Below, piece after piece: positions 1 to 64,000 of a stretch of DNA of 64,000 bases. A program made the position numbers and the translations under genes. The notes under the pieces were generated by a model. The model was not told where the DNA came from. It saw only the letters and a list, made by a program, of their open reading frames with translations, and ran no database searches. Source of the DNA: an uncultured Acidimicrobiaceae bacterium (GTDB taxonomy: Bacteria > Actinomycetota > Acidimicrobiia > Acidimicrobiales > RAAP-2). The DNA is taken from assembly GCA_963732125.1 (NCBI GenBank), contig CAVSXX010000002.1, forward strand, positions 37,985-101,984. The letters are read 5' to 3'. How positions within the stretch are numbered: position 1 is the first letter of the stretch; every line of letters starts with the position of its first letter.

Positions 1-1
1 G

Positions 2-928
2 ACGGCGAGTCTCTTCCCCGACATACTCGCGAGCGACGTCGGGGTGCTCGCGCACGATCGCGCGCGTGCGGTGATCTTTCCCTCCTTTGGCGCCTACGTC
101 GGCGGCGACATCGTGGCGGGCATGCTGGCTTCGGGCATGGACCGAGACTCGCGGCTTCGGCTCTTCCTCGATATCGGCACCAACTGCGAGCTGGTGCTGG
201 GCAACAGCGATCGCCTGCTCGCGACGGCGGCGCCCGCCGGGCCGGCCTTTGAGGGTGCGGCCATTCGCTGCGGCATGCGCGCGGCACCCGGCGCCATCGA
301 AGTCGTGAAGATTACGCCCGACGCCATCGAGCTGGGCGTGATTGGCGACGTGGAACCCGAAGGCCTCTGCGGATCGGGACTGGTCGATGTCGTGGCCGAA
401 CTCGTGGCGCTGAAGCTCATTGACTCGAGCGGGCGCTACGTCACCGATGACGAGGCCGCCTCCCTCGCGCCCGGTGTCGCGCACCGGCTCACCGATCTGT
501 CCGGACAACGAGTCTTCGTCTTGCATTGGAAGGGGGGCGAAGGCGACGTCGAACACTCGATCTTCCTGTCCCAACGCGATGTCCGCGAGCTCCAGTTCGC
601 GAAGGCTGCGATCGCGACGGGTTGGCACCTCCTGCTCGACGAAGCCGGCGTAAAGGAAGAGGATCTCCAGCAGGTCCTGCTCGCCGGATCGTTTGGGAGC
701 TACCTCTCGCCCGCGAGCGCCGTGCGGCTGGGTCTCGTACCAAAGCTGCCGATACTGCGCATCGTCAGTGCCGGCAACGTGGCCGGCGAGGGAGCAAAGA
801 TGGCGCTGCTCAGCCTGAGGGAGCGCTCGGGCGCCATGGCGTTATTGGAGGAGGTGGAATATGTCGAACTCTCCGATCGAAGTGACTTTAACGACGCCTT
901 CGTCGATCAACTCGCCTTCCCGAGCTGA
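2..928 (+). CDS. ASKHA-domain reductive activator of corrinoid proteins (RACo/RamA-like, DUF4445), 5' part outside the window
   Basis: Frame is open from base 2. Motifs LFLDIGTNCEL, AGPAFEG, GLCGSG, SQRDVRELQFAKAAI, LAGSFG and AGNVAGEGA are typical of the RACo C-terminal region. Confidence 0.9.
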   Translation, partial: TASLFPDILASDVGVLAHDRARAVIFPSFGAYVGGDIVAGMLASGMDRDSRLRLFLDIGTNCELVLGNSDRLLATAAPAGPAFEGAAIRCGMRAAPGAIEVVKITPDAIELGVIGDVEPEGLCGSGLVDVVAELVALKLIDSSGRYVTDDEAASLAPGVAHRLTDLSGQRVFVLHWKGGEGDVEHSIFLSQRDVRELQFAKAAIATGWHLLLDEAGVKEEDLQQVLLAGSFGSYLSPASAVRLGLVPKLPILRIVSAGNVAGEGAKMALLSLRERSGAMALLEEVEYVELSDRSDFNDAFVDQLAFPS

Positions 929-941
929 GTCGAGCGCACCG

Positions 942-1574
942 GTGGCGGTCGTCGCCTGCGGCGCACTCGGGCCATCCATTAACGAGATCGTGAACCGCCG
1001 TCGGTGGAACGTCGACCTCCATCAGCTGCCCGCCCTCTTGCATAACCGCCCGAGACTGATTGCCCCGAAAGTCGAGCAGCTCGCGCGCCAGCTCCAGGCG
1101 AGGGGTCAGACCGTCGCTGTCGCCTACGCCGACTGCGGCACGTACGGCGCGCTCGACGTCGTCTGCGAGCGCCTGGGCATCGGCCGACTCCACGGGCAAC
1201 ACTGCTACGACGTCTTCGCAAAGCCCGAGGAGATTCGAGCGCTGCTCAACGACGAACCCGGTACGTACCTGCTCACCGATTTTCTGGTGAAGAGCTTTCG
1301 CCGCACTGTCATCAGCGAGCTCGGCCTCGATCGCTACCCCGAGCTCTGGGGCGACTACTTCGGCAACTACCGACGCGTCGTCTGGCTCGCCCAGCAGCGC
1401 ACCGCAGCATTGGAAGCAGAAGTGCGCTCCATCGTCGAGCGCTTCGGCTTGCCGCTGGTCATCCTTGAGGTCGGCACCCTCTCGTTGGAGATAGAACTCG
1501 ACGCGCTGCTCGCCACCGCCTCGCTGACATCGAACGGGCCCGAGCAACTCGAACGGCGTGACCGTGGCGCGTAA
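942..1574 (+). CDS. DUF1638 family protein (corrinoid-cluster associated)
   Basis: VVACGAL, LPALLHNRP, VAYADCGT, GQHCY, PGTYLLTDFL and YFGNYRRVVWL. GTG at 942 just after the RACo stop is chosen over the overlapping 861 start. Confidence 0.8.
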   Translation: MAVVACGALGPSINEIVNRRRWNVDLHQLPALLHNRPRLIAPKVEQLARQLQARGQTVAVAYADCGTYGALDVVCERLGIGRLHGQHCYDVFAKPEEIRALLNDEPGTYLLTDFLVKSFRRTVISELGLDRYPELWGDYFGNYRRVVWLAQQRTAALEAEVRSIVERFGLPLVILEVGTLSLEIELDALLATASLTSNGPEQLERRDRGA

Positions 1575-2442
1575 CACCCACGTCGCCTCGGCGCTGTTGC
1601 AGCACGCACGCTACGAGATCATCCCGAGCGCCTCGATCGAAGAGAAGGTAGTGGCGTCGGTGCCGCGATCGGTGACCATCACGGTCACGGCGTCGCCCAC
1701 CAAGGGCCTCGACGCCTCGTTGGACCTCACCGAGCGCCTTCGAGCGGAGGGATATCGGGTGGTGCCACACCTCTCCGCGCGACTCGTGGGCGACCGGGCG
1801 CACCTGGACCACATCGTTGCGCGCCTCGTCGGCTGCGGCGTCGACGATGTCTTCGTTCCCGCGGGTGACGCCAATCCTCCGGTCGGGAACTACGACAGCG
1901 CGCTGCCGCTCTTGATGGAGCTCGACGAGCTGGGCCGCCCCTTTCGCGACGTGGGGATCACCGGCTACCCCGAGAGTCATCCAAGCATCTCCGACGACCT
2001 CACGGTGCAGGCGATGTGGGACAAGCGCAAGTACGCGACCTACATCGTGAGCAACCTCTGCTTCAACGCCGCGACCGTTCGCGACTGGATCGGTCGAGTG
2101 CGAAAGCGCGGGGTCGAGCTGCCGATCTACTTCGGTCTCGCGGGTCCGGTCGAGCAGGCGAAGCTCCTGCGCATGGCCACCAAGATCGGCGTAGGCGATT
2201 CGATGCGCGTGCTCGCCAAGCACGGCAACTGGCTCGTGCGCATGGGCACACCTGGCGGGTACGACCCGACACGGCTCCTGCGTCGCGCCGGCTCGACGCT
2301 CAACGACGAGCGGGCCAATGTGAAGGGCCTTCACGTCTTCACCTTCAATCAATTGGCCGAAACCGAAGCGTGGCGCCAGTCACTCCTCGACGCGGAGCCC
2401 GAAGACCAACGTCGCACTCACGAGACGGGTTCGCCGCTGTAG
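1558..2442 (+). CDS. Methylenetetrahydrofolate reductase family protein (MetF-like)
   Basis: YEIIP, TVTASP, VVPHLSAR, VFVPAGDA, GITGYPESHP, IVSNLCFN, LPIYFGLAGP and GLHVFTFNQ. Overlaps the DUF1638 end, suggesting one operon. Confidence 0.85.
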   Translation: MTVARNTHVASALLQHARYEIIPSASIEEKVVASVPRSVTITVTASPTKGLDASLDLTERLRAEGYRVVPHLSARLVGDRAHLDHIVARLVGCGVDDVFVPAGDANPPVGNYDSALPLLMELDELGRPFRDVGITGYPESHPSISDDLTVQAMWDKRKYATYIVSNLCFNAATVRDWIGRVRKRGVELPIYFGLAGPVEQAKLLRMATKIGVGDSMRVLAKHGNWLVRMGTPGGYDPTRLLRRAGSTLNDERANVKGLHVFTFNQLAETEAWRQSLLDAEPEDQRRTHETGSPL

Positions 2443-2472
2443 TTTTACGACATCGGCGAAGGGGGCGGTCAC

Positions 2473-3249
2473 ATGGACAGCAATGACGCAGACATCGTCG
2501 GCACGGTCGAGGATCCCTTGACAGAAGCGCGCCAACTCGCCGAGGGTGCCGCCGCCAAGGGCGTCCACTTACGCCTCCTCGGCGGACTCGCGGTGCGCGT
2601 TCTCTGTCCCGACTTTCCCCCGCGCCTGCGGCGCGATCAGGACATTGACTTCGGATGTCTCTCCAAAGGCCGAAAGGACGTGGTCGCCTACCTCGAATCG
2701 GCCGGCTGTGAGCCCGACCGTCGATTCAACTCTCTGAACGGCGATCGTCAGATGTACTTCAACGCTCCCTCGGGCCGCCCCATCGACGTGATGGTCGATC
2801 AGCTCAACATGTGCCACGTGCTCGACTTCCGTCCGCGCTTTCACGCCATGCCCATCACCCTTGACGTCGCGGACCTCCTGCTCACGAAGCTGCAGATCAT
2901 CGAGATGAATGAGAAGGACGCACGTGATATCACTCATCTGCTCTCCGCGTACCAGATTGTGGAACAAAAGAGCGATCAACCCGGCGTCGACGCCGATCGA
3001 TTCGTGAAAGTGCTCGGCGGCGACTGGGGATGGTGGCGTACCGTGACCGACAATCTGGTGAAACTGCCGAAATTGCTCGACGAGCATCCCCATCTGGTAC
3101 CCCACGGCGCACGGTATAACGCGCGCGCGCACGCCGCGCGCTTGCACGAACTTGCGCACGCGGCACCCAAGTCGATGCAGTGGAAGATGCGCGCGAAGGT
3201 CGGCGATCGCATGCGCTGGTACGAGCTGCCCGAAGAAGTTGATCACTAA
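2473..3249 (+). CDS. Uncharacterised nucleotidyltransferase-fold protein (DNA polymerase beta superfamily-like)
   Basis: RBS GAAGGGGG. hhGGhA motif (LLGGLAV), DxD (QDIDF), third acidic residue (IDV), LLLTKL...EKDARD, and a W/R-rich C-terminus (KSMQWKMRAKVGDRMRWYELPEE). Confidence 0.7.
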   Translation: MDSNDADIVGTVEDPLTEARQLAEGAAAKGVHLRLLGGLAVRVLCPDFPPRLRRDQDIDFGCLSKGRKDVVAYLESAGCEPDRRFNSLNGDRQMYFNAPSGRPIDVMVDQLNMCHVLDFRPRFHAMPITLDVADLLLTKLQIIEMNEKDARDITHLLSAYQIVEQKSDQPGVDADRFVKVLGGDWGWWRTVTDNLVKLPKLLDEHPHLVPHGARYNARAHAARLHELAHAAPKSMQWKMRAKVGDRMRWYELPEEVDH

Positions 3250-3376
3250 CTGTTGGTTGACGCGTTTCATCGCCTGTGATAGGCATTGCTGGCGCTCCGA
3301 GATCGGCGGGGGGAAGCGCTACCAGGTAGTTCATCTCCTGCCCTGAACGTGGTGTTGCGGAGGTGGTGTCGAGACT

Positions 3377-4315
3377 ATGCGAGTCTTCTTTGCGACAGAC
3401 ATTCACGGGTCCGAAGTGTGCTGGCGCAAGTTCCTCAACTCCGCTGCGTTCTACAAGGCCGACCTGGTCATCTTGGGCGGGGATCTTACGGGCAAGGTCA
3501 TGGTGCCGATCGTCGTGAGCAACGGGCACTTCGAGCTCACCTTCGCCGGGACGGCGCTCCGCCTCGACACCGAAGAAGAGGTCCGTAACATCGAAGCCCA
3601 GATCAGGAATCGCGGCTTCTATCCGACCAGAATCTCGGCCGAGGAGCTCTCGGCGCTCAACGAAGAGGACGGATCGATCGATCGGCGCTTTACGACCGAG
3701 ATGGTCCACACCCTCGATCGCTGGCTCGACATGGCCGATTCGAAGCTCGATGCCGGAAAGATCCCCTGCTTCTTGAATGGCGGGAACGACGACACCTTCG
3801 ACATCGATCAGGTCATCGAAGACGCTCCGCACGTCAACTTCACCGAAGGCAAGGTCATGGAGCTCGACGGTTTCTATCTCGCCTCGATGGGCTACACCAA
3901 TCCAACACCGTGGAACACGTTTCGAGAAGAGTCCGAAGTGGACCTGGCAGCGCGCATCGAGCATCTGGTCGGCAAGATTCCCGACATGAGTCGAGCGATC
4001 TTCAACTTTCACGCGCCGCCCTACAACTCGGGCCTCGACGAGGCGCCGGCGCTCGACGAGACGCTGCGCCCGAAGCACGGCGGAGCGGTGATGGAGCCGG
4101 TCGGGTCAAAGGCCGTCGCGGCCTCGATCACCAAGCACCAGCCGATGCTCTCGGTGCACGGCCATATCCATGAGAGTCGCGGCATCAAAAAGATGGGTCG
4201 CACGCTCGCGTTGAATCCTGGCAGCGTCTACACCGACGGAGTCTTGCAAGGCGCCGTCATCGATCTCGATGCAAAAAAGAAGAAGGTGAAACGGTACATC
4301 CTCGTCAACGGATGA
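3377..4315 (+). CDS. Calcineurin-like metallophosphoesterase (Icc-related, COG2129-like)
   Basis: All five motifs are visible: TDIHG, GGDLTG, GGNDD, FHAPP and HGHIHE. RBS GGAGGT upstream. Confidence 0.9.
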   Translation: MRVFFATDIHGSEVCWRKFLNSAAFYKADLVILGGDLTGKVMVPIVVSNGHFELTFAGTALRLDTEEEVRNIEAQIRNRGFYPTRISAEELSALNEEDGSIDRRFTTEMVHTLDRWLDMADSKLDAGKIPCFLNGGNDDTFDIDQVIEDAPHVNFTEGKVMELDGFYLASMGYTNPTPWNTFREESEVDLAARIEHLVGKIPDMSRAIFNFHAPPYNSGLDEAPALDETLRPKHGGAVMEPVGSKAVAASITKHQPMLSVHGHIHESRGIKKMGRTLALNPGSVYTDGVLQGAVIDLDAKKKKVKRYILVNG

Positions 4316-4345
4316 ACTGACCAACGCATGGCCCAAGGAGGGGAA

Positions 4346-5989
4346 ATGGCCATAAAGGAAGAATCGGAAGGCATGGGGGGAAAGCCGGGCGGGTCGGAAG
4401 CGCCCACGCTGTTTCTGCGCAAGGCGACCGGTCTGGTGCGAGGGTGGTCGGTGCGCGACGCCATCATCTACGCGTGCCTGTCTACCAACATCATCACGCT
4501 CGGCATCTACGAGTTCTCATTCAACTCGTTCATACCGAAGGGCCAGCTGCTCACTGCGGTGCTGATCTCTGGGGTGTGGGTGTCGTTCCTCGTCATCGCC
4601 TACACCGGGCTGATCGTCACCATCCCGCGCGCGGGCGGCGACTACGTCTGGCAGAGTCGAATACTCGGCGGCCCCGTCGGCTTCGTCTTCGCGACGACCG
4701 GGTGGTGGTTCATCCTGTGGCTGTGGGCGCCGATCTACGGCACCGTGCTCAACGTCGAGCTCTTCCAACCGGTCCTGTACACCATCGGCGCGAAGGGGCT
4801 CGCGAGCTACTTCGGCACCCACAACGGCACGATGACCATTTGTATCATCACCATCGCGCTCGCGGGCATCTTTGTCTCGCTCGGCATGAGTGGCTACGCG
4901 AAGCTCCAGAAGTGGTGCTTCGCCGGGGGCATGGTCGGCTTTCTCGTTATCGTCGTGCTGCTACTCGCCAACTCTCACGGGAGCTTCGTCAGCTCGGTCA
5001 ACCTCGAGGCGCACAAGTACTTCGGGATCTCCAACGCGTATGGGTCAACCACCGCAGCAGCCGCGAAGATCAGCTACGCCGCGCCCGCCTTCGGGCTCAA
5101 CGCCTTTGGGGCGAGCATGTTGCTCGTGCCCATGTTGATGTTCTATCTCTTGTGGCCCAACTGGGGCTCGACGCTCTATGGTGAGGTGCGCGGCGCGAGC
5201 GACTTCAAGCGCGTCTTCACCGGGATGTTCGCGGGGCTCTGGCTCACGGTCCTACTCTCGGTGATCTTCCTGCTCTTGATGCTGAAGACGTTCGGCTGGG
5301 GGTTCTACAACGACGCGAACGCGGTGTTCTGGGCCGGCAAGGGCACGATACCCATCTGGCCGTATCCAATGATGCTCGCCGGGTGGCTCGTGCATAACGC
5401 TGCCTTCCAGGTGATCTTGCTCCTGGTGATGAGCCTCTGGTTCTTCGGATGGGTCGGAACGCTGTTCCTCTCCTCGACGCGCGTGATCTTCGCCGCGGCC
5501 TTTGACCGGGTCCTCCCCGACGCCGCCGCGTCGGTCTCAGAGAAGCGCAAGGTCCCAATGGCCTCGTTGTTCTTGATGCTGTTACCGGCAGTAGCCCTGA
5601 GCGCCGTCTATTCGTATTGGGTGAAGTTCGCCACGTATACGTTGGACGCGACGCTCGTGATCGCGGTCACCTATCTGGTGAGCGCGTTCGCGGTGGTGAT
5701 CCTGCCCTGGCGCAAACCAGAACTGTGGGCGTCCTCCGCCGCGAGCAAGTTCAAGGCCTTTGGCATTCCCATCGTGCCCGTGGCGGGACTCGCCACGATG
5801 GGCCTCGTGATTTACAACCTCATCGAGTGGATGTCCAACGGCGCCTACGGCGTGAACAATCGCGGTTCGCTCGTCTTCATGGCGATCCTGTATGTGCTGG
5901 CGATCGCGCTGTACGTCGTGGCCCGCATGGTCAGAAAGCGTCAGGGCATCGATCTCGGACTCATCAACAAGGAGATCCCCGTCGAATAG
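4346..5989 (+). CDS. APC superfamily amino acid/amine permease
   Basis: About 12 hydrophobic segments. FLRKATGLVR N-terminus, IPRAGGDYVWQSR, YGEVRG and RVIFAAAFDRVLP. ATG 4346 follows the AAGGAGG RBS. Confidence 0.9.
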   Translation: MAIKEESEGMGGKPGGSEAPTLFLRKATGLVRGWSVRDAIIYACLSTNIITLGIYEFSFNSFIPKGQLLTAVLISGVWVSFLVIAYTGLIVTIPRAGGDYVWQSRILGGPVGFVFATTGWWFILWLWAPIYGTVLNVELFQPVLYTIGAKGLASYFGTHNGTMTICIITIALAGIFVSLGMSGYAKLQKWCFAGGMVGFLVIVVLLLANSHGSFVSSVNLEAHKYFGISNAYGSTTAAAAKISYAAPAFGLNAFGASMLLVPMLMFYLLWPNWGSTLYGEVRGASDFKRVFTGMFAGLWLTVLLSVIFLLLMLKTFGWGFYNDANAVFWAGKGTIPIWPYPMMLAGWLVHNAAFQVILLLVMSLWFFGWVGTLFLSSTRVIFAAAFDRVLPDAAASVSEKRKVPMASLFLMLLPAVALSAVYSYWVKFATYTLDATLVIAVTYLVSAFAVVILPWRKPELWASSAASKFKAFGIPIVPVAGLATMGLVIYNLIEWMSNGAYGVNNRGSLVFMAILYVLAIALYVVARMVRKRQGIDLGLINKEIPVE

Positions 5990-6057
5990 AGGACGAACCT
6001 ACGTCGCCACGCTGACCCGATACGTTGGTCGTGGTTCATTGCCAAAGGAGATTCGTC

Positions 6058-7494
6058 GTGGATGACGTCGTCAGCGTCGAGAATTTCGTGGATGGTGTCG
6101 CCAAGGCTGCGTCGTCGAACGACGTGATCGACGTGGTTGATCCCTCGACAGGTGAGCGCATCGCTGTCGTCACGGCGTCCAGCGCCGAGGACGTTGACGG
6201 GGCCGTGCACGCGGCGGCGCGCGCCTTCCTCGCCTGGAGCGCGTTGACGCCCGGCGAGCGGTCGACGTACCTACACCGACTCACGAGCCTCTTCGAGCAG
6301 GACCTCGACCGCTTCGCCGATCTCGAAGTGCGAGACGCCGGCAAGCCCACGACCGCCGCGCACGACGTGGAGTTCCCCGCTATCGCTGACGCCCTTCGCC
6401 ACTTCGCGGGTGCCGCGCGAACGACGACGGGCCAAGGCGGGGGTGACTACGTGAAGGGACATAGTTTCTATCTGCGCCGCGAGCCGCTCGGGGTGGTCGG
6501 TGCCGTCACCCCGTGGAACTATCCGCTCTGGCAAGCCGTGTGGAAGATCGCGCCCGCGCTTGCCGCGGGGAACACGATCGTTGTCAAACCCTCGGAGAAC
6601 ACGCCGCTCACCGCGGCCGCATTCGCCGAGCTGGCGTCCGAGGTCCTGCCACCGGGCGTGCTGAACGTGATCCACGGTCGCGGACCTGTCGCTGGTGAGG
6701 CCCTCGTGAGCCACCCGCTCGTCGCGCTCGCGACGTTCACGGGATCGACTCGAGCGGGGCGTCGCATCGCCGAGCTCGCGGCCAAGACTCCGAAGCCAGT
6801 GATTCTCGAGCTCGGCGGGAACGCGCCGGTCGTCGTCTTCGCTGATGTCGACCTTGCCCACGCGCTACCGATCATCGCGGCGAGCGGGCTCTATAACGCG
6901 GGCCAGGATTGCACGGCGGCAACTCGCATCCTCGTCGAAGAGGGTCTCTTCGACGAGTTCGTCGACGGCCTCGTCGAGCAGTTTCGCGGCTACTCGCCGC
7001 AGCCAGCCAATGACCCGACGACAACTCTCGGGCCCCTTATTTCTGAGGTGCAGCGCGAACGGGTGCGCGGACTCGTCGACCAAGCCCGGTCGAGCGGCCG
7101 CGTCGTGGTGGGCGGCGCGTCACCGGACGTCTCAGGATTCTTCTACGAGCCGACGATCGTCACAGGACTCGATCAACATCACCCGCTGGTTCAACAAGAG
7201 TGTTTCGGACCCGTGGTCACGGTGCAGCGGTTCGCCAACGACGACGAGGCGCTGACCATGGCGAACGACGTCGAGTACGGCCTGGCCGGTTCCGTGTGGA
7301 CTCGCGATGTCGGACGTGCGACCCGCTTTGCCAACGCGCTGCACTTTGGCACCGTGTGGATCAACGATCACCTGATCCTCGCGCCCGAGATGCCTGTCGG
7401 CGGGTTTCGCGCCTCTGGCTACGGCAAAGAGGGCGGCGTCGCGGGCATCGAGGAGTTCACGAGGGTCAAGGAAGTCATCATCAACACGCACTGA
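6058..7494 (+). CDS. NAD-dependent aldehyde dehydrogenase (aminobutyraldehyde/betaine aldehyde dehydrogenase-like)
   Basis: PWNYPL, KPSENTP, FTGST, LELGGNAP, NAGQDCTA (catalytic Cys) and ECFGPV. AAGGAG RBS before GTG 6058. Confidence 0.9.
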   Translation: MDDVVSVENFVDGVAKAASSNDVIDVVDPSTGERIAVVTASSAEDVDGAVHAAARAFLAWSALTPGERSTYLHRLTSLFEQDLDRFADLEVRDAGKPTTAAHDVEFPAIADALRHFAGAARTTTGQGGGDYVKGHSFYLRREPLGVVGAVTPWNYPLWQAVWKIAPALAAGNTIVVKPSENTPLTAAAFAELASEVLPPGVLNVIHGRGPVAGEALVSHPLVALATFTGSTRAGRRIAELAAKTPKPVILELGGNAPVVVFADVDLAHALPIIAASGLYNAGQDCTAATRILVEEGLFDEFVDGLVEQFRGYSPQPANDPTTTLGPLISEVQRERVRGLVDQARSSGRVVVGGASPDVSGFFYEPTIVTGLDQHHPLVQQECFGPVVTVQRFANDDEALTMANDVEYGLAGSVWTRDVGRATRFANALHFGTVWINDHLILAPEMPVGGFRASGYGKEGGVAGIEEFTRVKEVIINTH

Positions 7495-7500
7495 GTCGCA

Positions 7501-7513
7501 GCGGGCTTCCCGC
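7501..7513 (+). terminator. Short GC hairpin after the ALDH stop, possible terminator
   Basis: GCGGG-CTT-CCCGC, 6 nt after TGA; no U tract. Confidence 0.35.
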
Positions 7514-7608
7514 CGCGTCGAGCTCGAACACTGTGTTTCGTTTCGCGTCAATGGCGTCGACGTTGTTCGACTCATTTCGGGGGAAGATCGCACTCATAAA
7601 CTGAGTCG

Positions 7609-8901
7609 ATGAGCGACGAAGAGTCTTCCCACGCCAATTCCTCAACGCCAACGAAGCACGTGGTTGTGATCGGTGCGGGCATCGTCGGACTTTCCTGCGC
7701 CTGGTCCCTCCAGGAATATGGAGTAAGCGTGCAGGTCGTCGATCGCCGTCGTGAGGGCGCGGGAGCGTCGGCGGGCAATGCCGGCTACGTGAGCCCCGGC
7801 TACTGCGTCCCGCTGCCAGAACCAGGCCTGCTCCGCTACGGGCTGCGCGCCGTACTCGACCCGCGTTCTCCGGTGTCGCTCCCTCTGCGCGGCGACGCCG
7901 AACGAGCGAAGTTCCTCGTTGGACTTCTTGCCCACTGCACCAGTTCGTCCTGGCAACGCGCCATGTCGGCGTACCGACCGCTCAACGAAGGGGCAATCGC
8001 CGCCTACGACGCGCAACACGAGGGCGGTGTCGCCGCGGAGTCCATCGCCACGGACACCATCTCGGGATTCCGCGAGGCGAGCGAGGCAAAGGGAGAACTC
8101 GAGGAGTTCAACGGCATCGTCGGGGCGGGCCAGTCCTTGGACATAGAACTCCTTACGGCGGCGCAGCTGCACGCGCTCGAACCGCACCTCTCGAGTGACG
8201 TCAACTTCGGCATACTGCTCCGTGGCCAGCGCTATGTGACGCCACTCCCCTACGTGGAGGCACTGGCCAACAGCGTGAGGGCTCGCGGCGGCGAGATCGT
8301 CGAAGGCGCGCCCGTCGAAAGCGTCGAGCGCAAAGGACACGTGGTCGTCGCTCGCTCGGACCTTCGGGAGTTCTCGGGTGACGCGGTGATCATCGCAAAC
8401 GGCGCTTGGCTCAGCCGGCTCGCGGCGCCTCACGGTGTGACGGTCCCTGTCTATGCGGGCCGCGGCTATAGCTTCACGCTGCCCATTGACGCACCGCTCT
8501 CACATCCCGTTCACTTTCCCGGAAGGCGACTGGCGCTGACGCCCGCGGGTGATCGTGTGCGCGTTGTCGGCGTCATGGAGTTCGCTGATCCCGACGCTCC
8601 CTTGGTCGAAGCACGCATTCGGTCGATGGTGAAGACGCTCAAGCCGCTCATCACCGGCGTGGATTGGGATAGGCGAAGTGACGACTGGGTCGGTCCTCGA
8701 CCGCTTACGACCGACGGCATGCCGGTCATCGGCCAGACCGCGACGCCAGGGGTCTACGTCGCAGGCGGTCACGGGATGTGGGGAATCACGCTGGGGCCAG
8801 TCACCGGCAAGCTGCTCGCCGAAGCAATCGCGACCGGTAACACGCCAGGTGACTTGCTGCCGTTCAGCCCGCGTCGCTTTACGTCGTGGCGCCTGCGCTG
8901 A
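7609..8901 (+). CDS. FAD-dependent D-amino acid dehydrogenase family oxidoreductase (DadA-like)
   Basis: VIGAGIVG, GASAGNAG, GRGYS, WVGPRPLTTDGMPVIG and GGHGMWGITLGP. TAAACT-6nt-ATG suggests a leaderless start. Confidence 0.88.
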   Translation: MSDEESSHANSSTPTKHVVVIGAGIVGLSCAWSLQEYGVSVQVVDRRREGAGASAGNAGYVSPGYCVPLPEPGLLRYGLRAVLDPRSPVSLPLRGDAERAKFLVGLLAHCTSSSWQRAMSAYRPLNEGAIAAYDAQHEGGVAAESIATDTISGFREASEAKGELEEFNGIVGAGQSLDIELLTAAQLHALEPHLSSDVNFGILLRGQRYVTPLPYVEALANSVRARGGEIVEGAPVESVERKGHVVVARSDLREFSGDAVIIANGAWLSRLAAPHGVTVPVYAGRGYSFTLPIDAPLSHPVHFPGRRLALTPAGDRVRVVGVMEFADPDAPLVEARIRSMVKTLKPLITGVDWDRRSDDWVGPRPLTTDGMPVIGQTATPGVYVAGGHGMWGITLGPVTGKLLAEAIATGNTPGDLLPFSPRRFTSWRLR

Positions 8902-8941
8902 GCCTGCTGCCACCCTCAGGCATCTCGGTACGATGAGCGGC

Positions 8942-9529
8942 ATGAGTGCGCCTTTGCCACCAGTCGCCGCGATACTGCTCACGGGTGGATCGAGCCGACG
9001 CATGGAGCGCGACAAGGCGAGCCTGGCCATCGATGGCACAACGCTTGCCAAGCGAACAGCTCACCTGCTGTTAGCCGTCGTCGATACCGCCGTTGAGGTC
9101 GGCCCCGGTGTGTCGGGGTTACCCTCGACCATCGAAGACCCATCGGGAGAAGGTCCCCTGGTCGCCATCGTGGCAGGTCGTCGAGCCCTTCGCGAGCGCG
9201 GTCACGCAGGCGCCGCCCTCGTCGTCGCGTGTGATCTGCCTCTCCTCAGTGAGCGTCTGCTCACCTTGCTTCGCGACTGGGACGCACCGGGCTCGGTTGT
9301 ACCGACGGTCGGTGGACTCCCCCAACCACTGTGTGCAAAGTGGGGAGCGAACGACCTCGACCACGCCGCCGCGTTGGTGCGCGTGGGCGTCCGGTCACTC
9401 CGACACCTCGTGAGCGAACCAGACGTCGTCATGCTTGATGAGTTGCAGTGGCGCGACACCATAGATGTTGTCGAGTTCTCCGACATCGACAGTCCTGACG
9501 ACGCGCGCCGACTCGGACTCGACCTGTAA
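8942..9529 (+). CDS. mobA: Molybdenum cofactor guanylyltransferase
   Basis: LLTGGSSRRMERDK, GPLVAI, VACDLP and DIDSPDD. TACGAT-7nt-ATG at 8942. Confidence 0.8.
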   Translation: MSAPLPPVAAILLTGGSSRRMERDKASLAIDGTTLAKRTAHLLLAVVDTAVEVGPGVSGLPSTIEDPSGEGPLVAIVAGRRALRERGHAGAALVVACDLPLLSERLLTLLRDWDAPGSVVPTVGGLPQPLCAKWGANDLDHAAALVRVGVRSLRHLVSEPDVVMLDELQWRDTIDVVEFSDIDSPDDARRLGLDL

Positions 9530-9545
9530 GCGACCTTCGGCCGAG

Positions 9546-9773
9546 CTAGTTGCCGGCGCTCTCGGCGAGGCCCTCTGCGAGTGCGCGTGCGTCGTTCGCC
9601 TCGAGGCCCGCACGCGCGGCCAGCCAGCACGCGACCGGCGCGGCCGTGCGCTCCGAAGAGTGCGCGGCAAGACCTGCGAGCGCGAGGATCTGGTTGACTT
9701 CCTCCTCGCTCGGCGCGTCGATACCCAGGGCGTCGCTGTAGGCAGCGAGCCACTCCATCGCAGACATGGTCAT
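9546..9773 (-). CDS. Small DUF6457-like protein (domain often fused to actinobacterial MobA)
   Basis: WLAAYSDALGI...ILALAGLAAHSSERTAAPVACWLAARAG pattern. TAGGAT-7nt-ATG at 9773. Confidence 0.7.
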   Translation of the reverse strand: MTMSAMEWLAAYSDALGIDAPSEEEVNQILALAGLAAHSSERTAAPVACWLAARAGLEANDARALAEGLAESAGN

Positions 9774-9880
9774 GGCGCTCATCCTACGGCGGGTCCGCAC
9801 GCATGAGCCCCGATAACCCACGTCACTATGCTCCTCTTTGCTCGACGGTTCGAGCTCGCGGAGCTAGGAATGTGAGGACC

Positions 9881-10708
9881 ATGAATCGTATTGCGCCACA
9901 GCGAGACACGCTTCGGGTGACCGTCGGAGAACCGGCCACGCATCGACGCGACACGCTGGCGGGCGAAGAGCCCTTGGAGCTCCGCGTGGACGGCACGTCG
10001 TTGGCGGTCACGATGAGAACGCCCGGCGCGGACTTCGATCTCGCAGCGGGCTTCCTCGTGAGCGAAGGAGTCGTGAGTAAGAAAGACGAGCTCGTGGCGA
10101 TGCGCTACTGCGCCGGGAAGGGCAACGACGGCGTCAACCAGTTCAACGTGCTCGACCTGTCGCTCGCACCCAGCGTCGCGCCGCCCGACGAAAGTGTGGC
10201 GCGCGCATTCTTCACCACAAGCTCATGCGGGCTCTGTGGGAAAGCTTCCATCGACGCCGTGAGAACGCGATCGCGATTCGACGTCCACGACGATCCACTG
10301 AAGGTCTCGTCCGAACTGCTTGCCTCCCTGCCGGCAAAGCTTCGTGCAGCGCAGCAGGTGTTCGAGAAGACGGGCGGGCTTCACGCGGCCGGACTGTTCG
10401 ACGCCAACGGCGAGCTGCTGACGTTGCGCGAAGACGTCGGTCGACACAACGCCGTCGACAAGGTCGTCGGCTGGGCGCTGCGTGAGGGCAAGCTGCCGCT
10501 GCGCGAAACGATCCTTCTCGTCTCGGGCCGGGCGTCATTCGAGCTCGTCCAAAAAGCTGCCATGGCGGGCCTGCCGATGCTTTGTGCCGTCTCGGCCCCG
10601 TCGTCGCTTGCCGTCGACCTCGCTGAGGAAAGTGGCATCACCCTCGTCGGATTCCTTCGCGATCCCTCGATGGTGGTGTACGCCGCGGCCGAGCGCGTCG
10701 CTGATTGA
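9881..10708 (+). CDS. fdhD: Formate dehydrogenase accessory sulfurtransferase FdhD
   Basis: EEPLELR, TMRTPG.DFDLAAGFL, SSCGLCGK, TGGLHAAG, REDVGRHNAVDK and SGRASFELVQKA. GAGGA RBS before ATG 9881. Confidence 0.95.
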   Translation: MNRIAPQRDTLRVTVGEPATHRRDTLAGEEPLELRVDGTSLAVTMRTPGADFDLAAGFLVSEGVVSKKDELVAMRYCAGKGNDGVNQFNVLDLSLAPSVAPPDESVARAFFTTSSCGLCGKASIDAVRTRSRFDVHDDPLKVSSELLASLPAKLRAAQQVFEKTGGLHAAGLFDANGELLTLREDVGRHNAVDKVVGWALREGKLPLRETILLVSGRASFELVQKAAMAGLPMLCAVSAPSSLAVDLAEESGITLVGFLRDPSMVVYAAAERVAD

Positions 10709-10805
10709 GGCTTGACCAAGCCTGCGACGCGGTAGAAAATCCCGCTCTCGACGTGAGCAGCGCTTGCTGATGCTCATTGTCGTGGAATGCAGATGGTGGT
10801 CGGCG

Positions 10806-11750
10806 TCACGACCACGAACGCGGCAGCACCGCTTCGATGGCCTCGGCTATAAGTGAGTAGCCCGCGTCGTTGGGGTGATCGTCAGGTCCAAACGGTGTGG
10901 TGTAGCAGAACCAGGTGAGTTCACAGGCCTGTTGGACATTGGTCGGAATCGTTCCCACATTGGGCACGGTGACAACCGCGTCGTTGTTCGTCTGAAACAG
11001 CGCGGGCACGTTGGCGACGGGTACGCCTGCGCTCGCGTAAATGCCATCGAGCAACCCGTCGAGTCGATCCATGCCGACAAGCGTGGCCGTGGCGTCCGCA
11101 GCGCCCACCGAAGGGTTGACGTAGTAGCCGAGGTAGGGATCGGCGTAGTCGACGCCGATGAAGTGCACGTTGGGTCCCGCCGATGACTTGAGGTCCTTCA
11201 ACACGATGGGAAGGTCGCGTTGGATCGCCACGATCGCCTGGCTCAGGCAGGTCTGGTTGACCGGGTCGGCCTCCATGCACGGTCGAACATTATTGAAGCC
11301 GAGGTCGACCGTGACCAGCACCTGATCCGCTCGATGCGCTTGGAGATACGCCTCGGCCTTGGTGAGCTGAGTGTCGGGCGCCTGGTAACAGGCGTCGGAC
11401 TTCGTCGTGTCGAGCAGCGACTGGATGGTGTCGCCCGGACAGCCAATCTGTTCGAGGGTGAGGGCGACACCCTTCAGCGCCTCTCGCAGCACGAGATCGT
11501 TCGCGTAACCGGTGTCAGTGCGCGCACCGTTGTGATGGGGGATGCCTGTCGGTTGAAACCCGAGCGATTCAGAAGCGCCCATGTCGAGATAGAAGGCACG
11601 CACTTTGATGGGCGTTGACGTCGTCGCCGAGGCTGCACCCGCATTGGCGGCTCCGTTGGCGTGACCAACGAGGTACGCTCCCGCTGCGACGGCGAGTACC
11701 GCGACGATGACGAGGACCAGCTTCCATCGCCGTACGCTCCTCGTCTTCAT
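10806..11750 (-). CDS. Secreted or membrane-anchored SGNH/GDSL-like hydrolase
   Basis: Basic then hydrophobic N-terminus. Blocks YLDMGASESLG, GCPGDT, TVDLGFNNV and DDHPNDAGY. Confidence 0.75.
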   Translation of the reverse strand: MKTRSVRRWKLVLVIVAVLAVAAGAYLVGHANGAANAGAASATTSTPIKVRAFYLDMGASESLGFQPTGIPHHNGARTDTGYANDLVLREALKGVALTLEQIGCPGDTIQSLLDTTKSDACYQAPDTQLTKAEAYLQAHRADQVLVTVDLGFNNVRPCMEADPVNQTCLSQAIVAIQRDLPIVLKDLKSSAGPNVHFIGVDYADPYLGYYVNPSVGAADATATLVGMDRLDGLLDGIYASAGVPVANVPALFQTNNDAVVTVPNVGTIPTNVQQACELTWFCYTTPFGPDDHPNDAGYSLIAEAIEAVLPRSWS

Positions 11751-11780
11751 CGAGTGGTCGTCAACTTGCTTCGCGCCAGG

Positions 11781-12557
11781 CTAGAAGTCGTCTCGAGCAT
11801 TCGCCTCAAAGTCGAGCAGCGTCTCGCTGCGCAAGCCGAGACGAAGGGTCTCGAGTGGGACGATGTCCGAAACCGAGATGTTGCCAAGGTTCGCGTTCGG
11901 TCCGACGCGCTGGATGAAGTAGGCCTGGAGTTCGGTCGAGGGCGCTTCGAAGAGTAAGCGATCGTGTTCGATCTTCGAATCAAGAATCTCTTCCACGAGG
12001 CCATAGCGCAACTCACCGTTCGAGCGGCACATGCCCCCCTGTCCACCCTCGCGCGTTTCGAGGGTCACGAGGATCGCCCCCGCGTCGATATCGGCCTGGA
12101 TGTAGCTGATCCACTTCACCGGAGCCATGACATCGGATCGGGCCTGATCCTTCGATCCCACCTCCGAGATCACCTGGAAGTCGTCGGACAGACGCTTGAC
12201 GTAGTCCGCTTTCTCGTCGTTCGTGATGTCGATCGTGCCGTTCGACACCTCGACAAAGCGACATCGATAGCCGTCGCACAGGAGCCGGAACTCGTCGAAG
12301 CGGTCCTGGACGACGTACTTCTCAAAGAGCGTGCCGCCGAGGTAGAAGTCGATGCCGGCTTCTCGAAGCACGTCCAACTTGGCTTGGAAGTCCTTCGTCA
12401 CGACCGACGTGCCCCACCCGAACTTGACGAAGTCGATGAGCTCGCCGAAGCTTCCGATGAGATCAACGAAGTGGCTGAACGGCTCCCCTCGATCGATCAT
12501 CATGGTGATACCGCGCGAACGCGGCTTCGAGCTCCGCTGGGGAAGAAGCAATGACAT
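11781..12557 (-). CDS. comA: Phosphosulfolactate synthase (ComA family)
   Basis: RGITMMIDRG, DFVKFGWGT, GGTLFE, VEVSNGTI, VISEVGSK, LETREGG, FEAP and GPNANLGNI...LETLRLGLRSET. Confidence 0.88.
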   Translation of the reverse strand: MSLLLPQRSSKPRSRGITMMIDRGEPFSHFVDLIGSFGELIDFVKFGWGTSVVTKDFQAKLDVLREAGIDFYLGGTLFEKYVVQDRFDEFRLLCDGYRCRFVEVSNGTIDITNDEKADYVKRLSDDFQVISEVGSKDQARSDVMAPVKWISYIQADIDAGAILVTLETREGGQGGMCRSNGELRYGLVEEILDSKIEHDRLLFEAPSTELQAYFIQRVGPNANLGNISVSDIVPLETLRLGLRSETLLDFEANARDDF

Positions 12558-12684
12558 GGAAAAATCGTAATTTCGAATGGTAAAGAATTGGTAAAGGCCC
12601 TGACTGGCCGTCGGTAAGATTCCGTTCAATTACTGGCGTTTGGACTTCCGAGCCGTCTTAGAACTTCCTGTGAATGAACGATCC

Positions 12685-12730
12685 GCACCCGACATTTCCC
12701 ACCGACACGAACTGGTGGTCAACGGGTGGC
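12685..12730 (-). terminator. Composite hairpin directly after the ABC ATPase stop
   Basis: On the minus strand CACCCG..CCACC..GGTGG..CGGGTG forms nested inverted repeats. Confidence 0.35.
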
Positions 12731-13471
12731 TCAGGACAACGGATCGCCTCGGGTGTCCGAGATGATCGACCCGTCACGCAATCGGATGCGTCGCTGCGTT
12801 CGCGACGCAATGTCCTCGTCGTGCGTGGCGATAATGATCGTGACACCGGATCGCTCGTGAAGGTCATGCAGCAACGCCATGAACTCCTTGGCGTTGGTCG
12901 AGTCGAGGTTGCCGGTGGGCTCATCCGCAATGATCACTTCGGGACTGTTGGCCAAAGCGCGCGCGATGGCAACACGTTGTTGCTCGCCACCCGAGAGACG
13001 CGAAGGAAGGTGCGCGAAGCGCTGCTCCAATCCCACCTGAGTGAGCAGCTCCTGAGCGCGGGCGGTTCGCTTTTCGTGAGATGGTTCGCGAGGAACCATT
13101 GCTATCGCCACGTTCTCCTCCGCCGTCAAGGTAGGAATCAGGTTGAACTGTTGAAACACGAATCCGATCTCCTGGGAGCGAATGTCGGTCAAGATCTTGT
13201 CGGATTCATTTTCCAGCGAACGTCCCGCAAAGTGGATCTGTCCTGACGACGGAGTGTCCAATGCTCCCAGCAGCTGCAGCAACGTCGTCTTTCCCGATCC
13301 GCTGGGGCCCTCGAGGACCAACATCTCGCCTCGATCGATCGTGAGATCGATGCCGCGAAGGGCGTTCACGACCACGCTTCCCTTCGAGTATGTACGGGCC
13401 ACATCGCGCAACTCATAGAGGCGCGAACCGGCGGGACTGGTGCCGTGATCATTGGTGAGTACCTCGGTCAT
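12731..13471 (-). CDS. ABC transporter ATP-binding protein (LolD/MacB-like)
   Basis: Walker A GPSGSGKT, signature [15 protein letters not shown], Walker [12 protein letters not shown] and H-loop ATHD. AGGA RBS before ATG 13471. Confidence 0.95.
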
Positions 13472-13499
13472 TGCGGGGTCCTTTCGATCAGTCCGAGGC

Positions 13500-15338
13500 T
13501 CAGCCGAGGTCTCGAAGAGCAGAAGCGGGGGAAAGTCGAGCGGCTCGCCATCCGCCGACCGCGCCCGCAATCACGCCGCCCAGCAGCGCACCGACGAATG
13601 CGAGCACGATAGTGAGCGGGTGGATGGGCGCCGTCAGGTGAACGGTCCTCGCGATCGACGCGCTGGTCGTCTGGTGGAGAAGGCCGCTAACGCTCGACGC
13701 GCCCACGGCGAGCCCCGTGCTCGTCACGCTCAATGCTGGCCCTACCGCTCCAATGATCACGCAGATGATGACTCCGAGAGCAATCCCCAGCACCCCGCCG
13801 ATGATGCCGATACCAATCGTCTCGGCCATGATCTGGCGAACCACGCGCCCGCGGGACCAACCAATAGCCCGCAACGACCCGATCTCTCGCACGCGCTTGG
13901 ACACGCTGGACAACGTCAATAAGCCGGCGATCAAGAACGCCGCCAGCAAGACCACCACAGCCAGCGCCCCGCCGAGATCATTGGCGAGCTTGCGGGCGTT
14001 GGAGAGGCTCCCCGTGACCTGATCGGCCAACGACGCCGACGTGAGTACCGTTGCGCCCGGCAGTTCCTTCTTGATCGCCTCGGCGACGCCATTGACATCC
14101 TTGGCGTTCGCCACGGACACCAGCACCTCGTTGATGCGGCCCGCGTTGCTCGACAGCGATTGCAGATTCGAGATGCTGAAGTAGACGTCAGAGACGTCCC
14201 CCGTCAACGTGGGGTTCACCAATCCCACAATCGTGTAATTGACCGAATTGATCGTGAGGGTCTGGCCGACCTTTAGCCCCTTTTGTGAGGCGTAGGCGGT
14301 GGTCACCAGCACCTGAGATTTCGCGGTGGAGGGGTTCGTCGACAGCCAGGCGCCCTTGGTCAGCTGTGCTTTGGTGACGAGTCCCGTCGTCGTGTTCGAC
14401 GGATTGACACTCGCCACGGTGTAGGTCGATGTCTGGGTGTTGGTCGTGGGCGGGTTGAGTACTTGTTCGACCGTTCGTTCGGGAACGACGACGTTCGCTT
14501 GGTAGGCCTTTTGCGCTGGCGTGAGGCACTTGGCAAAGGCCGAGCTCGCACCAGCGCCGAAACGGAAGCCTCCGCCTCCGCCTCCGCCGCCACCGAATCC
14601 CCCGCCGCCACCGAATCCACCGCCGCCGGGAGTTGTCGTGGTAGTCGTCGATCCGAGTTGCTTGTTGATGATGCCTTCAATGCACGTGCGCTCCGCCGCC
14701 TGTTGCGCCGCGGTCAGGACGGGAGGTTTCACGGAGGCCGAGATCGTCTGACCTCCGGTCTTTACCGACGCGGTGATCTTTGGAACAGTGCCGCTTTCGT
14801 GCAGGGCGTCAAGCGAGAGCGCTCCGACGGCGCTCGTGACTCCCTTCACCTTGAGTACGTCACCGACAGCCTGAGAAGGAAACGTGATGAGCGTGCCTGG
14901 CACGAAGAAGTCGTGCGTGAATTTGGTTCCCGGTTTACCGAGCTTCGCCAAGTCCGTGATGACCGAGGAGTTGGCCGCCGCAAGCGCCGCCGCATCGCTC
15001 GAATTCAGCGCACCTCCGCCACGGCCCGCGAAGAAGCCACCTCCGCCTCCGCCTCCGCCGAATCCCCCGCCGCCACCACCGCCGCCACCGCCAAAGCTGG
15101 GGGTCGTTGTCGTCGTCGTGGTGGTCGATAGCGTCGGCGCCACCGTGCGGGTGACGATGATGGCGGTTCCCACTGAGTTGAGCGGTGACAGCGCCTTGTT
15201 CTGGGCGTCACTGAGGCCCTGCGATACGCCGATGATGCCCATCACGAGACCGACACCGGCGGCGAGTCCGACCGCGGTCACGATGGTGCGACCCATTCGC
15301 CGTCGAAGCTCGTTCCATGCGTAACTAAAGGAAAACAA
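13500..15338 (-). CDS. ABC transporter permease, MacB/FtsX family, with a large Thr/Gly-rich extracytoplasmic loop
   Basis: TTG start after AGAAGG. YAWNELRRR plus one TM helix, a long loop, then RVREIGSLRAIGWSRGRVVRQI and RAARLSPASALR. Confidence 0.9.
   Translation of the reverse strand: MFSFSYAWNELRRRMGRTIVTAVGLAAGVGLVMGIIGVSQGLSDAQNKALSPLNSVGTAIIVTRTVAPTLSTTTTTTTTPSFGGGGGGGGGGFGGGGGGGGFFAGRGGGALNSSDAAALAAANSSVITDLAKLGKPGTKFTHDFFVPGTLITFPSQAVGDVLKVKGVTSAVGALSLDALHESGTVPKITASVKTGGQTISASVKPPVLTAAQQAAERTCIEGIINKQLGSTTTTTTPGGGGFGGGGGFGGGGGGGGGFRFGAGASSAFAKCLTPAQKAYQANVVVPERTVEQVLNPPTTNTQTSTYTVASVNPSNTTTGLVTKAQLTKGAWLSTNPSTAKSQVLVTTAYASQKGLKVGQTLTINSVNYTIVGLVNPTLTGDVSDVYFSISNLQSLSSNAGRINEVLVSVANAKDVNGVAEAIKKELPGATVLTSASLADQVTGSLSNARKLANDLGGALAVVVLLAAFLIAGLLTLSSVSKRVREIGSLRAIGWSRGRVVRQIMAETIGIGIIGGVLGIALGVIICVIIGAVGPALSVTSTGLAVGASSVSGLLHQTTSASIARTVHLTAPIHPLTIVLAFVGALLGGVIAGAVGGWRAARLSPASALRDLG
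14526..14684 (-). repeat. Thr-run/Gly-Phe cassette copy 2, bracketed by two Cys codons
   Basis: Encodes C..TTTTTTPGGGGFGGGGGFGGGGGGGGGF..C. Shares 21-bp (14569-14589) and 18-bp identical segments with copy 1. Confidence 0.85.
15011..15129 (-). repeat. Thr-run/Gly-Phe cassette copy 1
   Basis: Encodes a Thr run, then PSF and Gly runs split by Phe. CCTCCGCCTCCGCCTCCGCCG at 15040-15060 is identical to 14569-14589. Confidence 0.85.
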
Positions 15339-15452
15339 GGGACACCTTCTGCGATCGGATGCGCTCAGCAAATCTTGACTGCCCCAGAAGAGTAACCATC
15401 ACTCGACTGATCAAGGGAGCAGTTTTGGGCGCACCGATGCATTTTTAAGGTG

Positions 15453-15470
15453 GTCTTACGGGAGTCTTAC
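15453..15470 (-). promoter_or_regulatory. Tandem 7-bp direct repeat with 11-bp period upstream of the ABC operon (winged-helix/OmpR-like box candidate)
   Basis: GTCTTAC occurs at 15453-15459 and 15464-15470, next to an A/T tract at 15441-15448. Confidence 0.4.
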
Positions 15471-15648
15471 CGACCGCGCTGTTCGCGGCGCTCCAACGTC
15501 GGCGACTCTCACCGAGGGTTCTCGCGTGGCGGCCTCACGTCGTTTACGTGCCAGCGGGGCGCGGCCATCGCGCGAACAACGGCTGCTCGATGGCTTTTTT
15601 ACTCTGACGCAACAGAACCGAACGCGTATGTTCCTGATCCTGACGAGA

Positions 15649-15691
15649 GATCTCCGAGGCGACCCCTATGAGAGGAGCCGTCTCGGAGATC
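15649..15691 (-). terminator. Long hairpin after the secreted-protein gene
   Basis: Perfect 10-bp arms GATCTCCGAG/CTCGGAGATC with further inner pairing, 10 nt past the stop at 15701. Confidence 0.6.
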
Positions 15692-15700
15692 AGTGCGTCG

Positions 15701-17344
15701 TTAACGAATGGTGTAAGCGACCGAGGTCCTCTTGCCATTTCGGAACTGGATGATGAATCGATACGTCCCTCGATGCGCGGAGCCCACCACACGGACGCGC
15801 ACGTAGAGGTGCGTGCTCGTGTAGCGCACCAGCGACGCAACGGTTCCGGAGTGGCCGATGATCCTCGCGCCGGCGGTGAAGTTACGTCCGGTGATGACGA
15901 CGATATCGGTGTGGCCGATGATTCCCCAACCAATCACGCGCACTGCCGTAGGCGGAGGGGTCTTGGTGGGCGGAGGCGTAATCGAGGCGCCGGTCACGGT
16001 GAGCGTGTACGTGAATGTGCCGCTGTCGCCGGCCGGATCAGCCGTCGTGCCCGAGGCCGTGTAGCTACCGGCCGCGAGCGCGCCCGTCGTCGTCACCGCG
16101 CCTGAGTCCGAGACCTTGAGGGAGGCACTGCCCGCAGTCTGGGTGTAGGACACGAGGCCGGTGTTGCCGCTCGAGGCGAGCTGGGCCGTGAAAGCCGCGG
16201 AGTCCGCAGCGGTCACTGTACCCGCGACGGGGAGATTCTGACTCAGGGTCTTTGCCACGACGTTGAACGTGAACGAGGCGTCGATGTAGGGCGCTGCCGA
16301 GCCACAGACCTGAGCGGAGCTCGAGCTGTTGCTCGGGTACGGCGTCGTATTCACCTCGCACAGGTACACCGTGTAGGTGGTGCCCGTCGTCGTAGTCGCA
16401 GGCACCGTCAACGTGCCCCCGAGCACAGGACCATAGAGCGTGCCGCTGGCGTAGCAGTCGTTCGAGATCGTCACCCCGGTCGCCGGTCCCGCCGACGCGG
16501 GCGTCGATGAGCCCGCCGCGTACCAGGCTGCAACGAGCATGGATGATGGGACGTTGCCGTAGCCGCCACCGGGTCCGCACGTTGAGGGAGCTACCGCGGG
16601 GGCCGAACCTGCGTCGAGCGCCTGCACGGCCTGGATCGCGCTGCCCCACCAGTAGCCGGTGTTGCCGGTCGCGTCAGACACGTTGATGAGGCTGCTGGGA
16701 GATCCGCTCGTCTGAAGGGCCGAGATGGTCGGGGCATTGGGGGGAGTCGTCTGACTCGCATACTGCACCAAGTACTCACCGCCTGGCACCTCTGCTTCGG
16801 AAGATGTGGCTACCGCAACCGCGCACCCGAAGATTCCTTCATTGATTTGGGCCTGCGTGGGCGGACACTGTGCGTTGGTGTCACTCGCGGTAAACGTCGC
16901 GGGCACCGCGAAGGTCGCGATCGTGCACGATCCCGCCGTTCCCGCCGGACACCCGGTGTCAGTGGCGCTCGCGGTGAAGGTCCCGAGTGATGACGTGTCG
17001 GCGAGCGACGTCTGCGAGACCGTCGTTGCCGAGAGACCGGCGAGCAGAGATGCCTCTGCCGCGAGGTCGGCACCCGATGACGCGTTGCAGTCGAACATGA
17101 TCTGGGTCTTGCCGGCCACGACGCCGGTGATCAGCGTGGTGCCAGTGACAAGCTGTCCACCACCCGTGACGGTGACGTTGCATGGAGCAGTCGGCGTGAC
17201 GCTCGGGCTCGCGGCGACTGCCGATGCGCCGCCTGCGCTGACGAGTGCGATGCCCGCGACAATGGCCAGGCATGCGCCAACCGAGAACGCGGAGGACATT
17301 CCACGGCGAGTTCGCGAACGACCGGTGAAGAAGAGCTTTCTCAT
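15701..17344 (-). CDS. Secreted Cys/Thr/Ala-rich multidomain protein (about 547 aa) with beta-sandwich/Ig-like modules
   Basis: GGGAGA RBS and signal peptide ending in ASA. About ten Cys in the N-terminal two thirds, an Ig-like segment, a PPPTKTPPP linker and a basic IPT/TIG-like C-terminus (VVITGRNF). Confidence 0.75.
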   Translation of the reverse strand: MRKLFFTGRSRTRRGMSSAFSVGACLAIVAGIALVSAGGASAVAASPSVTPTAPCNVTVTGGGQLVTGTTLITGVVAGKTQIMFDCNASSGADLAAEASLLAGLSATTVSQTSLADTSSLGTFTASATDTGCPAGTAGSCTIATFAVPATFTASDTNAQCPPTQAQINEGIFGCAVAVATSSEAEVPGGEYLVQYASQTTPPNAPTISALQTSGSPSSLINVSDATGNTGYWWGSAIQAVQALDAGSAPAVAPSTCGPGGGYGNVPSSMLVAAWYAAGSSTPASAGPATGVTISNDCYASGTLYGPVLGGTLTVPATTTTGTTYTVYLCEVNTTPYPSNSSSSAQVCGSAAPYIDASFTFNVVAKTLSQNLPVAGTVTAADSAAFTAQLASSGNTGLVSYTQTAGSASLKVSDSGAVTTTGALAAGSYTASGTTADPAGDSGTFTYTLTVTGASITPPPTKTPPPTAVRVIGWGIIGHTDIVVITGRNFTAGARIIGHSGTVASLVRYTSTHLYVRVRVVGSAHRGTYRFIIQFRNGKRTSVAYTIR

Positions 17345-17910
17345 ATTTCTCCCTGAGGTGAGTGTGTGTGAATGTGACGATGCGAAGTCGGCGCCATCTG
17401 TGTTCGACGCCACAGCGACCTTACGGGAGCCGTTGCGACGAGCGACGTCGGGTTATCGCTCAAAACGCTCGCTATGCGCGCAGCGAGACGACGCGCAGCA
17501 TCGTCGAACAAGGTGAGTGACGTGTTCACTCGTAACACGAAGGCCAAGTGCTCACAAGAGAACCGATATGTGATGGTGTGACATATGCAGCAAGTATTCG
17601 CGCACGAACGCAGCGCGATTCCTTCGTATTTTCACAAGCAATTATCAGTAAGCGGACACGTCTGCGTTATCGCGCTGAATGACGACATCATCGCGTATGT
17701 GATGCGCAGTTTCTCCCTTGTGACGAGGTGGTACACGCGCCCCAAGAAGGCGCGCGTTGATCGTTCTCGCAGTCAATGTTGGTGCGTGACTTCACAAAGC
17801 CGCTCCCCGCTGAGATCACCCAACGAAGCGAGCGCGCAACTCTTTTGAAGAATCATTCAACAGCGAACGGCATTCGTCGACTTCCTTCGCTGAGAGGGTG
17901 CGCCAATCGG

Positions 17911-20193
17911 CTACATCTCGTTCGCACTGAGCTCGACGCGAATCACGATCGATTTCGACGTGGGCGTGTTGCTGCCAATCGCCGTCGCGTCGAGTGGCAC
18001 CAATACGTTGGTCTCGGGGTAGTACGCGGCCGCCGAGCCCTTTGGTGTCTCGTATTCGACCACGCGAAAATGTTTGGCACGTCGCTCGCCGTCCTTCCAG
18101 ACGCTGATGAGATCGACGTCGTCACCGTCGCGCACGTTGTACTCGGCCATGTCCGAAGCATTCATGAAGACGACTTTGCGTCCACCGAAGATCCCTCGAT
18201 ACCGGTCATCGAGCCCATACACCGTGGTGTTGAACTGATCGTGCGAGCGAAGCGTTTGGAGAAGTAGATGTCCCGGCGGCGCTTCGATGGCGTCGGGCGG
18301 ATTCACGGTGAATCTCGCCTTACCCGTCGCGGTCTTGAAGGTGAGCGAGTCATGGGGCCCGCGCGGCAACACGAACCCACCGGGTACCGCGACGCGCTCT
18401 TCAAAGCTCTGGAATCCGGGCACCACGTGTTCGATGTGTCGGCGAATGACCCGGTAGTCGTCGGCCATGGCGCTCCAGCCGATGTCCTCGCCAAAGAGTG
18501 CCGTACCGAGGCCGGTCACGATGGCGACTTCGCTGCGAAGCAGCGGCGATCCTGGCTCGAGACGCCCGCGCGAGGCGTGCACCATCGCCATCGAGTCTTC
18601 GACCGTGACGAACTGCTCGCCACTTGCCTGCACATCTCGCTCCGTGCGACCGAGGCAGGGCAGGATGAGTGCCTCTTTGCCGTGGCAAAGGTGCGAGCGA
18701 TTGAGCTTCGTCGACACGTGGACCGTGAGATCGCAGTTGGCCATCGCGGACTCTACGACCGCCGTGTCGGACGTGGCAGAGACGAAGTTTCCGCCGAGCG
18801 CGAAGAAGACGCGAATCTTGCCATCTCGTAGCCCGCGCACGGTATCGACGGTGTCCCAGCCGTGCTCGCGTGGCGGCTCAAAACCGAACTCGTCGCGCAG
18901 CTTGTCGAGGAAGCTGTCAGGCATCTTCTCCCAGATGCCCATGGTCCGGTCGCCCTGGACGTTGCTGTGCCCGCGTATGGGAGCCGGTCCCGCACCCGGA
19001 CGTCCGATGTTGCCGCGCAGCAGCAGAAAGTTGACGATCTCGCGAATGGTCGCCACCGCATTGCGGTGCTGGGTCAGTCCCATCGCCCACGTGACGATGA
19101 TGCTCTTCGCTCGAACGGTCTCATCGGCGAGCCGTTCGATCTGCTGTCGAGTGATCCCGCTCTGTGACTCGATCGTCGACCAGTCGAGTGCTCGCCAGGC
19201 GTCGCACGCCTCTTCGAATCCATCGCAGTAGGTGTTGATGAAGTCGTGGTCGAAGATCGTGCCGGGCGCCGTGTCTTCTCGCTCGAGCAGGAGCTTGTTG
19301 AGCCCGGCGAACATCGCGAGGTCCCCGTTCACGCGTACTGCCATGTGCAGGTCCGACAGCTTGGTGCCGTCGCCGATCAGACCCTTCGGCGTCTGGGGAT
19401 TCTTGAAGCGGATGAGCCCGGCTTCCGGCAGTGGGTTGACGGACACGATCCGCGCGTGGCGCTTCTTCGCCATTTCGAGGGCGGTGAGCATGCGTGGATG
19501 GTTTGTGCCGGGGTTCTGGCCGGCGATGATGATGAGCTCGGCGTAGTCGTTGATGTCATCCAGGTCGACGGTGCCCTTGCCGACGCCGATGACCTGGGTG
19601 AGCGCAGTCCCGCTCGACTCGTGGCACATGTTGGAGCAGTCCGGCAGGTTGTTCGTCCCGAATCGGCGCGCGAGCAACTGGAAGACGAAGGCCGCCTCAT
19701 TGCTCGAGCGGCCGCTCGTGTAGAACGCCGCCTCGTTCGGGCTATCGAGCGCCTTCAGCCGATCGGCAATCAAGGTCAGCGCGCCGTCCCAGCTGATTGG
19801 GGTGTAGTGATCAGCGCCGGGCGCGAGGTACATCGGCTCGGTGAGTCGCCCGTGGTGCTCCAGTGTGTGCGCGTCAACCTGTAAGAGGTCGCTGACCGCA
19901 TTGTTCGCGAAGAACTCACGCGTCACACGATCAGTCGTCGCCTCCCAGGACGTCGCTTTCGCCCCGTTCTCGCAGAACTCCGCCGTCTTGCGATCTCTGG
20001 GGTGCGGGTCGGGCCAGGCGCAGCTCGGACAATCGAACCCCTCGACCTGGTTGAGCTTGAGGAGCGTCTTAACGCCGCGTCGTACACCCATCTCTTCGGC
20101 GCCGTAGATCACCGTCTCTTTGATGGCGGGCCATCCCACCGCGTACGTCTCGGGCTTTTCGACTTTGATCTGTTCGTCCGATTCGTCTGTCAT
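17911..20193 (-). CDS. FdhF/YdeP family molybdopterin oxidoreductase
   Basis: GFDCPSCAWPD, AEFCENGAKA, FYTSGRSSNEAAF, TNNLPDCSNMCHESSG, RGHSNVQGDRTMGI and TLRSHDQFNTT. GAGG RBS before ATG 20193. Confidence 0.93.
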   Translation of the reverse strand: MTDESDEQIKVEKPETYAVGWPAIKETVIYGAEEMGVRRGVKTLLKLNQVEGFDCPSCAWPDPHPRDRKTAEFCENGAKATSWEATTDRVTREFFANNAVSDLLQVDAHTLEHHGRLTEPMYLAPGADHYTPISWDGALTLIADRLKALDSPNEAAFYTSGRSSNEAAFVFQLLARRFGTNNLPDCSNMCHESSGTALTQVIGVGKGTVDLDDINDYAELIIIAGQNPGTNHPRMLTALEMAKKRHARIVSVNPLPEAGLIRFKNPQTPKGLIGDGTKLSDLHMAVRVNGDLAMFAGLNKLLLEREDTAPGTIFDHDFINTYCDGFEEACDAWRALDWSTIESQSGITRQQIERLADETVRAKSIIVTWAMGLTQHRNAVATIREIVNFLLLRGNIGRPGAGPAPIRGHSNVQGDRTMGIWEKMPDSFLDKLRDEFGFEPPREHGWDTVDTVRGLRDGKIRVFFALGGNFVSATSDTAVVESAMANCDLTVHVSTKLNRSHLCHGKEALILPCLGRTERDVQASGEQFVTVEDSMAMVHASRGRLEPGSPLLRSEVAIVTGLGTALFGEDIGWSAMADDYRVIRRHIEHVVPGFQSFEERVAVPGGFVLPRGPHDSLTFKTATGKARFTVNPPDAIEAPPGHLLLQTLRSHDQFNTTVYGLDDRYRGIFGGRKVVFMNASDMAEYNVRDGDDVDLISVWKDGERRAKHFRVVEYETPKGSAAAYYPETNVLVPLDATAIGSNTPTSKSIVIRVELSANEM

Positions 20194-20291
20194 AGACACG
20201 CCTCGACTTTCGATTACCGAAGCCAAGGTACCGCAACTGCTTGTAAATAGGTCAGTATGGACGTGCGAAACCGAATCGATGACGAGGCAAA

Positions 20292-21254
20292 ATGAATGAG
20301 CTGAATACTTTTGAGAATCGTCTCGCGCGAGGTGAGCTATCGGGTGTCCTGCCCGTGTTCCAGACGCCCTTTGACGACCGGGGCGAGGTCGACTTCGAGG
20401 CGCTGGAACGCGAGATCGGGTGGCTCCTCGACGAGGAGGCTGACGGCGTCGTCTTCGCGATGGTCTCAGAGATCCTGCGCCTGTCGTCGTACGAGCGCGA
20501 CACCGTCGCGGCTGCCGCGTGCGAATACGTCGGCGATCGCGGTGCAACGGTCATCTCCGTGGGCGCCGAGTCGACGAAGGTCGCGCTCACCCACGCCCAA
20601 CACGCACAGACAGTTGGCGCGAGCGCAGTGATGGCAATCGCGCCGGCGCTGCACCGTACAGAGGACGAGGAGCTGTTCTCCTACTTCATGGCCATCGCGG
20701 AGCGAGTGGACGTGCCGATCATCGTCCAGGACGCGAGCAGCTACGTGGGCGCGTCACTCTCCATCGACCTGCAGGCGCGCCTGCACCGCGAGCTCGGCGA
20801 TCGATGCATGTTCAAGCCAGAAGCGTTGCCGATCGGGCCGCGCCTCAGTGAACTGATGGACGCGACGAACGGACAGGCGCTCGTGTTTGAAGGAACGGGC
20901 GGGTTGCATTTGATCGACAGCTTTCGTCGGGGCCTTGTCGGGACCATGCCGTCGGCCGAGCTCGTCTGGGCGATCGTTGCGATGTGGGACGCGCTCGCGA
21001 GCGAGGACTTCGATCGGGCCTACGAGATCGCTGGTCCGCTCGCCCTCGTGGTGTCCATGCAGACCAGCCTCGACAGCTTCGTGGCGATCGAAAAGCACCT
21101 GTTGGTTGCACAAGGCGTGCTCAGCTCGCCCGCAATGCGCGGGCCCGTCGGCCACTCGATCGACGATGCGACGCTCGCCGAGTGCGAGCGACTCATGGAG
21201 ATGTTGCGCGTCCTCGTCGTCGACGACGACGAGGACGAGGACCTACTCGGCTGA
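20292..21254 (+). CDS. Dihydrodipicolinate synthase (DapA/NanA)-family aldolase
   Basis: GVLPVFQTPF...GEVDF, ISVGAES, AVMAIAP, IIVQDA and Schiff-base Lys in MFKPE. Acidic C-terminal tail. Confidence 0.85.
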   Translation: MNELNTFENRLARGELSGVLPVFQTPFDDRGEVDFEALEREIGWLLDEEADGVVFAMVSEILRLSSYERDTVAAAACEYVGDRGATVISVGAESTKVALTHAQHAQTVGASAVMAIAPALHRTEDEELFSYFMAIAERVDVPIIVQDASSYVGASLSIDLQARLHRELGDRCMFKPEALPIGPRLSELMDATNGQALVFEGTGGLHLIDSFRRGLVGTMPSAELVWAIVAMWDALASEDFDRAYEIAGPLALVVSMQTSLDSFVAIEKHLLVAQGVLSSPAMRGPVGHSIDDATLAECERLMEMLRVLVVDDDEDEDLLG

Positions 21255-22121
21255 GGTCGCCGACTCAGAAGCCGGCTCGACCGGCTGACGATTGCGAGCT
21301 GCGACGACCGCGATCGCGGCGACACCAATCAGCTCACCGATCACCTGCAGCGCCGACAGCGATTGCCCGAGGATCGGTATCGCGAACACCGCCGCGACGA
21401 GTGGCGAGAGACAACTAATAGCTGAGGACACCGATGCGTCGACGTAGCGGTGCGCCCAGTTCATGAGGAAGTGGCCCGTTCCAGGCACCAACGCGAGCAG
21501 CGCGATCCAGGCGAAGTCGGTGGCGTGCACGCGGCCGAGCGCCTGGCCGGAGGCGAGCACGACGATGCTCGTCACCACGGCTGCCACGATCGTCACGCCT
21601 GCGGTGTACTCCATCGCTTGGGTCTTCTCGCGGGCACGCTTCGACAGCAGCCAGTACGCAGAGAAGCTCACCAGCGCGCCGAGTGCGAGCAAGTCGCCCA
21701 GCACCCGATGGTGTGCTGCGGGGCTCGGCCCGAGCACGGCTATGGTGACGCCCGCCATCGCGATGACGATCCACACGACGTCCCATCGACCGAGGCGCTC
21801 GTCGAACATCTTGCGGGCGGCGATGAGCACCAGGGCTGGCTGGAACGCACCGATGACGGTCACGTCGACGATGCTCGTAAGGCGCACGGCGCTATAGAAC
21901 GCCATCATGTCGCCGGCGAGGAAAAGGCCCGGGAGCCAGGCGGATCGAAACGTCGCCCAGCTGATCCGCTGGCCCACGGAGTGCGTGATGATCACGAGTA
22001 GCACGGATCCGAGCCACAGCCGGTAGAAGGCGACGACCAGCCCCGACGCGAACGTCAGCGCCGCGAAGATGCCGCCGAAACCCCAGAAGGTCGCGGCGAG
22101 CGCCGAGGCGCTCAGGCCCAA
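21243..22121 (-). CDS. DMT/EamA family transporter
   Basis: Ten hydrophobic helices in two repeats; FWGFGG, AFYRL, FDERL and GDLLAL. The TTG start is uncertain. The 3' end overlaps the DapA-like gene by 12 bp. Confidence 0.85.
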   Translation of the reverse strand: MGLSASALAATFWGFGGIFAALTFASGLVVAFYRLWLGSVLLVIITHSVGQRISWATFRSAWLPGLFLAGDMMAFYSAVRLTSIVDVTVIGAFQPALVLIAARKMFDERLGRWDVVWIVIAMAGVTIAVLGPSPAAHHRVLGDLLALGALVSFSAYWLLSKRAREKTQAMEYTAGVTIVAAVVTSIVVLASGQALGRVHATDFAWIALLALVPGTGHFLMNWAHRYVDASVSSAISCLSPLVAAVFAIPILGQSLSALQVIGELIGVAAIAVVAARNRQPVEPASESATSAE

Positions 22122-22193
22122 CGTCGAGCGTCGAGTGCCCTCGTTAATGAGAGGTCACGTAGATGGTGGGGGGCACAGCGCGTGGCACTGGAG

Positions 22194-23717
22194 CTATTTG
22201 CCTTCCGCCTTTGCTCGGTCGGTGGGCGTCGAGGTCGGAAAGTTCAGTGACGAGTGGTGCTGGCCGATGTTCGCCCAGCGACTCGTCACGGCCTTGCCCT
22301 TCGTGTAGAACCTGACGCCGTCGGGACCATATATATGCAAGTCACCGAAGAGCGAGTTGTTCCATCCCCCGAAGGAGTAGTACGCGACCGGCACCGGGAT
22401 CGCCACGTTGATGCCAACCATGCCCGCATCGACGTCGGTCTCGAAGCGTTGCGCCGCTCCCCCGTCACCGGTAAAGATGGCCGCCCCGTTGCCGTAACCA
22501 TTGCGATCGATGAGTCCCATGGCGTCGTCCAGCGTGTCCACGCGCACGAGTGAGAGCACCGGACCGAAGATCTCGTCGGTGTAGACCTTCATGTCTTCGG
22601 TCACGTTGTCGATGAGACACGGCCCGAGCCAGTACCCGCCGGGATCGCCGCTGATGTCGTGGTCGCGGCCGTCGATGGCGATCGATGCGCCCTCGGACTC
22701 GCCGATCCCAAGGTAGGAGGCCACCTTGTCGCGGTGCTCGGACGTGACCAGCGGACCCATCTCCGACGTCGTATCGGTACCTGGCCCGACCGCTAAGCGG
22801 CTCACCCGCTCGCGAATGCGCTCAACCAGCTCGTCACCACAGCCTCCGACAGCCACCAGCACGGAGGCGGCCATGCAGCGCTCGCCCGCCGATCCGAACC
22901 CCGCGCTGACTGCGGCTTCGGCAGCGTCGGCGAGGTCGGCATCGGGCAAGACGACCATGTGGTTCTTCGCCCCTCCGAGTGCCTGCACGCGCTTGCCCTC
23001 GCTCGCGGCCGTCTCGTAGATGTAGCGGGCGATGGCCGTTGAGCCGACAAAGCTCACCGCTTCGATGTCGGGGTGCGTGAGAATCCGGTCAACCGCCACG
23101 CGATCGCCCTGGATCACGTTGAAGACGCCGTTGGGCACGCCTGCTTCGGCGACGAGTTCGGCGAGGAATATCGACGCGGAGGGATCCTTCTCCGACGGCT
23201 TGAGCACGAAGGTGTTGCCGGTCGCGATGGCGAGGGGGAACATCCACAGCGGCACCATCGATGGGAAGTTGAACGGCGTGATGCCGGCAACGACACCGAG
23301 TGGCTGGCGCACCGAGTGCACGTTCACACCGGTCGCGGCGTTCTCTGTGAACTCACCCTTCATCAATTGCGCGATGCCGCAGGCGTACTCGACGACCTCA
23401 AGGCCTCGCGCGACCTCTCCGGCCGCGTCGCTCTTCACCTTGCCGTGCTCGCTCACCACGATGTCGGCCAGTTCGCCCGAGTGGGCGACGAGCAGCTCGC
23501 GGAGTGCGAAGAGCGCGGCCGTGCGCTTGGCGAGCGAGGTCGCGCGCCAGTCGGGAAAGGCTGCCTTGGCGGCCGCCACGGCGGCGTCGACTTCGGAGAC
23601 GGAGGCGAAATCCACCTCGCCGCTCTGGATGCCGGTCGCGGGGTTGAAGACCTTGCCGTGACGCTCGGCCTCGCCGACAAACGGCTTCCCGTCGATCCAA
23701 TGCGTGATTCGTTTCAT
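22194..23717 (-). CDS. mmsA: CoA-acylating methylmalonate/malonate-semialdehyde dehydrogenase
   Basis: ITHWIDGK, ITPFNFP, KPSEKDP, SFVGST, GGAKNHMVV, AGERCMA, EIFGPVL and GINVAIPVP. Confidence 0.92.
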   Translation of the reverse strand: MKRITHWIDGKPFVGEAERHGKVFNPATGIQSGEVDFASVSEVDAAVAAAKAAFPDWRATSLAKRTAALFALRELLVAHSGELADIVVSEHGKVKSDAAGEVARGLEVVEYACGIAQLMKGEFTENAATGVNVHSVRQPLGVVAGITPFNFPSMVPLWMFPLAIATGNTFVLKPSEKDPSASIFLAELVAEAGVPNGVFNVIQGDRVAVDRILTHPDIEAVSFVGSTAIARYIYETAASEGKRVQALGGAKNHMVVLPDADLADAAEAAVSAGFGSAGERCMAASVLVAVGGCGDELVERIRERVSRLAVGPGTDTTSEMGPLVTSEHRDKVASYLGIGESEGASIAIDGRDHDISGDPGGYWLGPCLIDNVTEDMKVYTDEIFGPVLSLVRVDTLDDAMGLIDRNGYGNGAAIFTGDGGAAQRFETDVDAGMVGINVAIPVPVAYYSFGGWNNSLFGDLHIYGPDGVRFYTKGKAVTSRWANIGQHHSSLNFPTSTPTDRAKAEGK

Positions 23718-23828
23718 GATGCCTCCAGTGTCCTCCATCCAGTGTGGCGGATCGGCGAGCCCCGCGTCACATCGACTTGAATCCTCCTCGCCCGCCGCGT
23801 CACTGGGCACAGGAGAACGAGACTCCGT

Positions 23829-24842
23829 TCAGGATATGGCGCGAAAGCTCCGCAGTATCTCGACGGCCGCCGCGTCGCCGAGCAACTCATTTCCATAGAG
23901 GCCGAAGCGATCGATCACGTCGCCGAAGCGCTCGGTGACGCGCGCCGCGACCTGATCAAGTGGCGCGACAATGCTGAAGGCGTCAACGACGTCGTCGTTG
24001 ATGAGGTCGGCCATGGCGTCCCACTCGCCCGCCCGTGAGAGTTCGTTGAGCTTGGGCTGCAGGTCGCCCCAGCCGGAGAGATCGAGGACGCCCCGGTACG
24101 CGGGCGTCGAACCATAGAAGGCGATCTGCTTGCGCACCGCTGCGCTCGCCGAGTGACCCTCGGCATGCGCGTCGGCGTCGACGACCATTCCCGTAAAGGC
24201 GACCTGAATGTCCGAGCGCGAACGACCGGACTTCGCGAGTCCCCGCTCGAGCGCGGGCATCGTTACCTCGCGCAGATAGCGCTCCGTCGTGAAGGGGTGA
24301 ACGAGGAGGCCGTCGGCGACTTCACCCGCCACCTCGGTCATCAGCTCACCGACGGCCGCGAGGAAGACCTTTGGCGGACCGTACGAGTGAGGGGCTGGAC
24401 TGAAGAACGGCGTCATGAGTGTGTGACGGTAGAACTCACCGCGAAAGAACAGCTTCTCGCCCTCGTTCCAGCTGGCCCAGATAGCGCGCATGGCAAGGAT
24501 GTACTCACGCATGCGTGGCGCGGGGTGCGACCACTCCATCGAGTAGCGCTTTTCGATGTGTGGCTTTATCTGCGAGCCGAGTCCAAGCAGGAGGCGACCG
24601 TGGGAGAGAATCTGCAGGTCGTTGGCCATAGTCGCAGTGATCATCGGGCTTCGACCGAAGGCGACGACGATGCCCGTGCCGAGCTCGAGTTGGGTCGTGG
24701 CGGGTGCGGCGGCCGCGAGAATCAGCAGCGGGTCGTGTCCGATCTCGGCGGCCCACGCCCCATCGAAACCAACGCGTTCGAGCTCTCGCGCTTGCAGCGC
24801 CATCGACGAGGGGTCAAAGTCGAGACCGCCGTCGATCAGCAT
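23829..24842 (-). CDS. LLM-class, probably F420-dependent oxidoreductase (TIGR03617-like)
   Basis: AEIGHDP, LGTGIVVAFGRSP, LGLGSQIKPHIEKRYS, TLMTPFF and IAFYGSTPAYRGVL. TAAACT-6nt-ATG. Confidence 0.88.
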   Translation of the reverse strand: MLIDGGLDFDPSSMALQARELERVGFDGAWAAEIGHDPLLILAAAAPATTQLELGTGIVVAFGRSPMITATMANDLQILSHGRLLLGLGSQIKPHIEKRYSMEWSHPAPRMREYILAMRAIWASWNEGEKLFFRGEFYRHTLMTPFFSPAPHSYGPPKVFLAAVGELMTEVAGEVADGLLVHPFTTERYLREVTMPALERGLAKSGRSRSDIQVAFTGMVVDADAHAEGHSASAAVRKQIAFYGSTPAYRGVLDLSGWGDLQPKLNELSRAGEWDAMADLINDDVVDAFSIVAPLDQVAARVTERFGDVIDRFGLYGNELLGDAAAVEILRSFRAIS

Positions 24843-24869
24843 GCGCGAAGTTTACTTATGCGTCTGCTG

Positions 24870-26075
24870 TTAGCGACGAGGACGTCGCGCGTCGCCACGT
24901 TCGATCATCTCGTCGATCTCCACCGGCGAGTAGTCGAGCTCAGCGAGGATCTCGTCGGTCTGCTCCCCCACGAGCGGTGCGCGGTGTCGAAGGGACGCGG
25001 GCGTTGCCGACAGCTTCATCGGTGACTCGATATGGCGATATGTCCCCACGATGGGATGGGTCTCTTCACGCAGGACGCCTCGATGGCGCGCCGGGTCGTT
25101 GACGATCTCGTCCATCGTGGGCACAGGCGCCGCGGGAATGCCCAACCGTTCGCAGAGCTCCAGCCACTCAGCCGTGGTGCGCTCGATGACGATCTCGGCG
25201 AGGTCCTGGAAGACGCGATCGGCCTCGCGCAGGCGCGCACCGTGCTCGGCGAACCACGGCCGTTCCATCATGTCCATCCGGTCGACCTCAGAAAACAGTG
25301 CCCGCCAGTGATCGTCGGTATAGGGCATGATCGCGACGTAGCCGTCAGCTGTCTGGTGCGGCCCGCGGTGTCGGGTCATGATCCGGCTGTAACCCGCAGG
25401 CTCTCCGGGAATCGCGGCAGCCGCTAAGTGCTCGACCAGGTTGAACGAGAGCACCGTGTCAAACATCGGGACCTCGACCTTCTGTCCCTCGCCGGTGTGC
25501 TCGCGATGCACGAGCGCGGCGAGGACCCCGGTCGCGATCATGACGCCGGTGATCTTGTCGCCAATGAGCGACGGCAAAAACGCCGTCGTCCCGAGCACCT
25601 CCTGATTGAGCGACGGCAGCCCGGTCAGCGCTTGGATGATGTCGTCGTAGACGGGCGCGTTCTCCTCGGGGGTTCCCGACGCGAATCCGTGCGACTCGCA
25701 GTAGACGAGGCGAGGAAACGCTGCGGCAAGATCTTCGTAGCGCAGCCCCAGTCGCTCGAGCGGTCCCGGGCGAAGATTGGTCAAGAAGATATCGGCGCTG
25801 CTCAGCAGTTGGCGCAGTACCTTTGCGCCCGCGTCGGACTTCACATCAAGAGCGATCGAGCGCTTGTTGCGATGGAGATTGAGCGCCACGCCCGACAGCC
25901 CCGGCGTCGCTCCGGCCCCCATCAGACGACTGCTGTCGGGGCCGTGCTCAACCTTGATGACCTCAGCGCCAAGGTCGCCCAGCATCTGTCCGGCGTAGGG
26001 CGCCATGACCACCGTCGCGAGCTCGACGACCCGCATACCGTGCAGCGGCCCGTGGGGCCCTTCGTCTGAGGTCAC
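24870..26075 (-). CDS. CaiB/BaiF family III CoA transferase
   Basis: GMRVVEL, APYAGQMLGDLGAEVIKVE, HRNKRSIALD, NLRPG, YDDIIQA and APLVGEQTDEIL. Confidence 0.93.
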   Translation of the reverse strand: MTSDEGPHGPLHGMRVVELATVVMAPYAGQMLGDLGAEVIKVEHGPDSSRLMGAGATPGLSGVALNLHRNKRSIALDVKSDAGAKVLRQLLSSADIFLTNLRPGPLERLGLRYEDLAAAFPRLVYCESHGFASGTPEENAPVYDDIIQALTGLPSLNQEVLGTTAFLPSLIGDKITGVMIATGVLAALVHREHTGEGQKVEVPMFDTVLSFNLVEHLAAAAIPGEPAGYSRIMTRHRGPHQTADGYVAIMPYTDDHWRALFSEVDRMDMMERPWFAEHGARLREADRVFQDLAEIVIERTTAEWLELCERLGIPAAPVPTMDEIVNDPARHRGVLREETHPIVGTYRHIESPMKLSATPASLRHRAPLVGEQTDEILAELDYSPVEIDEMIERGDARRPRR

Positions 26076-26084
26076 TGAACGATC

Positions 26085-26807
26085 TTACGAAGTGAGTGCG
26101 GTTGCCTTCGTTGCTGCGACCATCTCCCACGGTCGAGCCTCTGACGCGAGTCCGCTGAGCAAAGTGCGCTGGGCGCTGGAGACGACAATGTCGACGTGCG
26201 GCATCCGGGTGGTCTTCCACGAGTAGGAGATCGCGTGCAGCGCGCCGAGCAGCATGTTCTGGGCGAGCTTGAGATCGATGCCGTCGCGCAGGAAGCCTTG
26301 CTCGTTCGCGTCAGCGAACAGCCTCGACCAGACCGTGACGTACGCCTTCTCCGCGGGGCGGCATCGCTCGAGCACCGAGACCGGCACGTCGCCGCGCAAG
26401 CGAGTCGACGCGGCACGCGTGTAGTCCGAGTTCTTCACCGTCAGACGCAAGTGCGCATCGATGGCGATCGCCAAGCGATCGAGGGCGTCGATCTGTCGAT
26501 GTTGTTCGAGCACCTTCTCGAGGGTCGTACGCGCGTTGGCGAAGCCCGCGATGAACACGTCGCCGGCCAGCTCTTCCTTGTTCGAGAAGTGGTAGTAGAT
26601 CGCGGGTGCCTGCACGCCCGCGACGTCGCCGACATCGGCGAGCCGCATGCCGTTGAACCCCTTGTCCGCCAACACCTTGGCCGCGGCGTCGAGCAAGCGA
26701 ATCCGCGTCGCCGCCGCCTTGCCGCCTACCTCACCCGTTCGCTCAGGGTGCTTGTGATTAGTTATTGGGGCCCCTGCGGTGGCCTTTGACTTCGCCATCA
26801 CCCTCAC
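26085..26807 (-). CDS. TetR/AcrR family transcriptional regulator
   Basis: RLLDAAAKVLADKGF...LADVGDVAGVQAPAIYYHFSNKEEL helix-turn-helix. Start could be ATG 26798. Confidence 0.92.
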   Translation of the reverse strand: MRVMAKSKATAGAPITNHKHPERTGEVGGKAAATRIRLLDAAAKVLADKGFNGMRLADVGDVAGVQAPAIYYHFSNKEELAGDVFIAGFANARTTLEKVLEQHRQIDALDRLAIAIDAHLRLTVKNSDYTRAASTRLRGDVPVSVLERCRPAEKAYVTVWSRLFADANEQGFLRDGIDLKLAQNMLLGALHAISYSWKTTRMPHVDIVVSSAQRTLLSGLASEARPWEMVAATKATALTS

Positions 26808-26842
26808 CTTTCATCAGCGTTGATGTATCGGTCCTCTGACAC

Positions 26843-26866
26843 GAAGACCTCTTTATGAAGGTCTTC
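26843..26866. promoter_or_regulatory. Palindromic operator candidate upstream of tetR
   Basis: GAAGACCT-N8-AGGTCTTC, a perfect 8-bp inverted repeat about 36 bp upstream of the start. Confidence 0.5.
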
Positions 26867-26983
26867 TCTCGTAATTGAATGCCGACTGCCCGACATCTGG
26901 TGCAACTGTACCGGTTCGGGCTGATTTCGCCTCTGGAACTACATCACCGACATCGCGGCATGCTGAACGTTCATTCAACTTCG

Positions 26984-27026
26984 TGTGAGTGCGTTGCACC
27001 TCTGTGAATTGTGCTCCGCACTCACA
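26984..27026 (-). terminator. Hairpin downstream of the acyl-CoA dehydrogenase gene
   Basis: Perfect 10-bp arms TGTGAGTGCG/CGCACTCACA with an inner GCAC/GTGC pair. Confidence 0.45.
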
Positions 27027-27071
27027 ACAGTTCAACGTCGAATGAATGCGGTTGCAAACGCGAAACTCCGT

Positions 27072-28340
27072 TCAACTACCGAAGTTCCATCCCTCGCCGC
27101 TCTCGTAACGGTGAATGATGTTCTTTGCCATGAGGATCCTGTGCACCTCGTCGGGACCATCGGCAATGCGAAGGATGCGCGCGGTCAAATACATCTGAGC
27201 GAGCGGCAGATCGTTTGAGACACCCGCCCCGCCCCACACCTGTATCGCCCGATCGACCACCCGGTGATACGCCGCCGGAACGAAGACCTTGATCGCCGAG
27301 ATCGCGGTGCGCGCGTCGGGGTCGCTGTCGGCGACCTTTTGGGCGGCGTTGATCGTCATGAGTCGCGCCGATTGGAGGTCCATGAAGCTGTCGGCGATGA
27401 AGCCCTGGATGAACTGCTTGTCCTTCAAGAGACCTCCGTGCACCTCGCGCGTCAGTGCGCGTTCGACCGTGAGGTCGAACGCGCGCCACATCTGACCGAT
27501 CGAGTTCATGCAGTGGTAGACACGACCGGCGCCGAGTCGGTCCTGGGCCGCCTGGTGTCCTTGACCGACGAGGCCCAACGTGTTCTCGATCGGGACGCGG
27601 ACATTCTCGTAGCGGATCTCGCAGTGGTCCGACGTCGAGCGCCCGAAGATCCCGATGCCGCGCACGATGTTCACCCCCCGCGCATCGGCCGGCACGATGA
27701 TCTGACTCATGTGACCACTTGCGCCCAACTCCCCCGACGGGTCGACGGTGCGACACATGACGATGAAGAAGTTGGCGTCGATGCCGTTCGACGTGAACCA
27801 CTTGTGGCCGTTGATGACCCAGTCGTCGCCGTCGCGCACTGCTTCTGTCTCGATCGAGCGCGGGTCAGAGCCCGCGTGCTCCGGTTCGGTCATCGAGAAA
27901 CCCGACTCCATCTCGCCCGCAATGAGTGGCAGCAGCCACTTCTCCTTCTGCTCCTCGGTCCCGTACTTCACCAAGATGCTGGCGTTGCCCGAGTTCGGCG
28001 CGGCGATGCCGAACAGCGCCGACGCGCCGACGGCGTATGCGAGGATCTCGTACATGTAGGCGAGCGAAAGGAAGTCGAGCCCCGCTCCTCCATACTCCTT
28101 GGGCAGATGCGGCGCCCAGAGTCCAGCCTCAACCACCTTGACCTTGATCGACTCGCGGAGGTCGATGCTCTCTCTCCTTCGTGCCTCGCGCTCGTCGTCG
28201 CCGCGCCCTGCTGCCCATGACCCACGCCAGAGCACCTCTTCGTGAGGCAAGACCTCCTCATTGACGAAGTCGGCGGTACGGCGGCGGACGTCGTTGACCT
28301 CGGGGCTCAGTCCGGCAATCGGCGTGACGTTGATGGGCAT
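27072..28340 (-). CDS. Acyl-CoA dehydrogenase
   Basis: GLWAPHLPKEYGG, APNSGN, FSMTEPEHAGSD, NGHKWFTS, RLGAGRVYHC and RIADGPDEVH. AGGAG RBS. Confidence 0.93.
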   Translation of the reverse strand: MPINVTPIAGLSPEVNDVRRRTADFVNEEVLPHEEVLWRGSWAAGRGDDEREARRRESIDLRESIKVKVVEAGLWAPHLPKEYGGAGLDFLSLAYMYEILAYAVGASALFGIAAPNSGNASILVKYGTEEQKEKWLLPLIAGEMESGFSMTEPEHAGSDPRSIETEAVRDGDDWVINGHKWFTSNGIDANFFIVMCRTVDPSGELGASGHMSQIIVPADARGVNIVRGIGIFGRSTSDHCEIRYENVRVPIENTLGLVGQGHQAAQDRLGAGRVYHCMNSIGQMWRAFDLTVERALTREVHGGLLKDKQFIQGFIADSFMDLQSARLMTINAAQKVADSDPDARTAISAIKVFVPAAYHRVVDRAIQVWGGAGVSNDLPLAQMYLTARILRIADGPDEVHRILMAKNIIHRYESGEGWNFGS

Positions 28341-28466
28341 GGACACTCCTCAGGTTGTTCCACCTGATTATTGCCGAGCGTCTATGAAGTGACGGCCAGC
28401 GCGTCAGCGAGCTGGAACTCGCGCGGCCAGTGACGCCACAAGAGGTCATCGAGCTGCGATGATCGC

Positions 28467-29864
28467 CTATGACGGTAGCTCGCGCGCGTCGAGTAGCCGA
28501 TAAGGGTTCAGCAGTCCCTTGGGGTCGAAGACCTCCCTTATCCGGCGTTCAAGGTCGAGCACCGCGGGGTCGACCAGCGCCAGATAGTCGTCGCGCTTGT
28601 CGAGTCCGATGCCGTGTTCGCCGGAGATCTGTCCGCCGAGCCCGACACCGTAGACAAAGAGCTCGCGCATCAACGCAGCGCGTTCAGCGTCGTCATTGAG
28701 ATAGATGGACAAGTGCACGTTCCCATCGCCGACGTGTCCACAACCGGTGATCGTAGTCTCGTGCCGAGCACCAATACGCGCTACCTCTTCAAGGAACGCG
28801 GGCACTGTCGAACGCGGCACCACGATGTCGACGATCTCTCGCGCTCCTGCGTCCTTGGTGACCCAGAACATCCGTTCACGTGCCTCGATGAGCCGGTGGG
28901 CCGCACCCTCGGGAAGGACGTAGACGTCCAACGCCCCTGCTCGATCGAGCATCTCACCGAGATCGATGATGTCCGCCTCGAGCTGTTCGGCGGCGCGGGT
29001 TTCGAGGATGACAATCAAATAGGCCGCGGCCCTCGCCGCCACCGACTGCTCGACGCCGAGCTCGAGCGAGCCCGCCGTCGTCACCGCCGACATTGTGCGA
29101 ACGTCGAGATACTCGAGCAGCGACGGCTGCACACCCGAGGCGACGACCTCGGGCACAACGCGCGTGATCGCGTCCAAGGTCTCAAAGGGCACCAAGACGG
29201 TCGCCGAGTGACCGAGCTTCGGCGAGAGCTTGAGCGTGATCTCGGTGACCAGGGCGAGCGTGCCCTCCGAGCCGATGATCAGTTGCGTGAGGTCGTAGCC
29301 CGAGGACGACTTGACCACGGGTCCGCCGGTGCGCACGACCGTGCCGTCGATGAGGACGAGCTGAAGTCCCAGCACGTGCTGGCGCGTCACGCCGTGACGA
29401 ACCGCCCGCATGCCACCGGCGTTGGTGTTGACGTTGCCGCCGATCGATCCCGAGAGCTCGCCCGGATAGACCGGATACTGCAGCCCCGTTGGCGCGAGCA
29501 CCTCCGCGAGCTCGTGCAAGGTGATGCCTGGCTGGACAACAACGACGTGGTCATTGGTGTCGAGGCGCACGACGTGATTCATCTTCTCGAAGCTCACCAC
29601 GAGGCCATCCGGCACGGGCGTCGCGCCACCGGAGAGTCCAGTGCCCGACCCGCGCGCCGTGATCGGCAGTTCGTACTTGCTCGCGAGCTTCGCTATCTCG
29701 ACCACCTGCTCGGTCGACGAGGGTCGAACGACGGCGAACGGCTCGACGTGCCGTACGTGCAACGACTCGTCGTGAAGGTCATCGGGGTTGTGGTTCGGCG
29801 AGAACGTCACGGCGTCGCTACCGACGACGGCGGCGAGTTCGTCGTTGAGTTCGAGGGTAATCAT
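28467..29864 (-). CDS. FAD-linked oxidase, GlcD/D-lactate dehydrogenase family
   Basis: ARGSGTGLSGG, SIGGNVNTNAGG, GYDLTQLIIGSEGTL, GHVGDGNVH, SGEHGIG and FDPKGLLNP. Confidence 0.92.
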   Translation of the reverse strand: MITLELNDELAAVVGSDAVTFSPNHNPDDLHDESLHVRHVEPFAVVRPSSTEQVVEIAKLASKYELPITARGSGTGLSGGATPVPDGLVVSFEKMNHVVRLDTNDHVVVVQPGITLHELAEVLAPTGLQYPVYPGELSGSIGGNVNTNAGGMRAVRHGVTRQHVLGLQLVLIDGTVVRTGGPVVKSSSGYDLTQLIIGSEGTLALVTEITLKLSPKLGHSATVLVPFETLDAITRVVPEVVASGVQPSLLEYLDVRTMSAVTTAGSLELGVEQSVAARAAAYLIVILETRAAEQLEADIIDLGEMLDRAGALDVYVLPEGAAHRLIEARERMFWVTKDAGAREIVDIVVPRSTVPAFLEEVARIGARHETTITGCGHVGDGNVHLSIYLNDDAERAALMRELFVYGVGLGGQISGEHGIGLDKRDDYLALVDPAVLDLERRIREVFDPKGLLNPYRLLDARELPS

Positions 29865-29986
29865 CGATTGCCACGCTAACGGCTTGTTCTCGTAGGGTCG
29901 GACTCGCTCGGCCGTCTGATGCATCCCTGTTGCTCCGGTGAGCGGGCTTTGCCAGGATGGATCGCACGAGCGCGTGAGGAGGCAAC

Positions 29987-31882
29987 ATGCCAGACGGTAT
30001 GCCAGTGACCGGTATTGCTCGATCGGCCGCGGCCGACCAGTCCGCGGAACTCGTCGTGAGAAATGGCCGTATCTTCACGGGTGATCCCATGAGGCCGGCG
30101 GCAACCACGATGGCGATCACCAACGCGAAGATCGTTCGAGTGGGCGACGAAGGCGACATTGCCCCGCTCGTCGGACAAGCCACGAAGGTGATCGACGCGA
30201 TGAGCCGACGTATCATTCCGGGCCTCAACGACTCGCACCTTCACCTGATTCGCGGCGGTCTCTACTACCTCCTCGAACTGCGCTGGGACGGCGTCCCGAC
30301 GCTGCGTCATGCGCTCGCCATGTTGCGCGAGCAGGTGGCACGTACGCCCAAGGGCCAATGGGTGCGCGTCGTGGGCGGCTGGACCGATGATCAGTTCGCC
30401 GAGAAGCGCGTACCAACCATCGCGGAGCTCAACGAGGCAGCGCCCGACACACCTGTCTTCGTGCTGCATCTCTATCAGTCGGCGATCATGAATCGCGCCG
30501 CGGTGAAAGCGGTGGGCTTTACCAAGGACACACCCGATCCAGCGGGAGGCGTGATCGCCCGGGGGCATGACGGTGAGCCCACCGGCCTGCTGATCGCCTC
30601 TCCCGCCGCCGGCATTCTGTACTCCACGCTGGCCAAGGGCCCGTTGCTCGAAGCGAACGATCAGGTCGAGTCGACGCGGCACTTCTTTCGAGAGCTGAAT
30701 CGATTCGGACTGACGAGTGCGATCGACGCGGGTGGGGGGTTCCAGAGCTACCCGGAGAACTACGCCGCCGTCATCGAGCTGGCGAAGGCGGGCGAGCTCA
30801 CGGTGCGCATCTCGTACCACCTCTTTCCCCAAGTGGCTGGCCAGGAGCTGGCCGACCTCACCCGCTTCACCGAGATGCTCAAGCCGAATGAAGGCGACGA
30901 GTGGCTGAAGGTGAACGGCATGGGTGAGAACCTCGCCTGGTCGCCCGCCGACTTCGAGAACTTCAATGAGCCCCGTCCGATCCTCGAAGCTAAGGCGAGC
31001 GGCGATCTCGAGGCGGCGGTGCGCCTTCTCATGGACCGCGGCTGGGGCTTTCGACTGCACGCGACCTACGGCGAGACCATCGAAAAAGACCTCGACGTCT
31101 TTGAGAGGGTCGCCCAAGATCAAGGCTTCCCGCGCGGCGTGCGGTGGTTCTTCGACCACGCCGAAACGGTCACCGACGAGAGCCTCGAACGAATACTGGA
31201 GCTCGGCGGTGCGCTCTCCATCCAGAACCGCATGATGTTCCAAGCGCGAGAGTTCGTTGGTCGATACGGCGCGGCGCGTGCTGCGAACGCGCCGCCCATC
31301 AAGCTGATGTTGGACCGCGGCCTGCTCGTGGCCGCGGGCACAGACGCCACGCGAGTGTCGAGCTACAACCCCTGGCTCTCACTGCAGTGGCTCGTCACCG
31401 GGCGAGACATCGGCGGACGAGCAAGGGCGTCGCGAGAGAATCTCGTGAGTCGAGAGAAGGCGCTCGAGATGTACACGGTCGGCGGCGCGTCCCTGAGCGG
31501 AGAAGCGTCGATCAAAGGACAGCTGAAAGAGGGCCAGCTCGCCGACTTCGCGATCCTCTCCGACGACTACTTCGCGGTCCCTCCTGCCGACATCTCACAC
31601 ATCGAGTCCCTGTGCACGGTCGTCGGCGGGCGCGTGGTCTACGGTGTGGGCGACTTCGAAGGACTCGCAGAGCCCGCGAACGCGATCAGCGTCGCGTGGA
31701 GCCCCGTCGCTGCCTTCGGCGGGTACTGCGCCACGCCGAAGACTGGCGGATGGGCGCAGGCGATGGCCGTCACCGACGTTGCCGCGGCGGCCGATGAGCA
31801 CTTCCACTGGAGAGTCGCGCGAGGCGACGCCTCGCCCACGTCCCTGGTGTCAGACGGCGACGGTTGCTCTCAGCTCGACTGA
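29987..31882 (+). CDS. Amidohydrolase 3 family protein (YtcJ/NfdA-like)
   Basis: IIPGLNDSHLH, ELRWDG, VLHLY, FRLHATY, FDHAE, GTDATRV and GQLADFAIL. GAGGAGG RBS. Confidence 0.9.
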   Translation: MPDGMPVTGIARSAAADQSAELVVRNGRIFTGDPMRPAATTMAITNAKIVRVGDEGDIAPLVGQATKVIDAMSRRIIPGLNDSHLHLIRGGLYYLLELRWDGVPTLRHALAMLREQVARTPKGQWVRVVGGWTDDQFAEKRVPTIAELNEAAPDTPVFVLHLYQSAIMNRAAVKAVGFTKDTPDPAGGVIARGHDGEPTGLLIASPAAGILYSTLAKGPLLEANDQVESTRHFFRELNRFGLTSAIDAGGGFQSYPENYAAVIELAKAGELTVRISYHLFPQVAGQELADLTRFTEMLKPNEGDEWLKVNGMGENLAWSPADFENFNEPRPILEAKASGDLEAAVRLLMDRGWGFRLHATYGETIEKDLDVFERVAQDQGFPRGVRWFFDHAETVTDESLERILELGGALSIQNRMMFQAREFVGRYGAARAANAPPIKLMLDRGLLVAAGTDATRVSSYNPWLSLQWLVTGRDIGGRARASRENLVSREKALEMYTVGGASLSGEASIKGQLKEGQLADFAILSDDYFAVPPADISHIESLCTVVGGRVVYGVGDFEGLAEPANAISVAWSPVAAFGGYCATPKTGGWAQAMAVTDVAAAADEHFHWRVARGDASPTSLVSDGDGCSQLD

Positions 31883-31932
31883 ACCGCATTGACGAGTAGT
31901 ACGTTCGCGAAGCACACCACAAAGGAGGCCTC

Positions 31933-32328
31933 ATGGAGGCGAGTGAGTCAGAGGGCATCGATCAAGAAGCGCTCGAGTTCATGGCGGACGCCGTCGTGAC
32001 ACTCGACAGCACCGGGAAGATCTCGTCGTGGAACGCCGGGGCCGAGCGGCTCCTGGGTTACACCGCCGCGAGCATGGTGGGCGGCTCAATGGTGCCCGTC
32101 ATCCCCGAGGAGTTCCGTGCGCGACACGTCGCGGGCTTCCACGCGGCCCTCGATTCCGGACAGCTCAAGCATGATGGGCACGCGGGGCACGTGCAGGCCA
32201 CGACCGCTGACGGTCGCGTCATCGATCTGGCCATGACACTGGGCCTTTTGAAGCACTCCGACGGCAGCGCATTCGGCGCCGTGGCGGTGCTGCGGCCACT
32301 CGTTCCCGTCGAGCCATTTGCCCTGTAG
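31933..32328 (+). CDS. Stand-alone PAS domain protein
   Basis: DAVVTLDSTGKISSWNAGAERLLGY...IPEEFRARH PAS signature; no output domain. AAGGAGG RBS. Confidence 0.88.
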   Translation: MEASESEGIDQEALEFMADAVVTLDSTGKISSWNAGAERLLGYTAASMVGGSMVPVIPEEFRARHVAGFHAALDSGQLKHDGHAGHVQATTADGRVIDLAMTLGLLKHSDGSAFGAVAVLRPLVPVEPFAL

Positions 32329-32431
32329 GGCGTCTCGTCAACGCGATTGCGCCGAGCACGGCGTGCGGTAAAACTCGAGCGATGACTCGGATGGCTCGCT
32401 CGCTCGGCGAAACGCTGCACGCGGGGCTGCA

Positions 32432-33049
32432 GTGAGTCCGACCGAGCGAGACAAGATGCTGGCGGGTGAACCGTACAACTGCCGTGATCCTGAACTGATG
32501 GAAATGGCGGTCGCCGCTCGTCGGCGCGTCGCGGCGTTTTGTGCCATGGATCCAGGCGACGAGGAAGGCCGCTTCCACCTTCTCGAGACGATCTTTGGCC
32601 ATGTGGGTCCTGGCGTTCATATCGAACCGCCCTTTTACGTGGACTTCGGCGTGCATACGACGATTGGGCGTGACACCTTCATCAACGTCAACTTCATGCT
32701 CATCGATGACGCGACCGTCACGATCGGCGAGCGATGCTTGTTCGGCCCCGCCGTCCAGCTCGCCACCGCCAAGCACCCGCTCCGCGTTGCCGAGCGGCGC
32801 ACACCCTTAGGGGACGTCGAGGCCGGAAAAGCGCCATGGCGGACCCTGACGTCGCCCATCACGGTCGGCGACGACGTATGGCTCGGCTCAGGGGTCATCG
32901 TTCTTGCCGGCGTGAACATTGGCGACAGATCCACGGTGGGAGCTGGCGCCGTCGTCACTGATGACGTGCCACCCGACACCCTGGCACTGGGGACCCCCGC
33001 CAAAGTCATTCGTCACCTGAATCCGCCTGAGTCGAGGTACGAGCAGTGA
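32432..33049 (+). CDS. Maltose/galactoside O-acetyltransferase (hexapeptide repeat)
   Basis: ERDKMLAGEPY, IEPPFYVDFG, TIGERCLFGP, VGDDVWLG and AGAVVTDDVP. Confidence 0.92.
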   Translation: MSPTERDKMLAGEPYNCRDPELMEMAVAARRRVAAFCAMDPGDEEGRFHLLETIFGHVGPGVHIEPPFYVDFGVHTTIGRDTFINVNFMLIDDATVTIGERCLFGPAVQLATAKHPLRVAERRTPLGDVEAGKAPWRTLTSPITVGDDVWLGSGVIVLAGVNIGDRSTVGAGAVVTDDVPPDTLALGTPAKVIRHLNPPESRYEQ

Positions 33050-33130
33050 CGCAATAGGCGTCGTCGACCGGGAGCCGTGCGGTTCAAGGTCACGGAGCCA
33101 ATCACGGGGTGACAGACTCGAGATACATCC

Positions 33131-34093
33131 GTGTCGATCGAAGGGAATCTTGTGAGCTCGCCCCGTCTCCTCGTGAGCCTGCCGGATGAGTCCATGAGAA
33201 GCACGCTGAAGGATGTACCCGACGACGTCGAGTTCCTCGTGTGGGATCTGTCGGGACCTGCGGCGAGGAGCGACATCGACATCGTGGTGCCGCCGTATCT
33301 GCGCCCGGTCTCGATCCTCGCGCAGCTCAACGACGTGCACGTGCGTCTCGTCCAAAGCCAGTTGGTGGGCTACGACGGCGTCGAAGAAGTGCTCCCCCAG
33401 GGCGTCGTCTTCGCCAACGCGGCGTCAGTCCATGAGACCGCGACGGCGGAGCTGACACTCGGACTGATCATCGCCGCACAGCGGGGCATCCCCGACTTCG
33501 TTCGTGCGGCCGATGTCGGGCAATGGGCTCCTGCCTGGCACCCAGGCCTCGCCGATCGACGAGTGCTGCTCATCGGCTACGGCGGGGTCGGCAGGGCCAT
33601 CGAGTCGCGACTCATCCCCTTTGAGGCCGACGTCACTCGTGTCGCGAGCCGCGAGCGCATCGACGAGCGAGGCGTCATCTATGGCGTCGAAGCCTTGCCC
33701 CAACTGCTCCCTGCGGCGGAGATCGTCATCGTCGTGGTGCCGCTCACGCCGGCGACGACGGGGCTCGTCGACGACGCGTTTCTCTCACTGATGCCAGGAG
33801 GGAGCCTCCTCGTCAACGTGGCACGCGGCAAGGTGGCCAATACCGATGCGCTCATCGCGCACGCAAAATCCGGGCGTCTTCGCCTCGCCCTCGACGTCAC
33901 CGATCCCGAGCCGCTACCTGAAGGGCATCCCCTCTTTGCGATGAAGAACGTCGTCGTCTCTCCACACGTCGGTGGTGTGTCGTCGGCGATGGCCCCACGG
34001 ATGGCGCGCCTCCTCGAGATTCAGATCGCGAGAATGCTCCAGGGCGAGGCTCCCATCAACGTCATCTTTCCGCGAGAAGAGGGCGCCTCATGA
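33131..34093 (+). CDS. D-isomer-specific 2-hydroxyacid dehydrogenase
   Basis: VLLIGYGGVG, LVNVARGKV, ALDVTDPEPLP and SPHVGG. Confidence 0.92.
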   Translation: MSIEGNLVSSPRLLVSLPDESMRSTLKDVPDDVEFLVWDLSGPAARSDIDIVVPPYLRPVSILAQLNDVHVRLVQSQLVGYDGVEEVLPQGVVFANAASVHETATAELTLGLIIAAQRGIPDFVRAADVGQWAPAWHPGLADRRVLLIGYGGVGRAIESRLIPFEADVTRVASRERIDERGVIYGVEALPQLLPAAEIVIVVVPLTPATTGLVDDAFLSLMPGGSLLVNVARGKVANTDALIAHAKSGRLRLALDVTDPEPLPEGHPLFAMKNVVVSPHVGGVSSAMAPRMARLLEIQIARMLQGEAPINVIFPREEGAS

Positions 34094-34136
34094 GTCATCG
34101 TGTGCCCCATCCTCTTTACCGCTAGAAAGGACGTAT

Positions 34137-35480
34137 ATGTCAACTGACCGATCAACACTGAGTCCTCTCGAACGCGAGAAGGCATCCGTCTTTCACTCGT
34201 GGTCCGCTCAGGCCACGATCAATCCACTCATGATCAAGAGCGCCGAAGGTGTCTACGTCACCGATATCGACGACACGACGTATCTGGACTTCTCCTCTCA
34301 GCTGGTCAACACGAATATCGGCCATCAGCACCCCTCGGTCGTGCGAGCCATCCAGGAACAAGCGGGTGTCCTCACCACGATCGCGCCGCAGCACGGCTAC
34401 GAGTCGCGCTATCGCGCTGCCGAGCTCATCCTCGATCACTCCTTTGACGGCGCGGCGAAGGTCTTCTTCACGAATGGTGGTACCGAGTCGGTCGAGCACG
34501 CGGTGCGCATGGCGCGCCTACACACGGGCCGCTATAAGGTGCTCTCGGCGTACCGCAGCTATCACGGTGGCACCTCGACCTCGATCAACCTGACTGGCGA
34601 TCCGCGACGCTGGCCGAACGACCATGGCACCTCGGGCGCCGTGCACTTCTTTGGTCCGTTCCTCTATCGCTCCGTCTACAACGCCACGACCGAAGAGGAA
34701 GAGCGCGACCGCGCGCTCGCGAACCTGGAGAACATCATCCAGTTCGAGGGGCCCGCGGCCTTCGCCGCGATCATCCTCGAGACCATTCCTGGTACCGCCG
34801 GCATCATGGTCCCGCCGAAGGGATTCCTCGCCGGCGTGCGCGAGCTGTGCGACCGTTACGGCATCGTCTACATCGCCGACGAGGTCATGTGCGGCTTTGG
34901 ACGGACCGGTTCGTGGTTCGCCTACCAGGACCACGATGTGAAGCCCGACCTCGTCGCGTTCGCCAAGGGCGTGAACTCCGGGTACGTGCCCCTCGGTGGC
35001 GTCGTCATCAACGAGGCGATCTCTGCGACGTTCAACGACCGCGTCTTTCCCGGCGGCTTGACGTACTCCGGCCACCCGCTCGCCACGGCCGCCGCGGTCG
35101 CCTGCATCGAGGCGATGGAGAGCGAGAAGATCGTGGAGAACGCCCGTCGCATCGGTGACGAGGTGCTTCGCCCCGGTCTCGAAGAGCTCGCGAAGAAGCA
35201 CCAGATCATCGGCGACCTTCGAGGGCTCGGCGTCTTCTTCGCGCTCGATCTCGTCTCGGATCGCACAACCAAAGAGCCACTGGCCCCCTACGGCGGAACC
35301 TCGCCCGCGATCGGCGAGATCATGGCCGCTTGTCGCGACGAGCGCCTCTTGATCTTCAACAACTACCACCGGATTCACGTCGTCCCGCCGTGCACGGTCA
35401 CCGACGAGGAGGCTCGCGACGGCTTGGCGCGCCTCGATCGCGCGCTCGCGGTTGCGGACAAGTACTACGTAGGCAGCTAG
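34137..35480 (+). CDS. Class III PLP aminotransferase (omega-amino acid/beta-alanine-type)
   Basis: HSWSAQ, YLDFSSQLVN, FFTNGG, SYHGGT, DEVMCGFGRTG, FAKGVNSG and GLTYSGHP. AAGGA RBS. Confidence 0.92.
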   Translation: MSTDRSTLSPLEREKASVFHSWSAQATINPLMIKSAEGVYVTDIDDTTYLDFSSQLVNTNIGHQHPSVVRAIQEQAGVLTTIAPQHGYESRYRAAELILDHSFDGAAKVFFTNGGTESVEHAVRMARLHTGRYKVLSAYRSYHGGTSTSINLTGDPRRWPNDHGTSGAVHFFGPFLYRSVYNATTEEEERDRALANLENIIQFEGPAAFAAIILETIPGTAGIMVPPKGFLAGVRELCDRYGIVYIADEVMCGFGRTGSWFAYQDHDVKPDLVAFAKGVNSGYVPLGGVVINEAISATFNDRVFPGGLTYSGHPLATAAAVACIEAMESEKIVENARRIGDEVLRPGLEELAKKHQIIGDLRGLGVFFALDLVSDRTTKEPLAPYGGTSPAIGEIMAACRDERLLIFNNYHRIHVVPPCTVTDEEARDGLARLDRALAVADKYYVGS

Positions 35481-35962
35481 AACTTCAAATACATGATGTG
35501 CAGGCCCACGAGGCCGTGCTCACGGTGGTCGAACGCTTCAGGGACGGTCGTGAGGATCTCAAAGCCGAGGCTTCGCCACAGCCGAACGGCGGCCACGTTG
35601 GTCTCGACGACCGCGTTGAACTGCATCGCCGCGTATCCCGCTTCCTTGGCCCACTCGACGACGTAGGTTCCCAACTCGGTGCCGATGCCATGCCCCTGAA
35701 AGTTCGGATCAACCATGAAGCTGGCCGTCGCGACGTGGGCGCCGCGACCGGGTCGGTTGGGTCCCATCTTCGCGGTACCAACGACGCGGCCTTCGCGGAC
35801 GGCAACCACCGTGCGGCCGGGTGCCCGTTCCATCCACAGAGGTCGCGCCTCGTCACGCGTGAGGTTGGCCGGATAGGCGTAGCTGTCGCCCGCGGAGACG
35901 ATCGCCACAAAGAACGGATAGATCACCTCCCAATCGTCGTCGCTCGCCTCGCGGATGCCCAT
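35477..35962 (-). CDS. GNAT family N-acetyltransferase
   Basis: MVDPNFQGHGIG, AMQFNAVVETN and LWRSLGF. TACTGT-6nt-ATG. Confidence 0.9.
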   Translation of the reverse strand: MGIREASDDDWEVIYPFFVAIVSAGDSYAYPANLTRDEARPLWMERAPGRTVVAVREGRVVGTAKMGPNRPGRGAHVATASFMVDPNFQGHGIGTELGTYVVEWAKEAGYAAMQFNAVVETNVAAVRLWRSLGFEILTTVPEAFDHREHGLVGLHIMYLKF

Positions 35963-36059
35963 GACTGAACAGTACCCATCGCCCGCGCCAGTGACGATGA
36001 CGCGCTCGCTACCGATAACTTGAGTCGGGCGCCGAATCGACGATGCCCGAGGGAGTGCC

Positions 36060-36851
36060 GTGGCACGAGAACGACGTGATGTGTTTGGTGAAGCGGTCGA
36101 GCAGTACGCCAATGCGCGACCGGGCTATCCCGACGAGCTGATCGACGACGTCCTCGCCTACGGCGATCCTGCGGGCGACATCGTCGAAGTCGGGGCTGGC
36201 ACGGGGAAGGCAACGGTCGCCTTCGCTGCTCGAGGCGTGTCGCTGACCTGCCTTGAGCCGGACCCTCGGATGGCAGCGCGCCTTGCCATCGAGTGCGCAA
36301 CGTTCCCCAACGTGTCGATCATCACTTCGAGATTTGAGAACTGGGTTGCGCCGTCGACGTATGACGTCTTGATCGCAGCCCAATCGTGGCACTGGGTCGA
36401 CCCGTCTCGTCGATGGGATCTCGCACATCGCGCCGTGCACACCGGAGGCGCGATCGCGGTGTTCTGGAACCGTTACGTCGTTGCCATCGATGAGGTTCGC
36501 CGCGAGCTTGATGGCATCGATCGGCGCTACCTCGTCGACAACGCATTCTCGCCGAATGGCGTGACGACTGAGGCCTTCCCGGACGAGATCGTCCTTGAAC
36601 CGGGTTGGCCCGCGTACGACCTCGCGAGCGACGCTCGGTTCGAAGACCTCGTGAGTCGTCGCTACCGCCGCACGCAGGTCTTCTCCACCGCCACGTACCT
36701 GGACCTGCTCGCGTCGACGTCGTCGTATCGCATCATGGAGGACGACGCCCGCGTCGCGCTGATGGTCGAGGTGGCGAGCGTCACCGAGGAGCGCGGCGGC
36801 GAGCTGGAGCTCAGCATCATCACCGATCTCTTCCTCGCGCATACCGTCTAG
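36060..36851 (+). CDS. Class I SAM-dependent methyltransferase
   Basis: YANARPGYP, VEVGAGTGKAT, LEPDPRM and AAQSWHW. Confidence 0.9.
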   Translation: MARERRDVFGEAVEQYANARPGYPDELIDDVLAYGDPAGDIVEVGAGTGKATVAFAARGVSLTCLEPDPRMAARLAIECATFPNVSIITSRFENWVAPSTYDVLIAAQSWHWVDPSRRWDLAHRAVHTGGAIAVFWNRYVVAIDEVRRELDGIDRRYLVDNAFSPNGVTTEAFPDEIVLEPGWPAYDLASDARFEDLVSRRYRRTQVFSTATYLDLLASTSSYRIMEDDARVALMVEVASVTEERGGELELSIITDLFLAHTV

Positions 36852-36857
36852 CGAAGG

Positions 36858-37574
36858 TCACGCGTCCTTGAGAAAGCGATCGAAGAACGAGACGATGCGC
36901 GTTCGCGCATCAGTGGCGGCATCCGCGTTGTAACCCATTCCGAGGGGGCGGCCCCCCACGGCGACCAGGACGCCACGCGCGCCGTCGTGCTGGTCGAGAA
37001 ACGCGTGGCCCGCGTCGGGATACTCTTTCACGTCGTGCGCCACGCCGTTCAGCGTCAGCGCGCGTTCCAGTCGGGCAGCTCGGCCCTTGAGTAGCTTGTC
37101 CTTCGCCCCATAGCTCCCCACCACCGGGCACGCACCGCCAAGCACGGCGTCGGCGTCGCTTGGCACGTCGCCGTAGTTGACACTCGACACGCCGTAGCGT
37201 CCACTCGGCGCGAGCAAGAGCGAGAATCCGCCACCCATGCAGTAGCCGATGACGCCCACTCGTCCGTTGCAGTCACGGTGGTCAACCAGCGCGCTGCGGG
37301 CCGCGTCAACGTTGTCGAAGGTCTTTCCACGACGCGCTCGAAGATCGACGAAGATCGAACGAAGGCACGACAGCCTCGAGCCGGCTGAGTAAAGGTCGGG
37401 ACCGAAAGCGAGGTAGCCCGCTGCCGCAAGCCAGTCGCACTGTTGGCGAAGGTCACTCGTCAAGCCGAACACGTCGTGAATCACGACGACGCCGGGCCAT
37501 GGACCTTCGCCAACGGGCCGTGCGACGTACGCGCGCAGCGTCCCATGCGGAGAGGAGAATCTCACTTCGGCCAT
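36858..37574 (-). CDS. Dienelactone hydrolase family protein
   Basis: GVVVIHDVFG, GYCMGG (nucleophile), YGAKD and YPDAGHAF. Confidence 0.93.
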   Translation of the reverse strand: MAEVRFSSPHGTLRAYVARPVGEGPWPGVVVIHDVFGLTSDLRQQCDWLAAAGYLAFGPDLYSAGSRLSCLRSIFVDLRARRGKTFDNVDAARSALVDHRDCNGRVGVIGYCMGGGFSLLLAPSGRYGVSSVNYGDVPSDADAVLGGACPVVGSYGAKDKLLKGRAARLERALTLNGVAHDVKEYPDAGHAFLDQHDGARGVLVAVGGRPLGMGYNADAATDARTRIVSFFDRFLKDA

Positions 37575-37645
37575 CTCGTCACCTTTAACTTCCTCGTCAG
37601 GGACCGTCGCTTCGCTACGTGTCGTCGCTCAAATCTTCCGCCACA

Positions 37646-37682
37646 TTGACACAACGTCGAATGCCATCGTTAGGATACTTGT
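37646..37682 (+). promoter_or_regulatory. Sigma70-type leaderless promoter of marR
   Basis: TTGACA (37646-37651), 19-nt spacer, TAGGAT (37671-37676), 6 nt, then ATG. Confidence 0.5.
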
Positions 37683-39786
<2,104 letters not shown>

Positions 39787-39789
39787 CGC

Positions 39790-40770
39790 CTAGCCCGCAG
39801 GGGCCTCATCGAGCAGTGCGAGCACTTCGGCCTCGCTCCACGCGCCGGGTGGACGACGTTCGCGTGCGAGCTCGTTTGCGAGTCGCTGCAAAAGCTCGTT
39901 GACGGGCGTCGCAATGCCGACCAATCGACCTTGGAGAACGATCTCGCCGGTCAAGTAGTCGGTCTCGACTTCGTCGGTACCGCGCATGAGGCTTTGCCAA
40001 GTTGAACCGCCGCCGCGCTTGTTGCCACCGACCGGCGACGTGGAGAGCAGGTCGCCTCGCCGAGCGAGATCCTCCTCTCGGCTGACGAACGCGATGCCGG
40101 CAGCCTCGAGCACCCTCATTCCTTCATGCACCGCACGGCGCGTCAGTTCCGGTGTCGGCTCATCGCTACCGCAGATCGCCTCGATGGCGTTGCCTAGGTT
40201 CAGCAGCAGCTTCCCGAATTTCCAACGAGCGATGTCGCTACGCGCTACCGAGTCAAAGGTCGCGCCACTCAGGGTGTCGGAGAGCGCGGCCGCTCGTTCG
40301 TCAACGCCCTCGGGCCAGCGCCCCACGTCGAGCAGGCCCGTGATCGGTGAGGACGACGCCTGCACGACGCCGGCGGTGAGGTGCGTCGCGGGACACATCA
40401 CGCACATGCCGTAGACGTTCGCGAAGAGTCGCAGCGCGACACGCTCGTTTTCAACGCCATTCTGCGCGCACACGATGGCGACGTCGCGAGGAATCGCTGC
40501 TCTCAGATCTGCGAGTGCGCGCTGGGTGTCCTGACTTTTCACCGTGACGATCACCACGTCGTCTGACTCGAGCGACAGCTCGGAGGCGTGCGCGACGACC
40601 GGAATGGGCAGCGTCACGGACTCGTCGGGCGTCTCCAGGCGAATGCCGTTCTTGGAGAGCGCCTCATAGTTATCGCCCCGTGCGACGAAAGTCACGTCAC
40701 TGCCGTGCTGGAAGAGCTTCGCTCCGATCACTCCCCCGATAGCCCCCGCGCCGAACACCACGACTCGCAT
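39790..40770 (-). CDS. Ketopantoate reductase family protein
   Basis: FGAGAIGG, TVKSQD, QNGV, KFGKLLLN, STWQSL and ETDYLTGE. Confidence 0.85.
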   Translation of the reverse strand: MRVVVFGAGAIGGVIGAKLFQHGSDVTFVARGDNYEALSKNGIRLETPDESVTLPIPVVAHASELSLESDDVVIVTVKSQDTQRALADLRAAIPRDVAIVCAQNGVENERVALRLFANVYGMCVMCPATHLTAGVVQASSSPITGLLDVGRWPEGVDERAAALSDTLSGATFDSVARSDIARWKFGKLLLNLGNAIEAICGSDEPTPELTRRAVHEGMRVLEAAGIAFVSREEDLARRGDLLSTSPVGGNKRGGGSTWQSLMRGTDEVETDYLTGEIVLQGRLVGIATPVNELLQRLANELARERRPPGAWSEAEVLALLDEAPAG

Positions 40771-40820
40771 CCAGGTCCTACTTTCTCATTGTGGCCAACC
40801 TCAACGTCTATCGTCTTTGA

Positions 40821-41693
40821 ATGAAAATCGTGCGCGTGGAGTCCGTCGAGTGGTTCCTCGATGCCACGGCGACCTACCGTGCGGCAGAACCCGTGCGCAC
40901 GAACATCCTGGGATCCGTGGCAACATCGGTGCTCGCCCGCGCTCGCCACTACGACGCCTACTGGTGGTGGCTCGTCTACTCCGCCAACGGTGACGTCGTC
41001 GGTGCGGCGTTTCGAACCGCACCCTTCGGACTACAGCTCGCTCCGATGCCCCTCGAGGCAGCGACGCCTCTCGCAGCAGCCGTGGCGCGAGAGGACGACG
41101 AGTTCCCATGGTTTGGAGGCGACGCGGACGTCGCGTCACGGTTTCTTCGTGCGTACGAGCGCACCGGTAGCCCCGGATCTTCGAGACGGTTCGTGCCCGG
41201 GGTCACCAGCGTGCTCTATGAGCTCGGCGACCTGGTGATACCGCCCGTCGACGGTGAGTATCGCGTCGCGACCCTCGATGACCTCGACCTGGTCGCTCGT
41301 TGGCTTCGAGAGTTCCAAGACTTCGTCGGAGACATCGCGCACGCGCCATCCGATCGAGATCGCGAAATGCTCAGGATGCGACTGGAGGAGGAGACCATGC
41401 GGCTCTGGTGCGTACAGGGAACGCCAGTCGCCATGGCGGGATTCGCCACGCCGGTCGAAACAGCTGCCGGGTCCGTCACGCGCATCGGTCCGGTCTTCAC
41501 GCCCGAGGATCTTCGCGGGCACGGCTATGGCGCCGCTGTCACTGCCCAGCTCAGCGATGAGCTCGTGCATCGAGGCTCTCGCGTCATGCTCTACGCCGAC
41601 GCCAACTACCCCATAAGCAATCGCGCATATCAAAAGATCGGCTTCCGTGCGCTGCGCGAAGTGGTTCAGTACGACTCCGCGCCAGACAGCTAA
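40821..41693 (+). CDS. GNAT family acetyltransferase (FR47-like C-terminal domain)
   Basis: RIGPVFTPEDLRGHGYG, LYADANYPISNRAYQKIGF. TATCGT-6nt-ATG. Confidence 0.88.
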   Translation: MKIVRVESVEWFLDATATYRAAEPVRTNILGSVATSVLARARHYDAYWWWLVYSANGDVVGAAFRTAPFGLQLAPMPLEAATPLAAAVAREDDEFPWFGGDADVASRFLRAYERTGSPGSSRRFVPGVTSVLYELGDLVIPPVDGEYRVATLDDLDLVARWLREFQDFVGDIAHAPSDRDREMLRMRLEEETMRLWCVQGTPVAMAGFATPVETAAGSVTRIGPVFTPEDLRGHGYGAAVTAQLSDELVHRGSRVMLYADANYPISNRAYQKIGFRALREVVQYDSAPDS

Positions 41694-42202
41694 TTCGACG
41701 CTGCTCCCTGCTCATTGAGGTAGCTCCGCGTGGCAGCGCTGGTCGACAGCTCGACGATGTTGAAGCGTCCTTTGTAGCGAGCCAGCGCGGCGTCGAGGCG
41801 AGGGCGCGCATCGTAGGGAAATCGCCACACCCAGTGCAGGAAGGAGATGTCCAGGTGCTCAGGGCAGCCCTGCGCCTGCACGTCGCGGTGCCAGTTGACT
41901 GCGACGCGCTTCACGACTCGATAGAGGCACACGCGCCGTGACGGGGAGAGCACGATGACCGTGTCGACTCGCTCGAAGCGCAGATCGTAGGTGTTCGAGT
42001 AGTTGCCCTCGATGATCCACCGATCGTGAGCCACGAGCTCGCCCTGGATGGTTCGAAACTCGTCGGCCGGCGTCTCGACCCAGCCTGGACGCCAGAAGTA
42101 CTCATCGAGATGAAAGAGCGGCAGGCCGGTCGTGCGCGACAGCTCCTGAGCGAACGTCGACTTGCCCGAGCCCCCACAACCTACGACCGCGACGCGCTGC
42201 AC
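41690..42202 (-). CDS. P-loop kinase-like protein (FlaR/adenylate kinase-related)
   Basis: VVGCGGSGKST, LDEYFWRPGW and WIIEGNY. Confidence 0.88.
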   Translation of the reverse strand: MQRVAVVGCGGSGKSTFAQELSRTTGLPLFHLDEYFWRPGWVETPADEFRTIQGELVAHDRWIIEGNYSNTYDLRFERVDTVIVLSPSRRVCLYRVVKRVAVNWHRDVQAQGCPEHLDISFLHWVWRFPYDARPRLDAALARYKGRFNIVELSTSAATRSYLNEQGAASN

Positions 42203-42248
42203 ACCGGGTCAGCGTATCCGGCGAGCACGTTCGCCCGGAGGTCGCGAG

Positions 42249-42860
42249 CTATATCTTGACGGCGACGCCGGCGCTCAGGTAGGACCAAGGCTTCGGGCCC
42301 TTGAACGGACCCTCGTCACTCCAGAGCAACTCAAAGCCAGCGTCGCGCACGAGCTCCAGGGGACGCCGTGTGATGTGGCACTCGGTGAGGTGATGCTGCA
42401 GCGGGTCGATCATGCGCTGGGTCAGCGACAGCGCAAACGTCGGCGCGAGCCCGTGTTCGAGAAAGTGGTACTGACCGCCCGGTTTGAGCACGCGCCACAC
42501 GTGGCGCAGCACGAACGCAGGGTCTTCGACGCTGCACAGCGTGAACGTCGAGAGCGCCATGTCGCACGAGTCGTCAGCGAGCACGATCGCGTGCGCGTCG
42601 TGACCCACGAGCTCGATCGGGACCATCGCCGCGCCGATGCGCTTCTCGGCGAGCTTCATCGCGAGCGGGGACGGTTCGACAGCGTAGACCCGCTCGACCT
42701 TCGTCGGATAGAACGGCACGTTGAGCCCGGAGCCGAATCCGATCTCGACGACGGTGCCGCTCAGCCCCTCGCAGACCATTTGACGCCACGGCGCGAGGCG
42801 TGCGCTGGCGCCTGCTCGATTGAGCAGCCGCGGAGCCACGTGATCGCGGTAGTACGCCAC
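42249..42860 (-). CDS. Class I SAM-dependent methyltransferase
   Basis: VEIGFGSGLN, AVEPS, FTLCSV, RVLKPGG and FLEHG. TAGGTT-6nt-GTG. Confidence 0.9.
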   Translation of the reverse strand: MAYYRDHVAPRLLNRAGASARLAPWRQMVCEGLSGTVVEIGFGSGLNVPFYPTKVERVYAVEPSPLAMKLAEKRIGAAMVPIELVGHDAHAIVLADDSCDMALSTFTLCSVEDPAFVLRHVWRVLKPGGQYHFLEHGLAPTFALSLTQRMIDPLQHHLTECHITRRPLELVRDAGFELLWSDEGPFKGPKPWSYLSAGVAVKI

Positions 42861-42957
42861 GATCTGAACCTACAGTTTCCCGGCCGAGGTCACGAAAGCG
42901 AGCAGGCTACCGGCGAGCAAGCCCAATCGTCTTAAACACTTCCCGTATATTGGCCGG

Positions 42958-43992
42958 ATAGCAACCGAAGCCAAGCCACGCCAGACCACCCATCCGGTAC
43001 GTCGCATCATCGCGGTCGTGGTGGCGGGACTGGGCCTGTACGTTCTTCTGCCCGGTCTCGTGCACGTGCTGTCGTCATGGCCGCACCTGCTCAAGCTGGA
43101 GCCGTGGTGGCTGCTCGTTGCCTTCGTCGCCGAAGCGTCGAGCTTCGTCTGTCAGGTGGCACTGTTGCGACTGGTTCTTCGCACGAAGGACTGGTTCGGC
43201 GTTGTCACGGCGTTTCTCGCGGGCAACTCGGTCACGAACACCCTGCCAGGGGGCGACGCGGTCGGTGCCAGCGTGCAGTACCGCATGCTTGCGGGCACCG
43301 GCATTGACACCGTGCAGGCCGCGGGCGGGCTCGCGGTGAGCTCGATCATCGGCGTCGGCGCCCTCTTCGCGCTGCCCATCTTCGCGCTCCCAGTCATCGT
43401 CGGAGGTGAAGCAGTGAGCCCCGGTCTCGTGCACGCCGGGGAGCTCGGCGCCATTGGCTTTGTGCTCATCGTGGCTCTCGGCGTGCTCGTCCTCAACTCG
43501 GACAAGACGCTGCTGGAGCTCGCCAAAGTCCTCAACTGGATCCTTTCCAAGATCCCCGGCAAGAAGGATCGCCCGAGCGCGGACGAGTTCGGCGATCGGC
43601 TCATCAACGAGCGCAACCAGGTGCGAAGCGACCTCGGCAAGAACTGGTGGAAGGCCGTGCTGCTCGTCGCCGGGCGCATCGGCTTCGACTACGGCAGCCT
43701 GCTCGCCATCTTGCACGCGACGGGCACCCGACCGAATTCCGCGCTGGTCTTGCTCGCCTACGCGGCGACCGCCGTGCTCGCACTGTTGCCGATCACGCCC
43801 GGCGGACTCGGCATCGTTGAGGCCAGCCTCAGCGGTCTACTCGTGCTGGCGCACGTGCCAAGCGCCAATGCGGTCGTGGCGACGCTCGCCTTTCGCGTCG
43901 GCTCGTACTGGCTGCCCACTATCGCGGGCGGGGTCTGCTACTGGCTTTATCGTCGGCGTTATGGACCCCTCAGAAACGCGCAGGCTTCTTGA
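42958..43992 (+). CDS. Lysylphosphatidylglycerol synthase TM-region (UPF0104/flippase-like) membrane protein; start uncertain (ATA 42958 or GTG 43018)
   Basis: LPGGDAVG, LPITPGGLGIVE and FRVGSYWLP; multiple TM segments. Confidence 0.82.
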   Translation: MATEAKPRQTTHPVRRIIAVVVAGLGLYVLLPGLVHVLSSWPHLLKLEPWWLLVAFVAEASSFVCQVALLRLVLRTKDWFGVVTAFLAGNSVTNTLPGGDAVGASVQYRMLAGTGIDTVQAAGGLAVSSIIGVGALFALPIFALPVIVGGEAVSPGLVHAGELGAIGFVLIVALGVLVLNSDKTLLELAKVLNWILSKIPGKKDRPSADEFGDRLINERNQVRSDLGKNWWKAVLLVAGRIGFDYGSLLAILHATGTRPNSALVLLAYAATAVLALLPITPGGLGIVEASLSGLLVLAHVPSANAVVATLAFRVGSYWLPTIAGGVCYWLYRRRYGPLRNAQAS

Positions 43993-44043
43993 GCCCTGCT
44001 CGTGCCCTAGCGTTGTCGAGGGAATCTCGCGAACAGGAGCGCC

Positions 44044-45219
44044 ATGACCATTGAACCTGGTCCGAAGGACGGCGTCCCAACCCGTCGTTCGATGCTCTTC
44101 AAGCGCGCCGAAGCGAACGGTATCCCCTTAAAGACCATCCTCACGACGATATTGCTCGTGGTCGTGGTCTATTTCGCGGGCAAGATCCTCTATCGCCTGC
44201 GCGACGTCTTGCTCTTGATGCTGGTCGGCGGATTCGTCGCGCTCCTGCTCAACCCCATCGTCACGTTCCTTCAGCGGTGGCACCAGACGAAGCGTCGAGG
44301 CACGGCCGTCTTGATCGTCATGGTCTTTGCGGTGGTCGTCTTCCTCGGGCTCGCCTTTGCCTTTGGCTATCCCCTCGTGAACTCCATCACCCACCTCGCG
44401 GACAACCTGCCGTCCTATGTCAACAAGGCCGAGCACAACAAGGGATGGATCGGCCATCTGCTGCACAGATACCACATCCAGCACTGGCTCAATGAGAACT
44501 CCTCGAAGTTGATCTCCTTCGCGAAGGGCCTCAGCAAGCCGGCGCTCGCGCTGGGCAAAGGGGCGGCCACGCTGGTCATTGCGCTCGTCACGCTGTTCGC
44601 CTTCATCGTGCTGCTCTTGCTCGAAGCACCCAAGATGCGCCGATTCGCTCTCAGCGCGATGGCCCCGCCCAAGGCGGCCTGGGTCTCGCGAGTCGGCTCC
44701 GAAGTGTCCCAAGTAGCGCTCGGCTACATGATCGGCAACGCCGCGACGTCGCTCATTGCAGGATGCGTGATCTTCATCACCCTGCTGTGCCTCTCGGTTC
44801 CCTTTGCGGTGCTGTTTGGCATATGGGTCGCCCTCGTCGACTTCCTGCCACAGATCGGCGGCGCCCTCGCGGGGATCCCGACGGTGCTCTTCGCGGCCGT
44901 CCACTCCGTTCCTGCGGGGATCGTCACCCTCGTGGTCTTTCTGGTCTACACACAAGTCGAAAATCACGTGCTCAACCCGGTCATCATGAGCCGAACCGAG
45001 CGGATTAATCCGTTGTCGGTTTTCGTCGCTATCCTCGTCGGTGCAGAGATGGGCTCGTGGGTTGGTGGGATCTTCGGCGGATTCGTCGGCGTACTGCTCG
45101 CCATTCCCGCCGCGGCCTCAGCGAGCGTCGTCACGCGTGAGATCTGGCATCTCACCAAGGCGCCTGCAGGCTTCGTCACCGAGTCGCTCAGTGAGGAAGA
45201 TCCCGCGAGCCCCGAATAG
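44044..45219 (+). CDS. AI-2E (PerM) family transporter
   Basis: ALLLNPIV, DFLPQIG, YTQVENHVLNP and GVLLAIP. AGGAG RBS. Confidence 0.92.
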   Translation: MTIEPGPKDGVPTRRSMLFKRAEANGIPLKTILTTILLVVVVYFAGKILYRLRDVLLLMLVGGFVALLLNPIVTFLQRWHQTKRRGTAVLIVMVFAVVVFLGLAFAFGYPLVNSITHLADNLPSYVNKAEHNKGWIGHLLHRYHIQHWLNENSSKLISFAKGLSKPALALGKGAATLVIALVTLFAFIVLLLLEAPKMRRFALSAMAPPKAAWVSRVGSEVSQVALGYMIGNAATSLIAGCVIFITLLCLSVPFAVLFGIWVALVDFLPQIGGALAGIPTVLFAAVHSVPAGIVTLVVFLVYTQVENHVLNPVIMSRTERINPLSVFVAILVGAEMGSWVGGIFGGFVGVLLAIPAAASASVVTREIWHLTKAPAGFVTESLSEEDPASPE

Positions 45220-45232
45220 CTAGAACCGAAAG

Positions 45233-48200
45233 ATGTCCATGTTGAGCCCCGATGACAGTGTGCCCTCCTCCGTGGTCGATGACGCCCTCTCGCGTGCGAG
45301 AGAGCTGATTCGCGCGGCCGCTCGTCCGCGCACGCGCCACGAGCGCACCACCCGACGCAGCCTGCGGCGGCTCTTTAGCGACCCGGCGGCGGTCGACGTG
45401 ACGATCACGCTCACCGACGAGGTGATGCGCTTCAACTCAACCGACAGCGCGACGCTCGCGCTGCGCAGCGCTGCCGAAAACGCGTCCACCAAGGGATTCG
45501 GCGCGCTGAACGCGCTCGGGCTCCGCGCCGTGGGCGAGCTCTCACGAGTCGCCCCGCGCCTCGCACTGCGCCTCGTGCATCAAACGATCCGTGCTCTCAC
45601 CGAGAATCTGATCCTCGACGCGGCACCTGCGGCGCTCACTCGCCAGTTCGAACGGCACGCTCGCGAAGGGCTGCTGCTCAATGTGAACGTCCTCGGAGAA
45701 GCCGTGCTCGGCGAGCACGAAGCGGAGGATCGTCTGGCTCGTGTGCTCGCGGTCGTGCGCCGCAACGACGTCAACTATGTGTCGGTCAAGCTGACGGCGA
45801 TCGTGAGCCAGCTGCAGACGATCGACCACGAGGGATCCCTCGAGCGAGTGGCGACCAAGCTGCGCGTGCTCTACCGTGAGGCCGAACGCGCGGGAACATT
45901 CATCAACCTCGACATGGAGGAGTATCGCGACCTGCGCCTCACGCTCGACGCCTTCATGCGCGTGCTCGACGAGCCAGAGTTCTTGAACCTGCACGCGGGC
46001 ATCGTGCTCCAGGCCTATCTCCCTGACTCTCACGCGGCTCTCGAAGAGCTCATCACCTTCTCCAAACGCCGTCACCGCGAGGGCGGCGGCGTCGTGAAGG
46101 TACGCCTCGTGAAAGGCGCGAACCTCGCGATGGAGCACGTGGAAGCCGAGTTGCACGGCTGGGTCGCCGCACCCTATGCCTCCAAGGCCGACGTCGATGC
46201 GAGCTACCTTCGTCTCTTGGACGTCGCGCTGCGCCCGGAGCACGCGAGGTCCTTGCGCGTCGGTGTGGCGAGCCACAACCTCTTTCATGTCAGCTGGGCG
46301 CTCGAAGTCGCAAAGTCGCGAGGCGTGCTCGAGCAAGTCGACGTGGAGATGCTCGAGGGCATGGCCAACGCCGAGGCCCTCGCACTGACGAAGTCCGGAC
46401 AGCCGGTGTTGCTCTACGCGCCCATCACGCGCCGCGACGACTTTGCCTCCGCCGTCGCGTACCTCGTGCGTCGACTCGATGAGAACACGGCACCCGAGAA
46501 CTACCTGCGTGCCGCCCTCTTCATCGCGAGCGACGGGCACGTCTATCGCGAGCAAGAAGAGCGCTTCCTGCGTGCGCTCGACGCTCGCCACACGATCAGC
46601 GTTGAACCACGGCGGCGCCGACTCAGTCCGTCGACGTCGCACTTCGACAACGAGCCCGACGGTGACCCTACGTCAGATCCCTACGTGAGAGAAGTGGCGA
46701 CCGCGATCGCGCACGTGCGGGCCAAGTCCGATGACGTGATCGACACGCTCACTCACCTGGAGCAACCCGACCCGCTCGACTTCGTCGACGGACACGACCC
46801 GAACGACCACGGCGCGCCGTGGTACCGCTACCGCGTGGCGGGCATGAACGACGTCGACCAGGCGCTCGAGTTCGCGAGCTCCGGCTTCGCCGCGTGGCAT
46901 CGCCTCACGCGCGACGAGCGCCAGACGATCTTGCGGCGCGCCGCAGACGTCATGTCGTCACGGCGAGCAACCACCATCGCCGTGATGTGCCGCGACGGGG
47001 GAAAGACCGTCGCCGAAGCCGACCCCGAAGTCAGTGAGGGCATCGACTTCGCCCGCTTCTACGCTGATCACGCGCCCGGCGATGATCGTTCGACGCCGCT
47101 CGGCGTCGTCCTCGTCGTGCCGCCATGGAACTTTCCGTACGCGATTCCCGCGGGCGGGGTGCTCGCCTCGCTCGCGGCGGGAAACGCCGTGATTTTGAAG
47201 CCCGCGCCCGAGGCGGTTGCCGCCGCGTTCGAGCTGGTGAACCAGCTCTGGGACGCGGGCGTTCCGCGCGAGGCACTGCAGATGGTCCCCACGCGCGACG
47301 ACGAGACCGGGCAGCACCTCGTCACGCACGTGGGGGTGAGCGACGTGGTGCTCACGGGATCGTTCGACACGGCCAAGCTCTTCACGTCCTGGAAGCCCTC
47401 GCTACGACTCCTCGCCGAGACCAGCGGCAAGAACGCCATCGTGGTCACCGCGAGCGCTGACATCGACCTCGCGGTGCGCGACCTCGTGCACTCCGCCTTC
47501 GGTCACGCCGGCCAGAAGTGCAGCGCCGCAAGCCTCGCCATCGTCGAGCGCGCGATGTACGACGACCCTCAGTTCATCGCGCAGCTGGTCGACGTCGTCT
47601 CGACCCTGACGGTCGGACCGGGCTACGACTTCGCGACGAACATCGGCCCGATCATTCGTCCCCCGGAGGCCCCGTTGCAACGGGCACTCACCCAGCTCGA
47701 TGCCGGCGAACACTGGCTCGTCGAGCCAGAGCGGCTCGACGCCGAAGGGTACCTGTGGCGCCCCGGCGTAAAGGTTGGGGTTCGTCGCGGGTCGTGGAGT
47801 CACCTCAACGAGTGGTTCGGTCCCGTGCTTGGCATCATGATCGCCAGCGACCTCACTGAAGCAACGACATGGCAGAACGAGACGCCGTACGCACTCACGG
47901 GCGGCCTGCAATCGCTCAACGAGGCCGAGTGCGAAGCGTGGATCGAGACCGTGCAGGTCGGCAACGTCTACGTGAATCGCGGCACGACCGGAGCAGTCGT
48001 GCGTAGACAGCCCTTTGGCGGGTGGAAGCGCTCGAGCGTGGGGCCGACCGCGAAGGCCGGGGGCGCCAACTACGTGAACTGCTTGCGCCACTGGCACAAG
48101 GTCACTGACGTCGAGGTCGCGCTCGCCGAAGCGAGCGCGTTCTGGAACGACGTCGCCTCCCTCGCTCGCGACGAATCCGGCCTCGACGCCGAGCGCAATA

Positions 48201-48634
48201 TCGTCCGGTATCGCCAGCACCTTCGTCCCATTGCCGTCCGACTCGACGACCACGTGTCGCCCGACGAGCTGCGCTACCTCCTCGGACTGCGCGCACTTGC
48301 GTCGCTCGCGATCGAGTTCAGCGGCGCCGCTCCCATTGACGGTCTCACGGGGATGCGCGTGGACAGCGTCGAGGACTTCACGTCGAGGGTTGCCAACTTT
48401 GACAAGGTTCGCTGGTTGAGCAGCGAACCTGTCCCCTCGATCGCCGCACTCGAGCACGTCGTGAGCATTGATCCGCGCGAACTCGCCCAGAGCGGTGCCG
48501 TCGAACTGCCGCGCTGGCTGCTCGAACAGAGCGTCTCGATCACCAACCACCGCTACGGCAACGTGCACGCGGGCCCGAAGCCATCTGCCCGCGGCCTCGG
48601 CGAGTCCGAAGTGAATGCAGGGAAACGAAGGTGA
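45233..48634 (+). CDS. putA: Bifunctional proline dehydrogenase / P5C dehydrogenase
   Basis: INLDMEEYRD, VLQAYL, VRLVKGAN, ASHNLF, EMLEGMA, YLVRRLDEN, PPWNFP, ETSGKN, AGQKCSA and QPFGGWKRS. Confidence 0.95.
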   Translation: MSMLSPDDSVPSSVVDDALSRARELIRAAARPRTRHERTTRRSLRRLFSDPAAVDVTITLTDEVMRFNSTDSATLALRSAAENASTKGFGALNALGLRAVGELSRVAPRLALRLVHQTIRALTENLILDAAPAALTRQFERHAREGLLLNVNVLGEAVLGEHEAEDRLARVLAVVRRNDVNYVSVKLTAIVSQLQTIDHEGSLERVATKLRVLYREAERAGTFINLDMEEYRDLRLTLDAFMRVLDEPEFLNLHAGIVLQAYLPDSHAALEELITFSKRRHREGGGVVKVRLVKGANLAMEHVEAELHGWVAAPYASKADVDASYLRLLDVALRPEHARSLRVGVASHNLFHVSWALEVAKSRGVLEQVDVEMLEGMANAEALALTKSGQPVLLYAPITRRDDFASAVAYLVRRLDENTAPENYLRAALFIASDGHVYREQEERFLRALDARHTISVEPRRRRLSPSTSHFDNEPDGDPTSDPYVREVATAIAHVRAKSDDVIDTLTHLEQPDPLDFVDGHDPNDHGAPWYRYRVAGMNDVDQALEFASSGFAAWHRLTRDERQTILRRAADVMSSRRATTIAVMCRDGGKTVAEADPEVSEGIDFARFYADHAPGDDRSTPLGVVLVVPPWNFPYAIPAGGVLASLAAGNAVILKPAPEAVAAAFELVNQLWDAGVPREALQMVPTRDDETGQHLVTHVGVSDVVLTGSFDTAKLFTSWKPSLRLLAETSGKNAIVVTASADIDLAVRDLVHSAFGHAGQKCSAASLAIVERAMYDDPQFIAQLVDVVSTLTVGPGYDFATNIGPIIRPPEAPLQRALTQLDAGEHWLVEPERLDAEGYLWRPGVKVGVRRGSWSHLNEWFGPVLGIMIASDLTEATTWQNETPYALTGGLQSLNEAECEAWIETVQVGNVYVNRGTTGAVVRRQPFGGWKRSSVGPTAKAGGANYVNCLRHWHKVTDVEVALAEASAFWNDVASLARDESGLDAERNIVRYRQHLRPIAVRLDDHVSPDELRYLLGLRALASLAIEFSGAAPIDGLTGMRVDSVEDFTSRVANFDKVRWLSSEPVPSIAALEHVVSIDPRELAQSGAVELPRWLLEQSVSITNHRYGNVHAGPKPSARGLGESEVNAGKRR

Positions 48635-49329
48635 CCTCGACCTCGAAGAACGCAAGCGTGCTGTTGATCGGCGCGTCCCGTGGTCTCGGGTACGCAATCG
48701 CCGAGGAGTACGTCAACCGTGGGGCACGGGTTGTCGCAACCGTTCGGGGCCAGGCCCGGACCGCGCTACACGACCTCCAAGACACGGTTGGTGGACTGCT
48801 GGAGATCGAGCAGGTGGACATCAACGTCCCCGAGCAGGTCCAGGCACTGAGGCAGCGGTTCGGGTCGCGCACCTTCGACCTGCTCTTCGTCAACGCGGGG
48901 GTGGGGACAGAGAAGACGGTCGGGGACGTCGCCACCGACGAGTTCGTCCGCCTGATGGTCACCAACGCTCTCAGTCCGATGCGAGTCATCGAAACACTCG
49001 GCGACGTTGTATCCGTCGACGGCACGATTGCGGTCATGTCCTCCGGTCAAGGGAGCGTCTCTAACAACCACAACGGCGGTTTCGAAATCTACCGGGCCAG
49101 CAAATCGGCCCTCAATCAACTGATGCGCAGCTACGCAGCCCGCCACCGGGACGAACCGCGGACGCTGCTCCTCATGGCTCCAGGCTGGGTCAAGACCGAC
49201 CTTGGCGGTCCCAATGCCCGCCTCACCATCGACGAGAGCGTCCCCAACCTGGTGCGCACCGTCGACGCGCAACGCGGTCACAGTGGTCTCCAGTACCTCG
49301 ACTACCAAGGCAACGCCGTCGACTGGTGA
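48631..49329 (+). CDS. Short-chain dehydrogenase/reductase (CsgA/C-factor-like)
   Basis: IGASRGLG, FVNAG, YRASK and PGWVKTDLGG. 4-bp GTGA overlap with putA. Confidence 0.9.
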   Translation: MTSTSKNASVLLIGASRGLGYAIAEEYVNRGARVVATVRGQARTALHDLQDTVGGLLEIEQVDINVPEQVQALRQRFGSRTFDLLFVNAGVGTEKTVGDVATDEFVRLMVTNALSPMRVIETLGDVVSVDGTIAVMSSGQGSVSNNHNGGFEIYRASKSALNQLMRSYAARHRDEPRTLLLMAPGWVKTDLGGPNARLTIDESVPNLVRTVDAQRGHSGLQYLDYQGNAVDW

Positions 49330-49392
49330 GTAGGCGACTCGAGCGAGCGTGCCGCCTGCCGATCTCGCGCGCACACGTTGCCTGATGCGCTA

Positions 49393-50571
49393 CTAGCTCG
49401 GATCCTTAGGGAGGCCAAGCACGTGCTCGGCGATGATGTTGCGCTGGACCGCTGACGTGCCGCCGCCGATGGTGAGCGCCTGAGCGTAGAGAAAGCCCCA
49501 CGACCACGAACGTCCTTGGTCGCCGTCGATCCCACCCGGACCGCGTCCGTCGAGCATGCCCGAGGCGCCGGCGAGCCGTTGGGCAAGTGTCATGACCTCT
49601 TGACCATGGTCGTCGGCGAGGGCCTTGCGCAGCGACGCGTCTGACCCTGTGGCTTTGCCCGCGAGAGCGTTCTCGGTGAGTCGCATGCGAAGGAACCGGA
49701 GTATCTCACCGTGCGACCAGCAGCGCATCAGCTCATCTCGTCGCAGGGTGCTGAGTGAGAGACCTTCCTCTCGCACAAGATCGACGAGGTCGCTCGCCGT
49801 CGGACCCCGTCCCCACAGAACGCCCTCTCCGGACAGTGACACCCGCTCGTTACCGAGTGTGACTTTGGCGAGGCGCCACCCGTCATTCACCTCACCGAGC
49901 AGGTAGTCACTCGGCAGGCGCACCTCGTCAAGGAAGACCTCGTTGAAGGCGTGGTCACCCGTCATGTCGAGAAGTGGTCGCACGGTGACGCCGGGTGCGT
50001 CCATGCGACATATGAAGTAGCTGATGCCGTGTTGGGGAGCCCCTTCGTGGGAGGTCCTCGCGAGCAAAATCCCCCAGGTGGCGAGATGGGCATAACTCGT
50101 CCAGACCTTCTGGCCCGTGATGACCCACTCGTCGCCATCTCGTCGTGCCATCGTCGTCAGCGCCGCGAGGTCGCTGCCCGCACCCGGTTCGCTGAAGAGT
50201 TGGCACCAGAACTCGTCACCGCTGAGTAGGTTCGGCAACCACCGTTCCTGCTGCGCTTTCGTCCCGGCCATCACGATGGTGGGGCCGGCCCAGCCGATCC
50301 CGATGGGGTTGATCGGACGCTGCACGTTCGCTCGACGAAGCTCCTCGTCAATGATGAGCTGGTACTCGACCGACGCGCCTCGACCCCAAGGCTCTGGCCA
50401 TGATGGCGCGACGAGCCCCGCCTCGGCGAGCTCCTTTCCGTTCGGACGTGGATGCTCATCAAGCCAGCGTCGAAGTTCGATACGACGCGGATCGGCCTGA
50501 CTTACCTCGGTGTCGACGGACGTCGTCACGGGCGCGAGGAGGCCCCTGCCCTCTTCGAGTTCGTCTCTCAT
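49393..50571 (-). CDS. Acyl-CoA dehydrogenase (actinobacterial FadE-like)
   Basis: WPEPWGRG, WCQLFSEPGAGSDLA, GQKVWTS, FNEVFLD and TIGGGTSAVQRNIIAE. Confidence 0.92.
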   Translation of the reverse strand: MRDELEEGRGLLAPVTTSVDTEVSQADPRRIELRRWLDEHPRPNGKELAEAGLVAPSWPEPWGRGASVEYQLIIDEELRRANVQRPINPIGIGWAGPTIVMAGTKAQQERWLPNLLSGDEFWCQLFSEPGAGSDLAALTTMARRDGDEWVITGQKVWTSYAHLATWGILLARTSHEGAPQHGISYFICRMDAPGVTVRPLLDMTGDHAFNEVFLDEVRLPSDYLLGEVNDGWRLAKVTLGNERVSLSGEGVLWGRGPTASDLVDLVREEGLSLSTLRRDELMRCWSHGEILRFLRMRLTENALAGKATGSDASLRKALADDHGQEVMTLAQRLAGASGMLDGRGPGGIDGDQGRSWSWGFLYAQALTIGGGTSAVQRNIIAEHVLGLPKDPS

Positions 50572-50678
50572 GTCGACCACTGGCTCCTCCGTTTGCATCC
50601 AAACGTAATGCTGAATGCGCTCTCAGAGGGAGCGGACCCCACCCCCCTTGCACTTGCTACGCACTTATACTGCGGATT

Positions 50679-51116
50679 ATGGCGGTGTTGTTCTGGCTAG
50701 CGATCATCGTGATCTGCATCTTCGTTGAAATACACACGAACGCCTTCATTGCCGTGTTCATTGGCGCCGGCGCCATCCTGCCGTTCTTCCTCGCGCTCGC
50801 CAGCGTGCCCTTCGCCGTACAAGCGGTGCTCTGGCTCGTCATCTCCATTGTGCTCGTCGCCCTCCTACGGCCGGCCGCCATGCACCGCTTTCATCGCAAG
50901 GGTGTCATCGATCTCGCCTCGCCCGCCAAGTCGACGATGACGAACTTGACCGGTATCGTGGAGGACCCCGTTGGTGACGAAGGCCACCCGGGGCGCGTGA
51001 AGATTCGCGGTGAGCTCTGGCGCGCCGTGTCCGCGTCGAAGGAGATCATTCCTGATGGCGTGCAGGTCGTCGTGCGAAAGACCTACGGCACGACCCTCTG
51101 GGTGGAACGCGTCTAA
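50679..51116 (+). CDS. NfeD-like membrane protein (C-terminal OB fold)
   Basis: Hydrophobic N-terminal half, then GRVKIRGELWRA...VVV...GTTLWVE. TATACT-7nt-ATG. Confidence 0.85.
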   Translation: MAVLFWLAIIVICIFVEIHTNAFIAVFIGAGAILPFFLALASVPFAVQAVLWLVISIVLVALLRPAAMHRFHRKGVIDLASPAKSTMTNLTGIVEDPVGDEGHPGRVKIRGELWRAVSASKEIIPDGVQVVVRKTYGTTLWVERV

Positions 51117-51130
51117 CTACTGCACTAATG

Positions 51131-52081
51131 TCACGTCGCCGGCGTGCTCGGCGCGGCGTCCATCACGCTCTTGATCGCCTGGGCGGCACCGAGCAATGCG
51201 GAGCTTTCTGCGGGGATGATGAGCTTCGTGTTGGGGCTTGCTGCGAACTTCGAAAGCGTGTCGAGCTGAAGGATGGCGACCAGCGTTGGATCGGGGGCTT
51301 GACCTTTGATCGCGGCGTACACGAGAGATATCGCCTGCGAGCGGCCCTCGGCCTCCAAGATCTGAGCTTGGCGCGCTCCTTCGGCGCGGAGGATCGCCGA
51401 CTGCTGGGCACCTTCGGCCTCTTTGATCGCTGCTTGGCGCTGGCCATCGGCGACGTTGACAGCTGACTGCTGTTGACCCTCGGATTCGAGGATGCGCGCG
51501 CGTTTCTCCTGGTCGGCCTGCTTCTGGAGCGCCATGGCCTGGAGGATCTGGTCGGGAGGCGTGATCTCGAGCACCTCCACGCGGTTGATGCGCACGCCCC
51601 ACTTGTCGGTCGCCTCTTCCATCTGGGTCTGCAGCAGCGTGCCGATGCGCTCGCGCTGTGAGAAGGCGTCATCGAGCGTGATCGAACCGAAGACCGCGCG
51701 CACCGAGGTGCGCGCGAGGTTGTCCACGCTCACGAGATAGTCGGAGTTCGTGAACAGCGCAAGACGCACGTCAACCACCTGGCTGAAGATCGTCGCGTTC
51801 ACGATGACCGCGACATTGTCGCGGGTAATCACCTGTTGTCGGTCGCCGGTGCGCGGCGTCTCGCGAACGTCGATGATCTTCATGACCTCGATGAAGGGAA
51901 AGATGAAGGTGAGTCCGGGGTTCTTGATGTCTTTGAACTCACCGAATCGCGTGACGACGCCTTCGAAACCTTGCTGGACGATGCGCACGGACTTGCCAAT
52001 GATCAAGATCACGAGCAAGACCAGGATCGCGGCGATTACCGCGAGCACAATTCCGAGATTATCCGTCGCAATAACCATCAT
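51131..52081 (-). CDS. SPFH/Band 7 (stomatin/QmcA-like) protein
   Basis: One TM, then VRIVQQGFEGVVTRFG, VITRDNV, WGVRINRVEV and coiled-coil AILRAEG repeats. GGAGG RBS. Confidence 0.93.
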   Translation of the reverse strand: MMVIATDNLGIVLAVIAAILVLLVILIIGKSVRIVQQGFEGVVTRFGEFKDIKNPGLTFIFPFIEVMKIIDVRETPRTGDRQQVITRDNVAVIVNATIFSQVVDVRLALFTNSDYLVSVDNLARTSVRAVFGSITLDDAFSQRERIGTLLQTQMEEATDKWGVRINRVEVLEITPPDQILQAMALQKQADQEKRARILESEGQQQSAVNVADGQRQAAIKEAEGAQQSAILRAEGARQAQILEAEGRSQAISLVYAAIKGQAPDPTLVAILQLDTLSKFAASPNTKLIIPAESSALLGAAQAIKSVMDAAPSTPAT

Positions 52082-52328
52082 CGTCACCTCCCCGAAAACC
52101 GTGTTTCAGTTGAGGTAACTGGCCACGTTTCGGCTGATGACCCAACTGTAGTCATCTGCATTTTCCGCTCCAGGGCGGTGCCGCGCAGTTCGTAAGCAGA
52201 CCACGAACGAACGCAACCGCTCATCCAACGACGAGATGGCTGCATTGCCCCCAACATTGGCCGTCCCATGGCCTCAAAGTTCCTGGTAAAACAAGAGGAC
52301 CAGCACATAACCCTGGGAGAGGAGAGAC

Positions 52329-53651
52329 ATGAACGTCGCCACCTTTGTTGCCACGATCTTCGACAACCAGCTCCCCTTTCGCGTCGAAGCGTACGACGGC
52401 AGCGTCGCCGAACCGACCGTCGCTTCCAGCGCGAACAGCGTGACCGTGAAGATACTGAATCGTGACGCGATCTCACGCGTGCTCACCCACCCCGGTGAGC
52501 TGGGTGTCGCGCGCGCCTACATCGCGGGCGATATTGACGTCGAGGGCGACCTCGATCCGCTGTTCGAGCTCAACGTGCCGCCACTGCGCCATCTCCTCAA
52601 TGTCAACCACGTTCGTTCGTTGCTCTCGGTCGTCGGCACGTCGGCGATACGTCCGTTGGAGCCGCCTTCGATCGAGGCACGTCCGCGAGGGGTCATGCAT
52701 TCAAGGTCGCGCGACCGCCAGGCGGTGACGCACCACTATGACGTGTCGAACCGCTTCTATGAGATGGTGCTCGGGCCCTCCATGACTTATTCGTGCGCGG
52801 TTTTCGCCTCGCCGGAGGACTCTCTCGAGCAAGCCCAAGCGCGAAAGGTCGATCTCGTAGCGAGGAAGCTGGACCTCAAGCCCGGCGATCGCCTGCTCGA
52901 CATCGGGTGCGGGTGGGGCGCGATGGGCATTCACGCGGCTCGGCACTTCGGCGCGCGCGTCGTCGGTGTCACGCTCTCTGACCCGCAGCGCCGCTACGCG
53001 TCCGAACAGGCGCGCCTCGCCGGCGTCAGCGACCTCGTCGAGTTCAGGCTGCAGGACTATCGCGACGTCTCCGACGGTCCCTTTGACGCCGTGAGCTCGA
53101 TCGGCATGTCCGAGCACGTCGGACGCCGCTCGCTCCCGACCTACTCCGAGCACATCTGGGATCAGCTCCGTCCCGGCGGACGCTTCCTCAACCACGCGAT
53201 CGGTCGTCCCGTCTCGTTCGACGAAAATCACCAACCGACCACGGCCTCGGAGATGAGTCGCCAGATGCAGGTCGCACTCGGCATGCGTGGACCATCGAAG
53301 ACCGGCAGCAAGTTCATCGATCGCTACGTCTTTCCAGACGGCGAGTTGCACGAGGTCGGCACGCTGGTGTCCATGTTCCAAGCGCACGGCTTCGAAGTGC
53401 GCCACCTCGAGAGCTTGCGCGAGCACTACGCGTTGACGCTGCGTCGATGGGTCGACAACCTCGTCAAGCGCTTCGATGAAGCAGTGGATGAAGTCGGTAT
53501 CGAGCGGGCACGCGTGTGGCGTCTCTACATGGCCGGATCAGCTGTGGGCTTTGAGCGCCACCACCTGGAGATCCACCAGATCTTGAGCATGAAGCCAGAC
53601 CATGGCGTGAGCAACATGCCCTTGCGCTACGACTTCGAGCCAGACTTTTAG
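52329..53651 (+). CDS. cfa: Cyclopropane-fatty-acyl-phospholipid synthase family methyltransferase
   Basis: HYDVSN, MTYSCA, LDIGCGWG, GVTLS, SIGMSEHVG, YVFPDGEL and REHYALTL. Confidence 0.88.
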   Translation: MNVATFVATIFDNQLPFRVEAYDGSVAEPTVASSANSVTVKILNRDAISRVLTHPGELGVARAYIAGDIDVEGDLDPLFELNVPPLRHLLNVNHVRSLLSVVGTSAIRPLEPPSIEARPRGVMHSRSRDRQAVTHHYDVSNRFYEMVLGPSMTYSCAVFASPEDSLEQAQARKVDLVARKLDLKPGDRLLDIGCGWGAMGIHAARHFGARVVGVTLSDPQRRYASEQARLAGVSDLVEFRLQDYRDVSDGPFDAVSSIGMSEHVGRRSLPTYSEHIWDQLRPGGRFLNHAIGRPVSFDENHQPTTASEMSRQMQVALGMRGPSKTGSKFIDRYVFPDGELHEVGTLVSMFQAHGFEVRHLESLREHYALTLRRWVDNLVKRFDEAVDEVGIERARVWRLYMAGSAVGFERHHLEIHQILSMKPDHGVSNMPLRYDFEPDF

Positions 53652-53677
53652 CCAGCCAGCGCTTCACGAACGAAACG

Positions 53678-54199
53678 GTGTGCGACGATGGTTTGGTGAC
53701 GCAGGAACCTTGGAAAACCCATTGGCACCATCATCCGGGAGTGCGCACCGGCGACCAGCTGTCACGTGGCGAGCGTGCCGCGGATCGGATGCGCAACGTG
53801 ATGGGATCGTGGGGCTTTGTCTTCGGATTCTTCGCCGTCATGATCCTCTGGGCGGTCGTCAACACGGCCTTATTGGAACACGTCTTGCATCACAAGGCGT
53901 TTGACCCGTATCCCTACATCCTGCTCAACCTGTTCCTTTCGATGATGGCCGGCGTGCAGGCCGCCGCGCTCCTCATCGCGGCCAAACGCGCCGACGCGAT
54001 CTCTTCGGAAGTGGCTGTCCACACGTCCAACAACACGGACGACATCAAACGCCTCATCCAAGAGAACACCGAGCTCACCGCAGCGGTGAAGAGCGCCACC
54101 GACCTCCTCGATGAGATACACCTCCACGTTGCCAACATCGGCGAGTTCCTCGGAGCTGAGGGCGGCAAATTCGCGCCGCGCACGCCGCCTTCGAGCTGA
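53678..54199 (+). CDS. DUF1003 domain membrane protein
   Basis: GERAAD...MGSWGFV, FDPYPYILLNLFLS. Start uncertain. Confidence 0.88.
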   Translation: MCDDGLVTQEPWKTHWHHHPGVRTGDQLSRGERAADRMRNVMGSWGFVFGFFAVMILWAVVNTALLEHVLHHKAFDPYPYILLNLFLSMMAGVQAAALLIAAKRADAISSEVAVHTSNNTDDIKRLIQENTELTAAVKSATDLLDEIHLHVANIGEFLGAEGGKFAPRTPPSS

Positions 54200-54200
54200 G

Positions 54201-54671
54201 TTACACCGGCAACAGGGGATGGATGCCGCGACCCGCTCGCGGCACCGCGTGGACATTTCTTGCCGTGAGCTTCTCGCCACACCAGGCACAGATCATCTCG
54301 GCGTGAGTGAGCTGACCGCACGAGTTGTGGACGAGATCGATCGGCGCGCCGTTTGGGGCCGCGTACTGATCGCCCCACTGGCGCATCGCCGTCAAGACCG
54401 GCCAGAGGTCTCGGCCCTTTTGGGTGAGCTTGTAGTCGTAGCGCGGCGGATGTTCGGAATAGGGAACTCGAACGAGCACGTCGGCGTCGACGAGCGAGTT
54501 CAAGCGATCTTTCAAGATGTTCCTCGAGATGCCGAGTCGACGCTGAAAGCCTTCGAACCTGGTGATGCCCATAAAGCAGTCCCGGACCACGAGCATGCTC
54601 CACCACTCGCCCACGACCTCCAGGCACTGGGCCACTGAGCAGTCCATCTCGGCGAAACTCTTTCTCTCCAT
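54201..54671 (-). CDS. HxlR family winged-helix regulator
   Basis: CSVAQCLEVVGEWWSMLVVR, RFEGFQRRLGISRNIL and YKLTQKGRDL. Confidence 0.92.
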   Translation of the reverse strand: MERKSFAEMDCSVAQCLEVVGEWWSMLVVRDCFMGITRFEGFQRRLGISRNILKDRLNSLVDADVLVRVPYSEHPPRYDYKLTQKGRDLWPVLTAMRQWGDQYAAPNGAPIDLVHNSCGQLTHAEMICAWCGEKLTARNVHAVPRAGRGIHPLLPV

Positions 54672-54724
54672 GTTGTTATCGTAGTCAGTTGCATGACGCT
54701 ATGCAATGACCTATTGTGCGTTCC
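54672..54724. promoter_or_regulatory. Back-to-back leaderless promoters with a central operator palindrome
   Basis: Minus-strand TACGAT-6nt-ATG (hxlR) and plus-strand TATTGT-7nt-ATG (MFS), with TTGCAT-N6-ATGCAA at 54689-54706 flanked by GTCA/TGAC. Confidence 0.65.
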
Positions 54725-56248
54725 ATGACAGAACTTAGTGAAGGGCTCGTCGGCTCGACAGAGACAGCGTCAACGAGGCGTCGCCGTGCCATATTTATCG
54801 TCACCGCGTTGGGCGCCTTCATGGGTTCGCTCGATCTGTCCATCGTCAATGTCGCCTTCCCTGCCCTCGAGCGCGCGTTCACCCACGATTCGCGCGCCAC
54901 CTTGTCGTGGGTGCTAACCGGATACGCCATCGTGTTCGGTTCACTACTCGTCGTCGCGGGGAGAACCGCTGACCGCCTCGGCAGTCGCCGCGTCTTCTTC
55001 TTTGGACTCGGAGTGTTCTGTCTCGGCTCGTTCCTCTGCGGCGTGGCGCCCACCGTCGAAACACTGATACTGGGACGCTTCGTGCAAGGGATCGGCGCGG
55101 CCGCCATGCTGCCCGCATCACTCGGCTTGCTGCTCGCCGCGTACTCGAAGGAACGTCGATCGCAGGTGGTCGCGCTCTGGGGCGGCATCGGCGCGCTGGC
55201 CGTGGCAACGGGTCCCTCGCTCGGCGCGCTCTTGATCACGGGCTTCGGCTGGCGCGCCGCCTTCTATGTGAACCTGCCCGTTGGACTGCTCGCCTGGCTT
55301 CTCGGCCGTCGCGTCATCGCCAAGTCGAGTGGCACTGATGCAACGTCAGCTCCCGACTACCCGGGCGTCGTGCTGCTGAGCGCGGCGTTAGCGCTGGCCG
55401 TCCTTGCCATCTCCGAAGGGCCCTCGTGGGGTTGGGCGAGTCCCGCAATCCTCGCGGGATTCGTCGTGTCGGTGGCGCTGCTGCTCGTGTTCCTCTTTCG
55501 ATCGTCTCGCCACCCCGAACCGGTGCTCGACCTCAAGCTCTTTCGGGCTCGTTCGTTCACTGTGGCCAATGGCGCCGCGTTGCTCTATTCCATGGGCTTT
55601 TTCGCCATGCTCCTCGGCAACATCTTGTTTCTCACGAGCGTGTGGCACTATTCAATCCTCCGCGCCGGGCTCTCGGTGACACCAGGCCCCCTCGTCGTCG
55701 CTGTCGTCTCGGGCCCGGCCGGAAAACTCGCAGGACGCGTCGGCTTTCGACGAGTGTTGACCGTGGGGTTCGGCGTCTTCACCTTCGGTCTGCTCTGGTA
55801 CGTCTGGCACGTCGGCACGCACGCGGAGTACCTCAAGGTGTGGCTGCCCGGCACGCTCATCGTCGGGCTCGGCATTGGTCTGACGTTCCCGGTGATCAGT
55901 GCGGCAGCCGTCTCGAGCCTCGAACCCGCTCGCTACTCCGTCGGCAGTGCGGTCAATCAGACGGCGCGTCAGATCGGCGGCGCTCTCGGCGTGGCGATAC
56001 TGGTCGTCATCCTCGGCACACCGAAGAACGTCGACAGCGCCCTGAGCAACTTCCACCACCTCTGGATCTTCTCTGCATCCATGGCCGCGCTCGCGGGTGT
56101 CGTCTGCGCCTTGCTCGGACGACCAGCGCCCCGCGTGGCGCCCAGCGCAATCGACGTCGATGAGGCGAGGGGCGTCGAGGAGATGCTTGACGGAGAGATT
56201 GCGGTGCATGTCCACCCCGCAGCCTGCACCGAAAACGAATTCGAGTAA
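54725..56248 (+). CDS. DHA2-type MFS efflux transporter
   Basis: LDLSIVNVAFP, GRTADRLGSRR, RFVQGIG and WRAAFYVNLP. Confidence 0.92.
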   Translation: MTELSEGLVGSTETASTRRRRAIFIVTALGAFMGSLDLSIVNVAFPALERAFTHDSRATLSWVLTGYAIVFGSLLVVAGRTADRLGSRRVFFFGLGVFCLGSFLCGVAPTVETLILGRFVQGIGAAAMLPASLGLLLAAYSKERRSQVVALWGGIGALAVATGPSLGALLITGFGWRAAFYVNLPVGLLAWLLGRRVIAKSSGTDATSAPDYPGVVLLSAALALAVLAISEGPSWGWASPAILAGFVVSVALLLVFLFRSSRHPEPVLDLKLFRARSFTVANGAALLYSMGFFAMLLGNILFLTSVWHYSILRAGLSVTPGPLVVAVVSGPAGKLAGRVGFRRVLTVGFGVFTFGLLWYVWHVGTHAEYLKVWLPGTLIVGLGIGLTFPVISAAAVSSLEPARYSVGSAVNQTARQIGGALGVAILVVILGTPKNVDSALSNFHHLWIFSASMAALAGVVCALLGRPAPRVAPSAIDVDEARGVEEMLDGEIAVHVHPAACTENEFE

Positions 56249-56299
56249 CGGTCAAGCTCTGTACGTCCGTGCGGGCATGCGTTCTCGTACTGTTGGGTG

Positions 56300-56881
56300 G
56301 TGAGCCTCGACACTGACGAAGTACGTGACGAGGACGCCGCGCCGCGTCACTCTCGCCGGCGCTCGGTCATTGAATGGCTGATCGTGCTCGTCATCGCGGT
56401 GACCGCGTCGTTTCTCATTCGCACGTTTGTCTTCCAAACCTTCTCCATACCGTCGGGTTCCATGAATCCAACGCTGTGGAAGGGAAACCACGTCATGGTG
56501 GACAAGCTGAGCGTCGATTTCGGGACCATCAACATCGGCGACATCGTCGTCTTCAAGGCGCCGCCCGATGTCAAAAGGGACTGCGGCGACGACTACACCG
56601 ACCTCGTCAAGCGAGTGATCGGTCTACCCGGCGACCGCCTCACCTCGGTGGGGAACACGATCTATGTGAACGGCAAGCCGCTTGACCAAAGGTGGACCCA
56701 CTACACGAGGATCGGGGCGGCAATTGGTCACGTCACCGTGCCGAAGGGCCGGTACTTCATGATGGGCGACAACCACGTGGACTCTTGTGACAGTCGGGCG
56801 TGGGGCACGGTGCCGCGCTCGGACATCATTGGCAAGGTGTTCTGGAAGTTCTGGCCGCTCTCGCAGTGGACGTGGTACTAG
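56300..56881 (+). CDS. lepB: Signal peptidase I
   Basis: IPSGSMNPTL (Ser), GDIVVF, VKRVIGLPGD (Lys), MMGDN and DSRAWG. Confidence 0.95.
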   Translation: MSLDTDEVRDEDAAPRHSRRRSVIEWLIVLVIAVTASFLIRTFVFQTFSIPSGSMNPTLWKGNHVMVDKLSVDFGTINIGDIVVFKAPPDVKRDCGDDYTDLVKRVIGLPGDRLTSVGNTIYVNGKPLDQRWTHYTRIGAAIGHVTVPKGRYFMMGDNHVDSCDSRAWGTVPRSDIIGKVFWKFWPLSQWTWY

Positions 56882-56886
56882 TCACA

Positions 56887-57366
56887 ATGCCTGTCCGAGT
56901 GATCGCTTCGCTCACGCTCGTTGCCAGCGTGCTCATCGTCGGCGGCGTCATCTTCGCATCCGGTGGCCGGTCGGGTGCCTCGGGTCCGGGCACGCTGAGG
57001 CCGCCCGTGATTAGCGAGACCTTCACCCACCTTCCCTGCAACCAGAACACGACCGTCGGCCTGGAGGGCTGTGTCGAAGGACGGCTCCTCTCCACTGACC
57101 GACGACTCAACGAGCAGGTGAAGTTGCTCTTCGATCTCCTGCCCAGCGCTCAACGGAAACGAAGCTTTGCCGCAGCGGAAGACGAGTGGTTCGCCTATCG
57201 CAAGGCAGACTGCGCGACCTTCGCTGCGATTTTCCAAGGTGGCACGATCGCCCCCGTCGAATACACCCAGTGCGAGGTGCACGACGACGAATCGCGCAGC
57301 ACCGATCTCCGCTCGTTGTTTACGCTCTTGGAAGAGGGCACCAGTGACCCGCCGGCGTGGCCGTAA
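56887..57366 (+). CDS. Secreted LprI/DUF1311-like protein
   Basis: Signal-like N-terminus; C...GC...DRRLN...AEDEWFAYRKADC...C helical pattern. Confidence 0.75.
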   Translation: MPVRVIASLTLVASVLIVGGVIFASGGRSGASGPGTLRPPVISETFTHLPCNQNTTVGLEGCVEGRLLSTDRRLNEQVKLLFDLLPSAQRKRSFAAAEDEWFAYRKADCATFAAIFQGGTIAPVEYTQCEVHDDESRSTDLRSLFTLLEEGTSDPPAWP

Positions 57367-57403
57367 GAAGTAGGGCAGCCATACGGTCGAGGGTGGCGAT
57401 CAA

Positions 57404-57751
57404 CTACGACGAGAGGTCGAGGTCGCTCAGGAGCGTTCGCAGCTGGCGGCCGCGCTCACGCGGATTGCCCTTCAACTCGCCAATCACGTTGCCTTCGACA
57501 TCGAGGTCGTCGCCGGGCTGGTAGAGCGACACTCGCATGGTGGGTCCCCGGCCCGCCGCGAGCACGACCCAAGGAAGCCCGATGCGGCCCGAGTCGCGCG
57601 TGGCCATGATCTGGCCCGTTCGAGCGAGCCCGAAGCTCCAGTCCGGCACTCGCGCGGCATCCATGACACGTTCAAGATCACTCGAGGACGACAAATTGGC
57701 CACACTGAACCCTACGAGCACGTCGTGACGCCACGCGCCATCTTCGTCCAC
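57404..57751 (-). CDS. Hypothetical protein (about 115 aa)
   Basis: Fills an otherwise empty gap with balanced amino acid composition; no recognised motif; start uncertain. Confidence 0.45.
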   Translation of the reverse strand: MDEDGAWRHDVLVGFSVANLSSSSDLERVMDAARVPDWSFGLARTGQIMATRDSGRIGLPWVVLAAGRGPTMRVSLYQPGDDLDVEGNVIGELKGNPRERGRQLRTLLSDLDLSS

Positions 57752-57881
57752 TACCTCAAGCGATCGACGGGCCGTGGCGAATCAGAGTGCCATTTGTCAA
57801 GAACTACAGTGAATCGAGGAGGACCAGAGCGACAGTTCCGGTACACGAAGCTGCGTTGCCTGGTCGAAGGGAGCATCCCAC

Positions 57882-59702
57882 GTGGAGCCAACGGACACCT
57901 CGTCTCCTGACTACTTCCACAAGGTCGTCGACTGTCAGTGGGCCTGTCCCGCGCACACCAACGTGCCCGGCTACATACGACTCATCGCCCAAGAGCGCTT
58001 CGACGACGCGTACATGCTCAATCGCGAGTCGAACGTCTTTCCCGGCATCCTCGGTCGCACGTGTGACCGGCCATGTGAACCAGCCTGTCGCCGCGAGCGC
58101 GTGGACGGCTCTCCCGTCGCCATCTGCCGCCTGAAGCGGGTTGCGAGTGACCTGCGCGGCGACATCAGTGATCGCCTGCCAGCGATTCCGATCAAGAAGA
58201 ACGGCAGACGGATCGCCTGCATCGGCGCAGGCCCCTCGTCGCTGACCGTCGCGAACGACCTCATGCCCCTCGGCTATGAGGTCTCCATCTTCGAGCAATA
58301 CGACAAGCCCGGCGGTCTGATGCGCTCGAACATCCCCTCGTTCCGCCTGCCTGAGGAGGTCTTGGAAGAAGAGACGTCGATGATCCTCGACATGGGCGTC
58401 GACATTCGCTACAACACCCCGGTCACGAGCCTTCGCGCTCTGATCGACGAAGGCTTCGACGCCGTGTTCGTGGGTGTCGGCGCGCCACGGGGCAAGGAGC
58501 TCGACCTGCCCGGGCGACGCGACGAGACCGGCGACGACACGAACATCCACATCGGCATCGACTGGCTCGAGTCGGTTGCCTTCGGTCACCTGGATGCGAT
58601 CGGCGAACGTGTCCTCATCATCGGGGTGGGCAACACCGCGATGGACTGCTGCCGTACGTCTCGACGTCTTGGCGGTCGCGACATCAAGGTCATGGCCCGC
58701 CGCCCGCGCGAGTTCTTCAAGGCCTCGCCGTGGGAGCTCGACGACGCTGAAGAAGAAGGCGTCGAGATCATCGTGAACCACGCGCCGACGCGCTTCGTGA
58801 TGGACGACGGTCGTCTCGTCGGGATGGAGTTCGACGTCCTGACATGGGACGAGGGAGCCACGCGCTCGACGACGATCGACACCGTCGTGATCCCCTGCGA
58901 CGACGTGATTCTCGCGATTGGCCAAGAGAACGCCTTCCCCTGGATCGAACGCGACCTCGGGATGACCTTCGGCGAGTGGGACATGCCGGTCGTCGACGAG
59001 GTGACGATGCAGTCGAGCGTGCCGGGCGTCTTCTTCGGTGGGGACGCGGCGTGGGGACCGAAGAACATCATCTGGGCCGTCGCGCACGGACACGCGGCGG
59101 CGATCTCCATCGACAATCTCTGCAGCGAGATTCCCCTCACGGATCGACCGGCGATGGGCATGAACCTGATCAGCCAGAAGATGGGCATGAGCGAGTGGAG
59201 CTACCACAACGACTACAACCAGTCGTCGCGCCAGAGGATGACCCACGTCGAGTTGACTAAGCGCTTCGAGTCGCTTGACCTCGAAGTTGAGCTGGGCTTT
59301 TCCGCCGAGCAGACCGCGCGCGAGGTGCAGCGCTGTCTCAACTGCGATGTCGAAACCGCGTTCACGGCGCCGCTGTGCATCGAGTGTGACGCGTGCCTCG
59401 ACATCTGCCCGGTCCAGTGCTTGACGATCACGAGCAACGGTGATGAGGCAGACCTGCGCGAACGCCTGCTCGCGCCGGCGACAAATCTCTCCCAAGAGCT
59501 CTACGTCTCAGCGCCTCTCCCCCAGACCGGCCGCGTCATGGTGAAAGACGAGAACGTCTGCGTGCACTGTGGCCTCTGCGCAGAGCGCTGCCCGACGGCT
59601 GCGTGGGACATGGAGCTGTTCGACCTGAAGATCCCCTACGCGGGATCCAAGAACTTCATTCCCGTTGCGGTGGGCTTTGGCGGAAACGGAGCGTTGTCAT
59701 GA
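57882..59702 (+). CDS. GltD-like NAD(P)H-dependent FAD/Fe-S oxidoreductase with a C-terminal 2[4Fe-4S] ferredoxin domain (KorC-like)
   Basis: DCQWACP, GRTCDRPCEPACRR, IGAGPS, GVGNTAMDC, RCLNC, CIECDACLDICP and CVHCGLCAERCP. Confidence 0.88.
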   Translation: MEPTDTSSPDYFHKVVDCQWACPAHTNVPGYIRLIAQERFDDAYMLNRESNVFPGILGRTCDRPCEPACRRERVDGSPVAICRLKRVASDLRGDISDRLPAIPIKKNGRRIACIGAGPSSLTVANDLMPLGYEVSIFEQYDKPGGLMRSNIPSFRLPEEVLEEETSMILDMGVDIRYNTPVTSLRALIDEGFDAVFVGVGAPRGKELDLPGRRDETGDDTNIHIGIDWLESVAFGHLDAIGERVLIIGVGNTAMDCCRTSRRLGGRDIKVMARRPREFFKASPWELDDAEEEGVEIIVNHAPTRFVMDDGRLVGMEFDVLTWDEGATRSTTIDTVVIPCDDVILAIGQENAFPWIERDLGMTFGEWDMPVVDEVTMQSSVPGVFFGGDAAWGPKNIIWAVAHGHAAAISIDNLCSEIPLTDRPAMGMNLISQKMGMSEWSYHNDYNQSSRQRMTHVELTKRFESLDLEVELGFSAEQTAREVQRCLNCDVETAFTAPLCIECDACLDICPVQCLTITSNGDEADLRERLLAPATNLSQELYVSAPLPQTGRVMVKDENVCVHCGLCAERCPTAAWDMELFDLKIPYAGSKNFIPVAVGFGGNGALS

Positions 59703-61546
59703 CCATCACCGAAAAGGCGAAGACTCGCACTCAGGTCAACGATTTCTCGATCAAGTTGGCGAACGTGAATGGCACGGGCTCGGCCAGCGCCAACAGCCTC
59801 CTCGTCCAGGCCATCTTCCGCATGGGCATCCCCGTCTCGGGCAAGAACCTCTTTCCTTCGAACATCCAAGGCCTGCCCACCTGGTACGAGATACGAGTGA
59901 ACGCCTCGGGCTACACGGCCCGCGCGCTCGCCTACGACCTCATGGTCGCCATGAACGCCCAGACCTATGCCGAGGACATCGCCGACGTCCACCCCGGGGG
60001 GTACGTCCTCTACGACTCGTCCTGGCCCCTCGACCCCGACCTCGAGCGCGAGGACGTCACCTTCCTCGGTGTGCCGCTGGCCGCGATGTGCCTCGAGAAC
60101 TTCAAGAAGCCCCGCGAGCGCATCTTGATGAAGAACATCGCCTACGCGGGCGCCGTCGTCGCGCTCGTCGGCATCGACCTCGACGTCGTCGCCGCGTTGC
60201 TCGACGAGAACTACTCGCGCAACGTAGCCCTTCTCGACTCGAACCAGCGTGCGCTGCGCCTCGGCTACGACTACGCGATCGAGAACTTCGAGTGCCCGCT
60301 CGCCCTTCGCCTCGAACCGCTGGAGAAGAACGGCGATTCGATCTTGATTGACGGCAACACGGCGGCCGCCCTCGGATGCCTCTACGCGGGCGCGACGGTG
60401 GCGGGCTGGTACCCGATCACTCCGGCGACGGCGGTGATGGACAACTTCACGAAGCTCTGTGCCAAGTACCGCCGTGTGAGGGTGGAGAGCGACGACCCGG
60501 ACGCTCCGCCGACCTACAAGCACAACTACCTCATCATTCAGGCTGAAGACGAGATCGCCTCCATCGGCATGGTGCTCGGCGCCGGCTGGAGCGGCGCGCG
60601 CGCCTTCACGTCCACGTCCGGCCCCGGCATCTCTTTGATGAGCGAGCTCCTCGGGCTCGGCTACTACACCGAGATTCCTGCGGTCGTCATCGACGTCCAG
60701 CGCGTCGGCCCCTCGACCGGCATGCCGACGAGGACCCAGCAGGGCGACATCTTGATGTGCGCCTACGCCTCCCACGGCGACACGAAGCACATCCTTCTGT
60801 TTCCGGCGAACCCGCATGAGTGCTTCGAGTTTGCCGTCAAGTGCTTCGATCTCGCCGAGCGCTTCCAGACGCCGGTGTTCATGCTGTCAGACCTCGACAT
60901 CGGGATGAACGACTGGGTCGTGCCGAAGCTCGCCTGGGACGACAGCTTCGTGCCCGACCGCGGGCGTGTGCTCGACGACAAGGACCTGGCCGAGATCGCG
61001 GAGTTCTTTCGCTACGCGGACGAAGACGACGAGTTCGTCACGCCGCGCACGCTGCCCGGGTCCGACTCGAAAGGCGCCTACTTCATTCGCGGTTCGGGCC
61101 ACGACAAGTTCGGGCGCTACACCGAGATACCCGATGAGTATCAAGAGGTCGTCGACCGCCTGAAGCTGAAGCACGCCGCGGCAGCCACGCACGTGCCCGA
61201 GCCCATCATCGAACGCAGGGACGGCGCCACCGTCGGTGTCATCACGATCGGCAGCTGCGATCTCGCGGTTCGTGAGGCGCTCGACGAACTGGAAGAGCAA
61301 GGGGTCGTTGCCGACTTCTTGCGCGTGCGTGGGTTCCCCTTCGTCGACGACGTGCGAGCGTTCGTCGAAGGACATGAGCGCTGCTTCGTCGTCGAACAGA
61401 ATCGCGATGCGCAGCTGCGCAGCCTCATCTCGATCGAGACGGGCGTCGCCATAGAAAAGATGTCCTCGGTGCTTGCCTACGGCGGCTTTCCTTTGAGCGC
61501 CCAGCAGGTCGTCGACAGCGTACTGACTCAATTGGAGATGCCCTAA
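59699..61546 (+). CDS. 2-oxoacid:acceptor oxidoreductase alpha subunit (fused gamma domain)
   Basis: NVNGTGSAS, GWYPITPAT, QAEDEIAS, TSTSGPG and QRVGPSTGMPT. ATGA overlap with the upstream gene. Confidence 0.93.
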   Translation: MTITEKAKTRTQVNDFSIKLANVNGTGSASANSLLVQAIFRMGIPVSGKNLFPSNIQGLPTWYEIRVNASGYTARALAYDLMVAMNAQTYAEDIADVHPGGYVLYDSSWPLDPDLEREDVTFLGVPLAAMCLENFKKPRERILMKNIAYAGAVVALVGIDLDVVAALLDENYSRNVALLDSNQRALRLGYDYAIENFECPLALRLEPLEKNGDSILIDGNTAAALGCLYAGATVAGWYPITPATAVMDNFTKLCAKYRRVRVESDDPDAPPTYKHNYLIIQAEDEIASIGMVLGAGWSGARAFTSTSGPGISLMSELLGLGYYTEIPAVVIDVQRVGPSTGMPTRTQQGDILMCAYASHGDTKHILLFPANPHECFEFAVKCFDLAERFQTPVFMLSDLDIGMNDWVVPKLAWDDSFVPDRGRVLDDKDLAEIAEFFRYADEDDEFVTPRTLPGSDSKGAYFIRGSGHDKFGRYTEIPDEYQEVVDRLKLKHAAAATHVPEPIIERRDGATVGVITIGSCDLAVREALDELEEQGVVADFLRVRGFPFVDDVRAFVEGHERCFVVEQNRDAQLRSLISIETGVAIEKMSSVLAYGGFPLSAQQVVDSVLTQLEMP

Positions 61547-62601
61547 TGCCATCCATCGTCAAGCCCCTTATCCCGCTGAACCCGCTTCCGAAGAATGAGA
61601 TCGGCCTCACGGTGCGCGACTACGAGGGAGCGATGTCGACGTTGTGCGCGGGCTGTGGCCACGACTCGGTCACCGCTGCCATCACGCACGCGTTATGGGA
61701 GCTCTCGACGCCGCCGAACCGCATCGCGAAGCTGAGCGGCATCGGCTGTTCGTCAAAGACCCCGACGTACTTCGTCCGTGGTGCGCACGGCTTCAACAGC
61801 GCGCACGGGCGCATGGCCACCATCGCGACCGGGGCCAACGCGGCCAATCGGGAGCTCACCTATATCGGCATCTCCGGTGACGGCGACTCTCTGTCGATCG
61901 GCCTCGGGCACCTCATGCACGCGATGCGCCGCAACGTCAACATGGTGTACGTCATCGAGAACAACGGCGTGTACGGACTCACCAAGGGCCAGCTCTCCGC
62001 CTCGGCCGATATCGGTTCGGCCCCCAAGAAGGGCGAGGCCAATCTGCTCGCGCCGATCGACCCGATCATGCTCGGACTCACACTCGGCGCGACGTTTCTC
62101 GCACGCAGCTTCTCGGGCGATAAGGAGCAGTTGATACCGATCTTGAAGGCAGCCGTCGCGCACCAGGGGTTCGCGCTCATCGACGTGATCTCTCCGTGCG
62201 TCACATTCAACGATCACGAGAGCTCGACGAAGAGCTACAAGTTTGTGCGCGAACACGAAGTGAAGGAAGTCCAGACCGACTTCGTGCCCATGCAGGTGCC
62301 AATTCGCGAGAAGATCCCGAGCCACGACGCAAAGGCCGTCACGATGCACGACGGCAGCGTGCTGCGCTTCCGTCACGTGCCCGAGGGCTACGACCCGAGT
62401 GATCGCATGTCGGTTGAGGAGTACATCCGCGACCGCCACGAGCGGGGCGAGATTGCAACAGGCCTGCTCTACCTCAACGAATCGTCACAAGAGTTGCACG
62501 AGCTCAATCAGACGCCGTCGTCAGCGCTTGCGAGCCTCCCCTACGACGCGCTGTGTCCGGGCGCAGATGCGCTCGCGGAGCTCCAAGAAGACTTTCGCTG
62601 A
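61546..62601 (+). CDS. 2-oxoacid:acceptor oxidoreductase beta subunit (TPP-binding)
   Basis: LCAGCGH, SGIGCSS, HGR, SGDGD, NNGVYGLTKGQ and SPCVTFN. TAATG overlap. Confidence 0.93.
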   Translation: MPSIVKPLIPLNPLPKNEIGLTVRDYEGAMSTLCAGCGHDSVTAAITHALWELSTPPNRIAKLSGIGCSSKTPTYFVRGAHGFNSAHGRMATIATGANAANRELTYIGISGDGDSLSIGLGHLMHAMRRNVNMVYVIENNGVYGLTKGQLSASADIGSAPKKGEANLLAPIDPIMLGLTLGATFLARSFSGDKEQLIPILKAAVAHQGFALIDVISPCVTFNDHESSTKSYKFVREHEVKEVQTDFVPMQVPIREKIPSHDAKAVTMHDGSVLRFRHVPEGYDPSDRMSVEEYIRDRHERGEIATGLLYLNESSQELHELNQTPSSALASLPYDALCPGADALAELQEDFR

Positions 62602-62666
62602 GTCTGAGTAACATCAGCGGGCGGCGCCCGACGAAGAGATGAGTCACACAAGGGAACTCTGGGAAA

Positions 62667-62695
62667 GGCGGGCGATTGTGCGAGCCCGCCGATTT
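62667..62695 (+). terminator. GC-rich hairpin after the oxidoreductase operon
   Basis: GGCGGGC/GCCCGCC arms followed by GATTT; a second hairpin lies at 62618-62630. Confidence 0.45.
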
Positions 62696-62876
62696 CGAAA
62701 TCACAAATTTTGATGGGCGAAAACAGCGTCACGCATTCGTCACGAACAACCAATCAACTGCCCTGTATTTGACCGGCGATTTAAAATACCAAATAAACGA
62801 TATCGTTCTCGGACGCCCACAAAATACGGACGATTCTCGCGGTTATTGACACCACTCTCATTAGCCTCGTGTGGTA

Positions 62877-63308
62877 ATGAAAAACGTGTCGGACCCCTCC
62901 ATCAGGGTGGCCGTTGTCGACGACCACATCATGGTGTCAGAGTTGCTGGCCCTCTCCATCTCGAAAGAGAGCGACCTGAGCCTCGTAGGTGTCGTCGGCA
63001 ACGTGACCGACGCGCTCGAACTCGTCAAACGTGACCACCCCGACGTCATTTTGCTCAACTATCGACTGCCTGATTTCGAGTGCATTGAGGTGGTGAAGCT
63101 CATGATCAAAGAGTCCCCCGACAGTCACGTAGTGATGCTGTCGGGCAACGGCGATCACGGACTCCAACGACAGGCCATCGACGCAGGATGCACGGGGTTG
63201 CTCGGCAAGAACGCTCGCATCGCCGACGTGCTCGGCGCCATTCGGGCCGCCGTGCGCGGAGAGATGGTCATCACGGCCGACGAGTCGTTCCAACTCCGCT
63301 CCGCTTGA
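62877..63308 (+). CDS. NarL-type receiver domain protein without an output domain
   Basis: VAVVDDH, PDVILLN, VVMLSG and GLLGK; the protein ends right after the receiver. Confidence 0.8.
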   Translation: MKNVSDPSIRVAVVDDHIMVSELLALSISKESDLSLVGVVGNVTDALELVKRDHPDVILLNYRLPDFECIEVVKLMIKESPDSHVVMLSGNGDHGLQRQAIDAGCTGLLGKNARIADVLGAIRAAVRGEMVITADESFQLRSA

Positions 63309-63503
63309 GTCGCACATCAAAGTACCTACGTCATAACGCACGTCAGCATTGACGCGGGACGTCGCGCTTGCATGACGTAATGGTTTCGTTCTGAACGATT
63401 TTTGACCGTCCTGACTACTATGACAACAGACACGTGATGCCTGTTTGTTTGCATGGCGTCGGTATGCGGTGGGGCTTTGATCGAACATTGCAAGGGAGCG
63501 AAC

Positions 63504-63959
63504 ATGATCACGACAAGAGCATTCCGTATCGGACTATGCATTGCGATGGTCAGCATTGGTGGGCTCGTGGGAGGAGTCGGCGGCAGCGCGCTCGCGTCGG
63601 CGGCCGGACCCAAGGTCGTCGTCGTGCCGTCGGTGAATCTGAAGAACGGCGAAGTGGTGCACATCAGCGGCAGCGGGTTCAAGCCCGGTGACACGGTGTT
63701 CATCGTGGAGTGCCTCAGATCGTCCAAGAGCGAAGCGGGCTGCAAGGTTCCGAATAACTCGCTCCCGCCTAAAGCAACGATTACTTCGACCGGAGCTCTT
63801 CCAAGAACTGCATTCAAGGTATCGACCGGGAGAATTGGCAACGGCGTCTGCGGAACTGCCAAGGCGAATCTGAGCAAGTGCGCCGTCAGCGTCGGCAACG
63901 CGGCGGGCGGCGACTCGGCCGTCGGCGACATCACGTTCGCTCTTCCCGCAAAGAAATAG
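63504..63959 (+). CDS. Secreted neocarzinostatin-apoprotein-like protein
   Basis: GGGAG RBS and signal peptide, then VVPSVNLKNGEVVHISGSGF...VEC-x9-C...C-x9-CAVSV...ITF; four Cys in the mature part. Confidence 0.8.
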   Translation: MITTRAFRIGLCIAMVSIGGLVGGVGGSALASAAGPKVVVVPSVNLKNGEVVHISGSGFKPGDTVFIVECLRSSKSEAGCKVPNNSLPPKATITSTGALPRTAFKVSTGRIGNGVCGTAKANLSKCAVSVGNAAGGDSAVGDITFALPAKK

Positions 63960-64000
63960 GTTGACATCGTCGGCGAGGTTCTCGCTCGTCGACGTGCGTC

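Follow-up and report, generated by a model that had tools for sequence, protein, structure and literature searches.

Major osmolytes in soil and peat, choline and glycine betaine also serve there as sources of C1 units and nitrogen, and Actinomycetota that turn them over contribute to methyl-group and methane-related fluxes. Among the described systems closest to the locus considered here are the bet system (BetT-BetA-BetB-BetI) and the MtgB-type systems, neither of which includes a nucleotidyltransferase (NTase) or a metallophosphoesterase. A different point of comparison is provided by the actinobacterial amtB-glnK-glnD operons, which pair a transporter with an NTase-based switch. Minimal Pol-beta NTases are known to nucleotidylylate proteins, as illustrated by GlnE, GlnD, and the MNT antitoxins.

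The locus described here consists of three genes in a window of 64,000 nucleotides (the whole stretch of DNA analyzed) from an uncultured Acidimicrobiaceae bacterium. They encode an NTase (NT), a metallophosphoesterase (MPE), and an APC superfamily permease (APC). Like the bet and MtgB-type systems, the trio is surrounded, here or in relatives, by a BetA equivalog, an aldehyde dehydrogenase (ALDH), MttB-family and corrinoid proteins, RACo, DMGDH, and ETF, whereas a divergent APC permease takes the place of a BCCT or ABC importer as the transporter. The amtB-glnK-glnD operon is the best functional analogy for the switch proposed below, in that a transporter and a Pol-beta-fold NTase would again govern the uptake of a nitrogen compound through reversible nucleotidylylation. 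The trio differs in lacking PII, in having a separate metallophosphoesterase as the putative eraser instead of an HD or second NTase domain, and in using an APC permease instead of an Amt channel. The ORF and gene maps of the region surrounding the trio showed no PII gene, and Pfam and NCBIfam revealed no sequence relationship of NT to GlnD. NT is a single-domain protein, with neither the fused HD domain nor the second NTase characteristic of GlnD and GlnE.

A conserved three-gene unit

All three ORFs lie on the + strand: NT at 2473-3249 (258 aa, from an uncharacterized family), MPE at 3377-4315 (312 aa), and APC at 4346-5989 (547 aa from the ATG at 4346). The APC ORF opens at 4328, but 4346 is the likelier start and is Shine-Dalgarno preceded, with AAGGAGGGG just 5' of it. 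Depending on this choice, the gap between MPE and APC is 12-30 bp; the ATG at 4346 yields exactly the 30 bp given in an earlier note on this DNA. That note had described three co-oriented genes, each with its own ribosome binding site, and Shine-Dalgarno-like purine runs are indeed found 5' of all three starts.

How constant is this arrangement? Where NT is flanked by 3.5 kb or more on each side, MPE and APC are its neighbors in 67 of 68 genome loci and in 7 of 7 distant metagenome loci (together 74/75). The sole exception, L037, retains a relic of MPE. The trio spans Actinomycetota metagenome-assembled genomes (MAGs) and distant metagenome contigs and is still intact where NT identity is about 36-41%. 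Its gene order is not fixed: it reads APC-MPE-NT in L152 and L157, is divergent in L145, and has NT directly adjoining APC in L155 and L158. One contig (L170) carries two complete tandem trios, each permease having its own NT and MPE. Catalytic residues are invariant in both enzymes. Chance is excluded as the source of this arrangement, and NT, MPE, and APC form a real, deeply conserved, uncharacterized unit in which the roles of the two enzymes are candidates only and unproven. The earlier note had made its proposal depend on NT homologues being conserved next to the phosphoesterase and permease, which is what the neighborhood survey found; its statement that it knew of no characterized pathway with this trio agrees with literature and curated family searches, in which the module was not described. 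All three families carry only "hypothetical" or generic names.

That the three genes are mere syntenic neighbors with independent functions is exceedingly unlikely. NT does occur without MPE or APC in a few metagenome contigs and in each of four crenarchaeal loci (Caldivirga, two Saccharolobus, and Metallosphaera) that were inspected, from which it follows, for the crenarchaeal cases, that NT activity does not intrinsically need either partner. Against independence, however, stand the near-complete co-occurrence where flanks suffice, its persistence through rearrangement and change of context, and the duplication of the module as a whole in L170. The same crenarchaeal loci bear on a suggestion in the earlier note that similar neighborhoods occur in archaea and Chloroflexi, which for archaea is only half right: members of the NT family are plentiful in Crenarchaeota, and there is one in Chloroflexota, but the archaeal neighborhoods inspected lack the other two genes.

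Fold assignments of the three proteins

By its predicted fold, NT belongs to the Pol-beta nucleotidyltransferase superfamily. An N-terminal NTase core is followed by a C-terminal helical domain and, at the very end, a conserved WYELPEE tail that is disordered in the AlphaFold model (AF2; pLDDT 84, pTM 0.83). In Foldseek searches the model matched the Pol-beta-type NTases MenT1, JHP933 (4ok0), ANT(2'')-Ia, and LnuA at a probability of about 1.0, MenT1 (PDB 8an4) being the best (E=1e-4, TM 0.40). The proposal in the earlier note therefore survives its own test of fold. The motifs it had picked out are present at residues 34-40 (LLGGLAV), D57-I-D59, I104-D105-V106, and T138-K139-L140...E147-K148-D149. 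The superfamily pattern of hG[GS] followed by DxD/E appears as L35-G37-G38 and D57-I-D59, with the glycines and aspartates invariant or nearly so in sets of 45 and 125 family members, and the third catalytic carboxylate, D105, is invariant and falls in a predicted strand (103-108). Across the 45 members, which share 30-91% identity, the other invariant residues are G37, D57, D59, H115, K139, and Q141, then D149, D152, W185, K233, W237, R240, G244, W249, and Y250.

The NT family is large, forming about 4,200 clusters when grouped at 90% identity and 2,338 when grouped at 50%. The only Pfam family that matches it is NTP_transf_5 (PF14907), which has no assigned function, and the match covers the NTase core only (residues 17-109 of 258, profile positions 58-144 of 249). 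With 23.3 bits, short of the gathering threshold of 31.2, NT is by the Pfam rule not a member but belongs to a related family; 28 of the 45 family members match PF14907 at E<0.01. Some sources call archaeal NT members "AbiEii toxin family," and MenT1 is the top fold match, but a toxin assignment was rejected. In contrast to the MenT/AbiEii and MNT toxin-antitoxin NTases, NT has no adjacent AbiEi or HEPN antitoxin gene and resides in catabolic operons, its neighbors here being an MTHFR-like protein and MPE; neither PADLOC nor PF08843 gave a match.

Among PDB sequences, the NT family profile reached only those of ANT(2'')-Ia (E=0.004), onto which the hGG and DxD motifs align, and LnuA (E=0.13). 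These enzymes (PDB 4xje, 4wqk, and 4fo1) adenylylate hydroxyls on cationic amine antibiotics. They have the hGG...DxD core in common with NT and are among its top fold matches, but the likeness is limited to about 70 N-terminal residues (TM 0.31-0.36). NT has a further helical domain, conserved and about 100 aa long (including K233, W237, R240, W249, and Y250), and is found in catabolic surroundings rather than with resistance functions. Could NT then modify the imported compound itself? Choline is a cationic alcohol, and as a form of group translocation NT would nucleotidylylate an alcohol or amine as it enters (choline to NMP-choline), making uptake irreversible, with MPE later releasing the compound. 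Such trapping is favored by ANT(2'')-Ia and LnuA being the nearest relatives of the NT core recognizable by sequence, but is nonetheless very unlikely: it would spend one NTP per molecule, and the betaines and guanidino compounds implied as substrates elsewhere have no hydroxyl. We know of no precedent for group translocation by NMP transfer.

MPE is a dinuclear enzyme of the TT1561/aq_1956 (Metallophos_3) type and belongs to the calcineurin-like metallophosphoesterase superfamily. It is intact, as had been claimed, with all five metal-ligand motifs: D8xH10 (D8-I-H10), G35D36, G136N137D138D139, H212, and G262H263xH265 (G262-H263-I-H265). Motif III reads GNDD, the His of GNH[DE] being replaced by Asp, and the metal ligands are all invariant among 18 homologues. 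A cap is inserted at about residues 40-125. Pfam scores stay just under threshold for Metallophos_2 (26.4 versus 27) and Metallophos (20.7 versus 21.5), a Metallophos_3 match is also sub-threshold, and the family comprises at least 7,931 matches at E <= 0.001 among 8,000 candidates scored. The AF2 model (pLDDT 76) retrieves 2yvt (E=3e-10), 1uf3, YmdB, Mre11, and MJ0936. The best fold matches, TT1561 (1uf3), aq_1956 (2yvt), YfcE, and MJ0936 (E=3e-10 to 1e-7), have the same set of metal ligands but are shorter (225-257 aa), share 13-16% identity, lack the cap, and are functionally uncharacterized.

The third protein is an APC superfamily permease of a divergent subfamily. It scores 41.1 bits against Pfam AA_permease_2 (PF13520; threshold 27) and has 12 hydrophobic segments by hydropathy, which upholds the reading of a 12-TM APC permease; no NCBIfam subfamily reached its cut-off. 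Its profile finds LAT2, Asc-1, xCT, and GkApcT in the PDB (best E=3e-12). In 97 of 100 homologues the extreme C terminus reads E-[IL]-P-x-E-stop, a pattern that holds where overall identity has dropped to about 25%. No subfamily-specific conserved Ser, Thr, or Tyr was found in the cytoplasmic tails, which counts against the switch proposed below.

An NTase and a phosphodiesterase-type enzyme might also communicate with a permease through a small molecule. NT would then make a linear or cyclic nucleotide that MPE degrades and that gates the permease, much as c-di-AMP controls osmolyte transporters. Such a messenger would explain why the two enzymes track the permease whatever the pathway, and compatible solutes are concerned in several of the contexts; cyclic-nucleotide phosphodiesterases occur within the MPE fold, YmdB is among its fold matches, and the CD-NTase CdnG is among the weaker matches of NT. 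The CdnG matches are low, however (probability 0.25-0.41, TM about 0.23), PADLOC, including CBASS, has no match to NT, and Pfam recognizes no CBS, RCK, or USP-type nucleotide-binding domain in the permease. Duplicate trios that each keep their own NT and MPE are not expected of a diffusible messenger. Signaling of this kind is improbable, and an assignment of NT as a cGAS/DncV-like CD-NTase was rejected on the CdnG and PADLOC results.

Catabolic surroundings

The genes preceding the trio (1-2442) are on the same strand, with short or overlapping junctions. They encode a RACo corrinoid reductive activase (44-928, +, cut at its 5' end), a DUF1638 protein (861-1574, +), and an MTHFR-like protein (1558-2442, +), as recognized with Pfam and NCBIfam. 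Together they make up the end of an MttB-type quaternary-amine:corrinoid:THF methyltransferase system. The part that lies beyond the window is visible in three relatives (L001-L003, 90-93% NT identity), where it comprises DMGDH-like, MttB, corrinoid, and pterin methyltransferase genes. On the other side, 35-70 bp 3' of the permease, is an ALDH (6025-7494, +) that resembles aminobutyraldehyde and betaine-aldehyde dehydrogenases (Pfam Aldedh, 528 bits; NCBIfam PRK13473, 596 against a cut-off of 615; BADH, 439). Most of the closest relatives (L001-L012) also have ALDH directly 3' of APC. Genes for MttB, a corrinoid protein, a pterin methyltransferase, and a DMGDH-like protein are found in L001-L012, and relatives also provide a BetA equivalog (819-847 bits, cut-off 732) and ETF alpha and beta. 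No BetA, DMGDH, MttB, or ETF gene is present in the window downstream of the trio. Judged by gene content, the trio sits here within a choline and glycine-betaine catabolic island, a setting that the earlier note did not mention.

Does the trio then carry out a step of this catabolism? In relatives such as L017, a BetA equivalog and ALDH lie directly 5' of NT-MPE-APC in one co-oriented string, and the release of free choline would make sense at this position. The permease would import phosphocholine, glycerophosphocholine, CDP-choline, or choline-O-sulfate, and MPE would free the amine in the cytoplasm, to be used by BetA, ALDH, and the MttB system; the part of NT would be to handle a side product or intermediate linked to a nucleotide. 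Of the three genes, MPE and APC stand closest together, and in L135 they are fused in frame, although this fusion is a single metagenome contig. The fold relatives of MPE include the phosphodiesterases MJ0936, YfcE, and GpdQ, and YfcE-type enzymes cleave p-nitrophenyl-phosphorylcholine. Glycerol kinase occurs within 10 kb in 12 loci, but on the opposite strand and past unrelated LigD-like genes. NT, moreover, is left with no necessary role. Processing of an imported ester is on balance unlikely, and the wider distribution of the trio also weighs against it.

In its betaine and choline contexts, the trio is accompanied by BetA equivalog, ALDH, DMGDH, ETF, MttB, OpuAC, and FTHFS genes. Elsewhere its company is quite different: an agmatinase-family enzyme and a CN-hydrolase, encoded in a single run of same-strand genes together with APC-MPE-NT (L152); OTCase, an XDH-like enzyme, amidohydrolases, and carbamate kinase (L167 and L168); enolase-superfamily enzymes (L145 and L170); and AFOR and DeoC (L166). 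No common phosphoester is evident among the agmatinase-type, OTCase/amidohydrolase, and enolase-superfamily operons. Across these varied contexts NT and MPE retain about 40% identity to the window proteins and the permease 24-31%, faster divergence being a general habit of membrane proteins. Since the same trio joins unrelated operons, NT and MPE track the permease and not the pathway. The trio is a portable module, which soil bacteria insert into operons for the breakdown of nitrogen compounds, here choline or glycine betaine. This portability had also escaped the earlier note.

A possible switch on the permease

NT and MPE accompany the permease into chemically unrelated operons and therefore most likely act on the permease or on each other. 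The best reading, held tentatively and with low confidence, is a nucleotidylylation/de-nucleotidylylation switch on the permease. Such a switch and the processing of an imported phospho-amine, both put forward in the earlier note, rank first and second among the candidate explanations. NT, MPE, and APC would constitute a single portable uptake module, in which APC brings in a nitrogen compound that is cationic or zwitterionic. The position of the module within an island for betaine demethylation and choline oxidation makes a choline- or glycine-betaine-type quaternary amine the likeliest substrate here. The two enzymes would perform no steps of the choline/betaine pathway. Instead, NT would move NMP from an NTP to a hydroxyl group and MPE, as its antagonist, would hydrolyze the resulting phosphodiester, so that together they could turn uptake on and off reversibly. 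The conserved permease C terminus, E-I/L-P-x-E, may serve as the docking site. A small-molecule acceptor fits equally well, since the nearest relatives of NT include the O-nucleotidyltransferases ANT(2'') and LnuA. More doubtful is the specific claim that this APC subfamily is switched covalently, with the Pol-beta NTase as writer and the metallophosphoesterase as eraser, in a previously unrecognized form of uptake control, the module being widespread among soil and peat Actinomycetota. To our knowledge, no metallophosphoesterase-fold de-nucleotidylylase of proteins has been described.

If NT and MPE regulate the permease, they would represent a new mode of post-translational control for secondary transporters and a new metallophosphoesterase activity. 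A covalent switch would bring the first de-nucleotidylylase of this fold, and the module would govern the entry of choline, betaine, and other nitrogen compounds into catabolism. If an imported ester is processed instead, a missing entry step of choline catabolism would be defined. Under either reading, three "unknown" families acquire a concrete functional frame open to testing and a defined class of substrates to try first.

The 127-bp spacer between NT and MPE contains a putative promoter- or operator-like element (3257-3286, +) composed of TTGACG, 17 nt, and TAGGCAT. A simple sigma-70 scan did not flag it. When the spacers of the window and nine Acidimicrobiia relatives are aligned, TTG and CTGTG.TA are invariant and the flanks are variable.

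The three genes and their protein families

As the earlier note had it, three co-oriented genes lie on the plus strand: those for a Pol-beta-type nucleotidyltransferase (NT; 2473-3249, 258 aa), a metallophosphoesterase (MPE; 3377-4315, 312 aa), and an APC permease (APC; open reading frame [ORF] 4328-5989). Each was said to have its own ribosome-binding site, and Shine-Dalgarno-like purine runs indeed lie ahead of the start codons of NT and MPE. For the permease, ATG 4346 is the most likely start; AAGGAGGGG lies just upstream of it, and between the MPE stop and this ATG are the 30 bp claimed. The NT motifs that had been listed are all present, the supposedly intact phosphoesterase carries a complete metal-ligand set (D8xH10, GD36, GN137DD, H212, and GH263xH265), and the permease, described as having 12 transmembrane segments, shows 12 hydrophobic segments by hydropathy. 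The trio, as an observation, is confirmed.

To which families do these proteins belong? In Pfam, the permease matches AA_permease_2 above threshold (41 bits), MPE falls 0.6 bit below the threshold of Metallophos_2, and NT scores 23.3 bits against NTP_transf_5 (PF14907), for which the threshold is 31.2. NT has no NCBIfam model, and MPE and the permease fall under every family cutoff in that library. Single-sequence searches of the PDB with the three proteins gave nothing useful; only profiles and fold searches produced matches. The AlphaFold2 model of NT, built with 19 homologues (pLDDT 84, pTM 0.83), shows an alpha/beta core at the N terminus and a helical domain at the C terminus, with the final nine residues disordered. 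The predicted Pol-beta fold is borne out by this model, whose top Foldseek matches in the PDB are all Pol-beta-type nucleotidyltransferases (MenT1, Helicobacter pylori 4ok0, ANT(2'')-Ia, and LnuA); TUTases, CCA-adding enzymes, and CD-NTases rank below them, and TM-scores are modest, about 0.4 or less. The NT-family profile (45 members) also matches ANT(2'')-Ia (E = 0.004) and LnuA (E = 0.13), with the hGG and DxD motifs aligned. Among members at 30 to 91% identity, a catalytic set (G37, D57, D59, and D105) is invariant, as are further residues of the helical domain (H115, K139, Q141, D149, D152, W185, K233, W237, R240, G244, W249, and Y250). Fold, profile matches, and invariant residues together argue for an active-looking nucleotidyltransferase in a family of its own. 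The AlphaFold model of MPE (pLDDT 76) finds its best Foldseek matches in the uncharacterized thermophile proteins aq_1956 and TT1561 (Metallophos_3), followed by YmdB, Mre11, MJ0936, YfcE, and GpdQ. The permease profile matches LAT2, Asc-1, xCT, and GkApcT in the PDB, and the protein is a divergent APC-fold transporter.

Do the three genes form a known system? The earlier note was aware of no characterized pathway with this trio, and no described system matched in Pfam, NCBIfam, PADLOC, or the searchable literature, where no paper was found on the trio or on the function of PF14907 or Metallophos_3. All three proteins fall into known superfamilies, but their families within these are uncharacterized. 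The defining features of the GlnD/GlnE, AbiEii/MenT, CD-NTase, ANT, and Lic systems were each tested and are absent, so the trio belongs to none of them. A defense or toxin-antitoxin reading was rejected: neither NT nor APC has a PADLOC match, and an antitoxin gene is lacking. MPE has a weak match to the PADLOC candidate defense family PDC-S10 (E = 1e-9, 36 bits), judged to be generic metallophosphoesterase similarity.

Conservation of the trio and its choline and glycine betaine neighborhood

A GTDB-wide scan found 591 relatives of NT, whose family comprises 2,338 clusters at 50% identity (E ≤ 0.001). The best 80 of the 591 all come from Actinomycetota metagenome-assembled genomes (MAGs) from soil and peat (Acidimicrobiales and Streptosporangiaceae, including Trebonia), and by tblastn and profile searches NT, MPE, and APC are collinear in almost all of these loci. 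A metagenome scan with an NT subgroup only ~35 to 37% identical to the window NT, using an alignment of 6 sequences (a broad one of 23 was too divergent), returned 80 further loci, in which MPE and APC adjoin NT wherever the contig extends far enough. Are NT homologues conserved beside the phosphoesterase and permease, as the earlier note's reading demanded? Among loci with at least 3.5 kb on either side of NT, both partners are present in 67 of 68 from genomes and in all 7 of the distant metagenome loci. This conservation is far beyond chance, and mere synteny is a very unlikely account of the trio. At the lone exception (L037, 9977-10919), the only clear case of decay among the 68, BetA adjoins NT, MPE is a fragment of ~45 codons, and the permease is absent.

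The arrangement itself varies. The order is APC-MPE-NT in L152 and L157, the genes are divergent in L145, and NT immediately adjoins APC in L155 and L158. Extra genes separate NT and MPE at three distant loci that still keep the trio together; these ORFs (L091:6667-8163, L098:8777-10105, and L075:12615-14258) encode 442 to 547 aa and have no Pfam match. A large regulator gene, forming one sequence cluster, lies directly upstream of NT in L091, L093, L097, and L098; the L098 copy (1383 aa) matches an adenylate-cyclase catalytic domain and AAA_16. One contig of 45% GC carries two complete trios in tandem (L170:3111-11682), adjoined by enolase-superfamily genes, a luciferase-like gene, and a formamidase-type gene.

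Three genes lead up to the trio in the window: that for RACo, a corrinoid reductive activase of the corrinoid methyltransferase system (plus strand, within 1-2442, its 5' end cut at the window start), then DUF1638, which shares 68 bp with the end of RACo, and last an MTHFR-like gene, which overlaps DUF1638 by 17 bp; gaps ahead of the trio are at most 30 bp, and an aldehyde dehydrogenase (ALDH) gene comes after the trio. The three loci with 90 to 93% NT identity reveal what lies beyond the window's left end: a dimethylglycine dehydrogenase (DMGDH)-like enzyme with the domains DAO-FAO_M-GCV_T, an MttB-family methyltransferase, a corrinoid protein, and a pterin methyltransferase. Other Acidimicrobiales, such as L017, carry BetA-ALDH-NT-MPE-APC-DMGDH-ETFbeta-ETFalpha on one strand, while the Streptosporangiaceae have NT-MPE-APC-DMGDH-ETFbeta-ETFalpha beside an IclR gene, with ALDH and BetA nearby. 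The GMC enzyme scores above the BetA equivalog cutoff, and neighbors across 80 loci include GMC (47), DMGDH-like (44), and ALDH (at least 34) genes. Distant loci with a permease at least 47% identical (type A) add OpuAC binding proteins, an OpuA-type ATPase, formate-THF ligase, GntR, and a betaine-reductase-like protein. From these neighboring families in the window, its relatives, and type A loci, it follows that the module in this lineage is part of the catabolism of choline, glycine betaine, and dimethylglycine.

This context had been missed by the earlier note. Two roles within it were considered for the accessory genes and rejected: NT and MPE filling the missing betaine-to-dimethylglycine step, given that this lineage carries an MttB system alongside and that the chemistry is unsuitable, and an FAD/ETF cofactor role, given that the trio is also found where DMGDH or ETF is missing. 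Past ALDH lie a D-amino-acid-dehydrogenase-like FAD oxidoreductase (7609-8901) and, by reading of translations, an ORF within 8678-9529 that looks MobA-like and another at 9803-10708 that looks FdhD-like.

A portable module and what NT and MPE may do

In a further set of loci (type B), NT and MPE are ~36 to 45% identical to the window proteins, the permease only 24 to 31%. In these loci the trio also keeps other company. L152 carries, on one strand and beside LacI, an agmatinase-family ureohydrolase and a CN-hydrolase followed by APC-MPE-NT; L167 and L168 have an XDH-like enzyme, OTCase, three amidohydrolases, and carbamate kinase; L145 and L170 have enolase-superfamily enzymes and SDRs; L166 (GC 43%) has AFOR and DeoC-type aldolases; and L140 has DMGDH, ETF, and an amidohydrolase. 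The shared theme is the import of small nitrogenous compounds, with no particular chemistry. In type A and type B alike, the permease ends in E-[IL]-P-x-E directly before the stop codon (97 of 100 homologues), a feature of this permease that is not generic to APC proteins. NT also ends in a conserved tail, WYE-x-PEE, which is disordered in the model.

What might NT and MPE do for such a transporter? Both retain intact active sites and are co-inherited and co-duplicated with one permease subfamily despite changes of pathway. Since it is the permease that they track, and not the chemistry of the substrate, their most likely targets are the permease or one another. The main rival has MPE process an ester after its import (phosphocholine or glycerophosphocholine, for example). 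That would suit the tight MPE-APC coupling, BetA immediately upstream, and a single 846-aa ORF on one metagenome contig (L135:3307-5847) in which MPE (profile positions 1-304) is in frame with the permease, which may be a true fusion or else the product of a deletion or an assembly error; it gives NT no role, however, and leaves the non-choline contexts unexplained.

If the two enzymes do target the permease or one another, the chemistry that would fit a nucleotidyltransferase and a phosphodiesterase-type hydrolase is the addition and removal of NMP: NT would attach it, and MPE would take it off again. Minimal Pol-beta nucleotidyltransferases are well known to modify proteins, as GlnE, GlnD, and MNT antitoxins do, and the actinobacterial amtB-glnK-glnD operon offers a precedent for a transporter with a nucleotidyltransferase. 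Against such a switch, a search for a conserved acceptor residue identified none, we know of no MPE-fold de-nucleotidylylase, and the NT core is related in sequence to small-molecule O-nucleotidyltransferases. A nucleotidylylation switch is the preferred reading, at low confidence, and it is unlikely that the trio embodies a new regulatory mechanism. A nucleotide-signal pair formed by NT and MPE is a less likely explanation, as is a trap-and-release (group translocation) scheme.

Overall, the trio is a transporter with accessory enzymes within a catabolic island and, by analogy, would most resemble a catabolic importer served by its own pair of post-translational regulators. The earlier interpretation, a switch acting on the permease or its pathway or else the activation and hydrolysis of an imported phospho-amine, is partly supported, and is sharpened by the choline/betaine context and the portability of the module. 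The trio poses a large, clean, testable question of protein function in environmentally important bacteria.

Expression signals and NT outside the trio

In the NT-MPE spacer, TTGACG-N17-TAGGCAT (3257-3286) is kept in 10 Acidimicrobiia loci while its flanks vary; it could be an internal promoter or operator ahead of MPE-APC. Sigma-70-like promoters (1, against a shuffled mean of 1.5, with the 3257-3286 element unflagged) and intrinsic-terminator-like sites (8, against 5.0, standard deviation 2.3) are at or near shuffled expectation and occupy no intergenic gap, and signals of these kinds splitting the trio were rejected. An Rfam scan of 1-12000 for riboswitches and known RNAs gave one chance-level match, inside the ALDH gene. 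Sequencing runs containing the window sequence are DNA metagenomes only, from soil and peat.

NT-family members are common among Archaea (Caldivirga, Vulcanisaeta, Sulfolobales, Nitrososphaerota, and one Asgard MAG), and one Chloroflexota member was found. Neither MPE nor APC lies within 5 to 6 kb of NT in Caldivirga maquilingensis, Saccharolobus solfataricus (two loci), or one Metallosphaera genome. Since archaeal loci carry NT without these partners nearby, NT has an activity independent of them, and the trio is an elaboration of bacteria, possibly shared by some low-GC lineages as well. L169, with archaeal-type neighbors, lacks MPE and APC near NT; there, an SSF-family transporter and DUF3311 (4390-6753) lie directly upstream of NT. 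In a Saccharolobus locus, the neighbors of NT are a glutamine-synthetase-like ligase and an Amidohydro_2 enzyme (L163:6001-9138). There is a hint that archaeal NT, too, is tied to amine or solute handling. Two representatives of the family at 50% identity are fusions: in P0316, NT is followed by ~320 residues that, on reading the sequence, resemble two phosphoribosyltransferase repeats, and in P0277 it is preceded by an N-terminal extension whose source annotation is a Roadblock/LC7/MglB-family regulator.
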